Assembly: GCA_019429125.1 (NCBI GenBank)
Contig: JAHYJO010000008.1
Span: 1 to 54,514, forward strand
DNA length: 54,514 nucleotides
Direction: 5' to 3'
Source: Nanobdellati archaeon
GTDB taxonomy: Archaea; EX4484-52; GLR71
The translations under genes and the position numbers were made by a program. Shown here in pieces: positions 1 through 54,514 of this stretch; the stretch's first letter is position 1; each line of letters opens with the position of its first letter. The notes beneath the pieces are model-generated. The model was not told the DNA's origin. It saw only the letters and a program-made list of their open reading frames with translations, and did no database searches.

Positions 1-208
1 AGCTGCATTCGTATCATATCAATTGTTGTGTTTATGTGCTCTTCAAAATGATATGAATCCAAATCAATTTGAATTTATACAATAAAAATAGTTTTTAATC
101 CCTAAAACGGGTTTTTGCCTAGCTTGTACTATGTTTTAAGTTCTAGATTCCATTGATTTTTATCAAAATAGTAATATATTTAATAAATAATTATGTGATA
201 AAATTGAT

Positions 209-303
209 TTTTTGATGAATTTGTTAATATTTTTGAAAATTTAATCCATTTAAAAAAATAGTATCCAGTTAAGGATTGAAAAATTGAGCTTAACTGGATG
301 AGC
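209..303. repeat. Dispersed repeat family A (probable IS/MITE end) with internal inverted repeat ATCCAGTTAA...TTAACTGGAT
   Basis: Reverse complement aligns over ~90 bp with 26831-26921; degenerate core also at ~11123-11160. Confidence 0.7.
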
Positions 304-351
304 TCAAATACCTAGAACAAACAATATAAATACAAAAACATAATATAGTTC

Positions 352-1182
352 ATGGCACGCGAACCTGTGGCTATTGGTTTTTATCCAGGAGATGCAAAAC
401 TCTTAAACCTTATGCTGGACAAACTATTTAAAAATACAGAAAAGACAGTCAAACAAAAAGTGACAGGACTGATTGCGCCTCACGCAGGATACTTGTACAG
501 CGGAAAGACCGCAGCAAAAACATATTCTCAGATTGAAAAAGAATACGACACAGTGATTCTCTTAGGTCCAGACCATACAGGCCTGGCAGAGACAGTATCT
601 ATCAGTACAGAAACCTGGATAACGCCTTTGGGTGAAATAGAGATAGACACTGCTCTTGCAGAAAAAATCATAAATAAATCAGACATAATAATTGAAGACA
701 ACACTGCCCAAACGTACGAGCACTCAATCGAAGTCCAACTACCATTTCTTCAATATAAACTAAAAAATCTAAAAATAATACCTATAATCATACCTACAAA
801 TAATACAGACCTTAACACACTCCAAAATGTAGCAGATACAATATCACAAGCGACAAAAGATAAAAACGTACTTTTCATCGCAAGCTCAGATTTCACTCAC
901 CTAGGCAAAGGCTACAATTTCGTTCCTGTTGAAAAAAACGAACTTGAATGGATAAGACATACAGACAAAGAAATAATCAAAAACATAACAGAACTTGACG
1001 AAATGCAGACATTAAACAAAGCTAAAAAGACAACCGTATGCGGTTCCATACCAATAGCATTACTTATAATGATAATGAAAAACAAAAATATTGAAAAAGG
1101 GGTCATAATTGATTACTCAACAAGCTATGATATCTCAAAAAACAAAAACGCAATTGTGAGCTATGGTGGAATCGTATTCTAA
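352..1182 (+). CDS. MEMO1 family protein (AmmeMemoRadiSam system protein B)
   Basis: REPVAIGFYP, PHAGYLYSG, GPDHTG, EHSIEVQLPF, SSDFTH, TVCG, VSYG motifs. Confidence 0.92.
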   Translation: MAREPVAIGFYPGDAKLLNLMLDKLFKNTEKTVKQKVTGLIAPHAGYLYSGKTAAKTYSQIEKEYDTVILLGPDHTGLAETVSISTETWITPLGEIEIDTALAEKIINKSDIIIEDNTAQTYEHSIEVQLPFLQYKLKNLKIIPIIIPTNNTDLNTLQNVADTISQATKDKNVLFIASSDFTHLGKGYNFVPVEKNELEWIRHTDKEIIKNITELDEMQTLNKAKKTTVCGSIPIALLIMIMKNKNIEKGVIIDYSTSYDISKNKNAIVSYGGIVF

Positions 1183-1193
1183 AGGTATTAAAT

Positions 1194-1571
1194 ATGAACA
1201 AGATACAAATGATAAACAAAGATTATATATATGCTCTTGTGGGCGCTTCAGCAGACCAAAACAAATATGGATTCAAAATTCTCAAAAACATGACTGATGC
1301 AGGATTCAAGATAACTCCCGTAAATCCAAAAAGTCAAGATATTCTAAATCTGAAAACATACAAATCAATTACAGATATCAAAGAAAAGATAGATGTTGTA
1401 ATCTTTGTTGTACCTCCAAACATTACAGAAAATATCCTAAAACAAGTACACACAACCAAAATTAATAATGTATGGTTCCAACCAGGAAGCGAAAATGAAA
1501 CCACATTAAAATATTGCAAAAAAAATAAGATAAATTATGTCAACAATCTTTGCATCATGGTTGAGAAATAA
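1194..1571 (+). CDS. CoA-binding protein (YccU-like)
   Basis: ALVGAS, PVNP, WFQPG, NLCI motifs. Confidence 0.9.
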   Translation: MNKIQMINKDYIYALVGASADQNKYGFKILKNMTDAGFKITPVNPKSQDILNLKTYKSITDIKEKIDVVIFVVPPNITENILKQVHTTKINNVWFQPGSENETTLKYCKKNKINYVNNLCIMVEK

Positions 1572-1583
1572 AATACAAAAATC

Positions 1584-2270
1584 TCATTCACCCAAACTAA
1601 TTAAAGTACCTTTATATTCTCCAAGAACAGCCTGCAGAATCTCGTTTGGATTGGTCCCATCAATAACTAATAAATCAATATTCTCATCCTGCAATATATC
1701 AATCCCTGCAAGGTCAAACAATCCATATTTACCCGGTGCCTGCTCATTTTTAGAAATAATCTTCCTAAATTGATCAAAAGTAAGATTTTCAAATTTATTA
1801 GCATTGACATTCAATCGAGGATCAGAATCATAGACGCCAGAAACATCTGTCGCATTTATGACAATGTCAGCACCTATTGCCCGCGCAAGCTTTGCAGATA
1901 CACCATCTGTTGACTGCCCAGGAGCAATACCACCACAGACCACCACCTTATCACAATTATTAAATTGTTCAACAATATCGTCATAACTAATATTTATCTT
2001 AGTTTCAGCATAGTCACCTAAAGCCGACGCAAAAAGAGCAGCATTAGCCCATGTCAACTTTATAGCGACATAATCCTTATCAAAATCCGATGCATTAAAA
2101 CCATCTGCAACGTTAATATAATCTCTCGCAATCTTACCACCGCCGACAACAACTATTAGCTTATGGCCTTTATCAGAAATTGCTTTTATGACTTCTGCAT
2201 ACCTGACAAAATTATCAGAAGAAAAAATACCAGTCAGAAGTGATCCACCAAGTGAAAGCACAATTCTCAT
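1584..2270 (-). CDS. pyrH: UMP kinase, archaeal type
   Basis: LSLGGS, VVGGGKIARDY, PGQSTD, DVSGVYDSDP, GTLI. Confidence 0.93.
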   Translation of the reverse strand: MRIVLSLGGSLLTGIFSSDNFVRYAEVIKAISDKGHKLIVVVGGGKIARDYINVADGFNASDFDKDYVAIKLTWANAALFASALGDYAETKINISYDDIVEQFNNCDKVVVCGGIAPGQSTDGVSAKLARAIGADIVINATDVSGVYDSDPRLNVNANKFENLTFDQFRKIISKNEQAPGKYGLFDLAGIDILQDENIDLLVIDGTNPNEILQAVLGEYKGTLISLGE

Positions 2271-2356
2271 AAACTAACAATTATATCCTTACATTTAAAT
2301 AGCTTCAAACTTTGCAGATGTTAACTATAAAAGACTACACAAACAAATATATCCCT

Positions 2357-3199
2357 ATGAAAATCTTATGCATCTCAGACTTTCACGGAAAGTTTCCAAA
2401 CAAACTATATTCTTTTGCAAAAGAAGAAAAACCAGACCTAGTTCTTGTAGCCGGAGACTTATCTGAATCAGACGCATTTAGAGACCTCCAGTTCAAAAAT
2501 TGGAACAAACTAAAATCAGGTGAAACAATAGAGACTATCATAGGAAAAAGAAAATTCAAGCAACTCTTACAATCCTCCGCTGAAAGCGTAACAAACATAT
2601 TCACGAAACTTGAAAAATTAGATGTGCCAGTAATAATAATTATAGGCAACGCAGACCACACCACCCAATCACTTTCAACATACGGTCTTGAAAAGTCAGG
2701 AATTGATCACCTAGCACTTAATTTTGAAAACATAATATTAGTAGACCGAACATTCATAGAAATAGACAATCTAGCAATAGTAGCCCACGGCGGATATAGA
2801 GGCGTTAAATCACGAAAAAGCCACAAAGAAGGAGACTCATTAAAATACGCAACACACAAGACACAATACAAAAAAGACCTTAAAAGCCTGTTCAAGAACA
2901 TGAAAGATAAAACACAAACAATATTTCTAACACACGACGTACCATTCAATACTGAAATGGACCTTGTCAATTTAGAGACCTCGCCAATGAACGGAAAACA
3001 CGTAGGCGATGATGTATATCGCGCATCAATCGAAAAATACAAACCGGCTATAAACATCTGCGGGCACATGCACGAGAACCAGGGCAAAGAAATAATAAAA
3101 GACACAATTGTCGCAAACTGCGGTTACGGTCACGACGGCGAATGTTGCATAGTCAATATGAAAGACAAAAAGACCTCAGTCAAGTTCTATAAGTTGTGA
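2357..3199 (+). CDS. Calcineurin-like metallophosphoesterase
   Basis: SDFHG, AGD, GNAD, THDVP, GHMHE motifs; start set at MKIL ATG. Confidence 0.88.
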   Translation: MKILCISDFHGKFPNKLYSFAKEEKPDLVLVAGDLSESDAFRDLQFKNWNKLKSGETIETIIGKRKFKQLLQSSAESVTNIFTKLEKLDVPVIIIIGNADHTTQSLSTYGLEKSGIDHLALNFENIILVDRTFIEIDNLAIVAHGGYRGVKSRKSHKEGDSLKYATHKTQYKKDLKSLFKNMKDKTQTIFLTHDVPFNTEMDLVNLETSPMNGKHVGDDVYRASIEKYKPAINICGHMHENQGKEIIKDTIVANCGYGHDGECCIVNMKDKKTSVKFYKL

Positions 3200-3203
3200 A
3201 AAT

Positions 3204-4415
3204 TCAAGCCCCAACAATCTTATAAACAACATCATTATCTCTCACTCGTTCCTTAACCTTAAGCCCGATAAGAGTCCCTTTCTTTGCGCCACCAACACAA
3301 ACATCATCAACAAAAATAGACTCCACGTCCTGCCTAAAATATGTAGTCTTGCCGACAATCATCAGCTTATCACTGACTTTAAGACCTGAATTGTTAAGAG
3401 CTACAACCGCAACCCCCGGTTTAAGATAATAATGCTTGACCACACCTACAGCTTTTCTTTTTTCTTTAGCCATATTGTCACTGTAATCATAATTGAATCC
3501 GTCCCGAGTAGGCGTTGCAAAATAAAAACCTGTCGAGAACCCGCGATTATATACGTCAGCCAATTCTTTCTTCCAAACCGAAACTTTATCTTTATCAAAA
3601 TCCCCAGAAACACAGGCATCAATCGCCTCGCGATAACAACGAGATACAGTCTCAATATACTTCTCGTCACGAAGCCTACCCTCAATCTTAAAAGAATCAA
3701 TACCTGCCTTAATCAATTCAGGCACATAATCAATCATGCACATATCTTTTGCACTCATAAGATACTTGCCGTCACAGACAATCTCATTTTTTTCATCATC
3801 AACAAGCGTCCATCCTTTCCTACACGGTTGCGCACATGTCCCGCAATTGGCCGACATGCCGTAAAGATAAGATGACAGATAACATCGCCCCGACACAGAG
3901 ACACACATCGCCCCATGCACAAAAGTCTCAACCTCGACATCAACCTTTTTCTTAATCTCGGCAATGTATTTAAGATTCATCTCACGGGCAAGTATAACCC
4001 GTTCAGCGCCCAAACTCTTATAGAATTCAACAGTCTTCCAGTTAGAGATGTTAGCCTGCGTAGAGACATGAAAAGATACCTCGTTCTCTTTACAAATAGC
4101 AATAACCGCAAGATCCCAGGTAATGATAGCATCAACTTGCGCATCCTTAGCTTTTTTAATCACATCTTCAGCAACTTTAATGTCATGGTTATAGATTATC
4201 GCATTTACAGTCAAGTATGCCTTAAGCCCTGCTTTATGCACAGAAGAAACAATACTTTTAATGTTGCGTAAAGTTATGTCTTTATTCCTTGAGCGCATAT
4301 TCAATTTGCCACAAGAAAAATAAACAGCATCCGCATATTTTGCGCAGGCCTTAAGCCCTGCAAGATTCTTGATAGGAACTAAAAGTTCTGGTTTGCGAAT
4401 ATTTTTAATAGACAT
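3204..4415 (-). CDS. U32 family protein (TrhP/RlhA-like, Fe-S dependent RNA hydroxylation family)
   Basis: KPELL, STQAN, LARE, ETFVHGAMCVSVSGRC, CAQPCR, KIEGR. Confidence 0.9.
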   Translation of the reverse strand: MSIKNIRKPELLVPIKNLAGLKACAKYADAVYFSCGKLNMRSRNKDITLRNIKSIVSSVHKAGLKAYLTVNAIIYNHDIKVAEDVIKKAKDAQVDAIITWDLAVIAICKENEVSFHVSTQANISNWKTVEFYKSLGAERVILAREMNLKYIAEIKKKVDVEVETFVHGAMCVSVSGRCYLSSYLYGMSANCGTCAQPCRKGWTLVDDEKNEIVCDGKYLMSAKDMCMIDYVPELIKAGIDSFKIEGRLRDEKYIETVSRCYREAIDACVSGDFDKDKVSVWKKELADVYNRGFSTGFYFATPTRDGFNYDYSDNMAKEKRKAVGVVKHYYLKPGVAVVALNNSGLKVSDKLMIVGKTTYFRQDVESIFVDDVCVGGAKKGTLIGLKVKERVRDNDVVYKIVGA

Positions 4416-4469
4416 AATTCATATTTCACGCATAACTTTAAGAAATTAAACATCTTTAAGACACATAAT

Positions 4470-5594
4470 ATGGAAACTATCACAGAAGGCAAGATAACCA
4501 TAGAAATACCAAAAGGAAACATAAGAAAGAAAGACCCAGTCTTCTACAACCCGGAAATGAAACTAAACAGAGACATATCAATTCTTGCAGTAAAAATCTT
4601 CAAAGACATGGCAAAAAGAAAGATTACAGTAGCCGACGCCCTATCCTCCTCAGGAATAAGAACATTACGCATTGCAAAAGAGTGCGCAAACATAGAAAAG
4701 GTCATGATAAATGACATGAACCCGACAGCAATCGCACTTGCCAAAAAGACAGCCAAAGACAACGACATCAACAATGCAGAATTCTCAATTGAAGACGCAA
4801 ACGTATTTCTCTCAAAAAACAAAAACCACCTTGATTACATAGACATTGACCCTTTCGGATCACCCATATACTTTCTTGACTCCTGTGCAAGAGCAGCATC
4901 AGGAAAATCACTAATTGGTGTAACTGCAACAGACACCGCACCACTGTCTGGCACATACCCAAAGACATGCATAAGACGATACGGCGCAGTGCCATTACGA
5001 GAAGATATCAAACACGAAATTGGACTCCGGATACTTATAGCAAGCATAGTGCGCGCATTCTCAAGACACAACAAATCATTTGTACCTTTAATCACATACT
5101 CAAAGATACATTATTTCAGAATTATGGGTATATCAACATCAAGCACAAGCCTGGCAGGAAAATCAGCAGAAACAGTAGGATATGCGCATTACTGCAAAAA
5201 CTGTGGCAACAGAATGTTGTCAAAAGATATAGAAGATAAAACTTGCGCAATCTGCAACAAAGACTTAACAATAGCCGGACCTTTATGGACAGGTCCGATA
5301 AATTCACCCTTATTCATAAACAAAATGATAAAAGAAAACGACTTTGACGATAAAAAATTAACCGAATTCCTAGAGCTTCTTAAAAAAGAATCACACATAA
5401 CACAGCCTTTCTACGACCTGCACCAGATTTGCAAGAAAAACCATCTTGAAATCCCAAAAAGAGAAAAACTGTTTGAAGAATTGAAAAATCAAGGTTACAA
5501 GGCAGAAAAAACACATCACGAACCGACTGGGTTCAAAAGTGATGTGGAATATGAAAAATTATTAGAAATCATTAAAAAAAGATTAAAAAAATAA
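4470..5594 (+). CDS. trm1: tRNA (guanine-26-N2)-dimethyltransferase
   Basis: VFYNPEMKLNRD, SGIR, DIDPFGSP, TATD, E.GLRIL, CxxC..CxxC, GPLWTG. Confidence 0.95.
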   Translation: METITEGKITIEIPKGNIRKKDPVFYNPEMKLNRDISILAVKIFKDMAKRKITVADALSSSGIRTLRIAKECANIEKVMINDMNPTAIALAKKTAKDNDINNAEFSIEDANVFLSKNKNHLDYIDIDPFGSPIYFLDSCARAASGKSLIGVTATDTAPLSGTYPKTCIRRYGAVPLREDIKHEIGLRILIASIVRAFSRHNKSFVPLITYSKIHYFRIMGISTSSTSLAGKSAETVGYAHYCKNCGNRMLSKDIEDKTCAICNKDLTIAGPLWTGPINSPLFINKMIKENDFDDKKLTEFLELLKKESHITQPFYDLHQICKKNHLEIPKREKLFEELKNQGYKAEKTHHEPTGFKSDVEYEKLLEIIKKRLKK

Positions 5595-5598
5595 AAAC

Positions 5599-5727
5599 CT
5601 ATTTCTTCCAAATCTTATCAATTGTCCCTTCATTAAGCCTTTTAATGATGTGTTTTATCTTATCATCTTCAACCTTACTGGAAAGAGCTTCAATATCTCT
5701 CTTGATAATATCAAAAATATCAGTCAT
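5599..5727 (-). CDS. Small hypothetical protein (42 aa, MTDIFDIIKRDIEALSSKVEDDKIKHIIKRLNEGTIDKIWKK)
   Basis: Hand-translated ORF 14 bp downstream of the 69-aa ORF, preceded by a GTGA-containing SD-like tract. Confidence 0.5.
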   Translation of the reverse strand: MTDIFDIIKRDIEALSSKVEDDKIKHIIKRLNEGTIDKIWKK

Positions 5728-5741
5728 AATAATCACAAACC

Positions 5742-5951
5742 TCAAGCAGCGTATTTACCATTATTTGTACTTTTGACTTTCTCAAAAATACTCTGGTTCA
5801 AATACTTTTTCTGCGCATGCATCTTAGCATAGCTAAAACTAGGATCATGAAAACGCATAATCTTTTCAAGCCTTTTAAGTTCCCTAAAGTTACCCGCTTC
5901 TCGAGCAATCCTGAGCATTGTCTTAATCTGAATTTCATCCATAATTATCAA
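5742..5951 (-). CDS. Small hypothetical protein (69 aa)
   Basis: ORF with upstream minus-strand TATA-like tracts; divergent from uvrC. Confidence 0.55.
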   Translation of the reverse strand: MIIMDEIQIKTMLRIAREAGNFRELKRLEKIMRFHDPSFSYAKMHAQKKYLNQSIFEKVKSTNNGKYAA

Positions 5952-6082
5952 TCCGTTAAGTTACTCTTTTAAAGTAACTACAAGTATATAGTACTTCAGA
6001 GTTTATAAAGTTTTCGCGTTTTAACACACATTAGTGACAAAATACACAAATTAATCATAATTTATAACTTTTACAACACATA

Positions 6083-7699
6083 ATGATTATTATGCTCAAA
6101 GAAAAAGTAAAAAACGCGCCAAAACAACCAGGAATCTATCTGATGAAAGATAAAGACAAAAACGTAATCTACATAGGTAAAGCCAAAAACATAAGAAACA
6201 GGATAAAATCATACTTTTCAGAGACACAAAAAGACCCAAAAACCGAAAAGATGACATCCTTAATCGCAGATATAGATTTTATCATCACAAATACAGAAAA
6301 GGAAGCGCTCATCCTTGAAGCAGAACTCGTAAGAAAAAACAGACCCAAATATAACATTGAACTTAAAGACGACAAGGCCTACCCATACATCACAATTACT
6401 ACCTCAGACATTTACCCAAGAATAATCATATCACGCCGAAAACTATCAAAAGATGACATCCATTTCGGTCCATATACCAATTCAGTCATAAGCCAGATAC
6501 ATTTAATCCGTAACATATTCCGAATCAGAGACTGCAGACCAAAAACACTTCCGAAAAAGGTATGCTTAAGCTATCACATGAAACGGTGCATTGGTCCCTG
6601 TGAGAACCATACCTCACAAAAAGATTACCTAGCATCAATTGACCTTGCGATACGTTTCCTTAAAGGTGACACAAAAGATGTGATAAAAGATATTGAAAAC
6701 AATATGAAGACCACCTCCAAAAACCATGACTTTGAATCTGCAGCCATATATAGAGATCAACTAACACAATTAAGACCTCTTTCAGATAAGCAGACAATAA
6801 TTCTAAAAAATAATAACGACATAGACATAATCGGCCACCACACTGAAAAAGAAAAAATCGTCTTTAATATACTAATAATAAGAAACGGCACCTTAACCGC
6901 CAGCAGACACTACATCTTCAACAATATATCAACAGAAGAAGAAATGCTTGAAAGCTTCATCCAACAATACTATTTCAGGCACAATGAATCTATACCTAAA
7001 GAGATATTATTACCATACAAACTAAAAGAAAAAGAACTTATAGAAGAATGGTTATCCGACATAAAAGAACAAAAAGTAACAATACACACACCACAAAAAG
7101 GCGAAAAACTAAAACTGATAGAGATGTCAAACAAAAACGCAAAAGAAGCCTATATCAACAACATTGCACAAGACTTAGAGATAACAGCCAGAATAGAGAC
7201 ACTAAAAACAGAACTAAATCTAGAAACAACTCCAAAGATAATAGAAGGTTTTGACATATCAACAATAGGCGGCAACTATTCAGTCGGGTCCATGGTCCAG
7301 TTCAAAGACGGAAAACCAAACAAGAAAAACTACAGGCGCTTCAAGATTAAGACCATTGAAGGGATTGACGATTTCGCCATGATGCGCGAAGTAATAGAGC
7401 GCAGATACAAGCGCATAAAAGACGAAAACACGCCCATGCCAGACTTAATCCTTGTTGACGGTGGCAAAGGTCAGTTGAACATCACCCTTAAAGTCTTCAA
7501 AGAATTAGATATAAGAAACCAGCCAATAATATCACTTGCAAAGCGCGAGGAAGAGATCTACCTGCCGAACAGGTCAAACCCGATAGTCCTTGAAAAAGAC
7601 TCAAAAGCGCTCCTTCTGTTAAGACACATAAGAGATGAATCCCACAGATTTGCAATTGGATACCATAAATTGTTGAGAAATAAAGATTTTGTGAAATGA
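6083..7699 (+). CDS. uvrC: Excinuclease ABC subunit C (lacks C-terminal HhH2 domain)
   Basis: GIY-YIG (PGIYLM..IYIGKA), Cys cluster, UVR FESAAIYRD, FDIST, DGGKGQ, RDESHRFA. Confidence 0.95.
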   Translation: MIIMLKEKVKNAPKQPGIYLMKDKDKNVIYIGKAKNIRNRIKSYFSETQKDPKTEKMTSLIADIDFIITNTEKEALILEAELVRKNRPKYNIELKDDKAYPYITITTSDIYPRIIISRRKLSKDDIHFGPYTNSVISQIHLIRNIFRIRDCRPKTLPKKVCLSYHMKRCIGPCENHTSQKDYLASIDLAIRFLKGDTKDVIKDIENNMKTTSKNHDFESAAIYRDQLTQLRPLSDKQTIILKNNNDIDIIGHHTEKEKIVFNILIIRNGTLTASRHYIFNNISTEEEMLESFIQQYYFRHNESIPKEILLPYKLKEKELIEEWLSDIKEQKVTIHTPQKGEKLKLIEMSNKNAKEAYINNIAQDLEITARIETLKTELNLETTPKIIEGFDISTIGGNYSVGSMVQFKDGKPNKKNYRRFKIKTIEGIDDFAMMREVIERRYKRIKDENTPMPDLILVDGGKGQLNITLKVFKELDIRNQPIISLAKREEEIYLPNRSNPIVLEKDSKALLLLRHIRDESHRFAIGYHKLLRNKDFVK

Positions 7700-7788
7700 T
7701 TATAATTTAGTGTACCAACGCACAACCAACATACCTCACATTTTATATAAATTCCCCCTCAAATAACAAACAGTATTCGGTGTTATCT

Positions 7789-9282
7789 ATGAACAGACTA
7801 AAAGTAAGCTTAGTATTCAGCTCGGACATAAGCGCATTATCCAACCTAGACAATGCAGTCAAAGATATACAAAAAGCAGTCTTAGACAAAAATAACTCAT
7901 TCAATATATCCATAGACTCAATAAAAGAAAATGAACTATTCTTAAACATAGAATCAGACGGCTTCACACACATATTCGTACCCAGAATAAAAAACCTATT
8001 AATGCCAATCATGAAAGAAAACAAAGTTGGTATAAGAAATTACAGAATCATAAATTATATTATAGAACTAGAATTAGAAAAGAAACCCAAACACGAATTC
8101 ACAATACCAATGGTCACAAAGTTTGAACTGAAAGGCAAAAAAGCCATACTTACCTTTGACGAAACTTTTGACACCACACAAATTGATACAGGCGTCATAG
8201 AACGAATAGTAACACTAGTTAAAGACAAGGTGACCGCACAATTCTATGAAGGCAAGGCAGAATACAATAAAATTCTTTGGGCTTCAAAAGAGATAAAACA
8301 TCCTTACAAAGACGACCCGACAGACGAGATGGTAAAAAGACAATGGGTCATACAAGGGCCAGGCCAGGGACAATGGTTCCACACCCCAAATTCAACTTCA
8401 TTATTTAAGGCAATGGAAAAAATAGCAGTTGAAAAAATACTTAAACCATTAGGATTCAAAGAAGTCATATCACCTAAAGTAGTACCTTTTGAAGTCTGGG
8501 AAAAGACAGGACACCTAAGCGGTTCTGAACCTGAAATGTATTTCGTGTCAATGCCAAAATCCCGAGACATAAAAGACTGGGAAGAAGTCATAGACTATTA
8601 CAAGATTACAAAGAAAGCACCCATAGACAAAATAAAAAAGATGCTAAAAGACCCAGTTGGTGGTCTCTGTTATGCACAATGCCCAACAATGTACAACGCA
8701 TTCCAAGGAAAGACAATAGCAAAAGAAAGTTTACCCGTACTCATATTCGACAGGTCAGGAGTCTCAAACCGAAATGAAGCTGGCGGAAGACACGGTATTG
8801 AACGTGTAAACGAATTCCACAGGATAGAACCAGTATTCATCGGAACTATTGAACAGGTTGAAGATATAAAAAAGAAACTAATGAACACATACAAAGACAT
8901 ATTTGAAAAAATACTTAAACTTGAATGGAGATATTCAGACGTTGTCCCATTCTACATGCAACAATCAGGCGGATTTGGCGCAGACAAACAAGACGATACA
9001 AACTGGAAAGGCACAATAGACTTTGAAGCATACCTACCTTACCGAGGCACAAGAACAAAATCAGAATGGCTTGAATTCCAAAACTTAAGTGTTGTAGGTG
9101 ACAAATACACTAAAGCATTCAACATAAAAGGTCAAGGTGTCAGTCTTTGGAGCGGATGCACAGGTATAGGTCTTGAAAGATGGGTGGCAACATTCCTTGC
9201 CCAACACGGTCTTGACAAGAAAAACTGGCCAAAAGAATTCCTTGAATTCTTCGAAGAGATAGATGAAATTAAGTTTTTGTGA
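7789..9282 (+). CDS. serS: Seryl-tRNA synthetase, methanogen (Zn-dependent) type
   Basis: GQGQW, YAQCP, RNEAGGRHGIERVNEFHRIE, DFEAYLPYRG, EWLEFQN, WSGCTGIGLERW. Confidence 0.9.
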   Translation: MNRLKVSLVFSSDISALSNLDNAVKDIQKAVLDKNNSFNISIDSIKENELFLNIESDGFTHIFVPRIKNLLMPIMKENKVGIRNYRIINYIIELELEKKPKHEFTIPMVTKFELKGKKAILTFDETFDTTQIDTGVIERIVTLVKDKVTAQFYEGKAEYNKILWASKEIKHPYKDDPTDEMVKRQWVIQGPGQGQWFHTPNSTSLFKAMEKIAVEKILKPLGFKEVISPKVVPFEVWEKTGHLSGSEPEMYFVSMPKSRDIKDWEEVIDYYKITKKAPIDKIKKMLKDPVGGLCYAQCPTMYNAFQGKTIAKESLPVLIFDRSGVSNRNEAGGRHGIERVNEFHRIEPVFIGTIEQVEDIKKKLMNTYKDIFEKILKLEWRYSDVVPFYMQQSGGFGADKQDDTNWKGTIDFEAYLPYRGTRTKSEWLEFQNLSVVGDKYTKAFNIKGQGVSLWSGCTGIGLERWVATFLAQHGLDKKNWPKEFLEFFEEIDEIKFL

Positions 9283-9288
9283 TGATAT

Positions 9289-10494
9289 ATGAGTTTTACA
9301 ATAGGTCTGGTTGGAAAACCCTCAGCAGGTAAATCCACATTTTTCAAAGCAGCAACACTGGCAGAAGTAGACATAGCTGCCTATCCATTCACCACAATAA
9401 AACCTAATATAGGCACAGGATACGTTAGAGTTCCTTGTGCAGACAAGTTCTTCAATACCCAGTGCAACCCACGTTTCGGTTTCTGTCTAGAACACACAAG
9501 ATTTGTGCCAGTAGAAATCATAGACGTTGCAGGTCTTGTCCCAGGTGCGCATGAGGGTAAAGGTCTTGGTAACCAGTTCTTGAGTGACCTGAACCAGGCA
9601 GATGTATTAATCCATGTAGTTGACGCATCAGGATCGACAAACGAGAAAGGTGAACCGATAGGCACAGGAAACCATGACCCTGCAAAAGATGTCAGATTCC
9701 TTGAAAACGAGATGGACCTATGGTATGCATCAATCCTATGGAGCAACTGGAAAAAGCTAGCCAGAAGCTCAGGCATGACAAAGCAAAGCATTGAAGAACT
9801 GATTGCAGAACAATTATCAGCCATGAAAGTTACGGAGACTATCGCATTGAAAGCAGTTGAAGAAGCTGACTTAAAGAAACAGCATCCTGAAACATGGTCT
9901 GAAAACGACATAAAACGACTTTCAACACTTTTAAGAAAAAACACAAAACCAATATTAGTAGCCTTAAATAAGATAGATATACCGACCGCAAAAGATAACA
10001 TTGATAGATTAAAGCAGGAATTTCATAACACCCTGTTTATACCTTGCTCAGCCGAATTAGAGCTGGCATTAAGAGAAGCTACCAAAAAAGAGATAATCTC
10101 ATACATACCAGGCAACAAAGACTTCAAAATTCTAAAAAAAGACATATTATCTGAAAAACAGGTGCAAGGCCTTGAATTCATACAGAAGATGCTTGACGAG
10201 AACGGAACGACCGGAGTCCAGCATATACTTGACTCAGCAGTGTTTGATTTCCTTAAATACATTGCAGTTTTCCCAGGGGGTATGAACAACCTTTCAGACA
10301 GCAAAGGAAATGTACTTCCTGACTGTTTCTTAATGCCACCAAATTCAACAGCAAAAAAGTTCGCATTTGCAATACATACAGATTTCGGTAAACATTTCCT
10401 CTATGCTATGGACGTCAAAAAGAAAATCAGAATTTCAGGAGACCACAAACTTGAACATTGTGATGTTGTCGAGATAATAAATGCTGCGAAATAA
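9289..10494 (+). CDS. ychF: Obg-family ATPase YchF, archaeal type
   Basis: GKPSAGKST, YPFTTIKPN, DVAGLVPGA, NKID, C-terminal TGS domain (IHTDFG). Confidence 0.93.
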   Translation: MSFTIGLVGKPSAGKSTFFKAATLAEVDIAAYPFTTIKPNIGTGYVRVPCADKFFNTQCNPRFGFCLEHTRFVPVEIIDVAGLVPGAHEGKGLGNQFLSDLNQADVLIHVVDASGSTNEKGEPIGTGNHDPAKDVRFLENEMDLWYASILWSNWKKLARSSGMTKQSIEELIAEQLSAMKVTETIALKAVEEADLKKQHPETWSENDIKRLSTLLRKNTKPILVALNKIDIPTAKDNIDRLKQEFHNTLFIPCSAELELALREATKKEIISYIPGNKDFKILKKDILSEKQVQGLEFIQKMLDENGTTGVQHILDSAVFDFLKYIAVFPGGMNNLSDSKGNVLPDCFLMPPNSTAKKFAFAIHTDFGKHFLYAMDVKKKIRISGDHKLEHCDVVEIINAAK

Positions 10495-10541
10495 AGACAA
10501 ATATACATAAATTTATAAATATTCACAATATACTCCCATAT

Positions 10542-10898
10542 ATGAGTGAGCAATATATTCTTTTAGTTATGCCTTATGAGGCACATAAACCGTGTGAGAT
10601 TAAAGGAGCCTTAGACTTTATATCAAATACAGGTACATTAGGACAAATAACAGACGGAACAATAATTGAAAATAATCTTGATCTGTATTTCCCCAATAAA
10701 AAAGAATACAAAACCACAAGAGATGCATTCTTAGAAATCATAAAAAATTTACCAGAAACACATAATAGCAGAAAAAATGATTATCATTTCTTCAAAGCAA
10801 CAATTTTAGATATGGATATATTTAAAAAAAACCTTTCATCAATCCAGAACATGTATCCCAACATAGTATATAGATACATAGTAGATAATGGCCAATAA
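10542..10898 (+). CDS. Hypothetical protein
   Basis: 118-aa ORF with TATA-like TTTATAAA ~25 bp upstream; no recognised motif. Confidence 0.6.
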   Translation: MSEQYILLVMPYEAHKPCEIKGALDFISNTGTLGQITDGTIIENNLDLYFPNKKEYKTTRDAFLEIIKNLPETHNSRKNDYHFFKATILDMDIFKKNLSSIQNMYPNIVYRYIVDNGQ

Positions 10899-11180
10899 AA
10901 TACAATTAATTCTATGTTTTAAACCCAAAAAAAACTGTGATATCCTAAAAAAATTTAGCCAAAGTTTTAATAATGAAAATGTTTAATTATATATAGTAAA
11001 CTCAATCATAAAAGGATGACATTTTTGGTTAATTCTGTAATAAACGATAACATGAACCCTAAAGATATCTATCATATTTATGGTGTTAGCGAACGAAGAG
11101 TTTAACAGCTATAGTCGAAACCCACCAGTTAAAAATTGAAAAATTAGGCTTAACAGAGGATAATCTATATTTATATGTTT

Positions 11181-11541
11181 TAAAAAAAGACATATTATCT
11201 GAAAAGCAGGTACAAGACTTAAATATATACAAAATATCTTCAATAAAAACAATTCAACAGGAGTCCAGCAGATACTTGACTCAGCAGTGTTTGATTTCCT
11301 TAAATACATTGCAGTTTTCCTGCATTGCATGAACAACCTTTCAGACAACAAAGGAAATGTACTTCCTGACTATTTTTTAATGCCACCAAAATCAACAGCA
11401 AAAAAGTTCGCATTTGCAATACATACAGATTTCGGTAAACATTTCCTCTATGCTATGGACATCAAAAAGAAAATCAGAATTTCAGGAGACCACAAACTTG
11501 AACATTATGATATTGTCGAGATAATTAATGTTACAAAATAA
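11181..11541 (+). pseudogene. ychF: Degraded duplicate of the ychF 3' end (TGS domain)
   Basis: High identity to 10133-10494 with substitutions and an indel; no N-terminal part. Confidence 0.88.
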
Positions 11542-11606
11542 TTACCCAAAAGCTTTTTAAAGAATATATATCTTTAATGTTATATATTTTTAAGGAGATT
11601 TTAAAT

Positions 11607-11813
11607 ATGGGAATTGTAGGATACGAAAAAGGAAAAATAATATATGGCAAGACTGAAAATGAATCAGGAGACCCTAACAAGACACTCTGTCACGAATGCA
11701 ACAATGAAGTCAAGATGGAAAGATCACAATCAAACAGATTTTGCCCGATATGCGGTGCTGTTTTCAAGAATTTAAGAATTGTAAATATAAAAGAGCACAC
11801 TGATCAAAGTTAA
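11607..11813 (+). CDS. Small Zn-ribbon protein
   Basis: CHEC...CPIC; GGAG SD upstream of ATG 11607. Confidence 0.65.
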   Translation: MGIVGYEKGKIIYGKTENESGDPNKTLCHECNNEVKMERSQSNRFCPICGAVFKNLRIVNIKEHTDQS

Positions 11814-11843
11814 AATAAAAATTTTAAAAAAAGAGAAAAAACC

Positions 11844-12161
11844 TCAATTAGTATCAGTTATAGAACTATCAAAATACTTACCTACACGATACCTATCTTT
11901 AAGTTCTGCAAGTTTACCTTTATTCCAATTGCTGACTATTGAAAAATAACCAGTGATTCTTGTTATCTGATCAACATCTCGACCCTGAACACTTTGAGCA
12001 ACAATCGTATCAACTGAATTTTTCTTAAGAGCATCAAGTGTCACAAAGATAGTATTATCAAAATTATTGTTTTTGACAAACACTCCTTTTTCTCCATCTC
12101 TTGTTATTTCAAGGCTCCTATCCCTTGCAAGATTTTCCAACTGCGTCTCGATTTCATACAT
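11844..12161 (-). CDS. Stand-alone glycyl-radical domain of class III ribonucleotide reductase (NrdD C-terminus-like)
   Basis: ITRITGYFS..SNWNKGKLAELKDR matches the NrdD glycyl-radical motif; GGTG SD. Confidence 0.8.
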   Translation of the reverse strand: MYEIETQLENLARDRSLEITRDGEKGVFVKNNNFDNTIFVTLDALKKNSVDTIVAQSVQGRDVDQITRITGYFSIVSNWNKGKLAELKDRYRVGKYFDSSITDTN

Positions 12162-12223
12162 AATATAACACCTTTATATTTAATACGTTTTTACCCTTTA
12201 TATACATTTATATAGTCTACACA

Positions 12224-13993
12224 TCACTTTGAATAATATTTATCCTTATGCTTTTGATTAACATCTTTTTGCGACCCCGGCTTATTTGCGCGTGGCCTTC
12301 CGCTTTCTGCATCTTTCCTGAAAGTTATATCTAAATCCTTAAGAAAATCATTCATACCTTTTTCAAGTGTCTGTGGACTTTTAGCCCGCCCAGAAATGCC
12401 AGATTCACCAAGGAAAAGCACAGTCCTGTCTGAGACATAATCTAAAAGCAGTATATCATGATCAATTATCATGCATGTCTTTTTACCATTTTCAATAAAC
12501 CTACGTATCATCTTTGAGAACTTGACCCTCTGTTCAACATCAAGATACGCAGACGGTTCATCAAGCAATACAAATCCAGATTCTTTAGAGAGAGCGACAG
12601 CGATTGCAACTCTTTGAAGCTCACCACCACTAAGTTTAGATACATTATTGTCAAGTATGCCATCAAGATCAAGCGGATGAAGTATCTCTTTATTGTATTC
12701 CGTAGTGCCGAAATATTTTGATACCGACGCCAATAGTTCAGCCACAGACCCAGTAAAATCAGAAACTAGGTATTGTGGTTTGTAAGAAATTGTGATTTTA
12801 GTATCAAGCTTACAGTTATCGGGTTTTATTTCACCAGACAGAATCTTTGCAAAAGTAGTCTTACCAAGCGCATTTGCTCCGAAAACACCTAATATCTCAC
12901 CAGAGTATATAAATCCTGCCTTGATATCTGCTGTAAATTCACCCATCTTTTTAATAATGTCAGGATATTCAATCACCTTCACAGCACTCTTAAATACCTG
13001 ACCATACCCACGAAGTGATATTGACTCATTACGAAACCTTATATTCTCTTCCCTTATGAATCCCTCAAGATACATGTTAATGCCACGACGTGTACTGTAA
13101 AGCTTAGATATGACACCATACACACCCGCATGACCATATACAATATGAACATTATCGGCCAAAAGGTCCAATGTTGCAAGATCGTGTTCCACAACCATGA
13201 TAGCCTTACCTTCAGCTGCAAATTCCCTTATAGTCCTTGCAACTGCAAGCCTCTGCTTTGCATCAAGAAATGATGACGGCTCATCAAAATAATATACATC
13301 CGCATCTTTAAGCATTGTCTGTGCGATTGCAAGCCTTTGCAGTTCACCACCGCTCAATTTATTTATATCCCTATCAAGAATTTTAATAAGATTAAGTTTT
13401 TCAATTATCTCATCAAACTTTCCACGTTCATCTTTCAGGAGATCTCGAACTTTACCTTTGACTATGTGAGGTATAGAATCCACCTGTTGCGGTTTATATA
13501 CAGTCTTCATCTTTCCAGAAAAAAGATCAACAAGATAATTCTGAAGTTCAGTACCCCTAAACTTCTTGATGACATCAGTTTCAGATGGAGATATATCAAA
13601 ATTACCCAAATTTGGTCTAATACTACCTGAAAGAATCTGAAGTGCTGTAGTTTTACCTATTCCATTTGCGCCCAAAAGACCAATTACTTCACCTTTCTTA
13701 AGCACAGGAAGGCCATATAAACGGAATGTATTCTTTCCAAACTGGTGGACCATATCTGTAAGTTCATGCGCAAGATTTATGACCGTAAGCGCCTTAAACT
13801 GACATTTTTTAGTACAGATACCGCAACCAATGCAGAGATCCTCATTTATGATTATTTTCTCTTCATCAGCAAGTATTGTCTCGTCCCCAGACCTGACGCC
13901 CGGACAGAATCTGATACAGGGTTTATCGCATTCGTTAAACCTGCATTTTTTTCGATCAATAACTGCAATCCTTGATGTCGGCATAATAATCAC
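12224..13993 (-). CDS. rli: Ribosome recycling ATPase ABCE1/RLI
   Basis: N-terminal Fe-S cysteines (CIGCGICTKKC), two ABC domains with LSGGELQR, C-terminal GRPRANKPGS. Confidence 0.96.
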   Translation of the reverse strand: MIIMPTSRIAVIDRKKCRFNECDKPCIRFCPGVRSGDETILADEEKIIINEDLCIGCGICTKKCQFKALTVINLAHELTDMVHQFGKNTFRLYGLPVLKKGEVIGLLGANGIGKTTALQILSGSIRPNLGNFDISPSETDVIKKFRGTELQNYLVDLFSGKMKTVYKPQQVDSIPHIVKGKVRDLLKDERGKFDEIIEKLNLIKILDRDINKLSGGELQRLAIAQTMLKDADVYYFDEPSSFLDAKQRLAVARTIREFAAEGKAIMVVEHDLATLDLLADNVHIVYGHAGVYGVISKLYSTRRGINMYLEGFIREENIRFRNESISLRGYGQVFKSAVKVIEYPDIIKKMGEFTADIKAGFIYSGEILGVFGANALGKTTFAKILSGEIKPDNCKLDTKITISYKPQYLVSDFTGSVAELLASVSKYFGTTEYNKEILHPLDLDGILDNNVSKLSGGELQRVAIAVALSKESGFVLLDEPSAYLDVEQRVKFSKMIRRFIENGKKTCMIIDHDILLLDYVSDRTVLFLGESGISGRAKSPQTLEKGMNDFLKDLDITFRKDAESGRPRANKPGSQKDVNQKHKDKYYSK

Positions 13994-14190
13994 TCACTCA
14001 TTTATATATGTACATTAAAATATCCTCGATAAGATTTTATAAGTTTTGGGTATTTTATAAGATTTTATACAGATATCATAATTAAAAATTCCACATTGAA
14101 ACAGATTTATACTTAAACAATCAGGGACGTACTTGATTATTTCAAAGACTATATCAAAGTGCCAGATAAGATATGTACATACTAGCCTAC

Positions 14191-14285
14191 AGGAATTACA
14201 TAAAAAATTAACAAAAATTGCTCAAAATTGACTTCTGTCAAATAGGTTTTCAGAATGAAATAGAGATTAAACTGTCAAACTTAGG
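14191..14285. repeat. Dispersed repeat family C (probable IS end, ...CTGTCAAA...AACTGTCAAACTTAGG)
   Basis: Near-identical to 47847-47900 and, in reverse orientation, 54224-54320. Confidence 0.8.
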
Positions 14286-14306
14286 TTAAAAAAATAAAAT
14301 TAATAA

Positions 14307-14980
14307 TTATGCAGGTACCCTTTGGCCTTGTTGATTGCCAATATCTTTTATTACTATAATTTTGTTAAATTCCTCAAAAACCTCATTAGACACTTTTCCT
14401 AAAGGTCCAAAATATACCTCAACACCTGTTAATAAAGGTTTAATTGCATCTAGATTACCACAAACTACATTTAATAGAGCTTCAAAAAAAGTTTTATCAA
14501 CTAAATTTTCATAACCTATATTTCTTATTGTTTCAATATTTAAAGGAACATCAATACCTGAAACAACAATCTCTGGATTTTTTATATATCTCTTATAGAA
14601 AATAATATTCGTCCCATATTATTTACATTACCAGAGTTTGCTTGAGCTAAAGCCATCTTCAATTCGTGGTGTATCCAACCAGTATAATCAAACACATTTT
14701 CTTTTTTATCAGAACTGATTATATTTCCATAAATCAGTTTTATATCAAACAGACCCCCATAAACTTCAAATCCTTTTTTTTCAATTCTATCGTAAACATC
14801 AGGAACTAAACCGTCTGCATATTTAATTAAACGACATAATGGATGAATAATTCCAGATAAATCACCACTCTCAACAGAATTTGAATCAACACCACGAAAA
14901 ACATTACTCAATTCACGGTTAAACCAAGGACCATAATCTCTTGGTTTTAGAATTTCTTCTAAATCATTCCCATGACCCAT
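14307..14980 (-). pseudogene. Frameshifted hypothetical gene (~220 aa if repaired)
   Basis: 132-aa ORF stops at an A6/TA tract (14578-14588); ~90 stop-free codons (NPEIVVSGIDV...QRVPA*) follow in a shifted frame. Confidence 0.6.
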
Positions 14981-15117
14981 TTTAAACCACCAATTACGAA
15001 ATATTAATCATATAATTATATATATATCTCTAAAAATAACCACTCTTAAATCACACATAAATATACAAAACAAAAAGATATATAAACTTTAATCCCCATA
15101 TACATATTTGTTTTCTT

Positions 15118-15462
15118 ATGGGATGGAAAGGCGCACCAAAACATGTATGTAAAGAAAAGACAAAGGCAGGACTAGTCTTCTGTTGCCCGAATAAAAAAAA
15201 CTGCCCTTCAAGAAATGATTGCTTGAAACAATACGGCATATCAGACGATGTATATCACAAGATAAAAGAATCTTTTGAATCAGAATTTGAAAAAGAAAAA
15301 GACTTAGATGTCTGTTACGGTTCACTTGTCTGGTGCTGCAAAAATACAAGACTATGCCCCCGACGAGATCGCGCACTACAAAAGATAGGTATGAATTTCA
15401 AAGAATACATGGCACTGAAAAAGAAAATGTCGCTAGAATTCGAAAAGATAGACAACAATTAA
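15118..15462 (+). CDS. Methanogenesis marker 9 domain protein (Cys-rich)
   Basis: MGW..AP.HVC, GLVFCCP..K.CP, CYGSLVWCCK...CP.RD, EYMALKK pattern. Confidence 0.85.
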   Translation: MGWKGAPKHVCKEKTKAGLVFCCPNKKNCPSRNDCLKQYGISDDVYHKIKESFESEFEKEKDLDVCYGSLVWCCKNTRLCPRRDRALQKIGMNFKEYMALKKKMSLEFEKIDNN

Positions 15463-15468
15463 CTCCAC

Positions 15469-15511
<43 letters not shown>

Positions 15512-15517
15512 TAGGTC

Positions 15518-15935
15518 TTAAAGACCAGCTTCCGTTCTTAAAGACTCAGAGATGTCTATATTTTCCCAAATGAAATCATAGTCATCCCTGCCAAAATGAC
15601 CATAATCTGCAGTCTTTTCATACACAGACCTCAAACGCTTAAGATGACTGATTATAGCTTTAAGCCTAAGATAAAAATATTTCTTGATAAGTTCCACAAT
15701 CTCATCCTCTATAATTTTACCAGTACCTAATGTATTGACTAAAATATATACAGGCTGAGTAACACCAACTATATAGGTAATCTGCACTTCGCACTTATCA
15801 GACAATTCCGCTGCCACAATATTTTTTGATATGTAACGAGCAATGTAAGAACCCGACCTCTCAACTTGCGAATAATCTTTGCCTTAGAAATACCAACCAA
15901 CCTGACCCCCTCACCACTATAAGTATCAATAATTT
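15518..15935 (-). pseudogene. metK: Remnant of a bacterial/eukaryal-type S-adenosylmethionine synthetase (C-terminal third)
   Basis: KIIDTYSG, degraded GKD.S.V.RS.SYIARY..KNIVAA, CEVQI.Y..G, YEKTADYGHFGR; frameshift and missing N-terminus. Confidence 0.85.
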
Positions 15936-16039
15936 TTAGTTTAGAATTTAAAAAATATATAAATCAAAGATAAAAATATATAACACCAACAAGCTAAAGT
16001 ATAAACTAATTACAATATTAAACTAATTACAACCAAAAG

Positions 16040-17707
16040 ATGATACTTATGGCAGACATAAAAGCCCGAACAAGAGAACTAGCACTCTTAAACGCAAAAA
16101 AGTTTGAAGGAAAAGCCAACCCTAAAGCGCTCTTAGGCGCACTTCTTGCAGAATTCCCAGATTACAGAAAAAACATAAAAGGTCTTCAAGAGATAATAAA
16201 CACAATCACAAACGAAATAAACAGCATGACAATCGCCGAACAAGAAAGGGCAATCTCAAAAGAACAGATAACCGACAGACCAAAAAAAGAGAAACGGACA
16301 GGTCTTCCCGAATTGAAAAATGCAGTCAAAGGACAAGTAGTCATGCGCATGGAACCCTCACCATCAGGACCATTACACATTGGTCACGCATTTCCATTAA
16401 TCCTAAATTCAGAATACTGCCGTATGTACGACGGAAAGATGATATTACGGATTTCAGACACAAATGCAAACAATATCTACACTCCTGCATACAAGATGAT
16501 TGAAGAAGATGCAAGATGGCTCACAAACAACAAGATAGACAGCGTCATAATCCAGTCAGATAGAATGGAACTGTACTACAGGACCATGAGAAAACTAATT
16601 GAAAAAAATCACGCCTATGTCTGCACCTGCAAACCTGAAGATTTCAAGAAATTAACAGATGCAAAGACTGTCTGCCCATGCAGAAACCAAACTACAGAAA
16701 AAAACATGAAAAGATGGCAATTGATGTTTAAAGGATACAAAGAAGGCGAAGCAGTAGTACGAATCAAGACAGACATCAAACACAAGAATCCCGCAGTCCG
16801 TGATTGGCCAGCCGCAAGGATAAATGACGAACCGCACCCAAGGACAAAAAATAAATACCGGGTATGGCCACTTATGAATTTTGCAGTCGCAGTTGATGAC
16901 CACGACCTTGGGCTCACACACATAATAAAAGGAAAAGATCACATAACAAACACAGAACGCCAGATGTACATGTATGATTACCTTAACTGGAAACACCCCG
17001 AATTCATCCACATAGGCAGGATAAACTTCAAAGATTTTATAGTCAGCACATCACAGACAAGAAAAGCTATAGACGAAAAAATCTACGAAGGCTGGGATGA
17101 TGTCAGGATACCTTTCATACGCGCACTTAAACGTCGAGGTTTCCAACCAGAAGCTATACAGAAAATCGTGATAGAAACAGGTCCCAGCAAGACCGACAAG
17201 ACTGTTGAGATTACAGACTTCTTCAAGACAATTGAAAAATTCAATCGAGATATAATAGACTCTACCTCACACCGACTGTTCTTTGTAGAAAACCCAACAG
17301 AAATAATCCTCAAAGACGTAAACAAAACAATTGAAATAGAAAATCACCCTGACAACAAAACTCTTGGAACAAGAAAAATAGAAGTCAAAGAAATAATCGC
17401 AATCGCACAAGAGGACTACAACACCTTAAAAAAACGCCCAGTAAGATTACGAAAGCTTGCCGACGGAATCTTGGACAAAAACTTCAAGACACAAGACTTA
17501 AAAAATCAAAGACCACAAGTCATCCAATGGGTGCCTAACTCAAGCCCAAAAGCAACCATCCAAACCCCTAATGGAAATACAATGACAGGTCTTGTAGAAA
17601 AAGATGCACAGAAATTAAAAGAGGGAGACATCATCCAGTTTGAACGGGTAGGTTTCTGTCGCCTAGACAAAAAGAACCCATTAATATTTTGTTTCACACA
17701 CAAATAA
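16040..17707 (+). CDS. gltX: Glutamyl-tRNA synthetase, archaeal
   Basis: RMEPSPSGPLHIGH, VWPLMNFA.AVDDH, KGKDH, IQFERVGFCRLD. Confidence 0.96.
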   Translation: MILMADIKARTRELALLNAKKFEGKANPKALLGALLAEFPDYRKNIKGLQEIINTITNEINSMTIAEQERAISKEQITDRPKKEKRTGLPELKNAVKGQVVMRMEPSPSGPLHIGHAFPLILNSEYCRMYDGKMILRISDTNANNIYTPAYKMIEEDARWLTNNKIDSVIIQSDRMELYYRTMRKLIEKNHAYVCTCKPEDFKKLTDAKTVCPCRNQTTEKNMKRWQLMFKGYKEGEAVVRIKTDIKHKNPAVRDWPAARINDEPHPRTKNKYRVWPLMNFAVAVDDHDLGLTHIIKGKDHITNTERQMYMYDYLNWKHPEFIHIGRINFKDFIVSTSQTRKAIDEKIYEGWDDVRIPFIRALKRRGFQPEAIQKIVIETGPSKTDKTVEITDFFKTIEKFNRDIIDSTSHRLFFVENPTEIILKDVNKTIEIENHPDNKTLGTRKIEVKEIIAIAQEDYNTLKKRPVRLRKLADGILDKNFKTQDLKNQRPQVIQWVPNSSPKATIQTPNGNTMTGLVEKDAQKLKEGDIIQFERVGFCRLDKKNPLIFCFTHK

Positions 17708-17818
17708 ATACCAAACCCCCACCCAAAGCTTTTTAAACTTTTAGATATTAACTTTCTACATATTAATTACTTTGAGGCATGTTCTCAAAAAATAAAAATA
17801 TACGAACGGTGTCATAAT

Positions 17819-18121
17819 ATGAAACTTCCGGAAGAGATTAAAAGATTTTGCCCATCCTGTAACGGCCACAATGTGCACAAGATAAAAAGGGTAAAGACAG
17901 CAGGTCGTGCAAAAGCTAGCCTGAAAAGACGAGATAGACACATCCGTGAAAAACTACACAAAGGATATGGTGGCAGTCCAAAACCGCTTCCTGCAAACAG
18001 TAATAGATATGGTGCAAAGACAAGCCAAAAAATCATGATAAAATTCACATGCACAAAATGCAACAAAGCACACCAGAGTACAGATCCAAAAAGATCAAAG
18101 AAATTCGAGATTACAAAATAA
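17819..18121 (+). CDS. rpl44e: 50S ribosomal protein L44e
   Basis: FCPSC..H..H, GYGG, K.S.K..IKFTCTKC. Confidence 0.93.
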   Translation: MKLPEEIKRFCPSCNGHNVHKIKRVKTAGRAKASLKRRDRHIREKLHKGYGGSPKPLPANSNRYGAKTSQKIMIKFTCTKCNKAHQSTDPKRSKKFEITK

Positions 18122-18134
18122 ATGGTGAATATAT

Positions 18135-18302
18135 ATGGTAGGCACATTCATGAAAGTCAAATGTTCAAAATGCGGCAATGAGCAAAATATCTTCAGCAAA
18201 GCAGCAACTAACGTTAAATGCCTTGTCTGTGAAAGCATACTTGCAGAATCAACAGGTGGAAACGCAAAAATAAAAGCTGAAGTTATTGAAAAGCTTAAAT
18301 AA
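18135..18302 (+). CDS. rps27e: 30S ribosomal protein S27e
   Basis: Hand-translated MVGTFMKVKCSKCGNEQNIFSKAATNVKCLVCESILAESTGG; conserved synteny. Confidence 0.93.
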   Translation: MVGTFMKVKCSKCGNEQNIFSKAATNVKCLVCESILAESTGGNAKIKAEVIEKLK

Positions 18303-18363
18303 CTTTTTTCTTTTTTTTAATATTATAACAGACCATTATTTTAATTAATTTATGTGAATAACT

Positions 18364-19131
18364 ATGCAAAAAGATAAAGACAAACCAAAGGTTGGAGAGA
18401 TAGTAATAGCCGAAGTTATAAACATAAACCCAAACAGTGTCTACGTCCAACTTGACGAATATAACATGAACGGAATGATCCACGTTACAGAACTATCGAC
18501 AAGCTGGGTCAAAGACATACGTAAAATAGCAAAAATAGGACAAAAGATGGTCCTAAAAGTCCTCCCTGCACGAGGAGACGGTAGAATCGCAAGCCTTTCT
18601 TTAAAAAGAGTAAAACCCTCACAAAAACGTGAAAAACTTGAATTCATTAAAAATGAAAAAAGAGCGACAAAAATTTTAGATTCAATAATAGAGACATTAG
18701 AACTAAAGGATAATAAAGACGATATAAAAAAGATAACAGATACACTTATTGAATATTATGAAAGTCTCTACAATGCATTTAGCACAATATCTTCAGAAGG
18801 CATAGATGAAGACATTATCGAAGACTTAAAAGAAAAATGGGCAAAAGAAATAGAAACAATTGCAAAAGAAAAGATAAAACCAAAAATATTGACTATCCGT
18901 GGAAATTTAACTATAAAAATCATAGATTCAAACGGTCTAAAAACATTAAAAAAGGCATTAGATATAAATAATCCAAACATAAAAATAAGTTATATCAGCG
19001 CTCCAAAATACATGATTGAGATTGAAGGCAAAAATTATGCAGACATGGAAAAAGAACTTACAAAAACAGTTGAAGACATCACAAACACAATAAAGACCAA
19101 CAAAGGAACATGTCAATTTGCAAAGGTGTAA
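18364..19131 (+). CDS. eif2a: Translation initiation factor aIF2 alpha
   Basis: S1 domain (LDEY..GMIH.TELS..W, LSLKRV), YISAPKY; synteny. Confidence 0.93.
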   Translation: MQKDKDKPKVGEIVIAEVININPNSVYVQLDEYNMNGMIHVTELSTSWVKDIRKIAKIGQKMVLKVLPARGDGRIASLSLKRVKPSQKREKLEFIKNEKRATKILDSIIETLELKDNKDDIKKITDTLIEYYESLYNAFSTISSEGIDEDIIEDLKEKWAKEIETIAKEKIKPKILTIRGNLTIKIIDSNGLKTLKKALDINNPNIKISYISAPKYMIEIEGKNYADMEKELTKTVEDITNTIKTNKGTCQFAKV

Positions 19132-19137
19132 ATTATT

Positions 19138-19308
19138 ATGTCTATAATACGTCGATGTACATCCTGCAACAAATATACAATGAAAGAGAAATGTCCAGAC
19201 TGTAGTTCAAAAACAATCAACCCAGAACCACCAAAATTTTCACCACAAGACAAATACGGTCGTTACAGACGACAGATGAAGCGCGAGATTGAAATGAAAA
19301 AAGGATAA
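19138..19308 (+). CDS. nop10: H/ACA RNP protein Nop10
   Basis: Hand-translated CTSCNKYTMKEKCPDC..PPKFSPQDKYGRYRR. Confidence 0.93.
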   Translation: MSIIRRCTSCNKYTMKEKCPDCSSKTINPEPPKFSPQDKYGRYRRQMKREIEMKKG

Positions 19309-19315
19309 GATTAAA

Positions 19316-20110
19316 ATGAAAACGACTGAGATAACTATATTAAAAAAACCAGAACTAAATAACCCGATATTCATTGAAGGTTTACCTGGCGTGGGTTATA
19401 TTGGTCGAAACGTGGCAGGCTATCTTATTGACACACTTGAAGCAGAAAAATTCGCAGAATTATATTCATTTCATTTCCCTCCAGTTGCAATGCTTGACTC
19501 AGATAAAAATGGAAAGATGAGCGCTTTAAAAAACGAATTTTACTTTTACAAAGCAAAAAACAAAAATGAAAAAGATATTATTATCCTTATAGGCGACGCA
19601 CAAAGCATGGACCCTATAGGACATTACGAAATAACAAAAGAGATTATAGACTTCATAAAAGAATACAAACCGGAAATGGTAATAACAATTGGTGGTTTTG
19701 CGACAGGAAAACTTGATAATAAAACCAAGACAGTGTTTGGTGCAGCAGTAAAAGATGAAATAATAGCAACATTTGAAAAGAAGGGCATAAAATTCAAAGA
19801 TACAAACATAGGTCAGATCATAGGTGCTTCAGGACTTTTAGTACTAGAAGCTGAAAAAAACAAAATAGACGCAATATGCCTTATGGGTGAAACATCAGGA
19901 ATGCTTTTATCAGATCCAAAAGCGACAGAAAGTGTACTTGAATTCATAACTAAATATTTAAACTTAAAAATTGACATGTCAAAAATTGAAGAAAAAGTCA
20001 AAGAGACAGGCGATGTCATAAAGAAAATTGAATCATTACAGAAAAAAATGACATTACAGAATATGCCAAAACAAAGCACGAATGATGAACATTTAGGATA
20101 CATAGGTTAA
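19316..20110 (+). CDS. PAC2 family proteasome assembly chaperone
   Basis: IEGLPGVG..G, FPP, GDAQ, GGF, IIGASGLL, CLMGET, DPKA. Confidence 0.9.
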   Translation: MKTTEITILKKPELNNPIFIEGLPGVGYIGRNVAGYLIDTLEAEKFAELYSFHFPPVAMLDSDKNGKMSALKNEFYFYKAKNKNEKDIIILIGDAQSMDPIGHYEITKEIIDFIKEYKPEMVITIGGFATGKLDNKTKTVFGAAVKDEIIATFEKKGIKFKDTNIGQIIGASGLLVLEAEKNKIDAICLMGETSGMLLSDPKATESVLEFITKYLNLKIDMSKIEEKVKETGDVIKKIESLQKKMTLQNMPKQSTNDEHLGYIG

Positions 20111-20121
20111 TGGTGAAACAG

Positions 20122-20289
20122 ATGGAACAATACTCAAGATTTGAAAAGGCACGAATCATAAGCGCACGAGCACTTCAGCTTTCAATGGGAGCACCAAGTC
20201 TTCTAAAGAAAGCACCGGGCAATCCTATTGAAGCTGCAAAAGAAGAATATGCAACAGGCATCATCCCAATAACTGTTGTAAGGCATTGA
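20122..20289 (+). CDS. rpoK: RNA polymerase subunit K (Rpo6)
   Basis: Hand-translated YSRFEKARIISARALQLSMGAP...IIPITV; GGTGA SD. Confidence 0.93.
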   Translation: MEQYSRFEKARIISARALQLSMGAPSLLKKAPGNPIEAAKEEYATGIIPITVVRH

Positions 20290-20374
20290 TTTTTTATTCT
20301 TGCAATTTTTTTATTTTTATACCCTCACTTTCTAAATATATATACCACTCACAACAAATTATAACCAGATTACA

Positions 20375-21532
20375 ATGATAATACACAATCTTCATGCAGA
20401 AAAAGTTCTTGACAGCCGTGGTAACTGGACTGTTCGCGCATATGTCAACGGCATCTCAGGCACAGCCCCAAGTGGTGCATCAACTGGCACTTATGAAGCC
20501 AAAGTAATACCTGCAGACAAAGCAGTTGCGATAATTAATACAAAACTTCAGCGCCTTGTAGGAGAGAGCTTCAACCAGATAGATGCAGACATACAGATAG
20601 AAACCCTTGACGGCACAGAAAACTTCGAGAAGATAGGTGGAAACACAGCAATAGCAGTATCCTTTGCAGTCTTCAATGCAATCCACAATTCAAAAAAGAT
20701 TACAAAGGAAGTATTTCCTTATCCATTAGGAAATGTATTCGGAGGTGGCGCACATGGTGGCACAACCACATTCCAAGAATTCCTTTCCTTGCCGACCCAA
20801 TCAAAATCAATTTATGAAGCATTAAACGCAAATGTAGAATTTCATCACAGATTACGGGATATTTTAAACAGAAAGACAAAAAATGTAGGGATAAACGATG
20901 AAGGTGCACTGACTGCAGACATAGATGATTTCAAAGCACTTGATATAATTACAGATATAGCAGAGGATTTAGGATGCAGAATAGGTCTTGATGTAGCTTC
21001 CTCAGAATTTTTCAGCAAAGAAAAATACAGATACAAATCACTCCAAAAAACATTGACTCCTGAGGACCAGCTTGATTTCATGACCGAAACAGCCAAAAAA
21101 TACAAATTAGTATACTTAGAAGACCCTTTTGAAGAAAATGACTTTAAGAACACTCAAGAACTTACAAAAAAAATAGGAAACAATTGCCTAATATGCGGTG
21201 ATGACCTTTTTGTCACAAATGAAAAAAGGCTCCAGAAAGGCATAACTTTAGGCGCTACAAACTCACTTATAATAAAACCAAATCAAGCAGGCACAATATC
21301 TCTTGCGCAAGACACAATAACACTTGCAAAAAAAAATGACTTCATCCCCGTTGTATCACACAGATCTGGCGAAACAGAAGATTCGACAATAAGCAGACTT
21401 GCTCTTTTCTGGGGTGCGCCCATAATCAAGGCCGGCGTAATAGATATGAGAATCTCAAAATTAAATGAACTGATACATCTCTGGAACAGCGCAGAAACAC
21501 CAAAAATGGCAAAATTGAAACTAAACAGATAA
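20375..21532 (+). CDS. eno: Enolase
   Basis: DSRGN, PSGASTG, QEF, DVASSEF, EDPF, GDDL, IKPNQ, SHRSGET. Confidence 0.95.
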   Translation: MIIHNLHAEKVLDSRGNWTVRAYVNGISGTAPSGASTGTYEAKVIPADKAVAIINTKLQRLVGESFNQIDADIQIETLDGTENFEKIGGNTAIAVSFAVFNAIHNSKKITKEVFPYPLGNVFGGGAHGGTTTFQEFLSLPTQSKSIYEALNANVEFHHRLRDILNRKTKNVGINDEGALTADIDDFKALDIITDIAEDLGCRIGLDVASSEFFSKEKYRYKSLQKTLTPEDQLDFMTETAKKYKLVYLEDPFEENDFKNTQELTKKIGNNCLICGDDLFVTNEKRLQKGITLGATNSLIIKPNQAGTISLAQDTITLAKKNDFIPVVSHRSGETEDSTISRLALFWGAPIIKAGVIDMRISKLNELIHLWNSAETPKMAKLKLNR

Positions 21533-21649
21533 AATACTAAAAACAACAAACCCCATAAACCTTTAAAAAGATTTCACCTCAAATACTCTTACAATTTCTT
21601 AGCATAATGCTTAAAGGAACTGATATAAAAAATATTAAGGTGTTTATAA

Positions 21650-22309
21650 ATGACCGAAAATGCAAACGTGGCACTGGAACAGACAGGAGAAACAAAACTC
21701 CTACCAGCAAGTAATTACCTCTCTGCAGGTATTCATATAGGTATGAAACAAAGAGTCAAAGCTATGGAAAGATATATCTACAAGGTAAGATTTGATAAAT
21801 TAGCTGTTTTCAATGTACAACTTATAGATGAACAGATACAAAATGTTGCAAACCTTCTATCTCAATACAAAGCTGAAGACATCTTAGTCGTATCACGAAA
21901 AAAGAATGGCCACAAACCAGTTGTTAAATTCGCGGAAGCCATAGGTGGTGCAAAAGTCATATATGGACGATTTTACCCAGGAACTATTACAAATCCAAAT
22001 TACGAAAAATACATAGAACCAAAAATAGTTATTATTACAGACCCATTTTTAGACAAGCAGATTGTTAATGAAGCATTCAATTCAAACTTAACTATAATTG
22101 GTCTTTGTGATACCTTCAACAACCCAAAAAATCTTGACGTAATAATCTCAATGAACAATAAAGGTAAAAAAGCAATAGCACTTGTTTACTGGCTTCTTGC
22201 ACGAGAGATACTCAAGAATAAAGGTGAAATAATAGGCGACGCAGAATTCAAATACACACTTGAAGACTTTGAAATGCCCGAATTTGAAGAAAGGGAAACT
22301 GAACAATAA
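21650..22309 (+). CDS. rps2: 30S ribosomal protein S2
   Basis: AGIHIG, GRFYPGTITNP, TDP, NNKGKKAIAL.YWLLARE. Confidence 0.95.
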   Translation: MTENANVALEQTGETKLLPASNYLSAGIHIGMKQRVKAMERYIYKVRFDKLAVFNVQLIDEQIQNVANLLSQYKAEDILVVSRKKNGHKPVVKFAEAIGGAKVIYGRFYPGTITNPNYEKYIEPKIVIITDPFLDKQIVNEAFNSNLTIIGLCDTFNNPKNLDVIISMNNKGKKAIALVYWLLAREILKNKGEIIGDAEFKYTLEDFEMPEFEERETEQ

Positions 22310-22486
22310 ATATAAATACACCCTTTTCTTTTTTTAATCTTTTTGTCTTATTTCTAATTATAATTTACATTAAATCAAACAATATCCATAATCAATACGT
22401 AACCTCCTAAAGTGGTAATTTCGCGCATAAAACACCCTTTTAAGGTCACAATAAATTATATATATGTCAGAATACAATATATATAT

Positions 22487-23293
22487 ATGGAATATTCAGA
22501 CAACAAGATACAAGATGAATTTGTAAATCAATTTAAAGATTTTGGTTTTACACGTTATGAATCAAAAGCATATATCACACTGATAAGTCAAGGTATCCTC
22601 TCAGCCCCTGAGATTGCAAAAAAAAGCGGATTACCAAAAAGCAAGATATATGACACTCTAAAAATCTTATTAGACAAAAGAATGATTGAACAATACCCCG
22701 GTGCACCACGGAAATTCAAAGCAAGAAACCCCTCATTTGTAATTGATGAAATTGTAAATAAGGAAAAGACGCATCTACAGGAAATACAATCCACTGCTAA
22801 AAACTTAAAAACCAGATTTGACACCATGATAAGCAACACAGAAAAAACATATATTTCAAACGAATCAATCCTCTGGACTGTAAACGGTCGTCGTGGATTT
22901 CATGAAAAATTTGCAGAGATGGGAAGAAGAGCCACAAAAGAAGTAAAAGTAATAACACCTTATTTCTCAAGAAATGCAATATTAGAAAAATCAATAAATT
23001 TTGCAAGATCAAGAAATGTGGCATTTACAGGAATAACCTCAGTCAATGAAGACAACAAAGACAGAGTTAAATATTATATGGAATATTTTAACAACATATA
23101 CAGATTCTCTGGAGAGATACCACTAACATTAATCATTATTGATGATACTGAATGTATGTACAGGATGAATTACCTGACAAATGGTCAATTAAATTATGTA
23201 GGTGTCCATTCTACCAACAAAGGACTCATAAAAGCATTCACACAATATTGGGACGGACTAATGAAAGATTCAACCAATATTGATTCTTTTTAA
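22487..23293 (+). CDS. TrmB family transcriptional regulator
   Basis: FGFTRYESKAYITL, EIAKKSGLPKSKIYDTL wHTH plus PLD-like sensor domain. Confidence 0.88.
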   Translation: MEYSDNKIQDEFVNQFKDFGFTRYESKAYITLISQGILSAPEIAKKSGLPKSKIYDTLKILLDKRMIEQYPGAPRKFKARNPSFVIDEIVNKEKTHLQEIQSTAKNLKTRFDTMISNTEKTYISNESILWTVNGRRGFHEKFAEMGRRATKEVKVITPYFSRNAILEKSINFARSRNVAFTGITSVNEDNKDRVKYYMEYFNNIYRFSGEIPLTLIIIDDTECMYRMNYLTNGQLNYVGVHSTNKGLIKAFTQYWDGLMKDSTNIDSF

Positions 23294-23444
23294 ATTATCA
23301 AAATCACACTCGAAAAATACAGGCCCATACACAAATATTTATTAATTACTTCTAAAGAATTACATAAAACCCATAAAAAGTATATATACTAATCACAACA
23401 AAATAAAAAATAAAATAAGATTCTTTATTAAAACAGGTGAGATT

Positions 23445-24269
23445 ATGGGATTCCTCAATAAAATAAAAACTTCAATTGGATTAAAAGCCGAAGAACACAA
23501 AAATCAAGCAACAGACAATACAAATAGTTATTTGCAAGATTCACAGATAATAAAAAATCTAGATAAAATAGATATACAACCTACAGACATGCAACCAACT
23601 ATAGACAATAACGACGATATGATTACAGATCCAACATCAATAAACCAAACAAATGACATAGCAACCCAAAACAGACCAAAATCAGTATTACAAGATACTA
23701 ACATAACTTTAGATTTAAATGAAAATAAATCAACGCCAATCGCGCCAATCATTACACCAAGTACATCATGCGCGGATATAAATAAAGAAAAAGACATAAT
23801 GACTGCAACACAAAAAACAGATCCATCAATTTATAATCCTGCTGAAAAACTGAAAAACATAAAAGAAGAAAAAGAACGTATATCAGACCAGCTTGAAAAA
23901 CTTACTTTAGAAATTGACAAAATAATTAAAAATCTTGAAAACGAATTTAAAGGCGACAAAAAAACAGATGAAAAATATATTAACAAAAATAATACAAAAC
24001 ATATTGAAGAGACCCCTATTAAAAAAATTGAGTACACAAAAAAAATTGAAATAGAAACACAAAAAAAAGAATCAAAAGATACAAAAGAAGAACAAAAAAT
24101 AAAAGATGAAAAAGAAACTGCAAAAGCAAAAGATAATATAGAATTAAAAAATAAAGAAGAGACAAAGGTTAAAGATTGCAGGAACGAAACAGATGTAACA
24201 GAAAAGGATCTTAAAGAACTCGAAGAATTCCTTTCTAAAGAAAAAATTAATGAAATCCAAAATAAATAA
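23445..24269 (+). CDS. Hypothetical protein: N-terminal amphipathic helix, low-complexity linker, coiled coil
   Basis: MGFLNKIK start with GGTGA SD; K/E/T-rich. Confidence 0.7.
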   Translation: MGFLNKIKTSIGLKAEEHKNQATDNTNSYLQDSQIIKNLDKIDIQPTDMQPTIDNNDDMITDPTSINQTNDIATQNRPKSVLQDTNITLDLNENKSTPIAPIITPSTSCADINKEKDIMTATQKTDPSIYNPAEKLKNIKEEKERISDQLEKLTLEIDKIIKNLENEFKGDKKTDEKYINKNNTKHIEETPIKKIEYTKKIEIETQKKESKDTKEEQKIKDEKETAKAKDNIELKNKEETKVKDCRNETDVTEKDLKELEEFLSKEKINEIQNK

Positions 24270-24432
24270 GAATCCAAAGTACTTAAACAGTACCCTTATA
24301 GGGAAAAGAGAACATAAATTATTAATTATAATAATAGACAAAAAATAAGAACAATAATTAAAAATACACCAATATACCCATAATAAGTATAAAGATATAA
24401 ACTTTACTAATAACTATACTATATTGATTTCT

Positions 24433-24963
24433 ATGGATACCAAAATACTTGAAAATATGATTGATGAAAGAAATAAAGGTAAAACGCTTTCTGAACTTTC
24501 AAAAAAATATGAAATCCCTAGATCAGAAATAAAGAAAAAACTACAAAAAAAGATGGGCGACAAAATATACACATTAGACATAGATTACAATACAGACAAT
24601 GGTGAAAAGATACAAAAAATGTTACACGACCGAATCTTAGAAATATTAGAAGAATACCATCCCGACGCAGAAATACCATCTACTGCACAAAAATTTGTAA
24701 AAATCCATGATGATAATATTGATTGCTGTATAGGTCTTGATATAAAAGCCACATACTATGACACAGTTGTCCAATCTGCATGGAAATACAAAAAATACCA
24801 TGAGAAAGTAGGTCAGCTATACATCATCCTAATTTCAAGAAGACTCACAAAAGAAAAATTTGAGACATTAATAAAAGATAAACCAGATAATGTAACAATA
24901 ATACCCTACACAGATCTTGATGCAATTGAAAATATCAGAAAAAAACTGATGACAAAAAAATAA
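24433..24963 (+). CDS. Hypothetical protein: N-terminal HTH, possible PD-(D/E)xK-like C-terminal domain
   Basis: GKTLSELSKKYEIPRSEIKK HTH-like segment; IGLDIK strand motif. Confidence 0.6.
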   Translation: MDTKILENMIDERNKGKTLSELSKKYEIPRSEIKKKLQKKMGDKIYTLDIDYNTDNGEKIQKMLHDRILEILEEYHPDAEIPSTAQKFVKIHDDNIDCCIGLDIKATYYDTVVQSAWKYKKYHEKVGQLYIILISRRLTKEKFETLIKDKPDNVTIIPYTDLDAIENIRKKLMTKK

Positions 24964-24995
24964 AATAACATTTTTCTTTTTCTATCCTTTTAGAA

Positions 24996-25802
24996 TCATA
25001 TCTGTTTCCAAATCATCTCAAAGACAGATGTTGCAAACTCTTTACTAAAATGATTGCTAACCGTCCAAAAACCAGTCTGTTGGCTCTCATGGATATTTGA
25101 ATCATCAGTCAAGCCCAAAATAAGTTCACTTTCATCAGAAATAAGCATCTTGCCAATAAGAACATTACCTTTTAAATTATTAAGATCTTTTATTTCAACA
25201 ATTTTTTTCAATGATTCTATTTCTTTGATATTATTTTCTGAAAAGGGCGCAATAATTCGTACCTTTATCCCTCTGCTCTTTGCTTTTGAGATCACTGATG
25301 AATTGTTTTTCCATAATTTACAAACACCATCTTCAGTTGTAATTATTGACAGACTTGATTTTGAGTTCTTTATAATATTATTAAATTGCATCATTATTGA
25401 ATGACTTCCCTTAAACGAACCTGAAAGGTCAGAAGGATCAATAACAGACACACCATTAGTATAAAGTTTACTTAGCTCAGAAAGGGAGTCACTTTCAGAA
25501 AACTGCTCTACCCGCTTTAAATTTGAGGTAAATACATCCTCAATTATGTGCTTTGTTTTATCTATTGCAACAGACGGCTCAATAGCAACATACTTTATTG
25601 GTTTTGAATGCTGAACCACTGCAAAACCTTTCTCAGAAAGACTTTCTAAAACATCATAAGCTCTTGATCGTGGAACAGATGCAAGTTCTGCAAGTTCGCC
25701 AGCAGTACCTATACTTTTTGCAAGTAATGCAACATATATCTTTCTCTCATAAAGATTGAGTCCTATTGTCTTTAAAGCATCTGTTGTATTTTGACTTATC
25801 AT
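24996..25802 (-). CDS. TrmB family transcriptional regulator
   Basis: LKTIGLNLYERKIYVALL, ELAELASVPRSRAYDVLESL, KPIKY; GGTGA SD before ATG 25802. Confidence 0.9.
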   Translation of the reverse strand: MISQNTTDALKTIGLNLYERKIYVALLAKSIGTAGELAELASVPRSRAYDVLESLSEKGFAVVQHSKPIKYVAIEPSVAIDKTKHIIEDVFTSNLKRVEQFSESDSLSELSKLYTNGVSVIDPSDLSGSFKGSHSIMMQFNNIIKNSKSSLSIITTEDGVCKLWKNNSSVISKAKSRGIKVRIIAPFSENNIKEIESLKKIVEIKDLNNLKGNVLIGKMLISDESELILGLTDDSNIHESQQTGFWTVSNHFSKEFATSVFEMIWKQI

Positions 25803-25968
25803 AATATTCACCGATAGTATTTTATGTAAAGAGTTATAACAGAAGTAATCTTTATAAATAGGTATGGCGGTTGTCACCTATAAGGAGTCAACAACATACA
25901 CTAAACCGCATATACAATATAATATAAATAAAATGTAAAAAAAATAAAAAAATAGAAACAAAAAATTC

Positions 25969-26721
25969 TTATTTTTTCTTTAAAGATGAATAAGCTTCAA
26001 ATATTTCTAAAGGCATAGCAAAAACAATAGTATTGCTCTGATCAGACGATATATCATTCAAAGTCTGAAGTGTTCTTAAATGAAGCGCACCTTTTGCAGA
26101 AGACAATGTTTTTGCAGCTTTGGCAAGGTTTACAGAAGCTATTGTTTCACCTTCAGCTTTTATTATTACAGCCCGCTTTTCCCTTTCAGCTTCAGCTTCC
26201 TTTGCCATCATCCTTTTCATCTCATTTGGAAGCAATATATCTTTAAGCTCAACGCTGTTTACCTTTATACCCCATGGGTCAGATGCCTTGTCAACAATCT
26301 CTTTTATTCTAGAAGACACAGCTTCCCTATTTGAAAGAAGCTTGTCAAGACTTGTTTCACCAACAATATCACGCATAGTAGTCTGCGCAACCTGGCTCAT
26401 TGCATAGCTGAAATTCTCAACTTCAATTATCGCGCACTTAGCATCAATTATCTTATAATAAAGGACAGCATTGACATTTACAGACACATTTTCTCGTGTC
26501 ATCGCATCTTGGCTTGGCACATCAACAGCTTTGACACGCATATCGACTTTTTGCATAGTGTCGATTACAGGTATTATATACCTCAATCCAGGTTTAACAA
26601 TACCCCCATACTTCCCAAGTCTGAAACGCACACCGCGCTCATATTCATTCATAACCCTAAGTCCAGTCAAAAGAAAGACCAGAACAGGGATCAATATAAA
26701 CCATTCCATAACATCACCCAT
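25969..26721 (-). CDS. SPFH/stomatin (slipin) family membrane protein
   Basis: EYERGVRFRLG, VPSQDAMTRENV, AQTTMR, AEAEREKRA, LRTLQTL. Confidence 0.93.
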   Translation of the reverse strand: MGDVMEWFILIPVLVFLLTGLRVMNEYERGVRFRLGKYGGIVKPGLRYIIPVIDTMQKVDMRVKAVDVPSQDAMTRENVSVNVNAVLYYKIIDAKCAIIEVENFSYAMSQVAQTTMRDIVGETSLDKLLSNREAVSSRIKEIVDKASDPWGIKVNSVELKDILLPNEMKRMMAKEAEAEREKRAVIIKAEGETIASVNLAKAAKTLSSAKGALHLRTLQTLNDISSDQSNTIVFAMPLEIFEAYSSLKKK

Positions 26722-26826
26722 ATTTCTTATTAATTTTAATTAATCTTATTTTCAGATTATCCAGATTAATTTGATATATATTTTAATTTATAAATATTTA
26801 TACTTATAGATTTTTTAAAAAAACAA

Positions 26827-26921
26827 GGTAATCCAGTTAAGCTCTATTTCTCAATCCTTAACAGGATACTATTATTAACATTGATTACACTTTCAGAAAA
26901 TATCGAATAATTCATCAAAAA
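26827..26921. repeat. Dispersed repeat family A copy, abutting a family B MITE
   Basis: Inverted copy of 209-299. Confidence 0.7.
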
Positions 26922-26926
26922 CAACA

Positions 26927-27095
26927 GGCACTATCCAAAAAGTGAGTGATTTTGAATATTTTTTAAATATTGTTTGTTTATAAACTCCTGCAGAGATCCA
27001 TTTAATATACACATTTCACGTCGAATTACAAAAGAAATAAAAGTATTTAATTTAACTACATTCTGTTTGAAATCACTCGAAAAATGAACAGTGCC
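26927..27095. mobile_element. MITE family B (169 bp, GGCACT...AGTGCC terminal inverted repeats)
   Basis: Terminal inverted repeats; near-identical to 37275-37442. Confidence 0.88.
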
Positions 27096-27133
27096 TAGAA
27101 AACTATATAAACTCAGATATACAAAGTAACTAA

Positions 27134-27235
27134 GTCCTAATTAACTTAACTATAGTTCTTTACTATAAAACCCCATTAGGACAAATACCCTGGATTAGGT
27201 GGTGGGATGCGAAAGCTTCCACCCAACCACATTTC
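27134..27235 (+). ncRNA. Candidate structured ncRNA
   Basis: TATATAAA at 27104-27111; GTCCTAAT/ATTAGGAC stem; GC-rich hairpin with GAAA tetraloop; followed by a T-rich tract. Confidence 0.45.
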
Positions 27236-27300
27236 TTATAAATTTTTAATTAATTATTAGCCCTATTAATCATAAAGACATTTCAAAACAAGATTTTATT

Positions 27301-28700
27301 TTATCTAACCTTACCTTTTTCAGTTACATTTAAAAGAACATCTTTTAGACCCTCTTCAAAACTAGTAAGTATAGGAGACAAAAACTCCAGCACTCGCATC
27401 TCTAAATCATCATCAACCCTTTCAAAGAAAGTACGATTTTCACATAATGTCATATCCACAAATTTACCTTCAACATATTCTTCTTCAGGAAGCCTATACA
27501 TAACTGCTACAGTCTGACCACCAACAACTTGTGCCCTCATAACTCCCTGATGCATTTTCCCAGTCCGAATTGATTCAATAGGTTTAGTATCAACAAATTC
27601 TTGAAGAATACACGACCCATCTCTACAAATGGATATACATCTCGTCCATTCTGATTTACCCATGGCTATTTAAACGCACAATTAACTAAATCCTTTTTTG
27701 AAAAATTAAAACCTGATTCATTTGCAAGTTTAATTGTGTCTCGTACAGATTCAAGTTGTGGATAAATACTTATTTCAGATTCTATAATTATATCCAAACC
27801 CTCTTAATCCAAAAAAGCGACATCAGTCCCATAATGAGTACACATAGATTTTTTAACTGCAATAACACCAACATCATTTTTGGGTAAAACATCCACAAAT
27901 TGATTAATGTCCTTATAAGAACTTAAACCCATTCCGACATATATCTCATTTAAAAAAATATCATCTAAATCTATATCAGTAAATAAATTTTTCATCAAAA
28001 GTCGAGGTGTCCATTTTGGAACAGTAACTCCTAATGATGCCGAAATTGTTCGAGAATTAATAATTTCATAAGAATCATTATTACCCCTATTATTTTTAGA
28101 TTTTAACATATTTGGATGAAAATAAGTATTCTCCTCCCCAATTCACAAAAAGTCCAATTCTATCAGTAGGGATTATCTTCAAATCATATATCATCCTCTC
28201 AAAATTAAACTCCTGAAAATATAAATTACCTTCACTAAATACCAAAGCCGTACCAATATGAAAATCATCAGCCATCCCATTTTGTCTTGCTGATTTTTTC
28301 AAATATGTTACTTCATTCATCACTTCAGTAGAATTACCAGTCTTTTCAAATTCTTCAATCTTTTTTTGCAGATTTTTACCACATTCAACTCGTTCAGAAA
28401 TCCAATAGAGATACGAAAAAACATCAGGTAGAGCATGATAAAAATATTCTAAAGACCTAGGCAATATATGATTGTTAGGTAATTTGAAATCAATAGAATA
28501 TATTATTTTGTCACCATTTTGACGCATATTCTTCAAAATATCCATATACTTATAAATTCGCACAAATCTAGGAGAGTAATTTGCACGCTCACTAAAACTT
28601 ACCCCATCAGTAAGACCATAGATCTCAAGAATCTTAAACTTGCCTTCTTTTGTTTCAACAAGATCAATCCCATAATAATTTTTAAAAACTATATATTTAT
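27301..28700 (-). pseudogene. Fragmented circularly permuted ATP-grasp ligase-like gene
   Basis: N-terminal YGIDLVETKEGKFKILEIYG, central VIAVKK..HYGTDV, C-terminal ILQEFVD..MRAQVVGG; broken by frameshifts and an in-frame TAA at 27804. Confidence 0.65.
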
Positions 28701-28746
28701 CATTAAAAGGTGAAGATTTATAAATTTTAAAGTCTGAAACAACAAT

Positions 28747-29346
28747 ATGGTAACCATAAATATATTTAAAGACAATTTTGATTCAATATGCAAAGACCAA
28801 ATATGGAAAGCTTTAACAGATGAAGCAGACCTCGCAAAACAGAACCAAGATAAAAAAGAAAACACACACAAAAAAGAACCAAATAGATATCGCGATGAAC
28901 ATCTTATTCGAAAAAATGTTGATACATACATATATATTACATACATATTAAAAAATATCGAAACAAAAGAACAAATTAAAGAAATAGCATCTAATCTAAA
29001 TTATGCAACAGACAAAACATTAGCAGAATTTAAAGAAACAGAATTCTATGATGAATTTAGTAAAATATATGGACTAAATACTGCAATAAATACCATATAC
29101 GCAAACACAAAAGTAATAAGCGAATATTATGACACATTCACAAATGATTTAGGACTCTCATTCTTTGAAGGTTGGAAAGACAACCCCGATTCACTCTACA
29201 GAAAATATCTAGCAGAAACTTCAGAAACAAACCTCATATTCATAATAGATGCAAAAAATGGAGAAATAACGATATCTAACTCAACAGAAAACACATATGT
29301 AAACTGGCGAGGAAATGTATATATTGATAAAAAACCAGAACTTTAA
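28747..29346 (+). CDS. Hypothetical protein
   Basis: 199-aa ORF with TTTATAAA ~25 bp upstream; no recognised motif. Confidence 0.65.
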   Translation: MVTINIFKDNFDSICKDQIWKALTDEADLAKQNQDKKENTHKKEPNRYRDEHLIRKNVDTYIYITYILKNIETKEQIKEIASNLNYATDKTLAEFKETEFYDEFSKIYGLNTAINTIYANTKVISEYYDTFTNDLGLSFFEGWKDNPDSLYRKYLAETSETNLIFIIDAKNGEITISNSTENTYVNWRGNVYIDKKPEL

Positions 29347-29524
29347 AATCCAAAAATATAAACCAATCACAATAGTAAAATATATAAAGACTTATTCTGA
29401 ATTATATGACGTATAAGAAAAAAAATGATAATATTTTTCTTTAAAAAGACAATATAAAATATATATATATTGCACACAGAACATATTAATCAAGTAGTAA
29501 AATTGTATAATCATCGGTGATATA

Positions 29525-30220
29525 ATGGATATGATGCCAGAACACATGGGTTACGACAGGACTATTGTTGTATTTTCTCCTGACGGAAGACTTTTTCAGG
29601 TAGAATACGCAAGAGAAGCAGTAAACAAAGGTGCAACAGCATTTGGTTTAATATTTAAGGATGGAATTATTCTTTGTGCACAAAAAAAGATTTCAAAACT
29701 TGTCAAATTCGCAGACAAAATATTCCAGATTGATGACCACATAGGTCTTGTAGCGACAGGAATAGTTGCCGATGCAAGAGTTATGGTTGACGCATCAAGA
29801 GTAAAAGCGCAACAACACAGAATGGTCTATGATACGAGCATCTCAACTGCAAGCGTTGCAAAATACCTTGCAGACAGACAGCAGCTTTATACACAACACG
29901 CAGGCGTAAGGCCTTATGGCGTTTCAATGCTGATAGGTGGAATAAATGATGAATCTGCACTTTACGAAACAGATCCAAGTGGAATATTGATGGAATGCCT
30001 TGCTAAAGCAGTAGGACAGAAAGCCGATAAGATAAACAAATTCTTCGAAGAAAAATACGAAGAAAACATGGATGAAAAACAAGCAGTCCAATTTGCAATT
30101 GAAGCTCTTAAAAAACAAGGAAAAATTGAGCTTGAAGGCATAAACCTTGTCGTCATAAAAAAAGGAAAATACATAAAATATGACAAGGATCTATTGAAAA
30201 AACAAGGTATAAAATTATGA
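29525..30220 (+). CDS. psmA: Proteasome alpha subunit
   Basis: GYDRTIVVFSPDGRLFQVEYA, RPYGVS, TDPSG. Confidence 0.96.
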   Translation: MDMMPEHMGYDRTIVVFSPDGRLFQVEYAREAVNKGATAFGLIFKDGIILCAQKKISKLVKFADKIFQIDDHIGLVATGIVADARVMVDASRVKAQQHRMVYDTSISTASVAKYLADRQQLYTQHAGVRPYGVSMLIGGINDESALYETDPSGILMECLAKAVGQKADKINKFFEEKYEENMDEKQAVQFAIEALKKQGKIELEGINLVVIKKGKYIKYDKDLLKKQGIKL

Positions 30221-30948
30221 GTGTAGATCACATCATCGCAAAGATATCATTTCATGGTAAAGATTTCGAAATAATTGTAGATTCTAAAAAGATAGATGCT
30301 TACAAAAACGGAAAAATAACAGACATAAATGATATTCTTATTGTTGATGACATCTTCAGAAACTTGAGAAAAGTGAAAAGCCTAGACAAAGGCGTTCTTT
30401 TCAAAAACAACAACACAATCTTACGTATAGAAGATTCCGAACTCAACACAGTTTTCAAAACAACAGACCATCAAATTATTGCAAAAAAGATAATTGACGA
30501 TGGCGAGATACAATACACGACAGAACAAAGAAAAGAATTCCTTGAACGCAAACAAAGAGCAGTGATAAACCTTATAGTTAGCCAGAGTATAGATCCAAGG
30601 ACAAATACACCACACACATCAGCACGTATTGAATCTGCGATGAAACAGGCAAAAATATCAGTAGATATGCATAAATCTGCTGAATCCCAAGTACAAGACA
30701 TAATAAAAAATATAACATCAATACTTCCTATAAAACTGGAATTTAAAGAAATTGAAATAAACGCGCCCATAAAATATGCAGGACTACTAAAAAAGATAAT
30801 GCAAGATTTCGGACAAATACAAAAAGAGAACTGGGTAGGTCCAAATTACATTGCCATAATTTCAATGGGTGGAGGACTTGTTGATGCGTTTTTAGGTAAA
30901 GTAAACGGCTTGACTCATGGAGATACAATGTGCAAAATATTAAGTTAA
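30217..30948 (+). CDS. Ribosome maturation factor SBDS
   Basis: FEI.VD, GEIQ.TTEQR, DPRT.TPH..RIE.AM, LTHG; synteny. Confidence 0.92.
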   Translation: MSVDHIIAKISFHGKDFEIIVDSKKIDAYKNGKITDINDILIVDDIFRNLRKVKSLDKGVLFKNNNTILRIEDSELNTVFKTTDHQIIAKKIIDDGEIQYTTEQRKEFLERKQRAVINLIVSQSIDPRTNTPHTSARIESAMKQAKISVDMHKSAESQVQDIIKNITSILPIKLEFKEIEINAPIKYAGLLKKIMQDFGQIQKENWVGPNYIAIISMGGGLVDAFLGKVNGLTHGDTMCKILS

Positions 30949-31007
30949 GTACAAAAAATCAAATAATAATTACAAAAACAATCAGATTATAATTAGAGGT
31001 GAAATAA

Positions 31008-31808
31008 ATGACTTCAATAAAAATCATTCCGAAAAAAGAAGATACAACAATAAAAAATACTAACGAAAAAAAAGAGAATAAGACTGAAAACAAAGACATA
31101 GAACAGTCAAACAAGATAGTATTACCTGGAGATATACTTGTAGAAAGCATTGATTTTCTTACAGGATATGGAACATATAGAGACGGAAAAACTATATATT
31201 CAAAAATTCTAGGAATTCTAAGAAAAAAAGAACATGTCATAAGCATAATACCTCTTTCAGGCCCATACAGTCCAAAACCAAACGACTTCATAATAGGAGA
31301 AGTAGCATATGTAGGTTACTCAAACTGGAAAGTTAATTTTGGTCACCCTAACGATGCAACATTACCTATGTCAGGAGTACCTGAATTTATTGAAAATGGT
31401 GCAGACCTCTCAAAATATTACAAACGAGGAGACCTACTTTTCGCACCCATTGATTCAGTGACTAAAAATATGATAATACAGATTACGATGAAAGATAAAA
31501 GAGCACGGAAACTTTTTGGTGGAAAAATAATAAGCATATCATCCTCAAAAGTACCAAGAGTCATAGGAAAAGATGGCACTATGATAGCTCAGATAAAAAA
31601 CAAAACTGGATGTGTAATAAATGTCAGTCAAAATGGTAGAATCTGGATTAAGGGCGATAACGAACCACTTGCTACAAAAACTATAAAGATGGTTGAAAAA
31701 CTTTCACACAAAAAAGGATTGACAGAAATCATATCTAAATATCTTGATGAAGAGCTTAAGCAAATGGGAATAAAAACTCAAAAATCTGAAGATACGGAGA
31801 AACAATAA
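31008..31808 (+). CDS. rrp4: Exosome RNA-binding subunit Rrp4
   Basis: VLPGD, IPLSGPYSP, KH motif KVPRVIGKDG, NGRIWI. Confidence 0.93.
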   Translation: MTSIKIIPKKEDTTIKNTNEKKENKTENKDIEQSNKIVLPGDILVESIDFLTGYGTYRDGKTIYSKILGILRKKEHVISIIPLSGPYSPKPNDFIIGEVAYVGYSNWKVNFGHPNDATLPMSGVPEFIENGADLSKYYKRGDLLFAPIDSVTKNMIIQITMKDKRARKLFGGKIISISSSKVPRVIGKDGTMIAQIKNKTGCVINVSQNGRIWIKGDNEPLATKTIKMVEKLSHKKGLTEIISKYLDEELKQMGIKTQKSEDTEKQ

Positions 31809-31819
31809 AGGTGATAATT

Positions 31820-32542
31820 ATGGCTTCAAATATACCAGAAAAATACAAGACATTGATTAAAAACAACAAAAGAATAGACGGAAGAACGCTTGATGAATTA
31901 CGACCTGTAAAAATAAAAGTTGGAGTAATACCTTCTGCAGACGGATCCGCATACATAGAGATTGGAAACACAAAAGTTCTTGCCGCAGTCCATGGACCAA
32001 AAGAAATGTTCCCAAGACACATGATTAACGAAGACAGAGCAGTCTTAAATGTAAGATACGCCATGCTTCCGTTCTCAACATCAGAAAGAGTACGTCCAGG
32101 TCCAAGCAGAAGAAGTAATGAAATTTCAAAAGTTACAAGACATGCCCTTGAATCAGTGATATTCTTAGAAGAATATCCAGGAATGGGAATTGACTTGACA
32201 CTTGATATCATACAGGCAGATGCAGGAACAAGAGCAACCGCAATAACAGCAGCCTCAGTAGCACTTGCACACGCAGGAATTCCTATGAAAGGTCTTGTAG
32301 CTGCAACAGCTATCGGTAAGATAAACGACAGACTCGCAGTTGACTTAAATGGTCCTGAAGACAATTTTGGCCAGACAGACATGCCTATCGCAATGATATC
32401 TACAAACAAAAACATAACATTATTACAGATGGATGGAGACTTCTCAAAAGAAGAATTCAAAACAGCTTTATCAATGGCAAAAAAAGCGATAGAACCATTA
32501 TTTGAAGCACAGAGAGCTGCGCTTCAAAAATACTACAAATAG
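31820..32542 (+). CDS. rrp41: Exosome catalytic subunit Rrp41
   Basis: RIDGR..DELRP, ADGSAY, PFST.ER..PGPSRR, QADAGTR. Confidence 0.95.
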   Translation: MASNIPEKYKTLIKNNKRIDGRTLDELRPVKIKVGVIPSADGSAYIEIGNTKVLAAVHGPKEMFPRHMINEDRAVLNVRYAMLPFSTSERVRPGPSRRSNEISKVTRHALESVIFLEEYPGMGIDLTLDIIQADAGTRATAITAASVALAHAGIPMKGLVAATAIGKINDRLAVDLNGPEDNFGQTDMPIAMISTNKNITLLQMDGDFSKEEFKTALSMAKKAIEPLFEAQRAALQKYYK

Positions 32543-32550
32543 AATAGGAG

Positions 32551-33360
32551 ATGATTTATATGACACTATTATATCAGAACATGCAATATATCAGAAATAA
32601 CATCGCAAAGAATAGAGAAGACGGAAGAACCAGCGAACAATTCAGAGATATAACAATTGAAACAGGTATTATCGGACGAGCTGAAGGTTCAGCACGTGTA
32701 AAAATTGGTGATACAGAAATTATAGCAGGAGTAAAGATGGAAATTGGTACCCCATTCCCAGACAGTCCTGGTGAAGGCATCATAATGGTCAATTCAGAAT
32801 TTTCAGCACTTGCAAGTCCTGATTTTGAAAATGGGCCACCAAGAGAAGATTCAATTGAATTATCACGTGTTGTTGACAGAGGTATAAGAGAATCCAAAAC
32901 AGTTGACGTAGAGAAACTATGCATAGAAAAAGGCTCAAAAGTATGGATGGTCTTTGTAGACATAACAATTGTAAACCATGACGGAAATCTTATAGACGCA
33001 GCAGGCATTGGAGCAATCACTGCACTTTTGACTGCACAGATTCCAACAATAAACGAAGATGGAACATTAAACAGAGAAGAATTTGTAGGAAGTCTACCTA
33101 TTAAAGAGATACCTGTCCCAATCACATCAGGTCTTATAAACAATACGATAATAACCGATATGACTAAAGATGAAACTGAATGTTCAGATGCAATATTTAC
33201 TGTTACAACAATCGAAAATGAAAACTACTGTGCAATGCAGAAAGCAGGACCTTCTGAAATGACAGAAAAACAGATGCTAGACATAGCAAACATAGCACAG
33301 AAAGAAAGCAAAAAAATAAGATCTGCAATAAAAGCTACAGTAAAGAAACACAAAATATAA
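32551..33360 (+). CDS. rrp42: Exosome subunit Rrp42
   Basis: REDGR..FR, AEGSA, PFPDSP, GPP.E.SIELSRVVDRGIRES, DGNLIDA. Confidence 0.95.
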   Translation: MIYMTLLYQNMQYIRNNIAKNREDGRTSEQFRDITIETGIIGRAEGSARVKIGDTEIIAGVKMEIGTPFPDSPGEGIIMVNSEFSALASPDFENGPPREDSIELSRVVDRGIRESKTVDVEKLCIEKGSKVWMVFVDITIVNHDGNLIDAAGIGAITALLTAQIPTINEDGTLNREEFVGSLPIKEIPVPITSGLINNTIITDMTKDETECSDAIFTVTTIENENYCAMQKAGPSEMTEKQMLDIANIAQKESKKIRSAIKATVKKHKI

Positions 33361-33410
33361 TAAACATTTAAAAAGCTTTGTTTTAAACAATAGAGAGAAG
33401 ATGATAGCAT

Positions 33411-33674
33411 ATGGCAACAAAAAAAGTCAAATCTGCAGGCCGATTCGGCATAAGATACGGTAAGAAGATTAGAGATAAGACTGCAGCAGTTGAATCAAAA
33501 TCAAGAGCAGTTCACAAATGTCCGTATTGCTTGAAAAAAGGATTAAAAAGACAAGCAGCAGGCATATGGGAATGCAGAATTTGCAACAAAAAAATTGCAG
33601 GCGGTGCATACAGTCCAAGAACTTCAGCAATGAAAATTATTGAGAATGCATTAGCAAAAATATCAAAACAATAA
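33411..33674 (+). CDS. rpl37ae: 50S ribosomal protein L37ae
   Basis: GRFGIRYG, CPYC, GIWEC..C, GGAY. Confidence 0.95.
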   Translation: MATKKVKSAGRFGIRYGKKIRDKTAAVESKSRAVHKCPYCLKKGLKRQAAGIWECRICNKKIAGGAYSPRTSAMKIIENALAKISKQ

Positions 33675-33692
33675 ATCATAAGGTGAAATTAT

Positions 33693-33827
33693 ATGTATAT
33701 CTGCTTAAATTGTAAAAAAGCATCAAAAATAAAAGATATGACTACAACAGCCATATGTAAATATTGTTCAGGTAGAGTTTTTATGAAAAAAAGATCAAAA
33801 ACATTGAGAACACAAAATACAGATTAA
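33693..33827 (+). CDS. rpoP: RNA polymerase subunit P (Rpo12)
   Basis: Hand-translated MYICLNC...CKYCSGRVFMKKR; synteny; GGTGA SD. Confidence 0.88.
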   Translation: MYICLNCKKASKIKDMTTTAICKYCSGRVFMKKRSKTLRTQNTD

Positions 33828-33837
33828 AGTTATTGAT

Positions 33838-34086
33838 ATGACACAAAAAGCAATATTGCTACTTGAAAATCCTAAGATGGAAACAATAGTTTCTACTTTA
33901 GGTGATATCACTAATTTTAACACAGAAAGAATGACAATTGAAACGACAAACACAAATAAAACACTCACAGTCAATATAGACGCAAAAGATTCAATTGCAT
34001 TAAGAGCAGGATTAAACAGTTTTATGAACTTATACAACCTTTCAGACAATATAATAAAAGGTATTTTAAATGACAGAAGAAAGTAA
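33838..34086 (+). CDS. pcc1: KEOPS complex subunit Pcc1
   Basis: IDAKDSIALRAGLNS motif; synteny. Confidence 0.85.
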   Translation: MTQKAILLLENPKMETIVSTLGDITNFNTERMTIETTNTNKTLTVNIDAKDSIALRAGLNSFMNLYNLSDNIIKGILNDRRK

Positions 34087-34375
34087 CAAAATAATGGAAA
34101 CGCAGATGCTCCAACAGCAGATGCAAAACATTATGATACAGAAAGAAAACACAAGACTCCAACTTCTAGATATTGAAAATGCAATCAAAGAAGTAAAAGA
34201 TGCAAAAGGTGACGTATATAAAACCTCAGGGATTATTTTCATAAAATCAGAAAAAAACATAATTCTTAAAGATCTTGAAGAAAAAAAGAACGACCTTAAA
34301 ATAAGAATGAAATCTCTAGATAAAAGAGAAGAGATATTCAAAAAACAGATTATGGGACTACAAAAAGAAGAATAA
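34070..34375 (+). CDS. pfdB: Prefoldin beta subunit
   Basis: Coiled coil with VYKTSGIIFIK hairpin; synteny. Confidence 0.88.
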   Translation: MTEESNKIMETQMLQQQMQNIMIQKENTRLQLLDIENAIKEVKDAKGDVYKTSGIIFIKSEKNIILKDLEEKKNDLKIRMKSLDKREEIFKKQIMGLQKEE

Positions 34376-34447
34376 AAATAAGACCTAATCTATTTCTTAA
34401 AAACAATATAGCAATAAGTTTATAATACTAATTATCTAATTTTAGAT

Positions 34448-35692
34448 ATGATTGAAAATATAATTGGCTCAAAAAGTAAAATTGCTGTACTGAAAGCACT
34501 TTTCATTTACGGAAAAGAAAAGGGCACAACAATCCGAAAACTTGCAATAACTTCAGACACACCATATTCAGTAGCTTACAGAGATATAGAACATTTCTTA
34601 GAAGAAGATTTCATAAAAATTAAAAAAAATGGTACAAACAAAATTATATCGTTCAATATAAACCATAAACTTTATCCAAAAATACAGACACTCCTAGAAT
34701 CAGAGGTCGATGATGAGACAGAAAATAAACCAAAAAAAATGTTCAAACACAAAAAAGGCCTTATAATAGTCCATCACAATGCAGATCCCGATGCAATAGG
34801 AAGTGCAATTGCACTTGCTAGAGGTTTCAATCAAAGTAATCTTAAATGTGAAATATTTGCCCCAGGCGGATTAAGTTCACAAAGCAAAAGACTGCTTGAA
34901 AAATACCCATACCCAATATCTGAAAAAATCACAGAATACCCTCCTTTAGTATTCATACTTGACACATCATCCCCTGAACAGATAAGTGGTGCAAAAATAC
35001 CAAAAGAATGTAAGACTATCATTATAGACCATCACAGAACCGGAAAACTGGCAGACATAGCAGATATGAAAATAATAGATTCCACTGCACACTCAACAGC
35101 AGTACTTGTGTATGACATGTTGACATCTGCAGGTATTCAAATCACAGCAGAAATTGCATTTTTCCTTATGGCAGCGATTGTTGCGGATACTGGTTATTTT
35201 AAGCTTATAGACAAAAGAGACATAAACATAATCCATAAACTAATAGACCTCGTAGATTTAAATGATGTTTTTGCTGGACTTTCCACACATATAGAATATG
35301 ATGAAAAGGTAGCACGGCTCACTGGACTGCAAAAAATGGAAGCATATACAATAAAAAACAAAATAATTGTATTTTCAGAAGTAAATTCATTTGAATCCAA
35401 AGTCGCACAACACATAATGACCTCTTTTGCAGATATTGCAATTGTTGAAAATATAGGTAAAAACAGTATACGAATTAGCGCAAGAGCACGAAAATACTTA
35501 AATGATTATATAGACCTTTCTCTTATCTTTAAAGGTATTGGAAAAGACATAAAAGGCAATGGTGGAGGTCACAAGACCGCCGCATCAGCAAACGGTTCCG
35601 ATATAAATAATCGAGAGGTAGTAAAAGAAAAGATAAAGACCTACCTTGAATCCGCATTAAATGGCCGCGTAAAACCACTTACACAAAATTAG
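34448..35692 (+). CDS. DHH/DHHA1 phosphoesterase with N-terminal winged-helix domain
   Basis: HHNADPDA, DT, IDHH, DTGYF, SAR, GGGH..AA; extra ~90-aa HTH-like N-terminus. Confidence 0.85.
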   Translation: MIENIIGSKSKIAVLKALFIYGKEKGTTIRKLAITSDTPYSVAYRDIEHFLEEDFIKIKKNGTNKIISFNINHKLYPKIQTLLESEVDDETENKPKKMFKHKKGLIIVHHNADPDAIGSAIALARGFNQSNLKCEIFAPGGLSSQSKRLLEKYPYPISEKITEYPPLVFILDTSSPEQISGAKIPKECKTIIIDHHRTGKLADIADMKIIDSTAHSTAVLVYDMLTSAGIQITAEIAFFLMAAIVADTGYFKLIDKRDINIIHKLIDLVDLNDVFAGLSTHIEYDEKVARLTGLQKMEAYTIKNKIIVFSEVNSFESKVAQHIMTSFADIAIVENIGKNSIRISARARKYLNDYIDLSLIFKGIGKDIKGNGGGHKTAASANGSDINNREVVKEKIKTYLESALNGRVKPLTQN

Positions 35693-35776
35693 ATATAAAT
35701 TCAATACAAAAAACAAAATATTTTTATAACTATCACTGCATATATATCTATATTGAAAATCTATGAGGTGTTTAAT

Positions 35777-36034
35777 ATGGAACTGGATAATATAGTTACA
35801 GCGTTAACAGAAATTAAAGATGACAAAAGAGTACCAAGAAATGTCAGATCATCACTCCAAGAGACTATTGGAGAACTCACATGTGAAAATGAGAACATTT
35901 CAATAAAACTAAATACAGCAATATCAATATTAGATGATATTAACAATGACACAAACATACAACCCTTCACAAGAACACAAATATGGAATATTGTGAGTAT
36001 GTTGGAATCCTTCCAAAGTGACATGGATTCTTGA
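35777..36034 (+). CDS. UPF0147 family protein
   Basis: D..VPRNVR, AISILDDI.ND.NI..FTRTQIWNIVSMLE. Confidence 0.9.
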   Translation: MELDNIVTALTEIKDDKRVPRNVRSSLQETIGELTCENENISIKLNTAISILDDINNDTNIQPFTRTQIWNIVSMLESFQSDMDS

Positions 36035-36124
36035 TTAAAGCTAAAAGCTTTTAAATATTAAGAGACTAAATCATATTATAATAATTTAGTACAATTTCAT
36101 ATAATGATAAAGAGGAGAAGTCTT

Positions 36125-36469
36125 ATGGGATTTTTAAGTAAAATGATTAGTGAACCTGAAAACAATGATATAAGTGAAACAAATTATCTTGAAATTGATG
36201 AGATGGATTCATCACATCATGGAAAATTTATGATTCGTGTAGAAACACTTTCTGAATTTTCGGACACAAGCATAATTCAGGAATATGTACGTAACGGAGA
36301 TATTGTCTGGGTAAGAATTAGACCCTTAAAAGACAAAGATATAACAGAACTAAAAAGATCTGTTGACAGACTACGAAAAACTTGTATAGCAATAAATGGC
36401 GATGTTGCGGGTATTGATGAAGATTATCTTGTCTTGACACCACCTGGAGTAAATATACACCGAAGATAA
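36125..36469 (+). CDS. sepF: Archaeal cell-division protein SepF
   Basis: N-terminal amphipathic MGFLSKM, G.IV...I..LK..D..ELKR, GDVAGI...L.LTP. Confidence 0.88.
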   Translation: MGFLSKMISEPENNDISETNYLEIDEMDSSHHGKFMIRVETLSEFSDTSIIQEYVRNGDIVWVRIRPLKDKDITELKRSVDRLRKTCIAINGDVAGIDEDYLVLTPPGVNIHRR

Positions 36470-36573
36470 ATAAATTACTTTTTTTCTTCTTATTTTTTTA
36501 TTAAAATCAATAATATCAACTAATTTCTACACACACCAAATAATCTCAAAACAAACATCTTCCAGATTAATAA

Positions 36574-37218
36574 TCACACAGCAAACACACTAAAATAAAA
36601 GTCAACCATACCACCCGTAACATACTGCACAGCTATAGCCAGAAGAATAAGCCCCATCATACGAGTTATGACTTTAGTGCCCGTTGTCCCAAAAAACGAA
36701 AATATCTTCTCAGAACTCCTAAATATGAAATAGGAAAGCATAAACGCTATTATAACAGACAGAATTACATAAATTTTATGTTCACCCGTTACAGCAGAAG
36801 AATAAAGAAGAATACCAGTAATTATTGCCCCTGGTCCAGTCATAAGTGGTATAGCAAGAGGCGTTATTGCCAAATCTTCCATTGTTTCCCATTCAGATTC
36901 TTCTTCAGGTGTATGTTTGGTCTTCTGTTTCTGTCCAAAAATCATATGCAATGAAATTATACCCAACAAAATACCACCTGCAATCTTAAACGAATACAAC
37001 TCTATATTTAAAAATGAGAATATAGCATTTCCAAAAACAGTAAAGATAAGAAGTGATGATGTAGCAACAATTATAGCCCTGTGTATTATGCGAACCCTTG
37101 CAACTTTAGGATAATCATCCAATAACGAACGTATTATGCTGACAGTACCTATAGGATTAATTATTACAAAAAGAGTAAATATAGAATAAAAAAGAAAATT
37201 TAGATCCATAACAACCAC
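36574..37218 (-). CDS. MarC family membrane protein
   Basis: LFVIINPIG, FKIAGGILL, AITPLAIPLMTGPGAI, TRMMGLIL. Confidence 0.93.
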   Translation of the reverse strand: MVVMDLNFLFYSIFTLFVIINPIGTVSIIRSLLDDYPKVARVRIIHRAIIVATSSLLIFTVFGNAIFSFLNIELYSFKIAGGILLGIISLHMIFGQKQKTKHTPEEESEWETMEDLAITPLAIPLMTGPGAIITGILLYSSAVTGEHKIYVILSVIIAFMLSYFIFRSSEKIFSFFGTTGTKVITRMMGLILLAIAVQYVTGGMVDFYFSVFAV

Positions 37219-37274
37219 ATAACAATAAGATACAATACATTATTTGGTATTATATATATAAATATCAGTAATTT

Positions 37275-37442
37275 GGGTCTTTCAAAAAAGTGAGTGATTT
37301 TGAATATTTTTTAAATATTGTTTGTTTATAAACTCATGCAGAGATCCCTTTAATATACACATTTCACGCCGAATTACAAAAGAAATGAAGGTATTTAATT
37401 AACTACATTTTGTTTGAAATCACTCAAAAAATGAACTGTGCC
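37275..37442. mobile_element. MITE family B copy with 8-bp target site duplication AGTAATTT
   Basis: Near-identical to 26927-27095; AGTAATTT at 37267-37274 and 37443-37450. Confidence 0.9.
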
Positions 37443-37472
37443 AGTAATTTTCATATGGAAGTATCAGTAATT

Positions 37473-38222
37473 TTAATCTTCAACCCTTGGAGCAAGCACA
37501 TAATTAAGTTCAAGAACATCTTTTTGCCTAAATGTTAATCGAGCAGGATAATCATTGCCAAATTCAATCCCAACAACATCTGCAAGTTTTCCTGCCTTTA
37601 TAATCTTCTTAAAATAATCAAGACTAAACTTTGATGCGCAACAATCTTTCACAGAAAGATCAAGCAATGCCTTATTACCTTTCTCAATCTCAAGACGCAC
37701 TTTATTTAGATCACCTTTAGATGATATTACAAACATCTTTTCATCAGCTTCAATAACAATTGTATCAGAGACAATAGATGCATCACCGATACCATCTTCA
37801 AGAATGGAAGTCTGAATATCTATATGTGCAGAAAAATCAAGATTCATTTCAGGTGTCTCAACCTCATCAATAGTTATAAGTGGCTGAACAAACTTTCTTG
37901 TAGATCCACCAACAAAAGTTATCTCAAGCTTCTTTGTCTCATCATCAAGCACCAATGTAACCTTATCTGATGCTGAAGCTCGTTTCAATATGGATAAAAA
38001 ACCATCCATATTGATACTTATTTCCTGTTCAGTATCAACTTCATAACTTGAAAATTGAGTTGCAAGATATTTGAAATTGACCAAAACAACCATAGTTGGA
38101 TCTACAGCAGACATATATATGCCATCTTTTTTAACTTTAAATATACCCTCAGTTATAAATTCTGAGACCGCAGTCAGGGCATCCCTGAAAAGAACTACAT
38201 TATCTAGTGTTGCTTTAAACAT
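37473..38222 (-). CDS. pcn: DNA polymerase sliding clamp PCNA
   Basis: MFKA, DP.MV.LV, SKFSLDYF, FGNDYP, LAPRVE. Confidence 0.95.
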   Translation of the reverse strand: MFKATLDNVVLFRDALTAVSEFITEGIFKVKKDGIYMSAVDPTMVVLVNFKYLATQFSSYEVDTEQEISINMDGFLSILKRASASDKVTLVLDDETKKLEITFVGGSTRKFVQPLITIDEVETPEMNLDFSAHIDIQTSILEDGIGDASIVSDTIVIEADEKMFVISSKGDLNKVRLEIEKGNKALLDLSVKDCCASKFSLDYFKKIIKAGKLADVVGIEFGNDYPARLTFRQKDVLELNYVLAPRVED

Positions 38223-38499
38223 ATGAAAATACCTCTCCGATAAATATCAGTATCTATTACTTTTGACTAAACATTTATTAATGTTTAATTTTATTTGACA
38301 AAAAATCAAATAATTATCACTTAATTTAAGAAAATCAAAGAAAAACTACAATTGTACAAAAATAATAATCAAAAATTATAATATGATAAAAATTATAATA
38401 TAATACAAAATAGAATATGATAAAAAATAGAATTAAAAAAGAAAAATATTGATAATATCAGTAAAATATACAATAAAATAATCATTGACTTAAATAATC

Positions 38500-38832
38500 T
38501 TAACTATATTCACGCCAAATATGAGCACATTCTGTACATTTATAAAATCGAGTCTCAGGTTCATCACTGGATCTTGTCTGTCTTGTCCACCAAAACACTT
38601 GATTATTATTACATTTAGGACAAGGATACTCCATAACAGGAAGATTAGCCCTTTTACTCTCAATTACCTGAACATCATCCAATGGTGCATGTTCTATCTT
38701 TTGAGTAAGCTTCAAAGAATCAGTTTTATGAACCTTTTCAATACTGCAACCCTTACCACAAATAAAAACAACAGACCCGTTTTCTTTCTCAGGTCTCATC
38801 AAACTTCCACACATTTTGCACATCTGCATCAT
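38500..38832 (-). CDS. tfs: Transcription factor S (TFS)
   Basis: CKMCGSLM; CPKC..QTRSSDEPETRFYKC..C with the catalytic DE pair. Confidence 0.92.
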   Translation of the reverse strand: MMQMCKMCGSLMRPEKENGSVVFICGKGCSIEKVHKTDSLKLTQKIEHAPLDDVQVIESKRANLPVMEYPCPKCNNNQVFWWTRQTRSSDEPETRFYKCTECAHIWREYS

Positions 38833-39171
38833 ATCCCCCCCCTTTAAATCTATCTCAAATAGTACCATAAAGTTTATATAACTTATGAATAACTATTGTC
38901 CAAAAAATAATATATACAAAATTTTATGGATATTTATATTAGGAGAAAACTATATAAAGATTACTACAATTTTACCCAAATAAAAACAATCGTTTTGGGC
39001 ACCAAACGATAAGCAATAATAGCAATTTAAACAATAAAAAATACAAAACAATAAAAAATTATCAAAAATAACGACAAACAATATAGAATGTATTTTTAAA
39101 TATACTACAGAGACACTATAATTAAACACATACTAAAATAAATACAAGATATTTAAAAAAAAATAAGAAAC

Positions 39172-39444
39172 TTATTTTTTAAGAACTTTTTCAAATTCAG
39201 TTCCGAATTGTTCTATCTGGTCCTGTGTCCTTTTAATTGCAGCCATAATTGATTTCTTTGGATCTTTTGATTTCACAATCAGTCTTGGTGCACCCACATA
39301 CGGATGTGATTTCTCATAAGCTGCAAGAGATACTGACGAATCATCCCATAACGCTTTCCTCAAAAGATTAGGAAGAGTATGTCCACCATTATCAATCTCG
39401 ATAATTAATGTTTCTTTATCCTGTTTTTCAATCTTAACTTGCAT
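39172..39444 (-). CDS. rpoL: RNA polymerase subunit L (Rpo11)
   Basis: HTLPNLLR..L, AAY...HP, P.L. Confidence 0.9.
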   Translation of the reverse strand: MQVKIEKQDKETLIIEIDNGGHTLPNLLRKALWDDSSVSLAAYEKSHPYVGAPRLIVKSKDPKKSIMAAIKRTQDQIEQFGTEFEKVLKK

Positions 39445-39610
39445 TCCAATCACACACAAACCTATAAATAAATATTATATTCAACTTAGTATATATATCA
39501 ATACTTGATGTATTCATTTATATATACAGATATATAAACTAACCCAACAAATTTATATATGTTTGGACAATCTTTTTAAAAGTATCGTAGCTCTTAAATT
39601 ATTCTTATTA

Positions 39611-40732
39611 TTATACCTTAAAAGTATCATATATTTTAAGAATACTAGGACTTAACCCCGGTTTAACCTCATCAATCATCTGATAGAACAGTTTATTATC
39701 TATACAAAAGGAACCATTGACAACATAATCTATTGCTGCTATCTCTAAAACATTTGTGACAATACGCCTTATATCACGACCAGTATACCTTAAACCACCA
39801 CGTTCTTTATCTTCCATATAATGCACAATATCTTTAATGACAAGAGTAGGCATATAACCCTCTATCTGCTTAGTTATTTCAAGTTCAAATATAAACCCCT
39901 TCTCTTTTTTATCAGGTGGCCCAATATAAAGCATAGAATTAAATCTGCTCAAAAGCGCACCATCAATCAGATCAGGACGATTAGTTGCAGCAATAAGATT
40001 AATGTCAGCCTTACCAATACCATCAATCTGTGTAAGCAACGTTGAAAGAGTCCGGTTAGACACATGGTCATTGCTGTCCCGAACCATAGAAAGCGCATCA
40101 ATCTCGTCAATAAAAAGTACATTATTCTTATTCTCCTTAACTTTAGAAAAAATCATAGACAGGTTCTTGCTAGTTTCGCCATAATATTTAGAAAGTATAT
40201 TTGACGCATCAAGATAATATACATCCCCTTCAGGTATCTCGTTTGATAGCGCACCCACAAAAAAGGTCTTACCGCACCCAGGAGGACCATACATGAGAAT
40301 CGTATTTGATGCATTTATCTTAAAGGGCATGTCCCGAGTCATAGGATAAACCATATGCACCCTAAATTTCTCTTTTATATAATCATAGCCGACAATATCA
40401 TCAAACCAATAATCTGACTTGACTATTGCATCACCCACCCAAGAACCCATAGAATCCTCGGAATCAGAAACAGATATAGAATTACCCACACCAGAATATC
40501 CACAAGAATTACCGAATATGGAAAGCCCTAAATCCCATGCTTCTTTTTGAATATCCTTATAGCTTGCATAACCATTGTATCTCACATTGACATTATCTTC
40601 AAGCATTGCCCTCACAAAATAATCTTTTGCGATGTACATAAGTTTAAGGGAATGCAATGGCTCTGTGCTCCTAAGATCCCTGCTTTTAGCAAGAAAAGAA
40701 TTCCCTTTATCTATAAAAAGCTGTTCTAGCAC
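39611..40732 (-). CDS. Vps4/CdvC-like single-module AAA+ ATPase with helical (MIT-like?) N-terminus
   Basis: FDDIVG, VYP, YGPPGCGKT, SKYYGET.KN, FIDEIDAL, ATNRP..ID..L.RF, YTGRDIR, VKP....KIY C-terminal helix. Confidence 0.8.
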   Translation of the reverse strand: MLEQLFIDKGNSFLAKSRDLRSTEPLHSLKLMYIAKDYFVRAMLEDNVNVRYNGYASYKDIQKEAWDLGLSIFGNSCGYSGVGNSISVSDSEDSMGSWVGDAIVKSDYWFDDIVGYDYIKEKFRVHMVYPMTRDMPFKINASNTILMYGPPGCGKTFFVGALSNEIPEGDVYYLDASNILSKYYGETSKNLSMIFSKVKENKNNVLFIDEIDALSMVRDSNDHVSNRTLSTLLTQIDGIGKADINLIAATNRPDLIDGALLSRFNSMLYIGPPDKKEKGFIFELEITKQIEGYMPTLVIKDIVHYMEDKERGGLRYTGRDIRRIVTNVLEIAAIDYVVNGSFCIDNKLFYQMIDEVKPGLSPSILKIYDTFKV

Positions 40733-40744
40733 AGGCCATCACAT

Positions 40745-41428
40745 CTATTGGAGTGGTTCTTTTATGGGGACAACATTAACAAGACTGTAAGCATCCAATA
40801 TTTCCTGACTGTACACCTCAGGATTTTTTGATATGTCACTGAATATGCGATTAATATCCTCATCATATATATCAAAATCCCCAATCTCAGCCTGAGCGTC
40901 AAGCCTGTTCTCTTTTGACATCATATACCCCCTAAGCTGTATAGGCTCAGATAGATTATTGCCGTTCATTCTCTGCTTTATCTTTTCAAATCCCGATATG
41001 ACTTCACCGAGGCCCACATTTTTTATATCAGGATTAAGGAAATCCAATGCCTTCTTGTAAAGTAGATCCTTGCGCATGACATCTATATCAATCACCAGAG
41101 GCGTGTAATCAAAAACCCTTTGCTTATATATCTCTTTCTCCTTAGACAGCATATTTTCCTGCATCTCAAGCTTCTGCATAGACACTATATAAGATTTAGC
41201 CCTATCAACTTTCCCTTCATTTGTAAGTCTCCGTACCTGAAGAAAAAGCTCCTGCTTCTCAGCAACAATCTTATTTATTGCAGAATCGCATACTGCAGAT
41301 ATTCTTGACGCATTCTTCTGCTCCATCTTAAGAACATGCATATATTTTTCAAGTTCATTAACCATAACATCAATGCTCGGTTCTTGTTCAGCTTCAGTTT
41401 TCCCCATAATCCTATTAATTATATTCAT
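40745..41428 (-). CDS. ESCRT-III (Snf7/CdvB)-like coiled-coil protein
   Basis: N-terminal amphipathic MNIINRIMGK; hairpin KQELFLQVRRLTNEGKVDRAKSY like the CdvB core; acidic tail ending VVPIKEPL; 12 bp upstream of the AAA gene. Confidence 0.62.
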   Translation of the reverse strand: MNIINRIMGKTEAEQEPSIDVMVNELEKYMHVLKMEQKNASRISAVCDSAINKIVAEKQELFLQVRRLTNEGKVDRAKSYIVSMQKLEMQENMLSKEKEIYKQRVFDYTPLVIDIDVMRKDLLYKKALDFLNPDIKNVGLGEVISGFEKIKQRMNGNNLSEPIQLRGYMMSKENRLDAQAEIGDFDIYDEDINRIFSDISKNPEVYSQEILDAYSLVNVVPIKEPLQ

Positions 41429-41484
41429 ATTTTACCACCCAGCCCATAATTCCCAATCCAAAATCACAATCCCCATTCCCTAAT

Positions 41485-42222
41485 TCAATACGATGGTACA
41501 TAATCAAGCTCTTTCCAGAACTGCGCGGCCTCAATAAGCTTATCATGTGCATCTAACCCTTTTTCTTCCGCAACCGTATACTTTTCAGCCATCTGCGCAA
41601 CATCCTCAAGCGACCTGTTCACTTTGCTTATATATGATACTACTATATTTTTCCGGACAACATACCGTTCCATATCCAACAATTGTGACTCATAAGAATC
41701 AACAAGCCTTTTTTCCCTATCCTCCAGAAAATGATATGCAGACGGATTATTGTCTAAAACAGATACTTCATAGCCCTTGCTTGCGCCATCCAGGGACCGT
41801 AAAAGTTTCTTTAGGAAATTAAAAATACTCCATCCTCTCTCAACTTTACCGCAATTACCTTTCAACACACCCTCACTAATATCAAATCCATCATATGAAT
41901 CATTAGAATACATTATAGACCTTCCAGGCACACAGCTCAAAAACTGTTCAATCTGCGACCTATCCTTTGCACCAAGCACCATAAGCCGTGTATCAGGATT
42001 ATATGACACTTCAATACCATCCCTCCCGATAAGACTTGAGAACGTATACTCTTTTTTAACTTTTCCAGCATGACTTATAGCACTAGCACAATCCATATCA
42101 TATACACCTAAACGTCTTGAGAATAACGCAATAGCTGCATCAAACACATCATTGTCTATCTTGTCGGTATATACATCCAGACCGTCACATTTACAATATC
42201 CTACTGTTTTTGCGCGTAACAT
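41485..42222 (-). CDS. Hypothetical protein, first gene of the ESCRT-like operon
   Basis: Alpha/beta-looking N-half, internal amphipathic WSIFNFLKKLL, C-terminal coiled coil. Confidence 0.7.
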   Translation of the reverse strand: MLRAKTVGYCKCDGLDVYTDKIDNDVFDAAIALFSRRLGVYDMDCASAISHAGKVKKEYTFSSLIGRDGIEVSYNPDTRLMVLGAKDRSQIEQFLSCVPGRSIMYSNDSYDGFDISEGVLKGNCGKVERGWSIFNFLKKLLRSLDGASKGYEVSVLDNNPSAYHFLEDREKRLVDSYESQLLDMERYVVRKNIVVSYISKVNRSLEDVAQMAEKYTVAEEKGLDAHDKLIEAAQFWKELDYVPSY

Positions 42223-42332
42223 ACATATCTATTGTATTACCTTCCTGTATATTGATACCTGACCAACCACATAAGTAAATCTACATAGATTAACCACTAT
42301 AGGTAGGTGTATTTTCACATTTAGTTTTTAAC

Positions 42333-42650
42333 CTAACCAAACACTAAAAGATAAACTGATACAAATACCAAGCCAAAAAACATCCACAAGACAAATGTAG
42401 ACAGATTATCTTTGTGCATCTTCTTTATAACGCCCATGCGAAACACAGAGACTATCGTCTTATAGAAAGCTTGTGACGGAACTTTTTCATTATCAGGATT
42501 AATAGAATTCCCACAGGCATAAGGTTTCTTTGTTGCTGATGACACATCAGAATCAGTTTTTGCAAACTGATAAAACCCATAAGTAATCGCTGAAAACAAA
42601 ATAAAGATAAAAACCCAATCGTCAACCAAAAAAGACATTATATCAACCAT
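42333..42650 (-). CDS. MbhI-like membrane subunit of the Mrp/Mbh module
   Basis: TM helix, KPYACG, H..NLS.FVLW C-terminal TM; position after MnhD. Confidence 0.65.
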   Translation of the reverse strand: MVDIMSFLVDDWVFIFILFSAITYGFYQFAKTDSDVSSATKKPYACGNSINPDNEKVPSQAFYKTIVSVFRMGVIKKMHKDNLSTFVLWMFFGLVFVSVYLLVFG

Positions 42651-42664
42651 AACAACACCACATC

Positions 42665-44113
42665 CTAAATAATACCCAAAACAGCCTTGATATAAAATTC
42701 CCTATCCAGACCAGAACCTGAAATGATACCCATCAAACCAGTAAAATATCCCTGAAACACACCAAGCACAATACACAATATAACCAATATGACCATGACG
42801 ACCTTAAGATCATAATCTATCTTGACCACACCCGCATCTTTCCTGTTTGATAAAAATATCATATTTATCATTTTAAACGAATATGCCAATGTCAATACAG
42901 AGACAATCATTGCAACAAATGTAGCAATGGGGAATACTTCAATACCAGAAATATATATCAGAAGCTTGCTTGAAAAACCGTTTGACATAGGAAGTCCAGC
43001 CAATGCAACGGCACCCACAAGAGATGAAACAAAAAGTATAGGATTACCGAAACCTAAACCGCCCATCTTATCAAGATTACTTGTACCAAAATGTCTTATC
43101 ACAACATATGCTACAATAAAAAGAAGAATATCTATAATGACAAGATTGACCATGTGATACACAGCTCCCGTATATCCATACAGGCCAATCCCTAAAAGGA
43201 CATAACCAGTCTGCGATATTGCAGAATATGCAAGTAATTTCTTGAGGTTCTGTGTCTGCAGTGCAAGCACAGCGCCAAGCACCATTGTCAAAAATGAGAG
43301 AGCAATCAACAACCCCGAAATATTAAGATTACCAACAGTAACGACAAGCCTAAATATTGTATAAAGACCAATTATTGTCCCTGTTGCAGTAAACATAAGC
43401 CCTAAAGATAGCGGTGCATACCTTATGACCGAGGGTTTCCATGCATGGAACGGTGCAATTGCTGCCTTGAACATGAAACCAGAGATAAGCAACCCAAAAC
43501 CCACAATTGTTGCGGCAGTTGATGACACAGCCACTTTACTTGCAATGTCAGCCATATTCAAAGTTCCCAAAGACCCGTAAATAAAAACTATTCCTAAAAG
43601 TATAAGTGATGTGCTGAAACTTCCCATTATAAGATACTTGATAGATGATGCAATAGCTTTCTTTTGCCCAGTATAAGACACAAGCGCATATGACGCAATG
43701 CTCAATATCTCAAAGAATACAAAAAGATTAAATATATCCCCTGTCATTGCCGCCCCAAAAAGCCCTAATAAAAGAAGCATAAAAAGCGCATAAAATTCTC
43801 TCTTATCTTCATGTATCTCAGTCTTGCTTATGACAAGAGATGCCACCGCAACAAGGACCAAAAGTATACACACCATATAATTCAAGAAATCAACAGCAAA
43901 ACTAATACCTAAAGGTGGCATCCACCCTAACTGATAATATACAATAATCTTGTCAGAGATCAATAAAGGTAAATCAAGCAAAAGAAATATTGCACTTAAA
44001 CACACACCACCAGTCGCAATCATGAGATGATGATGCCTATGCCGACCACTAGTAATAGTTATAAGAAACACAGCCGCAAGCAAAACAGGTACAATAATAT
44101 TTAAATATGCCAT
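42665..44113 (-). CDS. mnhD: Na+/H+ antiporter subunit D (MnhD/MbhH)
   Basis: GWMPPLGI, TGDIFNLFVFFE, KAAIAPFH.W, KLLAYS.ISQ.GY, GLP..NGF.SK. Confidence 0.92.
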   Translation of the reverse strand: MAYLNIIVPVLLAAVFLITITSGRHRHHHLMIATGGVCLSAIFLLLDLPLLISDKIIVYYQLGWMPPLGISFAVDFLNYMVCILLVLVAVASLVISKTEIHEDKREFYALFMLLLLGLFGAAMTGDIFNLFVFFEILSIASYALVSYTGQKKAIASSIKYLIMGSFSTSLILLGIVFIYGSLGTLNMADIASKVAVSSTAATIVGFGLLISGFMFKAAIAPFHAWKPSVIRYAPLSLGLMFTATGTIIGLYTIFRLVVTVGNLNISGLLIALSFLTMVLGAVLALQTQNLKKLLAYSAISQTGYVLLGIGLYGYTGAVYHMVNLVIIDILLFIVAYVVIRHFGTSNLDKMGGLGFGNPILFVSSLVGAVALAGLPMSNGFSSKLLIYISGIEVFPIATFVAMIVSVLTLAYSFKMINMIFLSNRKDAGVVKIDYDLKVVMVILVILCIVLGVFQGYFTGLMGIISGSGLDREFYIKAVLGII

Positions 44114-44269
44114 CTTAAACACTTCAAAAAACTTCCGAAAGGAAGCTATCATATAGTTACAGATTTGTCCAATCATGTTAATATAATTATTCAATACGAC
44201 CATTCAACAAAAATTCAACAAAACTGCAAGACAAAAAAACAGCTCAACCAACCCATAAACTGCAATAAA

Positions 44270-44614
44270 TCATCCATAAGATGCATCTGAAATCCCAGTC
44301 ATCTTGTGATTTTTTATAATCAATGTAAGAGCAAGCGCAGTCACTGAAAGATCAATCACAATCGATGTTAATACAAGTGCCTGAGGTAGTGGATCAACAG
44401 CAGTAGATGAAAAATATGACAGTCCCATCCCACTAAGAAATATTGGAGCAATTCCTAGAGAACGATAACCAAGAGCTATCAGCAAAATGTGTATGCCTGT
44501 CGTAAAGATACCAAGACCAATAACTTTCTTTACCAGATTATCCTTAGCAATTATCGTATATATCCCAATAATGACAAAAGCTAATGAAGCAATATATATA
44601 ATCATATTTTCCAA
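44270..44614 (-). CDS. mnhC: Na+/H+ antiporter subunit C (MnhC/MbhG)
   Basis: NLVKKVIGL, VDPLPQALVLTSIVI. Confidence 0.92.
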   Translation of the reverse strand: MENMIIYIASLAFVIIGIYTIIAKDNLVKKVIGLGIFTTGIHILLIALGYRSLGIAPIFLSGMGLSYFSSTAVDPLPQALVLTSIVIDLSVTALALTLIIKNHKMTGISDASYG

Positions 44615-45012
44615 GCCTCCTTTTCAAGTGAATATATTATAAGAATTATTGCTGATGACACCATCAATGTCCCTGCCAGATTCATAATCATCGTAAACCC
44701 ACCACTCCACAGATGAAATAATGTCTGACTCTCAATAAGTTTATTCCTGAACATATAACCTAATTTCCCGATTATTAAGATCATGAAAAACCCGGCAACA
44801 CTCTTTATATCTATAAGCTCATGAACTGTCAACTTATGTTCCACATCCATTTCGTCAAAAGCTATGACAAGAAGAGCAAACGCAGAACCTATAATTGCTC
44901 CCGCCGCGAAACCACCACCTGGTGTAAGGTGCCCATGGAGCGCGATATAAAAACCATACAGAACTATAAATGGAAAAACAATCTTTGTGACCTGCTTAAC
45001 TATTATATCCAT
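44602..45012 (-). CDS. mnhB: Na+/H+ antiporter MnhB-domain subunit (MbhF)
   Basis: HGHLTPGGGFAAG. Confidence 0.9.
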   Translation of the reverse strand: MDIIVKQVTKIVFPFIVLYGFYIALHGHLTPGGGFAAGAIIGSAFALLVIAFDEMDVEHKLTVHELIDIKSVAGFFMILIIGKLGYMFRNKLIESQTLFHLWSGGFTMIMNLAGTLMVSSAIILIIYSLEKEAWKI

Positions 45013-45018
45013 ACAAAA

Positions 45019-45348
45019 TCACCTTTTATCCTTGACAACGTTCTCTTTTTTAGACGTCATCCTTCTTGTAACAAGAGCAACACCTAAAGCACCCGTAAAA
45101 AATACAATTTCTTCACCCATAGTATCAAAACCGCGAAGGTCCCATACTATAGAGTTAACAATATTTGTAGACCCAGTAAGATTTGAACCTTCATTAAGAT
45201 ACTGTTCAGCCAGACTACCTTTTTCAATTATGCCAAATACATGAAGTCCATCCGCACTATAAAACAATACACAAGAAAAAATAACAAGTAACCCCATCAT
45301 TATTACTTTTTGATATTTTAGACGACGACTCAAACTAACAGTTTTCAT
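45019..45348 (-). CDS. MbhE-like antiporter subunit
   Basis: NIVNSIVWDLRGFDTMGE. Confidence 0.88.
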   Translation of the reverse strand: MKTVSLSRRLKYQKVIMMGLLVIFSCVLFYSADGLHVFGIIEKGSLAEQYLNEGSNLTGSTNIVNSIVWDLRGFDTMGEEIVFFTGALGVALVTRRMTSKKENVVKDKR

Positions 45349-45578
45349 TACTCAAACCTCTCCGTCTTATGTATAGTTATAAGAAACAAAAATGTTATAA
45401 GTCCAGCACACACGGCCGCTTGCGTCAGAGCTATATCAGGAGCTTTAAGAATAAAAAATATAACGGCCACAACCAGATCAAGCCCAGCCAAAACTAAAAC
45501 TGAATGAACAAGATCTTTTAGTTCTATAGCTACCAGCGCCAAAACTATACCCACTAATAGCAATATCTCAAGCAACAT
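45348..45578 (-). CDS. MbhD-like (DUF4040) antiporter subunit
   Basis: KDL..SV, LKAPDIALTQAAV. Confidence 0.88.
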   Translation of the reverse strand: MLLEILLLVGIVLALVAIELKDLVHSVLVLAGLDLVVAVIFFILKAPDIALTQAAVCAGLITFLFLITIHKTERFE

Positions 45579-45581
45579 AAC

Positions 45582-45908
45582 TCAGACCTCCCCCTTCAAC
45601 TTATTGTGGCCCAAATCATCTCGTGTGAGATTTTTAGGCTCAATGCCCATCCTATGTGCACAATTGACAATTGCATGGCTACTGACAGGATTAGTCAATG
45701 CAAAAAATATGACAATAAGTATTGCTTTAACAGAATATACAGTCCCTACTGTTTCAATTGCAAGAACAATTAATGCAAGCATTACACCACCTACACTAAT
45801 CATGGTCGCCGCATGTATCCTAGTATAGCAATCCTTAAACCTGAACAGTCCGATTGCGCCGATAAAAGCCGAAATTGCAGCTATATAAATTAATACTTCA
45901 GATATCAT
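45582..45908 (-). CDS. mnhG: Na+/H+ antiporter subunit G
   Basis: GLFRF.D.YTRIHAAT, TNPVSSHAI. Confidence 0.92.
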   Translation of the reverse strand: MISEVLIYIAAISAFIGAIGLFRFKDCYTRIHAATMISVGGVMLALIVLAIETVGTVYSVKAILIVIFFALTNPVSSHAIVNCAHRMGIEPKNLTRDDLGHNKLKGEV

Positions 45909-46162
45909 CTCTCTTTACCCTTCCCCTTTATCCATTTAGATACCGCAACAGTCCCAATAAAAAGAAGCAACGAAAATGTGAGCGCAATATCAAGATACAT
46001 AGGTGCTGAATTCACAATTGCCAAAAACACAAAAAAAAGTATCATCATCTGCCCTAAAACGTCAAGCGCAACCATACGATCCGCAAATGTAGGTCCTATA
46101 AGGAAACGGACAAAAACCAAAATTGCAGATGCTAATATTATGTACCACACAAGAATCATCAA
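45905..46162 (-). CDS. mnhF: Na+/H+ antiporter subunit F
   Basis: R..IGPT.ADRMVALD, LDIAL, FIGT. Confidence 0.92.
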   Translation of the reverse strand: MMILVWYIILASAILVFVRFLIGPTFADRMVALDVLGQMMILFFVFLAIVNSAPMYLDIALTFSLLLFIGTVAVSKWIKGKGKER

Positions 46163-46644
46163 TCAACCACCCTCCGACCATATTTATTAAAGAAGTAATC
46201 AATCTTATCACCTTTTTTATAATTAAGACAATGCACATAAAGATTTTTATCAATTGAAACAGAAACAGTCCCTGGCGTTAAAGTTATAGAGTTCGCAAGA
46301 AGCACAAGACCCATATCAGAATTAAACTCAGGTGTAATCCTAACAATTGCAGGACTTATATTACCAGTAATTATAGCTTTAGCAACAGACAGATGCGATT
46401 GTATCTCTACAATCAAAAATACGATAGCATATATAAAAATATTAAATATTTTAAATGGATTAAATATATAATCCACAATCTTAAAGTCTGTATATTTATG
46501 AATAAAAACTGAAACTAAAATAGACACCACAAATCCGAAAGCAAGTTCCTGAACATCAAGACTATAAGTGAAGAGAATCCAAGCAATATAAATAACTAGG
46601 AATGTACTTATCTGCCTTAAAGACTGTTTCAAGAAACTGCTCAT
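46159..46644 (-). CDS. mnhE: Na+/H+ antiporter subunit E
   Basis: W...T, P.IV, LANSITLTPGT, LYVH. Confidence 0.92.
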   Translation of the reverse strand: MSSFLKQSLRQISTFLVIYIAWILFTYSLDVQELAFGFVVSILVSVFIHKYTDFKIVDYIFNPFKIFNIFIYAIVFLIVEIQSHLSVAKAIITGNISPAIVRITPEFNSDMGLVLLANSITLTPGTVSVSIDKNLYVHCLNYKKGDKIDYFFNKYGRRVVD

Positions 46645-46727
46645 ACATAATTAATGTATTCTCTTGATACATAAAGGTTTCTGTATATTGACAAGAAAAT
46701 AAGAAATTATATTAAATAAAAAATAAA

Positions 46728-46840
46728 TAAAAAGCACTACTAGTCCAAAGCTAACATAGTACTTCTCCCTCAGTCCAAACCACAGGAACCACCCGACCGA
46801 AACCGGATAAAGCAAATAATCACGAGACACAAACGCCTCT
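46728..46840 (-). ncRNA. Candidate ~110-nt structured ncRNA (C/D-box-like elements)
   Basis: TTTATATA at 46870-46863; three stems with G-U pairs only on the minus strand; UUCG loop; GUGAUUA and CUGA boxes; U-tract end. Confidence 0.55.
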
Positions 46841-46971
46841 AAATAACAATCTATTTAGGTAGTATATAAACATTTATATTGTGTAAGATATATTTTATGA
46901 AAATAAAAAAGACAAACTCAAATTAACACTCAAAAAATAAATAGAACCCTAACCCAAAACAAATAACAGAC

Positions 46972-47757
46972 TCAATAACTAAATCTTCTTGTCCTCTCTT
47001 CAATGACGTTCAATTTTTCAATTATTAGACTTATCTGTTCCTTAAGACCTCTCAACTCAAGACTTATGTCAAGTCTGCGCATACCATCAGTATTTTGTTG
47101 CTGTATATCAGCTACTGATTTTGCAGGTTGTGGAGATTCAGGGACATCACCTCTAGACATTGAAGGATATATTGATTGATACTGTTGTTGGGGTTGCGAC
47201 ATTGGTTGAAACGACTGTTGTTGTGAGATAGGTTGTTGGGCTGGTTGTTGTAATTGAGAAAATGATTGTGGAAGCATACCCATATTAACATTATCAATAT
47301 CTCCCATACCATTTTGAGAATTGGACGATAAAGACGAATCGATACCGTATGGATTTGCTGCAGCCTGTGAAGATGGATATGATGCTTGCGCCATAACGGT
47401 CTGGTCAGAAGGATATGCATTCTGAGTAGGGTTGCTCGGCATACTCATACCAGACTCAGATGATATATTAGGGAACGTCTGTTGTCCCATCGTACCCATG
47501 GTCTGCATATCACGGACAATCTGATTAGGAGGATTAAAAGGTGTATTTGTATCAATACCCATACCCCCAGAATAGTCAGCATTAGCACTTGCTTCTAAAA
47601 CTTTAGACGATTTTGAAAATTCAGCAGTCGGATCAGATCTCAAAATATCATCAATGTTAGAATCAGATAAAGACGAAGATGAATCCAAGGGGGTACTACC
47701 TGATTTTGACGGAATATGCCCTTGAACAGTAGCTTTTAGTTTAGAAAATATATTCAT
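46972..47757 (-). CDS. Low-complexity S/Q/P/M-rich protein with N-terminal amphipathic helix and C-terminal coiled coil
   Basis: MNIFSKLK..., QQPAQQPISQQQ, LELRGLKEQISLIIEKLNVIEER. Confidence 0.75.
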   Translation of the reverse strand: MNIFSKLKATVQGHIPSKSGSTPLDSSSSLSDSNIDDILRSDPTAEFSKSSKVLEASANADYSGGMGIDTNTPFNPPNQIVRDMQTMGTMGQQTFPNISSESGMSMPSNPTQNAYPSDQTVMAQASYPSSQAAANPYGIDSSLSSNSQNGMGDIDNVNMGMLPQSFSQLQQPAQQPISQQQSFQPMSQPQQQYQSIYPSMSRGDVPESPQPAKSVADIQQQNTDGMRRLDISLELRGLKEQISLIIEKLNVIEERTRRFSY

Positions 47758-47826
47758 AATGACTCACATCTGTACAATAACACTAATTATTTAATTATTG
47801 ATGATATAAATAGATACCTATTAAAA

Positions 47827-48313
47827 GGCACAGTTAAAAAATGAATTTCTGTCAAATAAGTTTTTCAGAATAAAATATACATTAAACTGTCAAACTTAGG
47901 ATTTAACATCTTCTGAAATAATTCTAAAAATTACAAAATATACAGAGGGACATAGAGAAAAAAAATATTCCCTACAAACCTCCGTGTTTAATCTTTTTTG
48001 CCTTTACCATGACTCATTCATCCTGACTAAATTATAAGTCACCATTTTTGCGTATATAATTAAACCCATTATGAACCATTTTTGTGCCACAAGAACATAT
48101 TTTTGTCTTTTTTCGGAGAAATGTTTTATTTTTACAGTGAACTCAAAATCATCACTTTAAGGAAATATGCTGATAAATAGTTCAACACCGTTAAAGTTAT
48201 TAAGACACATTTGTATATTAGTCATAGAGCAAAACCTGTTTTTTGTGATAAATTAACTTATATTTTTGCTCTTTTATACTTTCTTAGCCATCACTCACTT
48301 TTTGGACAGTGCC
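47827..48313 (-). mobile_element. Degraded IS remnant sharing ends with MITE family B; contains a transposase N-terminal fragment
   Basis: Ends GGCACAGTT... and ...TCACTCACTTTTTGGACAGTGCC; broken minus-strand frame MTNIQMCLNNF...DDFEF...CSCGTKMVHNGFN. Confidence 0.75.
47847..47900. repeat. Dispersed repeat family C copy nested in the IS remnant
   Basis: Matches 14233-14285. Confidence 0.8.
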
Positions 48314-48388
48314 AATAAAGATTTATATATATAACAATAGACATATTATAATTAGATAATTTTATTGAAAATATTACAAGGTGTTCTT

Positions 48389-49780
48389 ATGACAACAAAA
48401 ACTAAAGACAAAAAAACTACAGCAAAACCCAATACTGAAAAACCAAAAATAAAAAAATCAGCATCACCAAAAAATGCAAAAAACACAAAAAATACAGATA
48501 ATTCAAAAGACAAAAAAAGTAGCAATGCTGAAAAAAATAACGAAAAAAAAGAAATATCAAAAGAAGAGAGCCAGAAAAAACGCCTTGAGACAGCACAAAA
48601 TTTTGCAAAAGAAGTCCAAAAAGAATTTAAAAACAGCCTAAAAGCAGTCGTAGTATATGGTTCTACTGCAAAAGGAAAACACAAAGAGACTTCAGACATA
48701 GACACCTTTGTAATAATTGATGATACTAAACTAGAAAATGAGATACCTGCTGAAGTCAAAGAGAAAATAAGCGCAGACCTGAGACGCATTGCAGCAAAAA
48801 TAGACAAAGACATCACAATACAGGCATTCATGTTCCTTACAGAGTTCTGGGAATCAGTACGATCTGTTGAACCATTAATAATGGAAATCCTGAGATTCGG
48901 CATCCCAGTATATGATGTCGGCATATACATGCCAGCAAAAAGAATGCTTCAAAGAGGCATGCTCCCAACAACAAACGAAGCTGTGGCAAAAAGGATTCAC
49001 ATCGCGCCTCAACATCTTAAGATGGCTGAATACAGGATAAAGAGCGGTGCACATTTCATGGAACAGGCAATGGCAGCTGCAGGTCAAGCCCCACTGATGC
49101 TCATTGGAAAAGTACCACCAGGCAAAGAGGATGTACCCAAAGAACTAATATTTCATTTTGTAGACAAAAAACTTCTTGACGCAAAATATGGAGAGATGGC
49201 ACAAAATATACATGACTTTGCAAAAGAGATTGAACATGCTGAAAAAAAAGAGATAAAAAATTTAGGCAAAAGGACAGACAAATACCTCAAAATGACAGAT
49301 GAGTTCATAAAAGAGATGCAAGAACTCCTAAAAAGACTAACAGAGCAGAAAGCAGACACAGTATTGATGAACACATACAAAGCATTCCTCAAAGCAAATG
49401 TAGGTGCACTTGAGCTCAAAGGTGTCAAGCCCCCAGAACACTTAAAAGATCTCCCTAAAACCATGGCAGACCATTTCCCAGACATGAAAGAACTACAAGA
49501 AGACCTTTTTGAGCGTCTTGCAAAAGCACTAATTATCGCAAAGAAAGGAAAGGCCGAAATGATACCTGAAAGAGAGATTTATGGCCTTAAGGAAGAGACA
49601 AAACGTTTCATCTACACTTTGGGCAACAAACTGAAAGAGCTTAAGGACAAAGGCGAACTAAAAATAACAGAAGAAAAACTTGAGATCCTAAAGAAACTTA
49701 AGGAAGCACAAGAAAATAATAAAGACCATGCCTCAGGCCATGTGACTATGGCCAATCATTCTGAAAATAAAAAGAATTAA
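48389..49780 (+). CDS. Minimal nucleotidyltransferase-domain protein with helical (HEPN-like?) C-terminal region
   Basis: VVYGSTAKG....SDIDTFVIIDD; K-rich N-terminal tail. Confidence 0.8.
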   Translation: MTTKTKDKKTTAKPNTEKPKIKKSASPKNAKNTKNTDNSKDKKSSNAEKNNEKKEISKEESQKKRLETAQNFAKEVQKEFKNSLKAVVVYGSTAKGKHKETSDIDTFVIIDDTKLENEIPAEVKEKISADLRRIAAKIDKDITIQAFMFLTEFWESVRSVEPLIMEILRFGIPVYDVGIYMPAKRMLQRGMLPTTNEAVAKRIHIAPQHLKMAEYRIKSGAHFMEQAMAAAGQAPLMLIGKVPPGKEDVPKELIFHFVDKKLLDAKYGEMAQNIHDFAKEIEHAEKKEIKNLGKRTDKYLKMTDEFIKEMQELLKRLTEQKADTVLMNTYKAFLKANVGALELKGVKPPEHLKDLPKTMADHFPDMKELQEDLFERLAKALIIAKKGKAEMIPEREIYGLKEETKRFIYTLGNKLKELKDKGELKITEEKLEILKKLKEAQENNKDHASGHVTMANHSENKKN

Positions 49781-49967
49781 TAAATACAGTCTTATTCTTT
49801 TAATTTTTCCTTTCATATTTTTATTATGCTTATAATAGATACATATATAACCTATTAGTCAAAAATAATAGAAATTATAATTTTAATTACATATCCCCGT
49901 TTCTTTATGTCCTGAAACAAAATCAGAAAGATATATTAGAGACAAAATATACAGGAAATGATAAATT

Positions 49968-51293
49968 ATGAAATTTTATGCAATAGGCGGCTTTAAAGAA
50001 GTCGGAAAAAACATGACAGCCATAGAAGTTAATGGTGAAGTAGTAATCTTTGACATGGGTGTCTCAATGGAACACCTTATCGAATTAAGTGGAAAAGGTC
50101 TAAATTATGAAGATGTTGACGAACAGAAATTAAGAAGTATGGGCGTACTCCCAAATGATTTGATACTTAACACAAAAAAAGTAATTGCAATAGCAATCTC
50201 ACACGGACATCTAGATCACATATCAGCAATACCAAAACTGATAAAACGCTACAACTGTCCAATTCTTGCAACACCTTACACATCAGAAATAATAAAAAGG
50301 CTTCTTAAAGACCATAGAATGGAAGATTATCTTAAATATGTAACACCTATGCAATATGGTGATACTGCAGAACTGTCCAAAAATTTCAAGATAGAATATG
50401 TAAACATGACCCACAGTATCCCTGACGCATCTCTCATTGCAGCATACACAGCAGATGGTCTTGTAACTGTCGGCTTTGATTACAAGCTTGATAACACACC
50501 GACTTTAGGTGCTAAACCCGATTACAAGAGACTAAAAGAGTTAGGCAATGAAGGAATAAAACTTCATCTCGCTGAATGTGTACATATAAGCGATGAACAG
50601 AGATGCCCTTCTGAAAAAGTCGCAAAAGACATGGTATTTGACGCAATAGACAGAGCATACCAAGAAAGTTCAGCAGTCTACATAACTTCTTTCGCATCCC
50701 ACATTGCAAGAATAAAAAGTATAATTGAAGCTAATAAAGGACGACGAGAAATGCTTATACTAGGCAGATCTATGGAAAATTACATTGATGCAGCAAGCAC
50801 CCTTGGTATGATAGACAAATCTAATTTCACACTTGCAGGACGACCAAAAACAGTCAAAAGCAACATAGAAAATCTTGTTATGAAAAACCCAGATAAATAT
50901 CTAGTACTTTCAACAGGGAACCAAGGAGAACCAAATTCAGTTCTGTCAAGAATTGCAAACAAGGAATACAAATTCAATTTCAGAAAAGAAGATCAGGTAA
51001 TCTTTTCATCAACAGTCATACCAACCCCAATAAACAAGGCAAACAGATATGTCATGGAACGAAACCTAAAAGAACAAGGTGTAAGGATACTAAAAGATGT
51101 CCATGTCTCAGGCCATGCAATGAAAGAAGATCACAGAGACCTTCTAAGAATACTTAGACCCGAGATAGTCATACCAGTCCATGGTGAAACTGAAAGGCTT
51201 GCATCTTTCGCATCACTTTGTGAAGAAGAAGGATTCATAATCGGCGACACAGTCCACATAATGACAGACGGAAGATATGTGAATATTAAATGA
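49968..51293 (+). CDS. rnj: Ribonuclease J (beta-CASP)
   Basis: GGFKEVGKNMT, SHGHLDH, THSIPD, FASHIAR, TGNQGEP, HVSGHA, PVHG. Confidence 0.94.
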   Translation: MKFYAIGGFKEVGKNMTAIEVNGEVVIFDMGVSMEHLIELSGKGLNYEDVDEQKLRSMGVLPNDLILNTKKVIAIAISHGHLDHISAIPKLIKRYNCPILATPYTSEIIKRLLKDHRMEDYLKYVTPMQYGDTAELSKNFKIEYVNMTHSIPDASLIAAYTADGLVTVGFDYKLDNTPTLGAKPDYKRLKELGNEGIKLHLAECVHISDEQRCPSEKVAKDMVFDAIDRAYQESSAVYITSFASHIARIKSIIEANKGRREMLILGRSMENYIDAASTLGMIDKSNFTLAGRPKTVKSNIENLVMKNPDKYLVLSTGNQGEPNSVLSRIANKEYKFNFRKEDQVIFSSTVIPTPINKANRYVMERNLKEQGVRILKDVHVSGHAMKEDHRDLLRILRPEIVIPVHGETERLASFASLCEEEGFIIGDTVHIMTDGRYVNIK

Positions 51294-51402
51294 TAAACCA
51301 ATAAGCTTATCTGACTTTTTTTATTTCTTTCTTTAATTTTTTTTACATAAAAAACAATCAGAACCATATATAATATAACTGTTTAAATATTATTATGATT
51401 AT

Positions 51403-52218
51403 ATGAACAAAAAATATATAGATAAAGTCTCAAGATTCGGCCAGCATTTCATGATAGACCCAGATATGATAGATACCATTGTAGAATTTGCAGACATAAA
51501 AGACACAGAGACAGTAATTGAGATAGGTACAGGCACAGGAATATTAACAGAAGCCATCGCAAAGACAGGTTGCGCACTCACTTCCTACGAAATAGACACA
51601 ACCCTCGAAGAGCACCACAACCACTTAAAAGAAAAATACAAGAACATAACAATAGTCTATGAAAACGCACTAAAAATAGAATTACCAGAGTTTGACAAGA
51701 TAGTTGCGAACATCCCCTACAACATTTCAGAACCATTGATACTTAAATTATCAAAATGCGATTTCAAGGAAGGCATATTGACAGTTAACAAAAGCTTTGC
51801 AGAAAAAATGCTTAACATGGAAAGAGAATCCTCACTTTTATCACTCTTTACCCCTGCATATTTTGATGTAGAATTCCTTGAGATAGTGCCTAAAAGTTCT
51901 TTTGAACCCAGACCACGAATATCATCTGCAATCATAAACATAAAACCCATTAAAAAAGAAAACATTTCAGAAAACGACAAGAGACTATTCATCACGCGCA
52001 ATCTATTTGACCAGCGCACTAAAAAGACAGAAAACGCACTCCTTGAAGCAATAATTGATTATAAGACCTTAGTAGACAAAAAAAGATATACCCAAAATGA
52101 ATCGCGCGAATTCTTAAATACCCTAGAAATAGACGATAAAACCCTTGAAAAGAAAGTAATAATGTTATCTTATGAAGAATTGAGTACCCTACTTGATAAA
52201 TTAGAAGAAAAATTATAA
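51403..52218 (+). CDS. KsgA/Dim1-family rRNA adenine dimethyltransferase (divergent paralog)
   Basis: GQHFMID, EIGTGTG, ANIPYNIS, F.P.P.ISSA. Confidence 0.88.
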   Translation: MNKKYIDKVSRFGQHFMIDPDMIDTIVEFADIKDTETVIEIGTGTGILTEAIAKTGCALTSYEIDTTLEEHHNHLKEKYKNITIVYENALKIELPEFDKIVANIPYNISEPLILKLSKCDFKEGILTVNKSFAEKMLNMERESSLLSLFTPAYFDVEFLEIVPKSSFEPRPRISSAIINIKPIKKENISENDKRLFITRNLFDQRTKKTENALLEAIIDYKTLVDKKRYTQNESREFLNTLEIDDKTLEKKVIMLSYEELSTLLDKLEEKL

Positions 52219-52297
52219 TTTTTAAACCAAAGCAACAAACATATAAACAACTTATCCCAAAATAATTAAATCCTAAATAAATGAAAAGGTAATAATT

Positions 52298-53032
52298 ATG
52301 ATTAGAAGTTCCAACCCTGCGCTCAATTCAAAAACATTTGAACACAATGGACCAGTTACTGAAAAGATGACGCTTAATGGTACAACCACAAAAACTTTAA
52401 TTCTTCTAATGCTTGTTATGTTTGCGGCCTCAAAAACATGGGCTATGTTTTTGGACGGAAATCCAAATCTGACGCTATTTATGATAGGTGGACTGATTGG
52501 AGGTTTAATATTTGCAATAATCACGATATTCAAAAAGACCTGGTCTCCAGTTACCGCGCCTATATATGCACTTCTTGAAGGTCTGGCTCTTGGTGGAATC
52601 TCTGCATTTTTTGAGCAGATGTATCCGGGTATTGTAATAGATGCCGTATTCTTAACCTTTGGCACATTATTTGCGCTTCTAATGGCTTATAAGTCTGGCA
52701 TGATTAAAGCAACAGAAAATTTCAAGCTAGGTATAGTTGCTGCAACAGGCGGAATCATGTTAATCTATGTAATTAATTTTATCATGAGTTTCTTTGGTTC
52801 ACAAATTCCATTAATCCACGAAAGCGGAACATTTGGAATCTTATTCAGTCTATTTGTAGTAACAATTGCAGCATTAAACCTTGTATTAGACTTTGATTTC
52901 ATAGAGAACGGTGTAAAAGCCGGCGCTCCAAAATACATGGAGTGGTACGCATCATTTGGACTAATAGTCACATTGGTATGGTTATATCTTGAAATCTTAA
53001 GACTTCTTGCAAAATTGAGAAACAGGAACTAA
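52298..53032 (+). CDS. Bax inhibitor-1/YccA family membrane protein
   Basis: RSSNP, YALLEGL.LG.IS, NLVLDFD.IE.G, GL.VTLVWLYLEILRLL. Confidence 0.92.
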   Translation: MIRSSNPALNSKTFEHNGPVTEKMTLNGTTTKTLILLMLVMFAASKTWAMFLDGNPNLTLFMIGGLIGGLIFAIITIFKKTWSPVTAPIYALLEGLALGGISAFFEQMYPGIVIDAVFLTFGTLFALLMAYKSGMIKATENFKLGIVAATGGIMLIYVINFIMSFFGSQIPLIHESGTFGILFSLFVVTIAALNLVLDFDFIENGVKAGAPKYMEWYASFGLIVTLVWLYLEILRLLAKLRNRN

Positions 53033-53047
53033 TCTTTCAAATAAAAC

Positions 53048-53857
53048 TCATTTCCCCATCAATACCATCATCTCGCAAGAAGATAGCGCCAACTGATCAA
53101 TATTCATCGTACGCACACGAACATCAGCCAACGACAAACTGTGCCCAATCTTTACAAGCACATCCTTGTCAAGTTCCATCTCACGCTTTGAATGTGATAT
53201 AGCCTTCCATAATTTCTGATTCTTATGTATAAAAGCTGCCCGTACAAAATTAAAGAAGAATTCTTCATCTAAAACTTTTGCTTTTGTTTCTTTAGGCAAA
53301 AGTTTAATTATTGCAGAATTAACTTTAGGTGTAGGATAAAAACATTTCTTACCCACTTTTCTTAAGAATTTAGGAGTAAAATGATATTGCGCAAGAACAG
53401 AAATCCTTGAATAATTCTTCTCGCCAGGATTTGCAACAAGCCGATCTGCAAACTCTCTCTGCATAATAAGTACTGAATGTTTACCTAATCTTCCGAGCAA
53501 TTCAACAATCTTAGATGAAATCTGATAGGGGATGTTTGCCACACATTTATCAAATGGTGGTATAGTTACTTTAAGTATGTCCCCTTGTATTATTTCAACA
53601 TTAGTTATATTTTCTTCAGTTAATCTATCTTGAAGTATTTCAGCAAGTTCAGAATCAAGTTCAACAGCTATCACTTTTTTAGCAACTTTTGCAAGCTCAA
53701 TAGTAAGTGCACCATAACCTGCGCCAATTTCAAGGACTGTATCCTTATCAGATACCTCAGCTTCGCGAATCTCAACACCGATTATATTTTTATCTACAAG
53801 AAAGTTTTGACCTAAATTGTTATCAGGTCTAATGTTAAGGTCCGATATAATACTCAT
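53048..53857 (-). CDS. rsmA: 16S rRNA dimethyladenosine transferase KsgA/RsmA
   Basis: LGQNFL, EIGAGYG, ANIPYQISS, MQREFADRL, YSRISV, FYPTPKVNSA. Confidence 0.92.
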   Translation of the reverse strand: MSIISDLNIRPDNNLGQNFLVDKNIIGVEIREAEVSDKDTVLEIGAGYGALTIELAKVAKKVIAVELDSELAEILQDRLTEENITNVEIIQGDILKVTIPPFDKCVANIPYQISSKIVELLGRLGKHSVLIMQREFADRLVANPGEKNYSRISVLAQYHFTPKFLRKVGKKCFYPTPKVNSAIIKLLPKETKAKVLDEEFFFNFVRAAFIHKNQKLWKAISHSKREMELDKDVLVKIGHSLSLADVRVRTMNIDQLALSSCEMMVLMGK

Positions 53858-53910
53858 AGATTAAATTAGTACGTGTACCTTTTATTGTTTTGTATAAAAA
53901 TGAATAATTA

Positions 53911-54162
53911 TCATATACTCTTAATCTCTGAATTCTTATGCCTCTGCAATTTATTGAATACACCATAGCTATCCTTTATTGCGCGGCCCACAGTAGTTGT
54001 ATTAGTCTCATACTTATCAGCTATTTTCTGTGCAGAAATACCATCATTTTTAAGCAGAATCCATTCTTTCTTTATCTTGTTCCACTCACGCGGGTGCGCA
54101 ATAGCCAAATGCTGATTATTACTTGTAAGGATGAATTTTCCACAGAAGTTACATACGCGCAT
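53911..54162 (-). CDS. Small Zn-finger plus HTH protein
   Basis: CNFC...H...H; GISAQKIADKYETNTTTVGRAI HTH-like segment. Confidence 0.6.
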   Translation of the reverse strand: MRVCNFCGKFILTSNNQHLAIAHPREWNKIKKEWILLKNDGISAQKIADKYETNTTTVGRAIKDSYGVFNKLQRHKNSEIKSI

Positions 54163-54223
54163 ATAGATACTTGTTATCTGTTATTTAAAAATGTTAAATG
54201 AAATAAATAATTAATAATTATAT

Positions 54224-54320
54224 CCTAAGTTTGACAGTTTAATGTCTATTTCATTCTGAAAACCCATTTGACAGTTGGCAATTATTGAGCATTTTGGCTT
54301 GATTAAATCATATAATTTCT
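54224..54320. repeat. Dispersed repeat family C copy (inverted)
   Basis: CCTAAGTTTGACAGTTTAAT... is the reverse complement of 14191-14285; inverted sub-motif CCAACTGTCAAA again near 54405. Confidence 0.8.
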
Positions 54321-54514
54321 TGATTTTTTACTAAAAATAGACTCATTTTGAAATAAAAATAAGACTAAATGTCTCTTTTTTTATAATTTTTCTAAATTTT
54401 AGCCCAACTGTCAAATTTATTTGGCTAATTTTGGTGAATTTTTTTAATTTTTAGTTTAAATTAAATCTGAATTTCAATATAAATCAAACCATATAACTTA
54501 TTTTAATTTTGGCA

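Follow-up and report, generated by a model that had tools for sequence, protein, structure and literature searches.

Does an archaeon that carries the DPANN label encode a membrane-remodeling module of the ESCRT-III/Vps4 type? The question is raised by three adjacent genes, here called A, B and C, in the window that we analyzed, which is the whole 54,514-nt stretch of contig JAHYJO010000008.1 from a Nanobdellati archaeon (assembly GCA_019429125.1). The original prediction took these genes for a highly divergent ESCRT-III/Vps4 system with the gene order of the crenarchaeal cdvABC operon. Two reviews, one of them PMC10117752 (2021), describe ESCRT-III or the ESCRT machinery as absent or unreported in DPANN archaea, and a full-text literature search, assessed on titles and the starts of abstracts, returned no report of ESCRT-III/Vps4 or CdvB/CdvC in this group.

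Three genes and a conserved pair

We find that the locus, at 39611-42222, consists of three co-oriented ORFs on the minus strand (Table 1). Their limits in the ORF list are exactly those first described, and they are as tightly spaced as had been claimed, with 56 nt between A and B and 12 nt between B and C, while 110 nt precede A and 151 nt follow C. All the motifs quoted in the original prediction are likewise present in the translations, namely the helical stretch and the terminal VVPIKEPL of B, and GPPGCGKT, SKYYGE, YTGRDIR and VKP...Y of C. The start codon of C aligns with the methionine start of its orthologues, which lies at the same position. Comparison with three relatives gave dN/dS values of 0.15-0.27 for A, 0.08-0.15 for B and 0.10-0.14 for C, indicating purifying selection on all three genes alike, with the strongest constraint on B (0.08). 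Because these ratios are low and the reading frames hold no internal stops, we consider A, B and C to be genuine genes rather than chance ORFs.

Table 1. Features of the locus and of its flanks, in coordinates of the window
Feature	Position	Strand	Length	Description
Gene A	41485..42222	-	245 aa	Genus-specific accessory protein, no family match
A 1-100	within 41485..42222	-		Conserved, alpha/beta-looking N-terminal domain
A 100-150	within 41485..42222	-		Variable linker
A 155-245	within 41485..42222	-		Conserved acidic helical C-terminal part; last dozen residues conserved
Gene B	40745..41428	-	227 aa	Helical protein; candidate ESCRT-III-superfamily (PspA-like) polymer subunit
B 1-11	41396..41428	-		Short hydrophobic/basic N-terminal segment; possible membrane-binding helix
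B 70-76	41201..41221	-		Gly-containing break between helix-prone stretches; candidate hairpin tip
B 186-218	40775..40873	-		Acidic, near C-terminus; best-conserved element across two alignable genera
Gene C	39611..40732	-	373 aa	Single-module classic AAA ATPase; GTG start
C 1-75	40508..40732	-		Helix-prone N-terminal domain; MIT-like in size and position
C 76-104	40421..40507	-		Acidic Gly/Ser-rich linker, variable in length and sequence; net charge -3
C 105-373	39614..40420	-		AAA module: catalytic motifs, small domain, terminal helix
RNA polymerase L/Rpb11-like gene	39459..39172	-		Pfam RNA_pol_L_2, 1.4e-12; flanks C
Membrane-protein ORFs	42650..42333 and 44203..42665	-		Flank A; labelled mrp in the original prediction

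The conserved unit of the locus is the B-C pair, not all three genes. The pair is present in all nine genomes examined of one family, spread over three genera, and in none of the 32 genomes from the other families of the phylum. Profile searches found the N-terminal domain of C in 9 of the 9 other genomes of this family (f1), with one weak match among the 32 genomes elsewhere, and B in 8 of the 9, with no match (0/32) elsewhere. Within the genus of the window, the order A-B-C is kept in seven of eight genomes, the contig of the eighth (G004) stopping inside B, and the three-gene block holds a fixed position among housekeeping genes. In the second genus, a 234-aa homologue of B lies 25 nt upstream of a C homologue with 36% identity, in a different neighborhood, and is collinear with B in Smith-Waterman alignment (14-217 against 8-217; z 9.2). 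In the third genus, the start of the C-family ATPase is overlapped by the gene of a helical protein of 242 aa that resembles B in its type of N-terminus and has an acidic tail; the homology of this protein to B was not demonstrable by hhalign (0.5%) or in pairwise comparisons (best z 3.7). The helical partner gene is adjacent to the C-family ATPase in the loci of all three genera, a strong linkage that confirms for the B-C pair what had been expected of relatives. The placement between rpoL and membrane-protein genes holds in this genus but not in the two others, where the pair sits elsewhere. Scans of metagenomes with the B profile, or with the ATPase subfamily of the third genus, returned no relatives.

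Gene A is restricted to one genus: it is missing from the B-C loci of the second and third genera and was not found in G004, G008 or G009. Its division into domains in Table 1 comes from an alignment of seven sequences. Profile searches gave no family match for A, which also lacks a beta-barrel or winged-helix match; together with its six homologues, it matched neither PRC-barrel nor CdvA models (noise only, E of at least 0.11). Structural leads were weak only; one of them points to a TBP-like/helix-grip fold, which Makarova et al. 2024 (PMC10936438) report, as DUF3568, for an accessory of the 'Main' ESCRT loci of archaea. No relation between A and B was seen by hhalign. We read A as a genus-specific accessory and perhaps an adaptor.

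The helical protein and its affinities

Several features of the layout that had been proposed for B can be traced in its sequence. Its first 11 residues have a hydrophobic moment of 0.57, and the hydrophobic/basic pattern of this N-terminal segment is common to B-like proteins across the three genera. Helix-prone stretches follow at about 18-70 and 75-109, as judged by a crude propensity track and the positions of Pro and Gly, with a further kink at Pro110. At the break between these stretches, E71, G72, D75 and A77 are nearly invariant or invariant in the alignment. Residues 161-227 carry a net charge of -8, and no basic character is seen in the core (16-100), which is neutral.

Within the tail, D198, I199, N202, Y206, A213 and Y214 of the element at 186-218 are invariant in 11 sequences. 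Judging from the sequence, this element is a candidate docking site for the N-domain of the ATPase; a predicted complex of C 1-100 with B 161-227 gave an ipSAE of 0.00 in both runs, with controls not folded, and so speaks neither for nor against this docking. As a conserved feature, the MIM2-like motif suggested at the terminal VVPIKEPL did not survive the comparison, as the last nine or so residues differ both within the genus and between genera, and the conserved element of the tail lies upstream of them.

The one positive signal that ties B to the ESCRT-III superfamily is its likeness to PspA/IM30 in a protein-language-model search. The nearest neighbors of P0004, a B homologue with 83% identity, are PspA/IM30 clusters at a score of 0.91, on a scale where, by the tool's own figures, scores of at least 0.9 arise in 4-10% of shuffled proteins. 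The match shares 181 of 256 features, 22 of the 30 matches fall in the PspA/IM30 set, and the ten best family-assigned matches are all PspA/IM30. This consistency, in place of a mixture of coiled-coil families, speaks against an unrelated coiled-coil protein, and the conserved hydrophobic/basic N-terminus and conserved acidic tail are also atypical of coiled coils.

Comparisons at the level of sequences and profiles point the other way. None of the 11 B-family members matched Snf7 (PF03357) or PspA_IM30 (PF04012) by hmmscan at an E-value of 10 or less, and such matches to B were absent, too, from a whole-genome family search, in which Sulfolobus acidocaldarius, too, fails to reach the cut-off of the Snf7 model. 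None of 42 genomes of the phylum contains a PspA_IM30 match. Against E. coli PspA, hhalign gave a probability of 3% and Smith-Waterman scores stayed at the shuffle level (z of at most 1.3). The hhalign comparison used a single PspA sequence; of 468 plasmid PspA records considered as a source for a profile, 441 fall in a band of 90-95% identity and 15 are less than 60% identical to E. coli PspA. A comparison with a Snf7-like protein of a sister family gave an hhalign probability of 0.1%, and B has no recognizable winged-helix C-domain. Separately, DUF7276 matched 4 of the 11 members (E 0.0064, below the cut-off) and was treated as noise.

These uniformly negative tests against Snf7 and PspA favor an alternative that we judge rather unlikely: that B, unrelated to ESCRT-III in evolution or structure, is a coiled-coil or other helical protein peculiar to this lineage (a filament former, scaffold or regulator, for example), and that C is a classic AAA unfoldase using B as its substrate or adaptor. 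The likeness to ESCRT-III and Vps4 would then reflect no more than what long helical proteins, and classic AAA ATPases, generally have in common. In agreement with this alternative, the partner protein is no longer recognizable from one genus to another, and B has weak matches to coiled coils of a generic kind (keratin, E 0.04; V-ATPase subunit E, E 0.001; laminin), with hmmsearch and phmmer against the PDB returning keratin and designed coiled coils only, at E-values of at least 0.04. Against it stand the language-model neighbors and the two conserved ends of B, to which the affinities of the ATPase have to be added on either side.

The ATPase and its nearest relatives

As had been read from its motifs, C is a single-module AAA ATPase, in which a helical N-domain and a linker precede one classic module (PF00004, 1.3e-32). 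The catalytic motifs are intact, with Walker A at K155, Walker B at D209/E210, pore loop 1 at K182-Y-Y-G185 and sensor 1 at N251. An alignment of 13 C-family sequences shows no variation at K155, D209, N251, R263, K182 and G185; R263 is the one invariant arginine in the second region of homology, a point that weighs against the Vps4 reading. Aligned with VAT and AFG2 D2, C lacks two residues near the arginine finger, and this shorter spacing is that of the Vps4/meiotic clade. The overall domain layout is Vps4-like. The N-domain, in which Y33, Q62 and W66 are conserved across the C family and whose profile is specific to one taxonomic family, may be an MIT-like domain. Pfam MIT was detected neither in C nor in eight N-termini of the family nor anywhere in the genome; Vps4_C (PF09336) has no match in C, its sole match in the genome being the Cdc48 homologue, and the C orthologue of the second genus reaches 19.3 bits against a cut-off of 21.3. 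To this extent C fits a classic AAA unfoldase acting on an unrelated coiled-coil protein, as it does in its C-terminal 138 residues, whose best matches are AFG2 and the D2 module of VAT, at about 30 bits; the best 60 of the 94 matches include no Vps4 chain.

Other comparisons bring C closer to Vps4. The best curated profile for C is CdvC (NF041006), which scores 133 bits without reaching its equivalog cut-off of 650, ahead of CDC48 (113) and PAN (110) among the NCBIfam models. The alignment places residues 105-371 of C on positions 97-364 of the 370 in the model, and CdvC gives the best E-value across all 13 C-family members. When the whole protein was compared with the PDB by phmmer, Sulfolobus Vps4 (4lgm) came first among single-module chains, at 110.4 bits, with D2 of VAT and D2 of AFG2 at 102.0 and 100.8 bits. 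The profile of the C N-terminus found archaeal Vps4/CdvC as the top five of its 11 PDB matches (E 2.3e-4, 3.3e-4 and 0.12-0.16, against 0.34 for Cdc48), in alignments that span just 28-47 residues where the AAA module begins and do not reach the N-domain itself. All eight database matches of C that were examined as single-module Vps4-like references had two AAA modules each. In trees whose reference set was limited to Cdc48 D1, Cdc48 D2, PAN and other available AAA modules, the C family forms one clade (100/100), which a 99/97 branch separates from Cdc48 D1, Cdc48 D2 and PAN; it is also a separate clade, with support of 96, in the second tree. A position nearest to CdvC/Vps4, by the curated profile and at the N-terminal boundary, and outside Cdc48 and PAN, argues against B and C being a coiled coil and a generic unfoldase.

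The same data bear on a further alternative, which we consider improbable, namely that C is a Cdc48-like ATPase of quality control or complex disassembly, for which A and B recruit substrates, with no membrane involved. The modules of Cdc48, AFG2 and VAT do score close to Vps4, the Tyr-Tyr-Gly pore loop of C is the form aligned in VAT D1, and no transmembrane segment was seen by eye in the translations of A, B and C. Nevertheless, the genome already carries a full two-module Cdc48 and PAN, from both of which the C family is parted in the tree, and restriction to one family of the phylum would be unexpected for a core proteostasis factor. That the genes are an antiviral defense system or mobile-element cargo built around an IetA-like ATPase is very improbable, since the matches of C to PADLOC IetA models (102.5 bits) and NCBIfam IteA (90.9 bits) lie below those to CdvC, Cdc48 and PAN and cover the generic AAA core only, A and B have no PADLOC or PHROGs family, no protease partner is present, viral contigs, when scanned, yielded no B relative and a single generic AAA match, and the block is fixed among housekeeping genes within the genus, with its three genes under purifying selection.

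Taken together, the best single reading of the B-C pair is an ESCRT-III-superfamily/Vps4-like module that has diverged beyond sequence recognition, a reading that is unproven and that we regard as about an even bet. Of the ESCRT-III/Vps4 system originally proposed, the gene linkage, the Vps4-like layout of C and its best match to CdvC are borne out, whereas a match of B to Snf7 or PspA is not.

A possible membrane module and its known counterparts

If B and C are such a module, B would be a PspA/Snf7-like subunit that binds membranes through its short hydrophobic/basic N-terminal segment and polymerizes through its long helical hairpin. C would act as a hexameric classic AAA ATPase whose helical N-domain docks on the conserved acidic element near the C-terminus of B, and it could thread B through its Tyr-Tyr-Gly pore loop, leading to disassembly or turnover of the polymer. 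As the genome contains three FtsZ-type genes and SepF, a division role of the locus is unlikely, and the module would more likely serve vesicle formation, membrane repair or a cell-cell contact zone.

It is tempting to hypothesize, with somewhat more doubt than attaches to the module itself, that a DPANN-labelled family has an unrecognized ESCRT-III-superfamily/Vps4-type module, used for vesicle release, membrane repair or the zone of host contact in genome-reduced cells that divide by FtsZ/SepF, with the first gene as a new adaptor. Should B belong to the ESCRT-III superfamily, the system would be known from a DPANN lineage as well, and the pair would illustrate how much divergence ESCRT-III and the domain by which its ATPase recognizes substrates can undergo without the two genes being separated. 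It would also be a candidate for the machinery behind membrane events in episymbiotic archaea, of which little is understood. Should B not be an ESCRT-III protein, the pair would still be a conserved and strongly constrained module of a substrate and an AAA unfoldase, confined to one family.

Among known systems, crenarchaeal cdvABC shares with the locus the order of an accessory protein, a helical protein and an AAA ATPase, and CdvC is the best profile for C. Despite these parallels, A matches neither CdvA nor PRC-barrel models and is limited to one genus, B is not matched by Snf7, C remains far from the CdvC cut-off, and the host genome has FtsZ and SepF. The locus is therefore not a cdvABC operon, and the analogy drawn in the original prediction is not supported.

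The resemblance of B to PspA/IM30 (Vipp1) lies in its length of about 220-230 aa (222 aa in E. coli PspA), its hydrophobic/basic N-terminal segment, its long helices and its acidic C-terminal part, whereas neither profiles nor pairwise alignments relate it to E. coli PspA. Linkage of bacterial PspA or Snf7 genes with AAA+ ATPases of the classic type is described in PMC11237479, where the partners presented have two AAA domains or other architectures, whereas C has one module. With the D2 modules of Cdc48, VAT and AFG2, C has in common comparable bit scores of the AAA module and the motifs of the classic clade; it differs from them in having one module rather than two, no Cdc48 N-domain and the two-residue deletion, and in forming a separate clade.

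Another counterpart is the minimal ESCRT system of Thermoplasmata (Makarova et al. 2024, mBio, PMC10936438). In that system, as described there, ESCRT-III and MIT are recognizable by sequence or model, while here neither was detected, and A has no beta-barrel or winged-helix match. The second criterion that these authors apply to Vps4 is a neighboring ESCRT-III gene, and the adjacent partner of C is so far a candidate only. The host here is DPANN-labelled, and the main text of that paper contains none of the terms DPANN, Nanohaloarchae-, Aenigm- or Nanoarchae-, although its supplementary tables may list such genomes. Both systems nonetheless consist of three genes, with a single-module Vps4-type or Vps4-like ATPase, a helical protein of roughly 200 aa and a lineage-specific extra protein, and both occur in hosts that also have FtsZ, in which the minimal ESCRT has been suggested to function in vesicle formation or sorting rather than in division (PMC10936438).

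Three co-oriented genes and their conservation

The three co-oriented ORFs for which the original prediction proposed an ESCRT-like operon, here called A, B and C, are present on the minus strand with exactly the limits it gave, and every motif it quoted is found in their translations. All three are real genes, since comparison with three relatives reveals no internal stops and dN/dS values of 0.15-0.27 for A, 0.08-0.15 for B and 0.10-0.14 for C; the GTG start of C lines up with the position at which its orthologues begin with Met. Gaps of 56 nt and 12 nt separate A from B and B from C, with 110 nt ahead of A and 151 nt behind C. Two membrane-protein ORFs, assigned by the original prediction to an mrp cluster, lie upstream of A, and downstream are genes for an RNA polymerase subunit L/Rpb11-like protein (PF13656, 1.4e-12), a TFS-type zinc ribbon protein (PF01096, 3.8e-18) and PCNA. 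The C-rpoL spacer, very rich in A and T and with TATATA runs that recur, may hold a candidate rpoL promoter, in which case A-B-C would be transcribed separately from rpoL. The genome comprises 1.16 Mb on 32 contigs and is 93% complete; its relatives are named Nanohaloarchaea, Aenigmarchaeota or 'DPANN group archaeon' by their sources, labels that we repeat and that are not a classification of ours.

Features of the window discussed in the text
Feature	Position	Strand	Description
Gene A	42222..41485	-	245-aa ORF
Gene B	41428..40745	-	227-aa ORF
Gene C	40732..39611	-	373-aa ORF, GTG start
C-rpoL spacer	39460..39610		151 nt
SepF gene	36104..36469	+	Pfam SepF, 50.5 bits, above cut-off; ~3 kb from A-B-C

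B is extremely restricted in distribution. Its family amounts to nine proteins, the window's own included, in a collection of 5.8 billion sequences, and a profile of these nine found nothing beyond its own cluster among 1.84 billion cluster representatives; relatives of A number four in all, counted in the same way. Across 42 genomes of the phylum, all from one order, the B profile was present in the genome carrying the window and in 8 of the 9 other genomes of its family, and in 0 of the 32 genomes of the other seven families. A profile built on the N-terminal ~140 residues of C (A4) matched all nine other genomes of the family and gave a single weak match outside it.

Within the genus, the order membrane genes-A-B-C-rpoL-TFS-PCNA was complete or contig-limited at every locus examined: A-B-C was seen in seven of eight genomes, and in the eighth (G004) the contig breaks off within B, there 31% identical. 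A 234-aa B homologue in the second genus (G008) aligns collinearly with B over 14-217 (z 9.2); 25 nt separate its gene from that of a 378-aa C homologue (36% identical) downstream, the gene on its upstream side is unrelated to A, and A was not found in that genome. At a contig end in the third genus (G009), reached through the A4 profile, a 242-aa helical protein with a B-like hydrophobic/basic N-terminus and an acidic tail overlaps the beginning of a P0108-type ATPase of the C family; the helical protein's homology to B is not demonstrable (hhalign 0.5%; best pairwise z 3.7, against the G004 protein). Because B-C is kept in the second genus in another context without A, and a similar pair occurs in the third, the conserved unit is a helical protein followed directly by the C-family ATPase, and the rpoL-adjacent position and gene A are features of the genus. 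The linkage expected in relatives holds for a helical protein and the ATPase in three genera, and is limited to the genus for the remainder of the arrangement.

Two further ORFs were observed at the third-genus locus, one encoding a 74-aa helical protein just upstream of the B-like gene (L037:1373-1597:+) and one, nearby, a 214-aa Lys/Glu/Thr/Pro-rich protein with a similar hydrophobic/basic N-terminus (L037:2-643:-). Separately, a record titled Campylobacterales bacterium (L009) holds an archaeal A-B-C-rpoL-TFS-PCNA block with coordinates identical to those of contig C8 of an archaeal genome (G005); its bacterial title probably reflects a mistake in binning or labelling.

The ATPase and the helical protein

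Our preferred reading of the B-C pair is an ESCRT-III-superfamily/Vps4-like module that has become very divergent, an interpretation that we regard as about evenly balanced between right and wrong. C has a single classic AAA module (PF00004, 1.3e-32). N-terminal to this module are a helix-prone domain of ~75 residues, which is conserved, and an acidic linker that varies. Among 13 C-family members, the Walker A Lys, Walker B Asp and sensor-1 Asn are invariant; in the pore loop, Lys-Tyr-Tyr-Gly, so are Lys and Gly, with both Tyr nearly so. The best NCBIfam model for C is CdvC at 133 bits, far below its equivalog cut-off of 650, followed by CDC48 (113) and PAN (110); the CdvC model spans the module end to end (residues 105-371 on positions 97-364 of 370), and over all 13 members the best E-values are 3.3e-48 for CdvC, 4.5e-46 for PAN and 2.7e-43 for CDC48. 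In a phmmer search of the PDB with C, two-module proteins lead by summed score, and Sulfolobus Vps4 (4lgm, 110.4 bits) heads the single-module chains, against 102.0 for D2 of VAT and 100.8 for D2 of AFG2. The top five of 11 PDB matches to the A4 profile are all archaeal Vps4/CdvC (E-values 2.3e-4, 3.3e-4 and 0.12-0.16; Cdc48 0.34, Msp1 1.9), in alignments that span just 28-47 residues of the linker and module start and leave the N-domain outside. Aligned with VAT and AFG2, C has a two-residue deletion in the arginine-finger region, and, as a rule, Vps4 and the meiotic clade have the shorter spacing there. R263 is the only arginine in this region invariant across the 13 members, which is odd.

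Other comparisons speak against Vps4 membership. The last 138 residues of C match AFG2-B and VAT D2 best, at ~30 bits per module, with no Vps4 chain among the best 60 of 94 PDB matches. Pfam Vps4_C was not found in C, its sole match in the genome being a Cdc48 homologue, and the second-genus orthologue scores 19.3 bits against a cut-off of 21.3; Pfam MIT was not detected in any C-family member or anywhere in the genome.

None of the sequence-based methods ties B to ESCRT-III. Pfam and NCBIfam scans of B gave noise only, 0 of 11 B-family members matched Snf7 or PspA_IM30 at E <= 10, these models had no credible match in the genome, and PDB searches with the B sequence, its profile and two divergent partners returned keratin, designed coiled coils or nothing. 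With E. coli PspA, hhalign gave 3% and pairwise scores stayed at shuffle level. All the negative profile results agree with an alternative in which B is a generic coiled-coil substrate or adaptor and C a classic AAA unfoldase, a reading that we judge rather unlikely. The sole positive signal for B comes from a language-model search with a homologue 83% identical to it (P0004), whose nearest clusters were PspA/IM30, with 181-182 of 256 features shared, at least 170 being typical of true family members; 22 of its 30 matches belong to the PspA/IM30 set, and the ten best with a family are unanimous. The score was 0.91, and since scores of at least 0.9 occur in 4-10% of shuffled proteins, this likeness is a lead, not proof.

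The predicted anatomy of B would fit a protein of the ESCRT-III type. It begins with a short segment that is hydrophobic/basic (moment 0.57), continues with helix-prone stretches at ~18-70 and 75-109 on either side of a conserved Glu-Gly...Asp-x-Ala break, is kinked by Pro110, and closes with more short helices and an acidic tail of net charge -8; the core is neutral, not basic. Conservation between genera peaks at residues 186-218, where six positions are invariant among 11 sequences. It does not extend to the extreme C-terminus, and the proposed MIM2-like motif there, VVPIKEPL, has to be given up as a conserved feature, as it varies within the genus and is missing from other genera. Because the pair falls outside several curated membership criteria that we tested, it should not be filed under Vps4/CdvC, Snf7 or cdvABC.

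A Cdc48-like proteostasis role for C appears improbable, given the narrow distribution of the family, the Cdc48 and PAN already encoded by the genome, and the separate clade that C forms. Trees were built from AAA modules of the C family, of three proteins from the genome itself (Cdc48, PAN and a divergent double-AAA protein), of a sister-family AAA protein and of a one-in-three sample of the remaining database matches. The quick tree had 78 rows; for the careful tree, with 42, the four proteins with the longest branches were dropped, as was every other database match that remained. Compared with Cdc48, PAN and other AAA modules, the C family is a single clade, supported at 96 in the quick tree and at 100/100 in the careful tree, and parted from Cdc48 D1, Cdc48 D2 and PAN by a 99/97 branch. 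The longest branches belong to a very divergent 520-aa ORF of the same genome (contig C22, C22_+2_1272), whose two AAA modules score 46 and 67 bits with the C-family profile. A defence or mobile element is very improbable: IetA/IteA scores of C lie under those of housekeeping AAA families, A and B have no PADLOC or PHROGs match, no relative of B turned up in viral scans, and the locus keeps its position throughout the genus.

Gene A and the comparison with archaeal ESCRT systems

The first gene is not CdvA-like, and the analogy to cdvABC is not supported. Three parts can be told apart in A: residues 1-100, which are conserved, a variable middle, and an acidic helical C-terminal part that is again conserved, its last dozen residues included. 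No family or PDB match was found for A, and hhalign gave no relation to B. The structural neighbours of a low-confidence Atlas model (pLDDT 0.46) for one of the homologues of A are weak (TM 0.32-0.42) and carry RnlA-toxin, RNase H N-terminal or DUF3568 domains, which we take to be TBP-like folds; such a fold for A is a lead only. Makarova et al. 2024 (PMC10936438) describe an accessory protein of 'Main'-clade archaeal ESCRT loci whose TBP/helix-grip domain is DUF3568.

Two reviews (one being PMC10117752) state that ESCRT or ESCRT-III has not been found in DPANN, and the main text of the 2024 archaeal ESCRT survey (PMC10936438) makes no mention of DPANN, Nanohaloarchae-, Aenigm- or Nanoarchae-. 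In a sister family of the same order, we observed a 193-aa protein whose top Pfam match is Snf7 (L043:1420-2001:- in G013; also L045-L047), at E 4e-4 and 20.5 bits against a cut-off of 27.3, over profile positions 4-147 of 171. With its hydrophobic/basic N-terminus and acidic tail, it is possibly a more canonical ESCRT-III protein in a DPANN-labelled lineage. That query found it in all four genomes of its genus and in 0 of the 38 other genomes of the phylum; at L043 its gene does not adjoin an AAA gene, and hhalign with the B profile gave 0.1%. Another genome of this genus (G024) encodes an AAA ATPase of 360 aa (L038:3862-4944:+) whose single module follows a helix-prone N-domain and whose arginine region is of the Cdc48 type. 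This ATPase is a long-branched sister of the C family in the tree; the end of its gene is overlapped by one for a multi-pass membrane protein with a terminal winged-helix domain (L038:4941-5666:+). The occurrence of a Snf7-like protein in this genus, and in one genome of a separate helical-N-domain ATPase, suggests that the phylum merits a systematic structure-based ESCRT survey.

The genome has three FtsZ/tubulin genes on other contigs (two on C25, one on C30) which, with the SepF gene, give the organism an FtsZ-SepF division set. Given this set, and since DPANN archaea are described as dividing by FtsZ (review, PMC7617429), a division role for B-C is unlikely, as the original prediction had suggested. 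By analogy with what is described for ESCRT-III systems in FtsZ-containing archaea (PMC10936438; PMC7619361), the B-C pair may instead serve vesicle formation, membrane repair or host contact.
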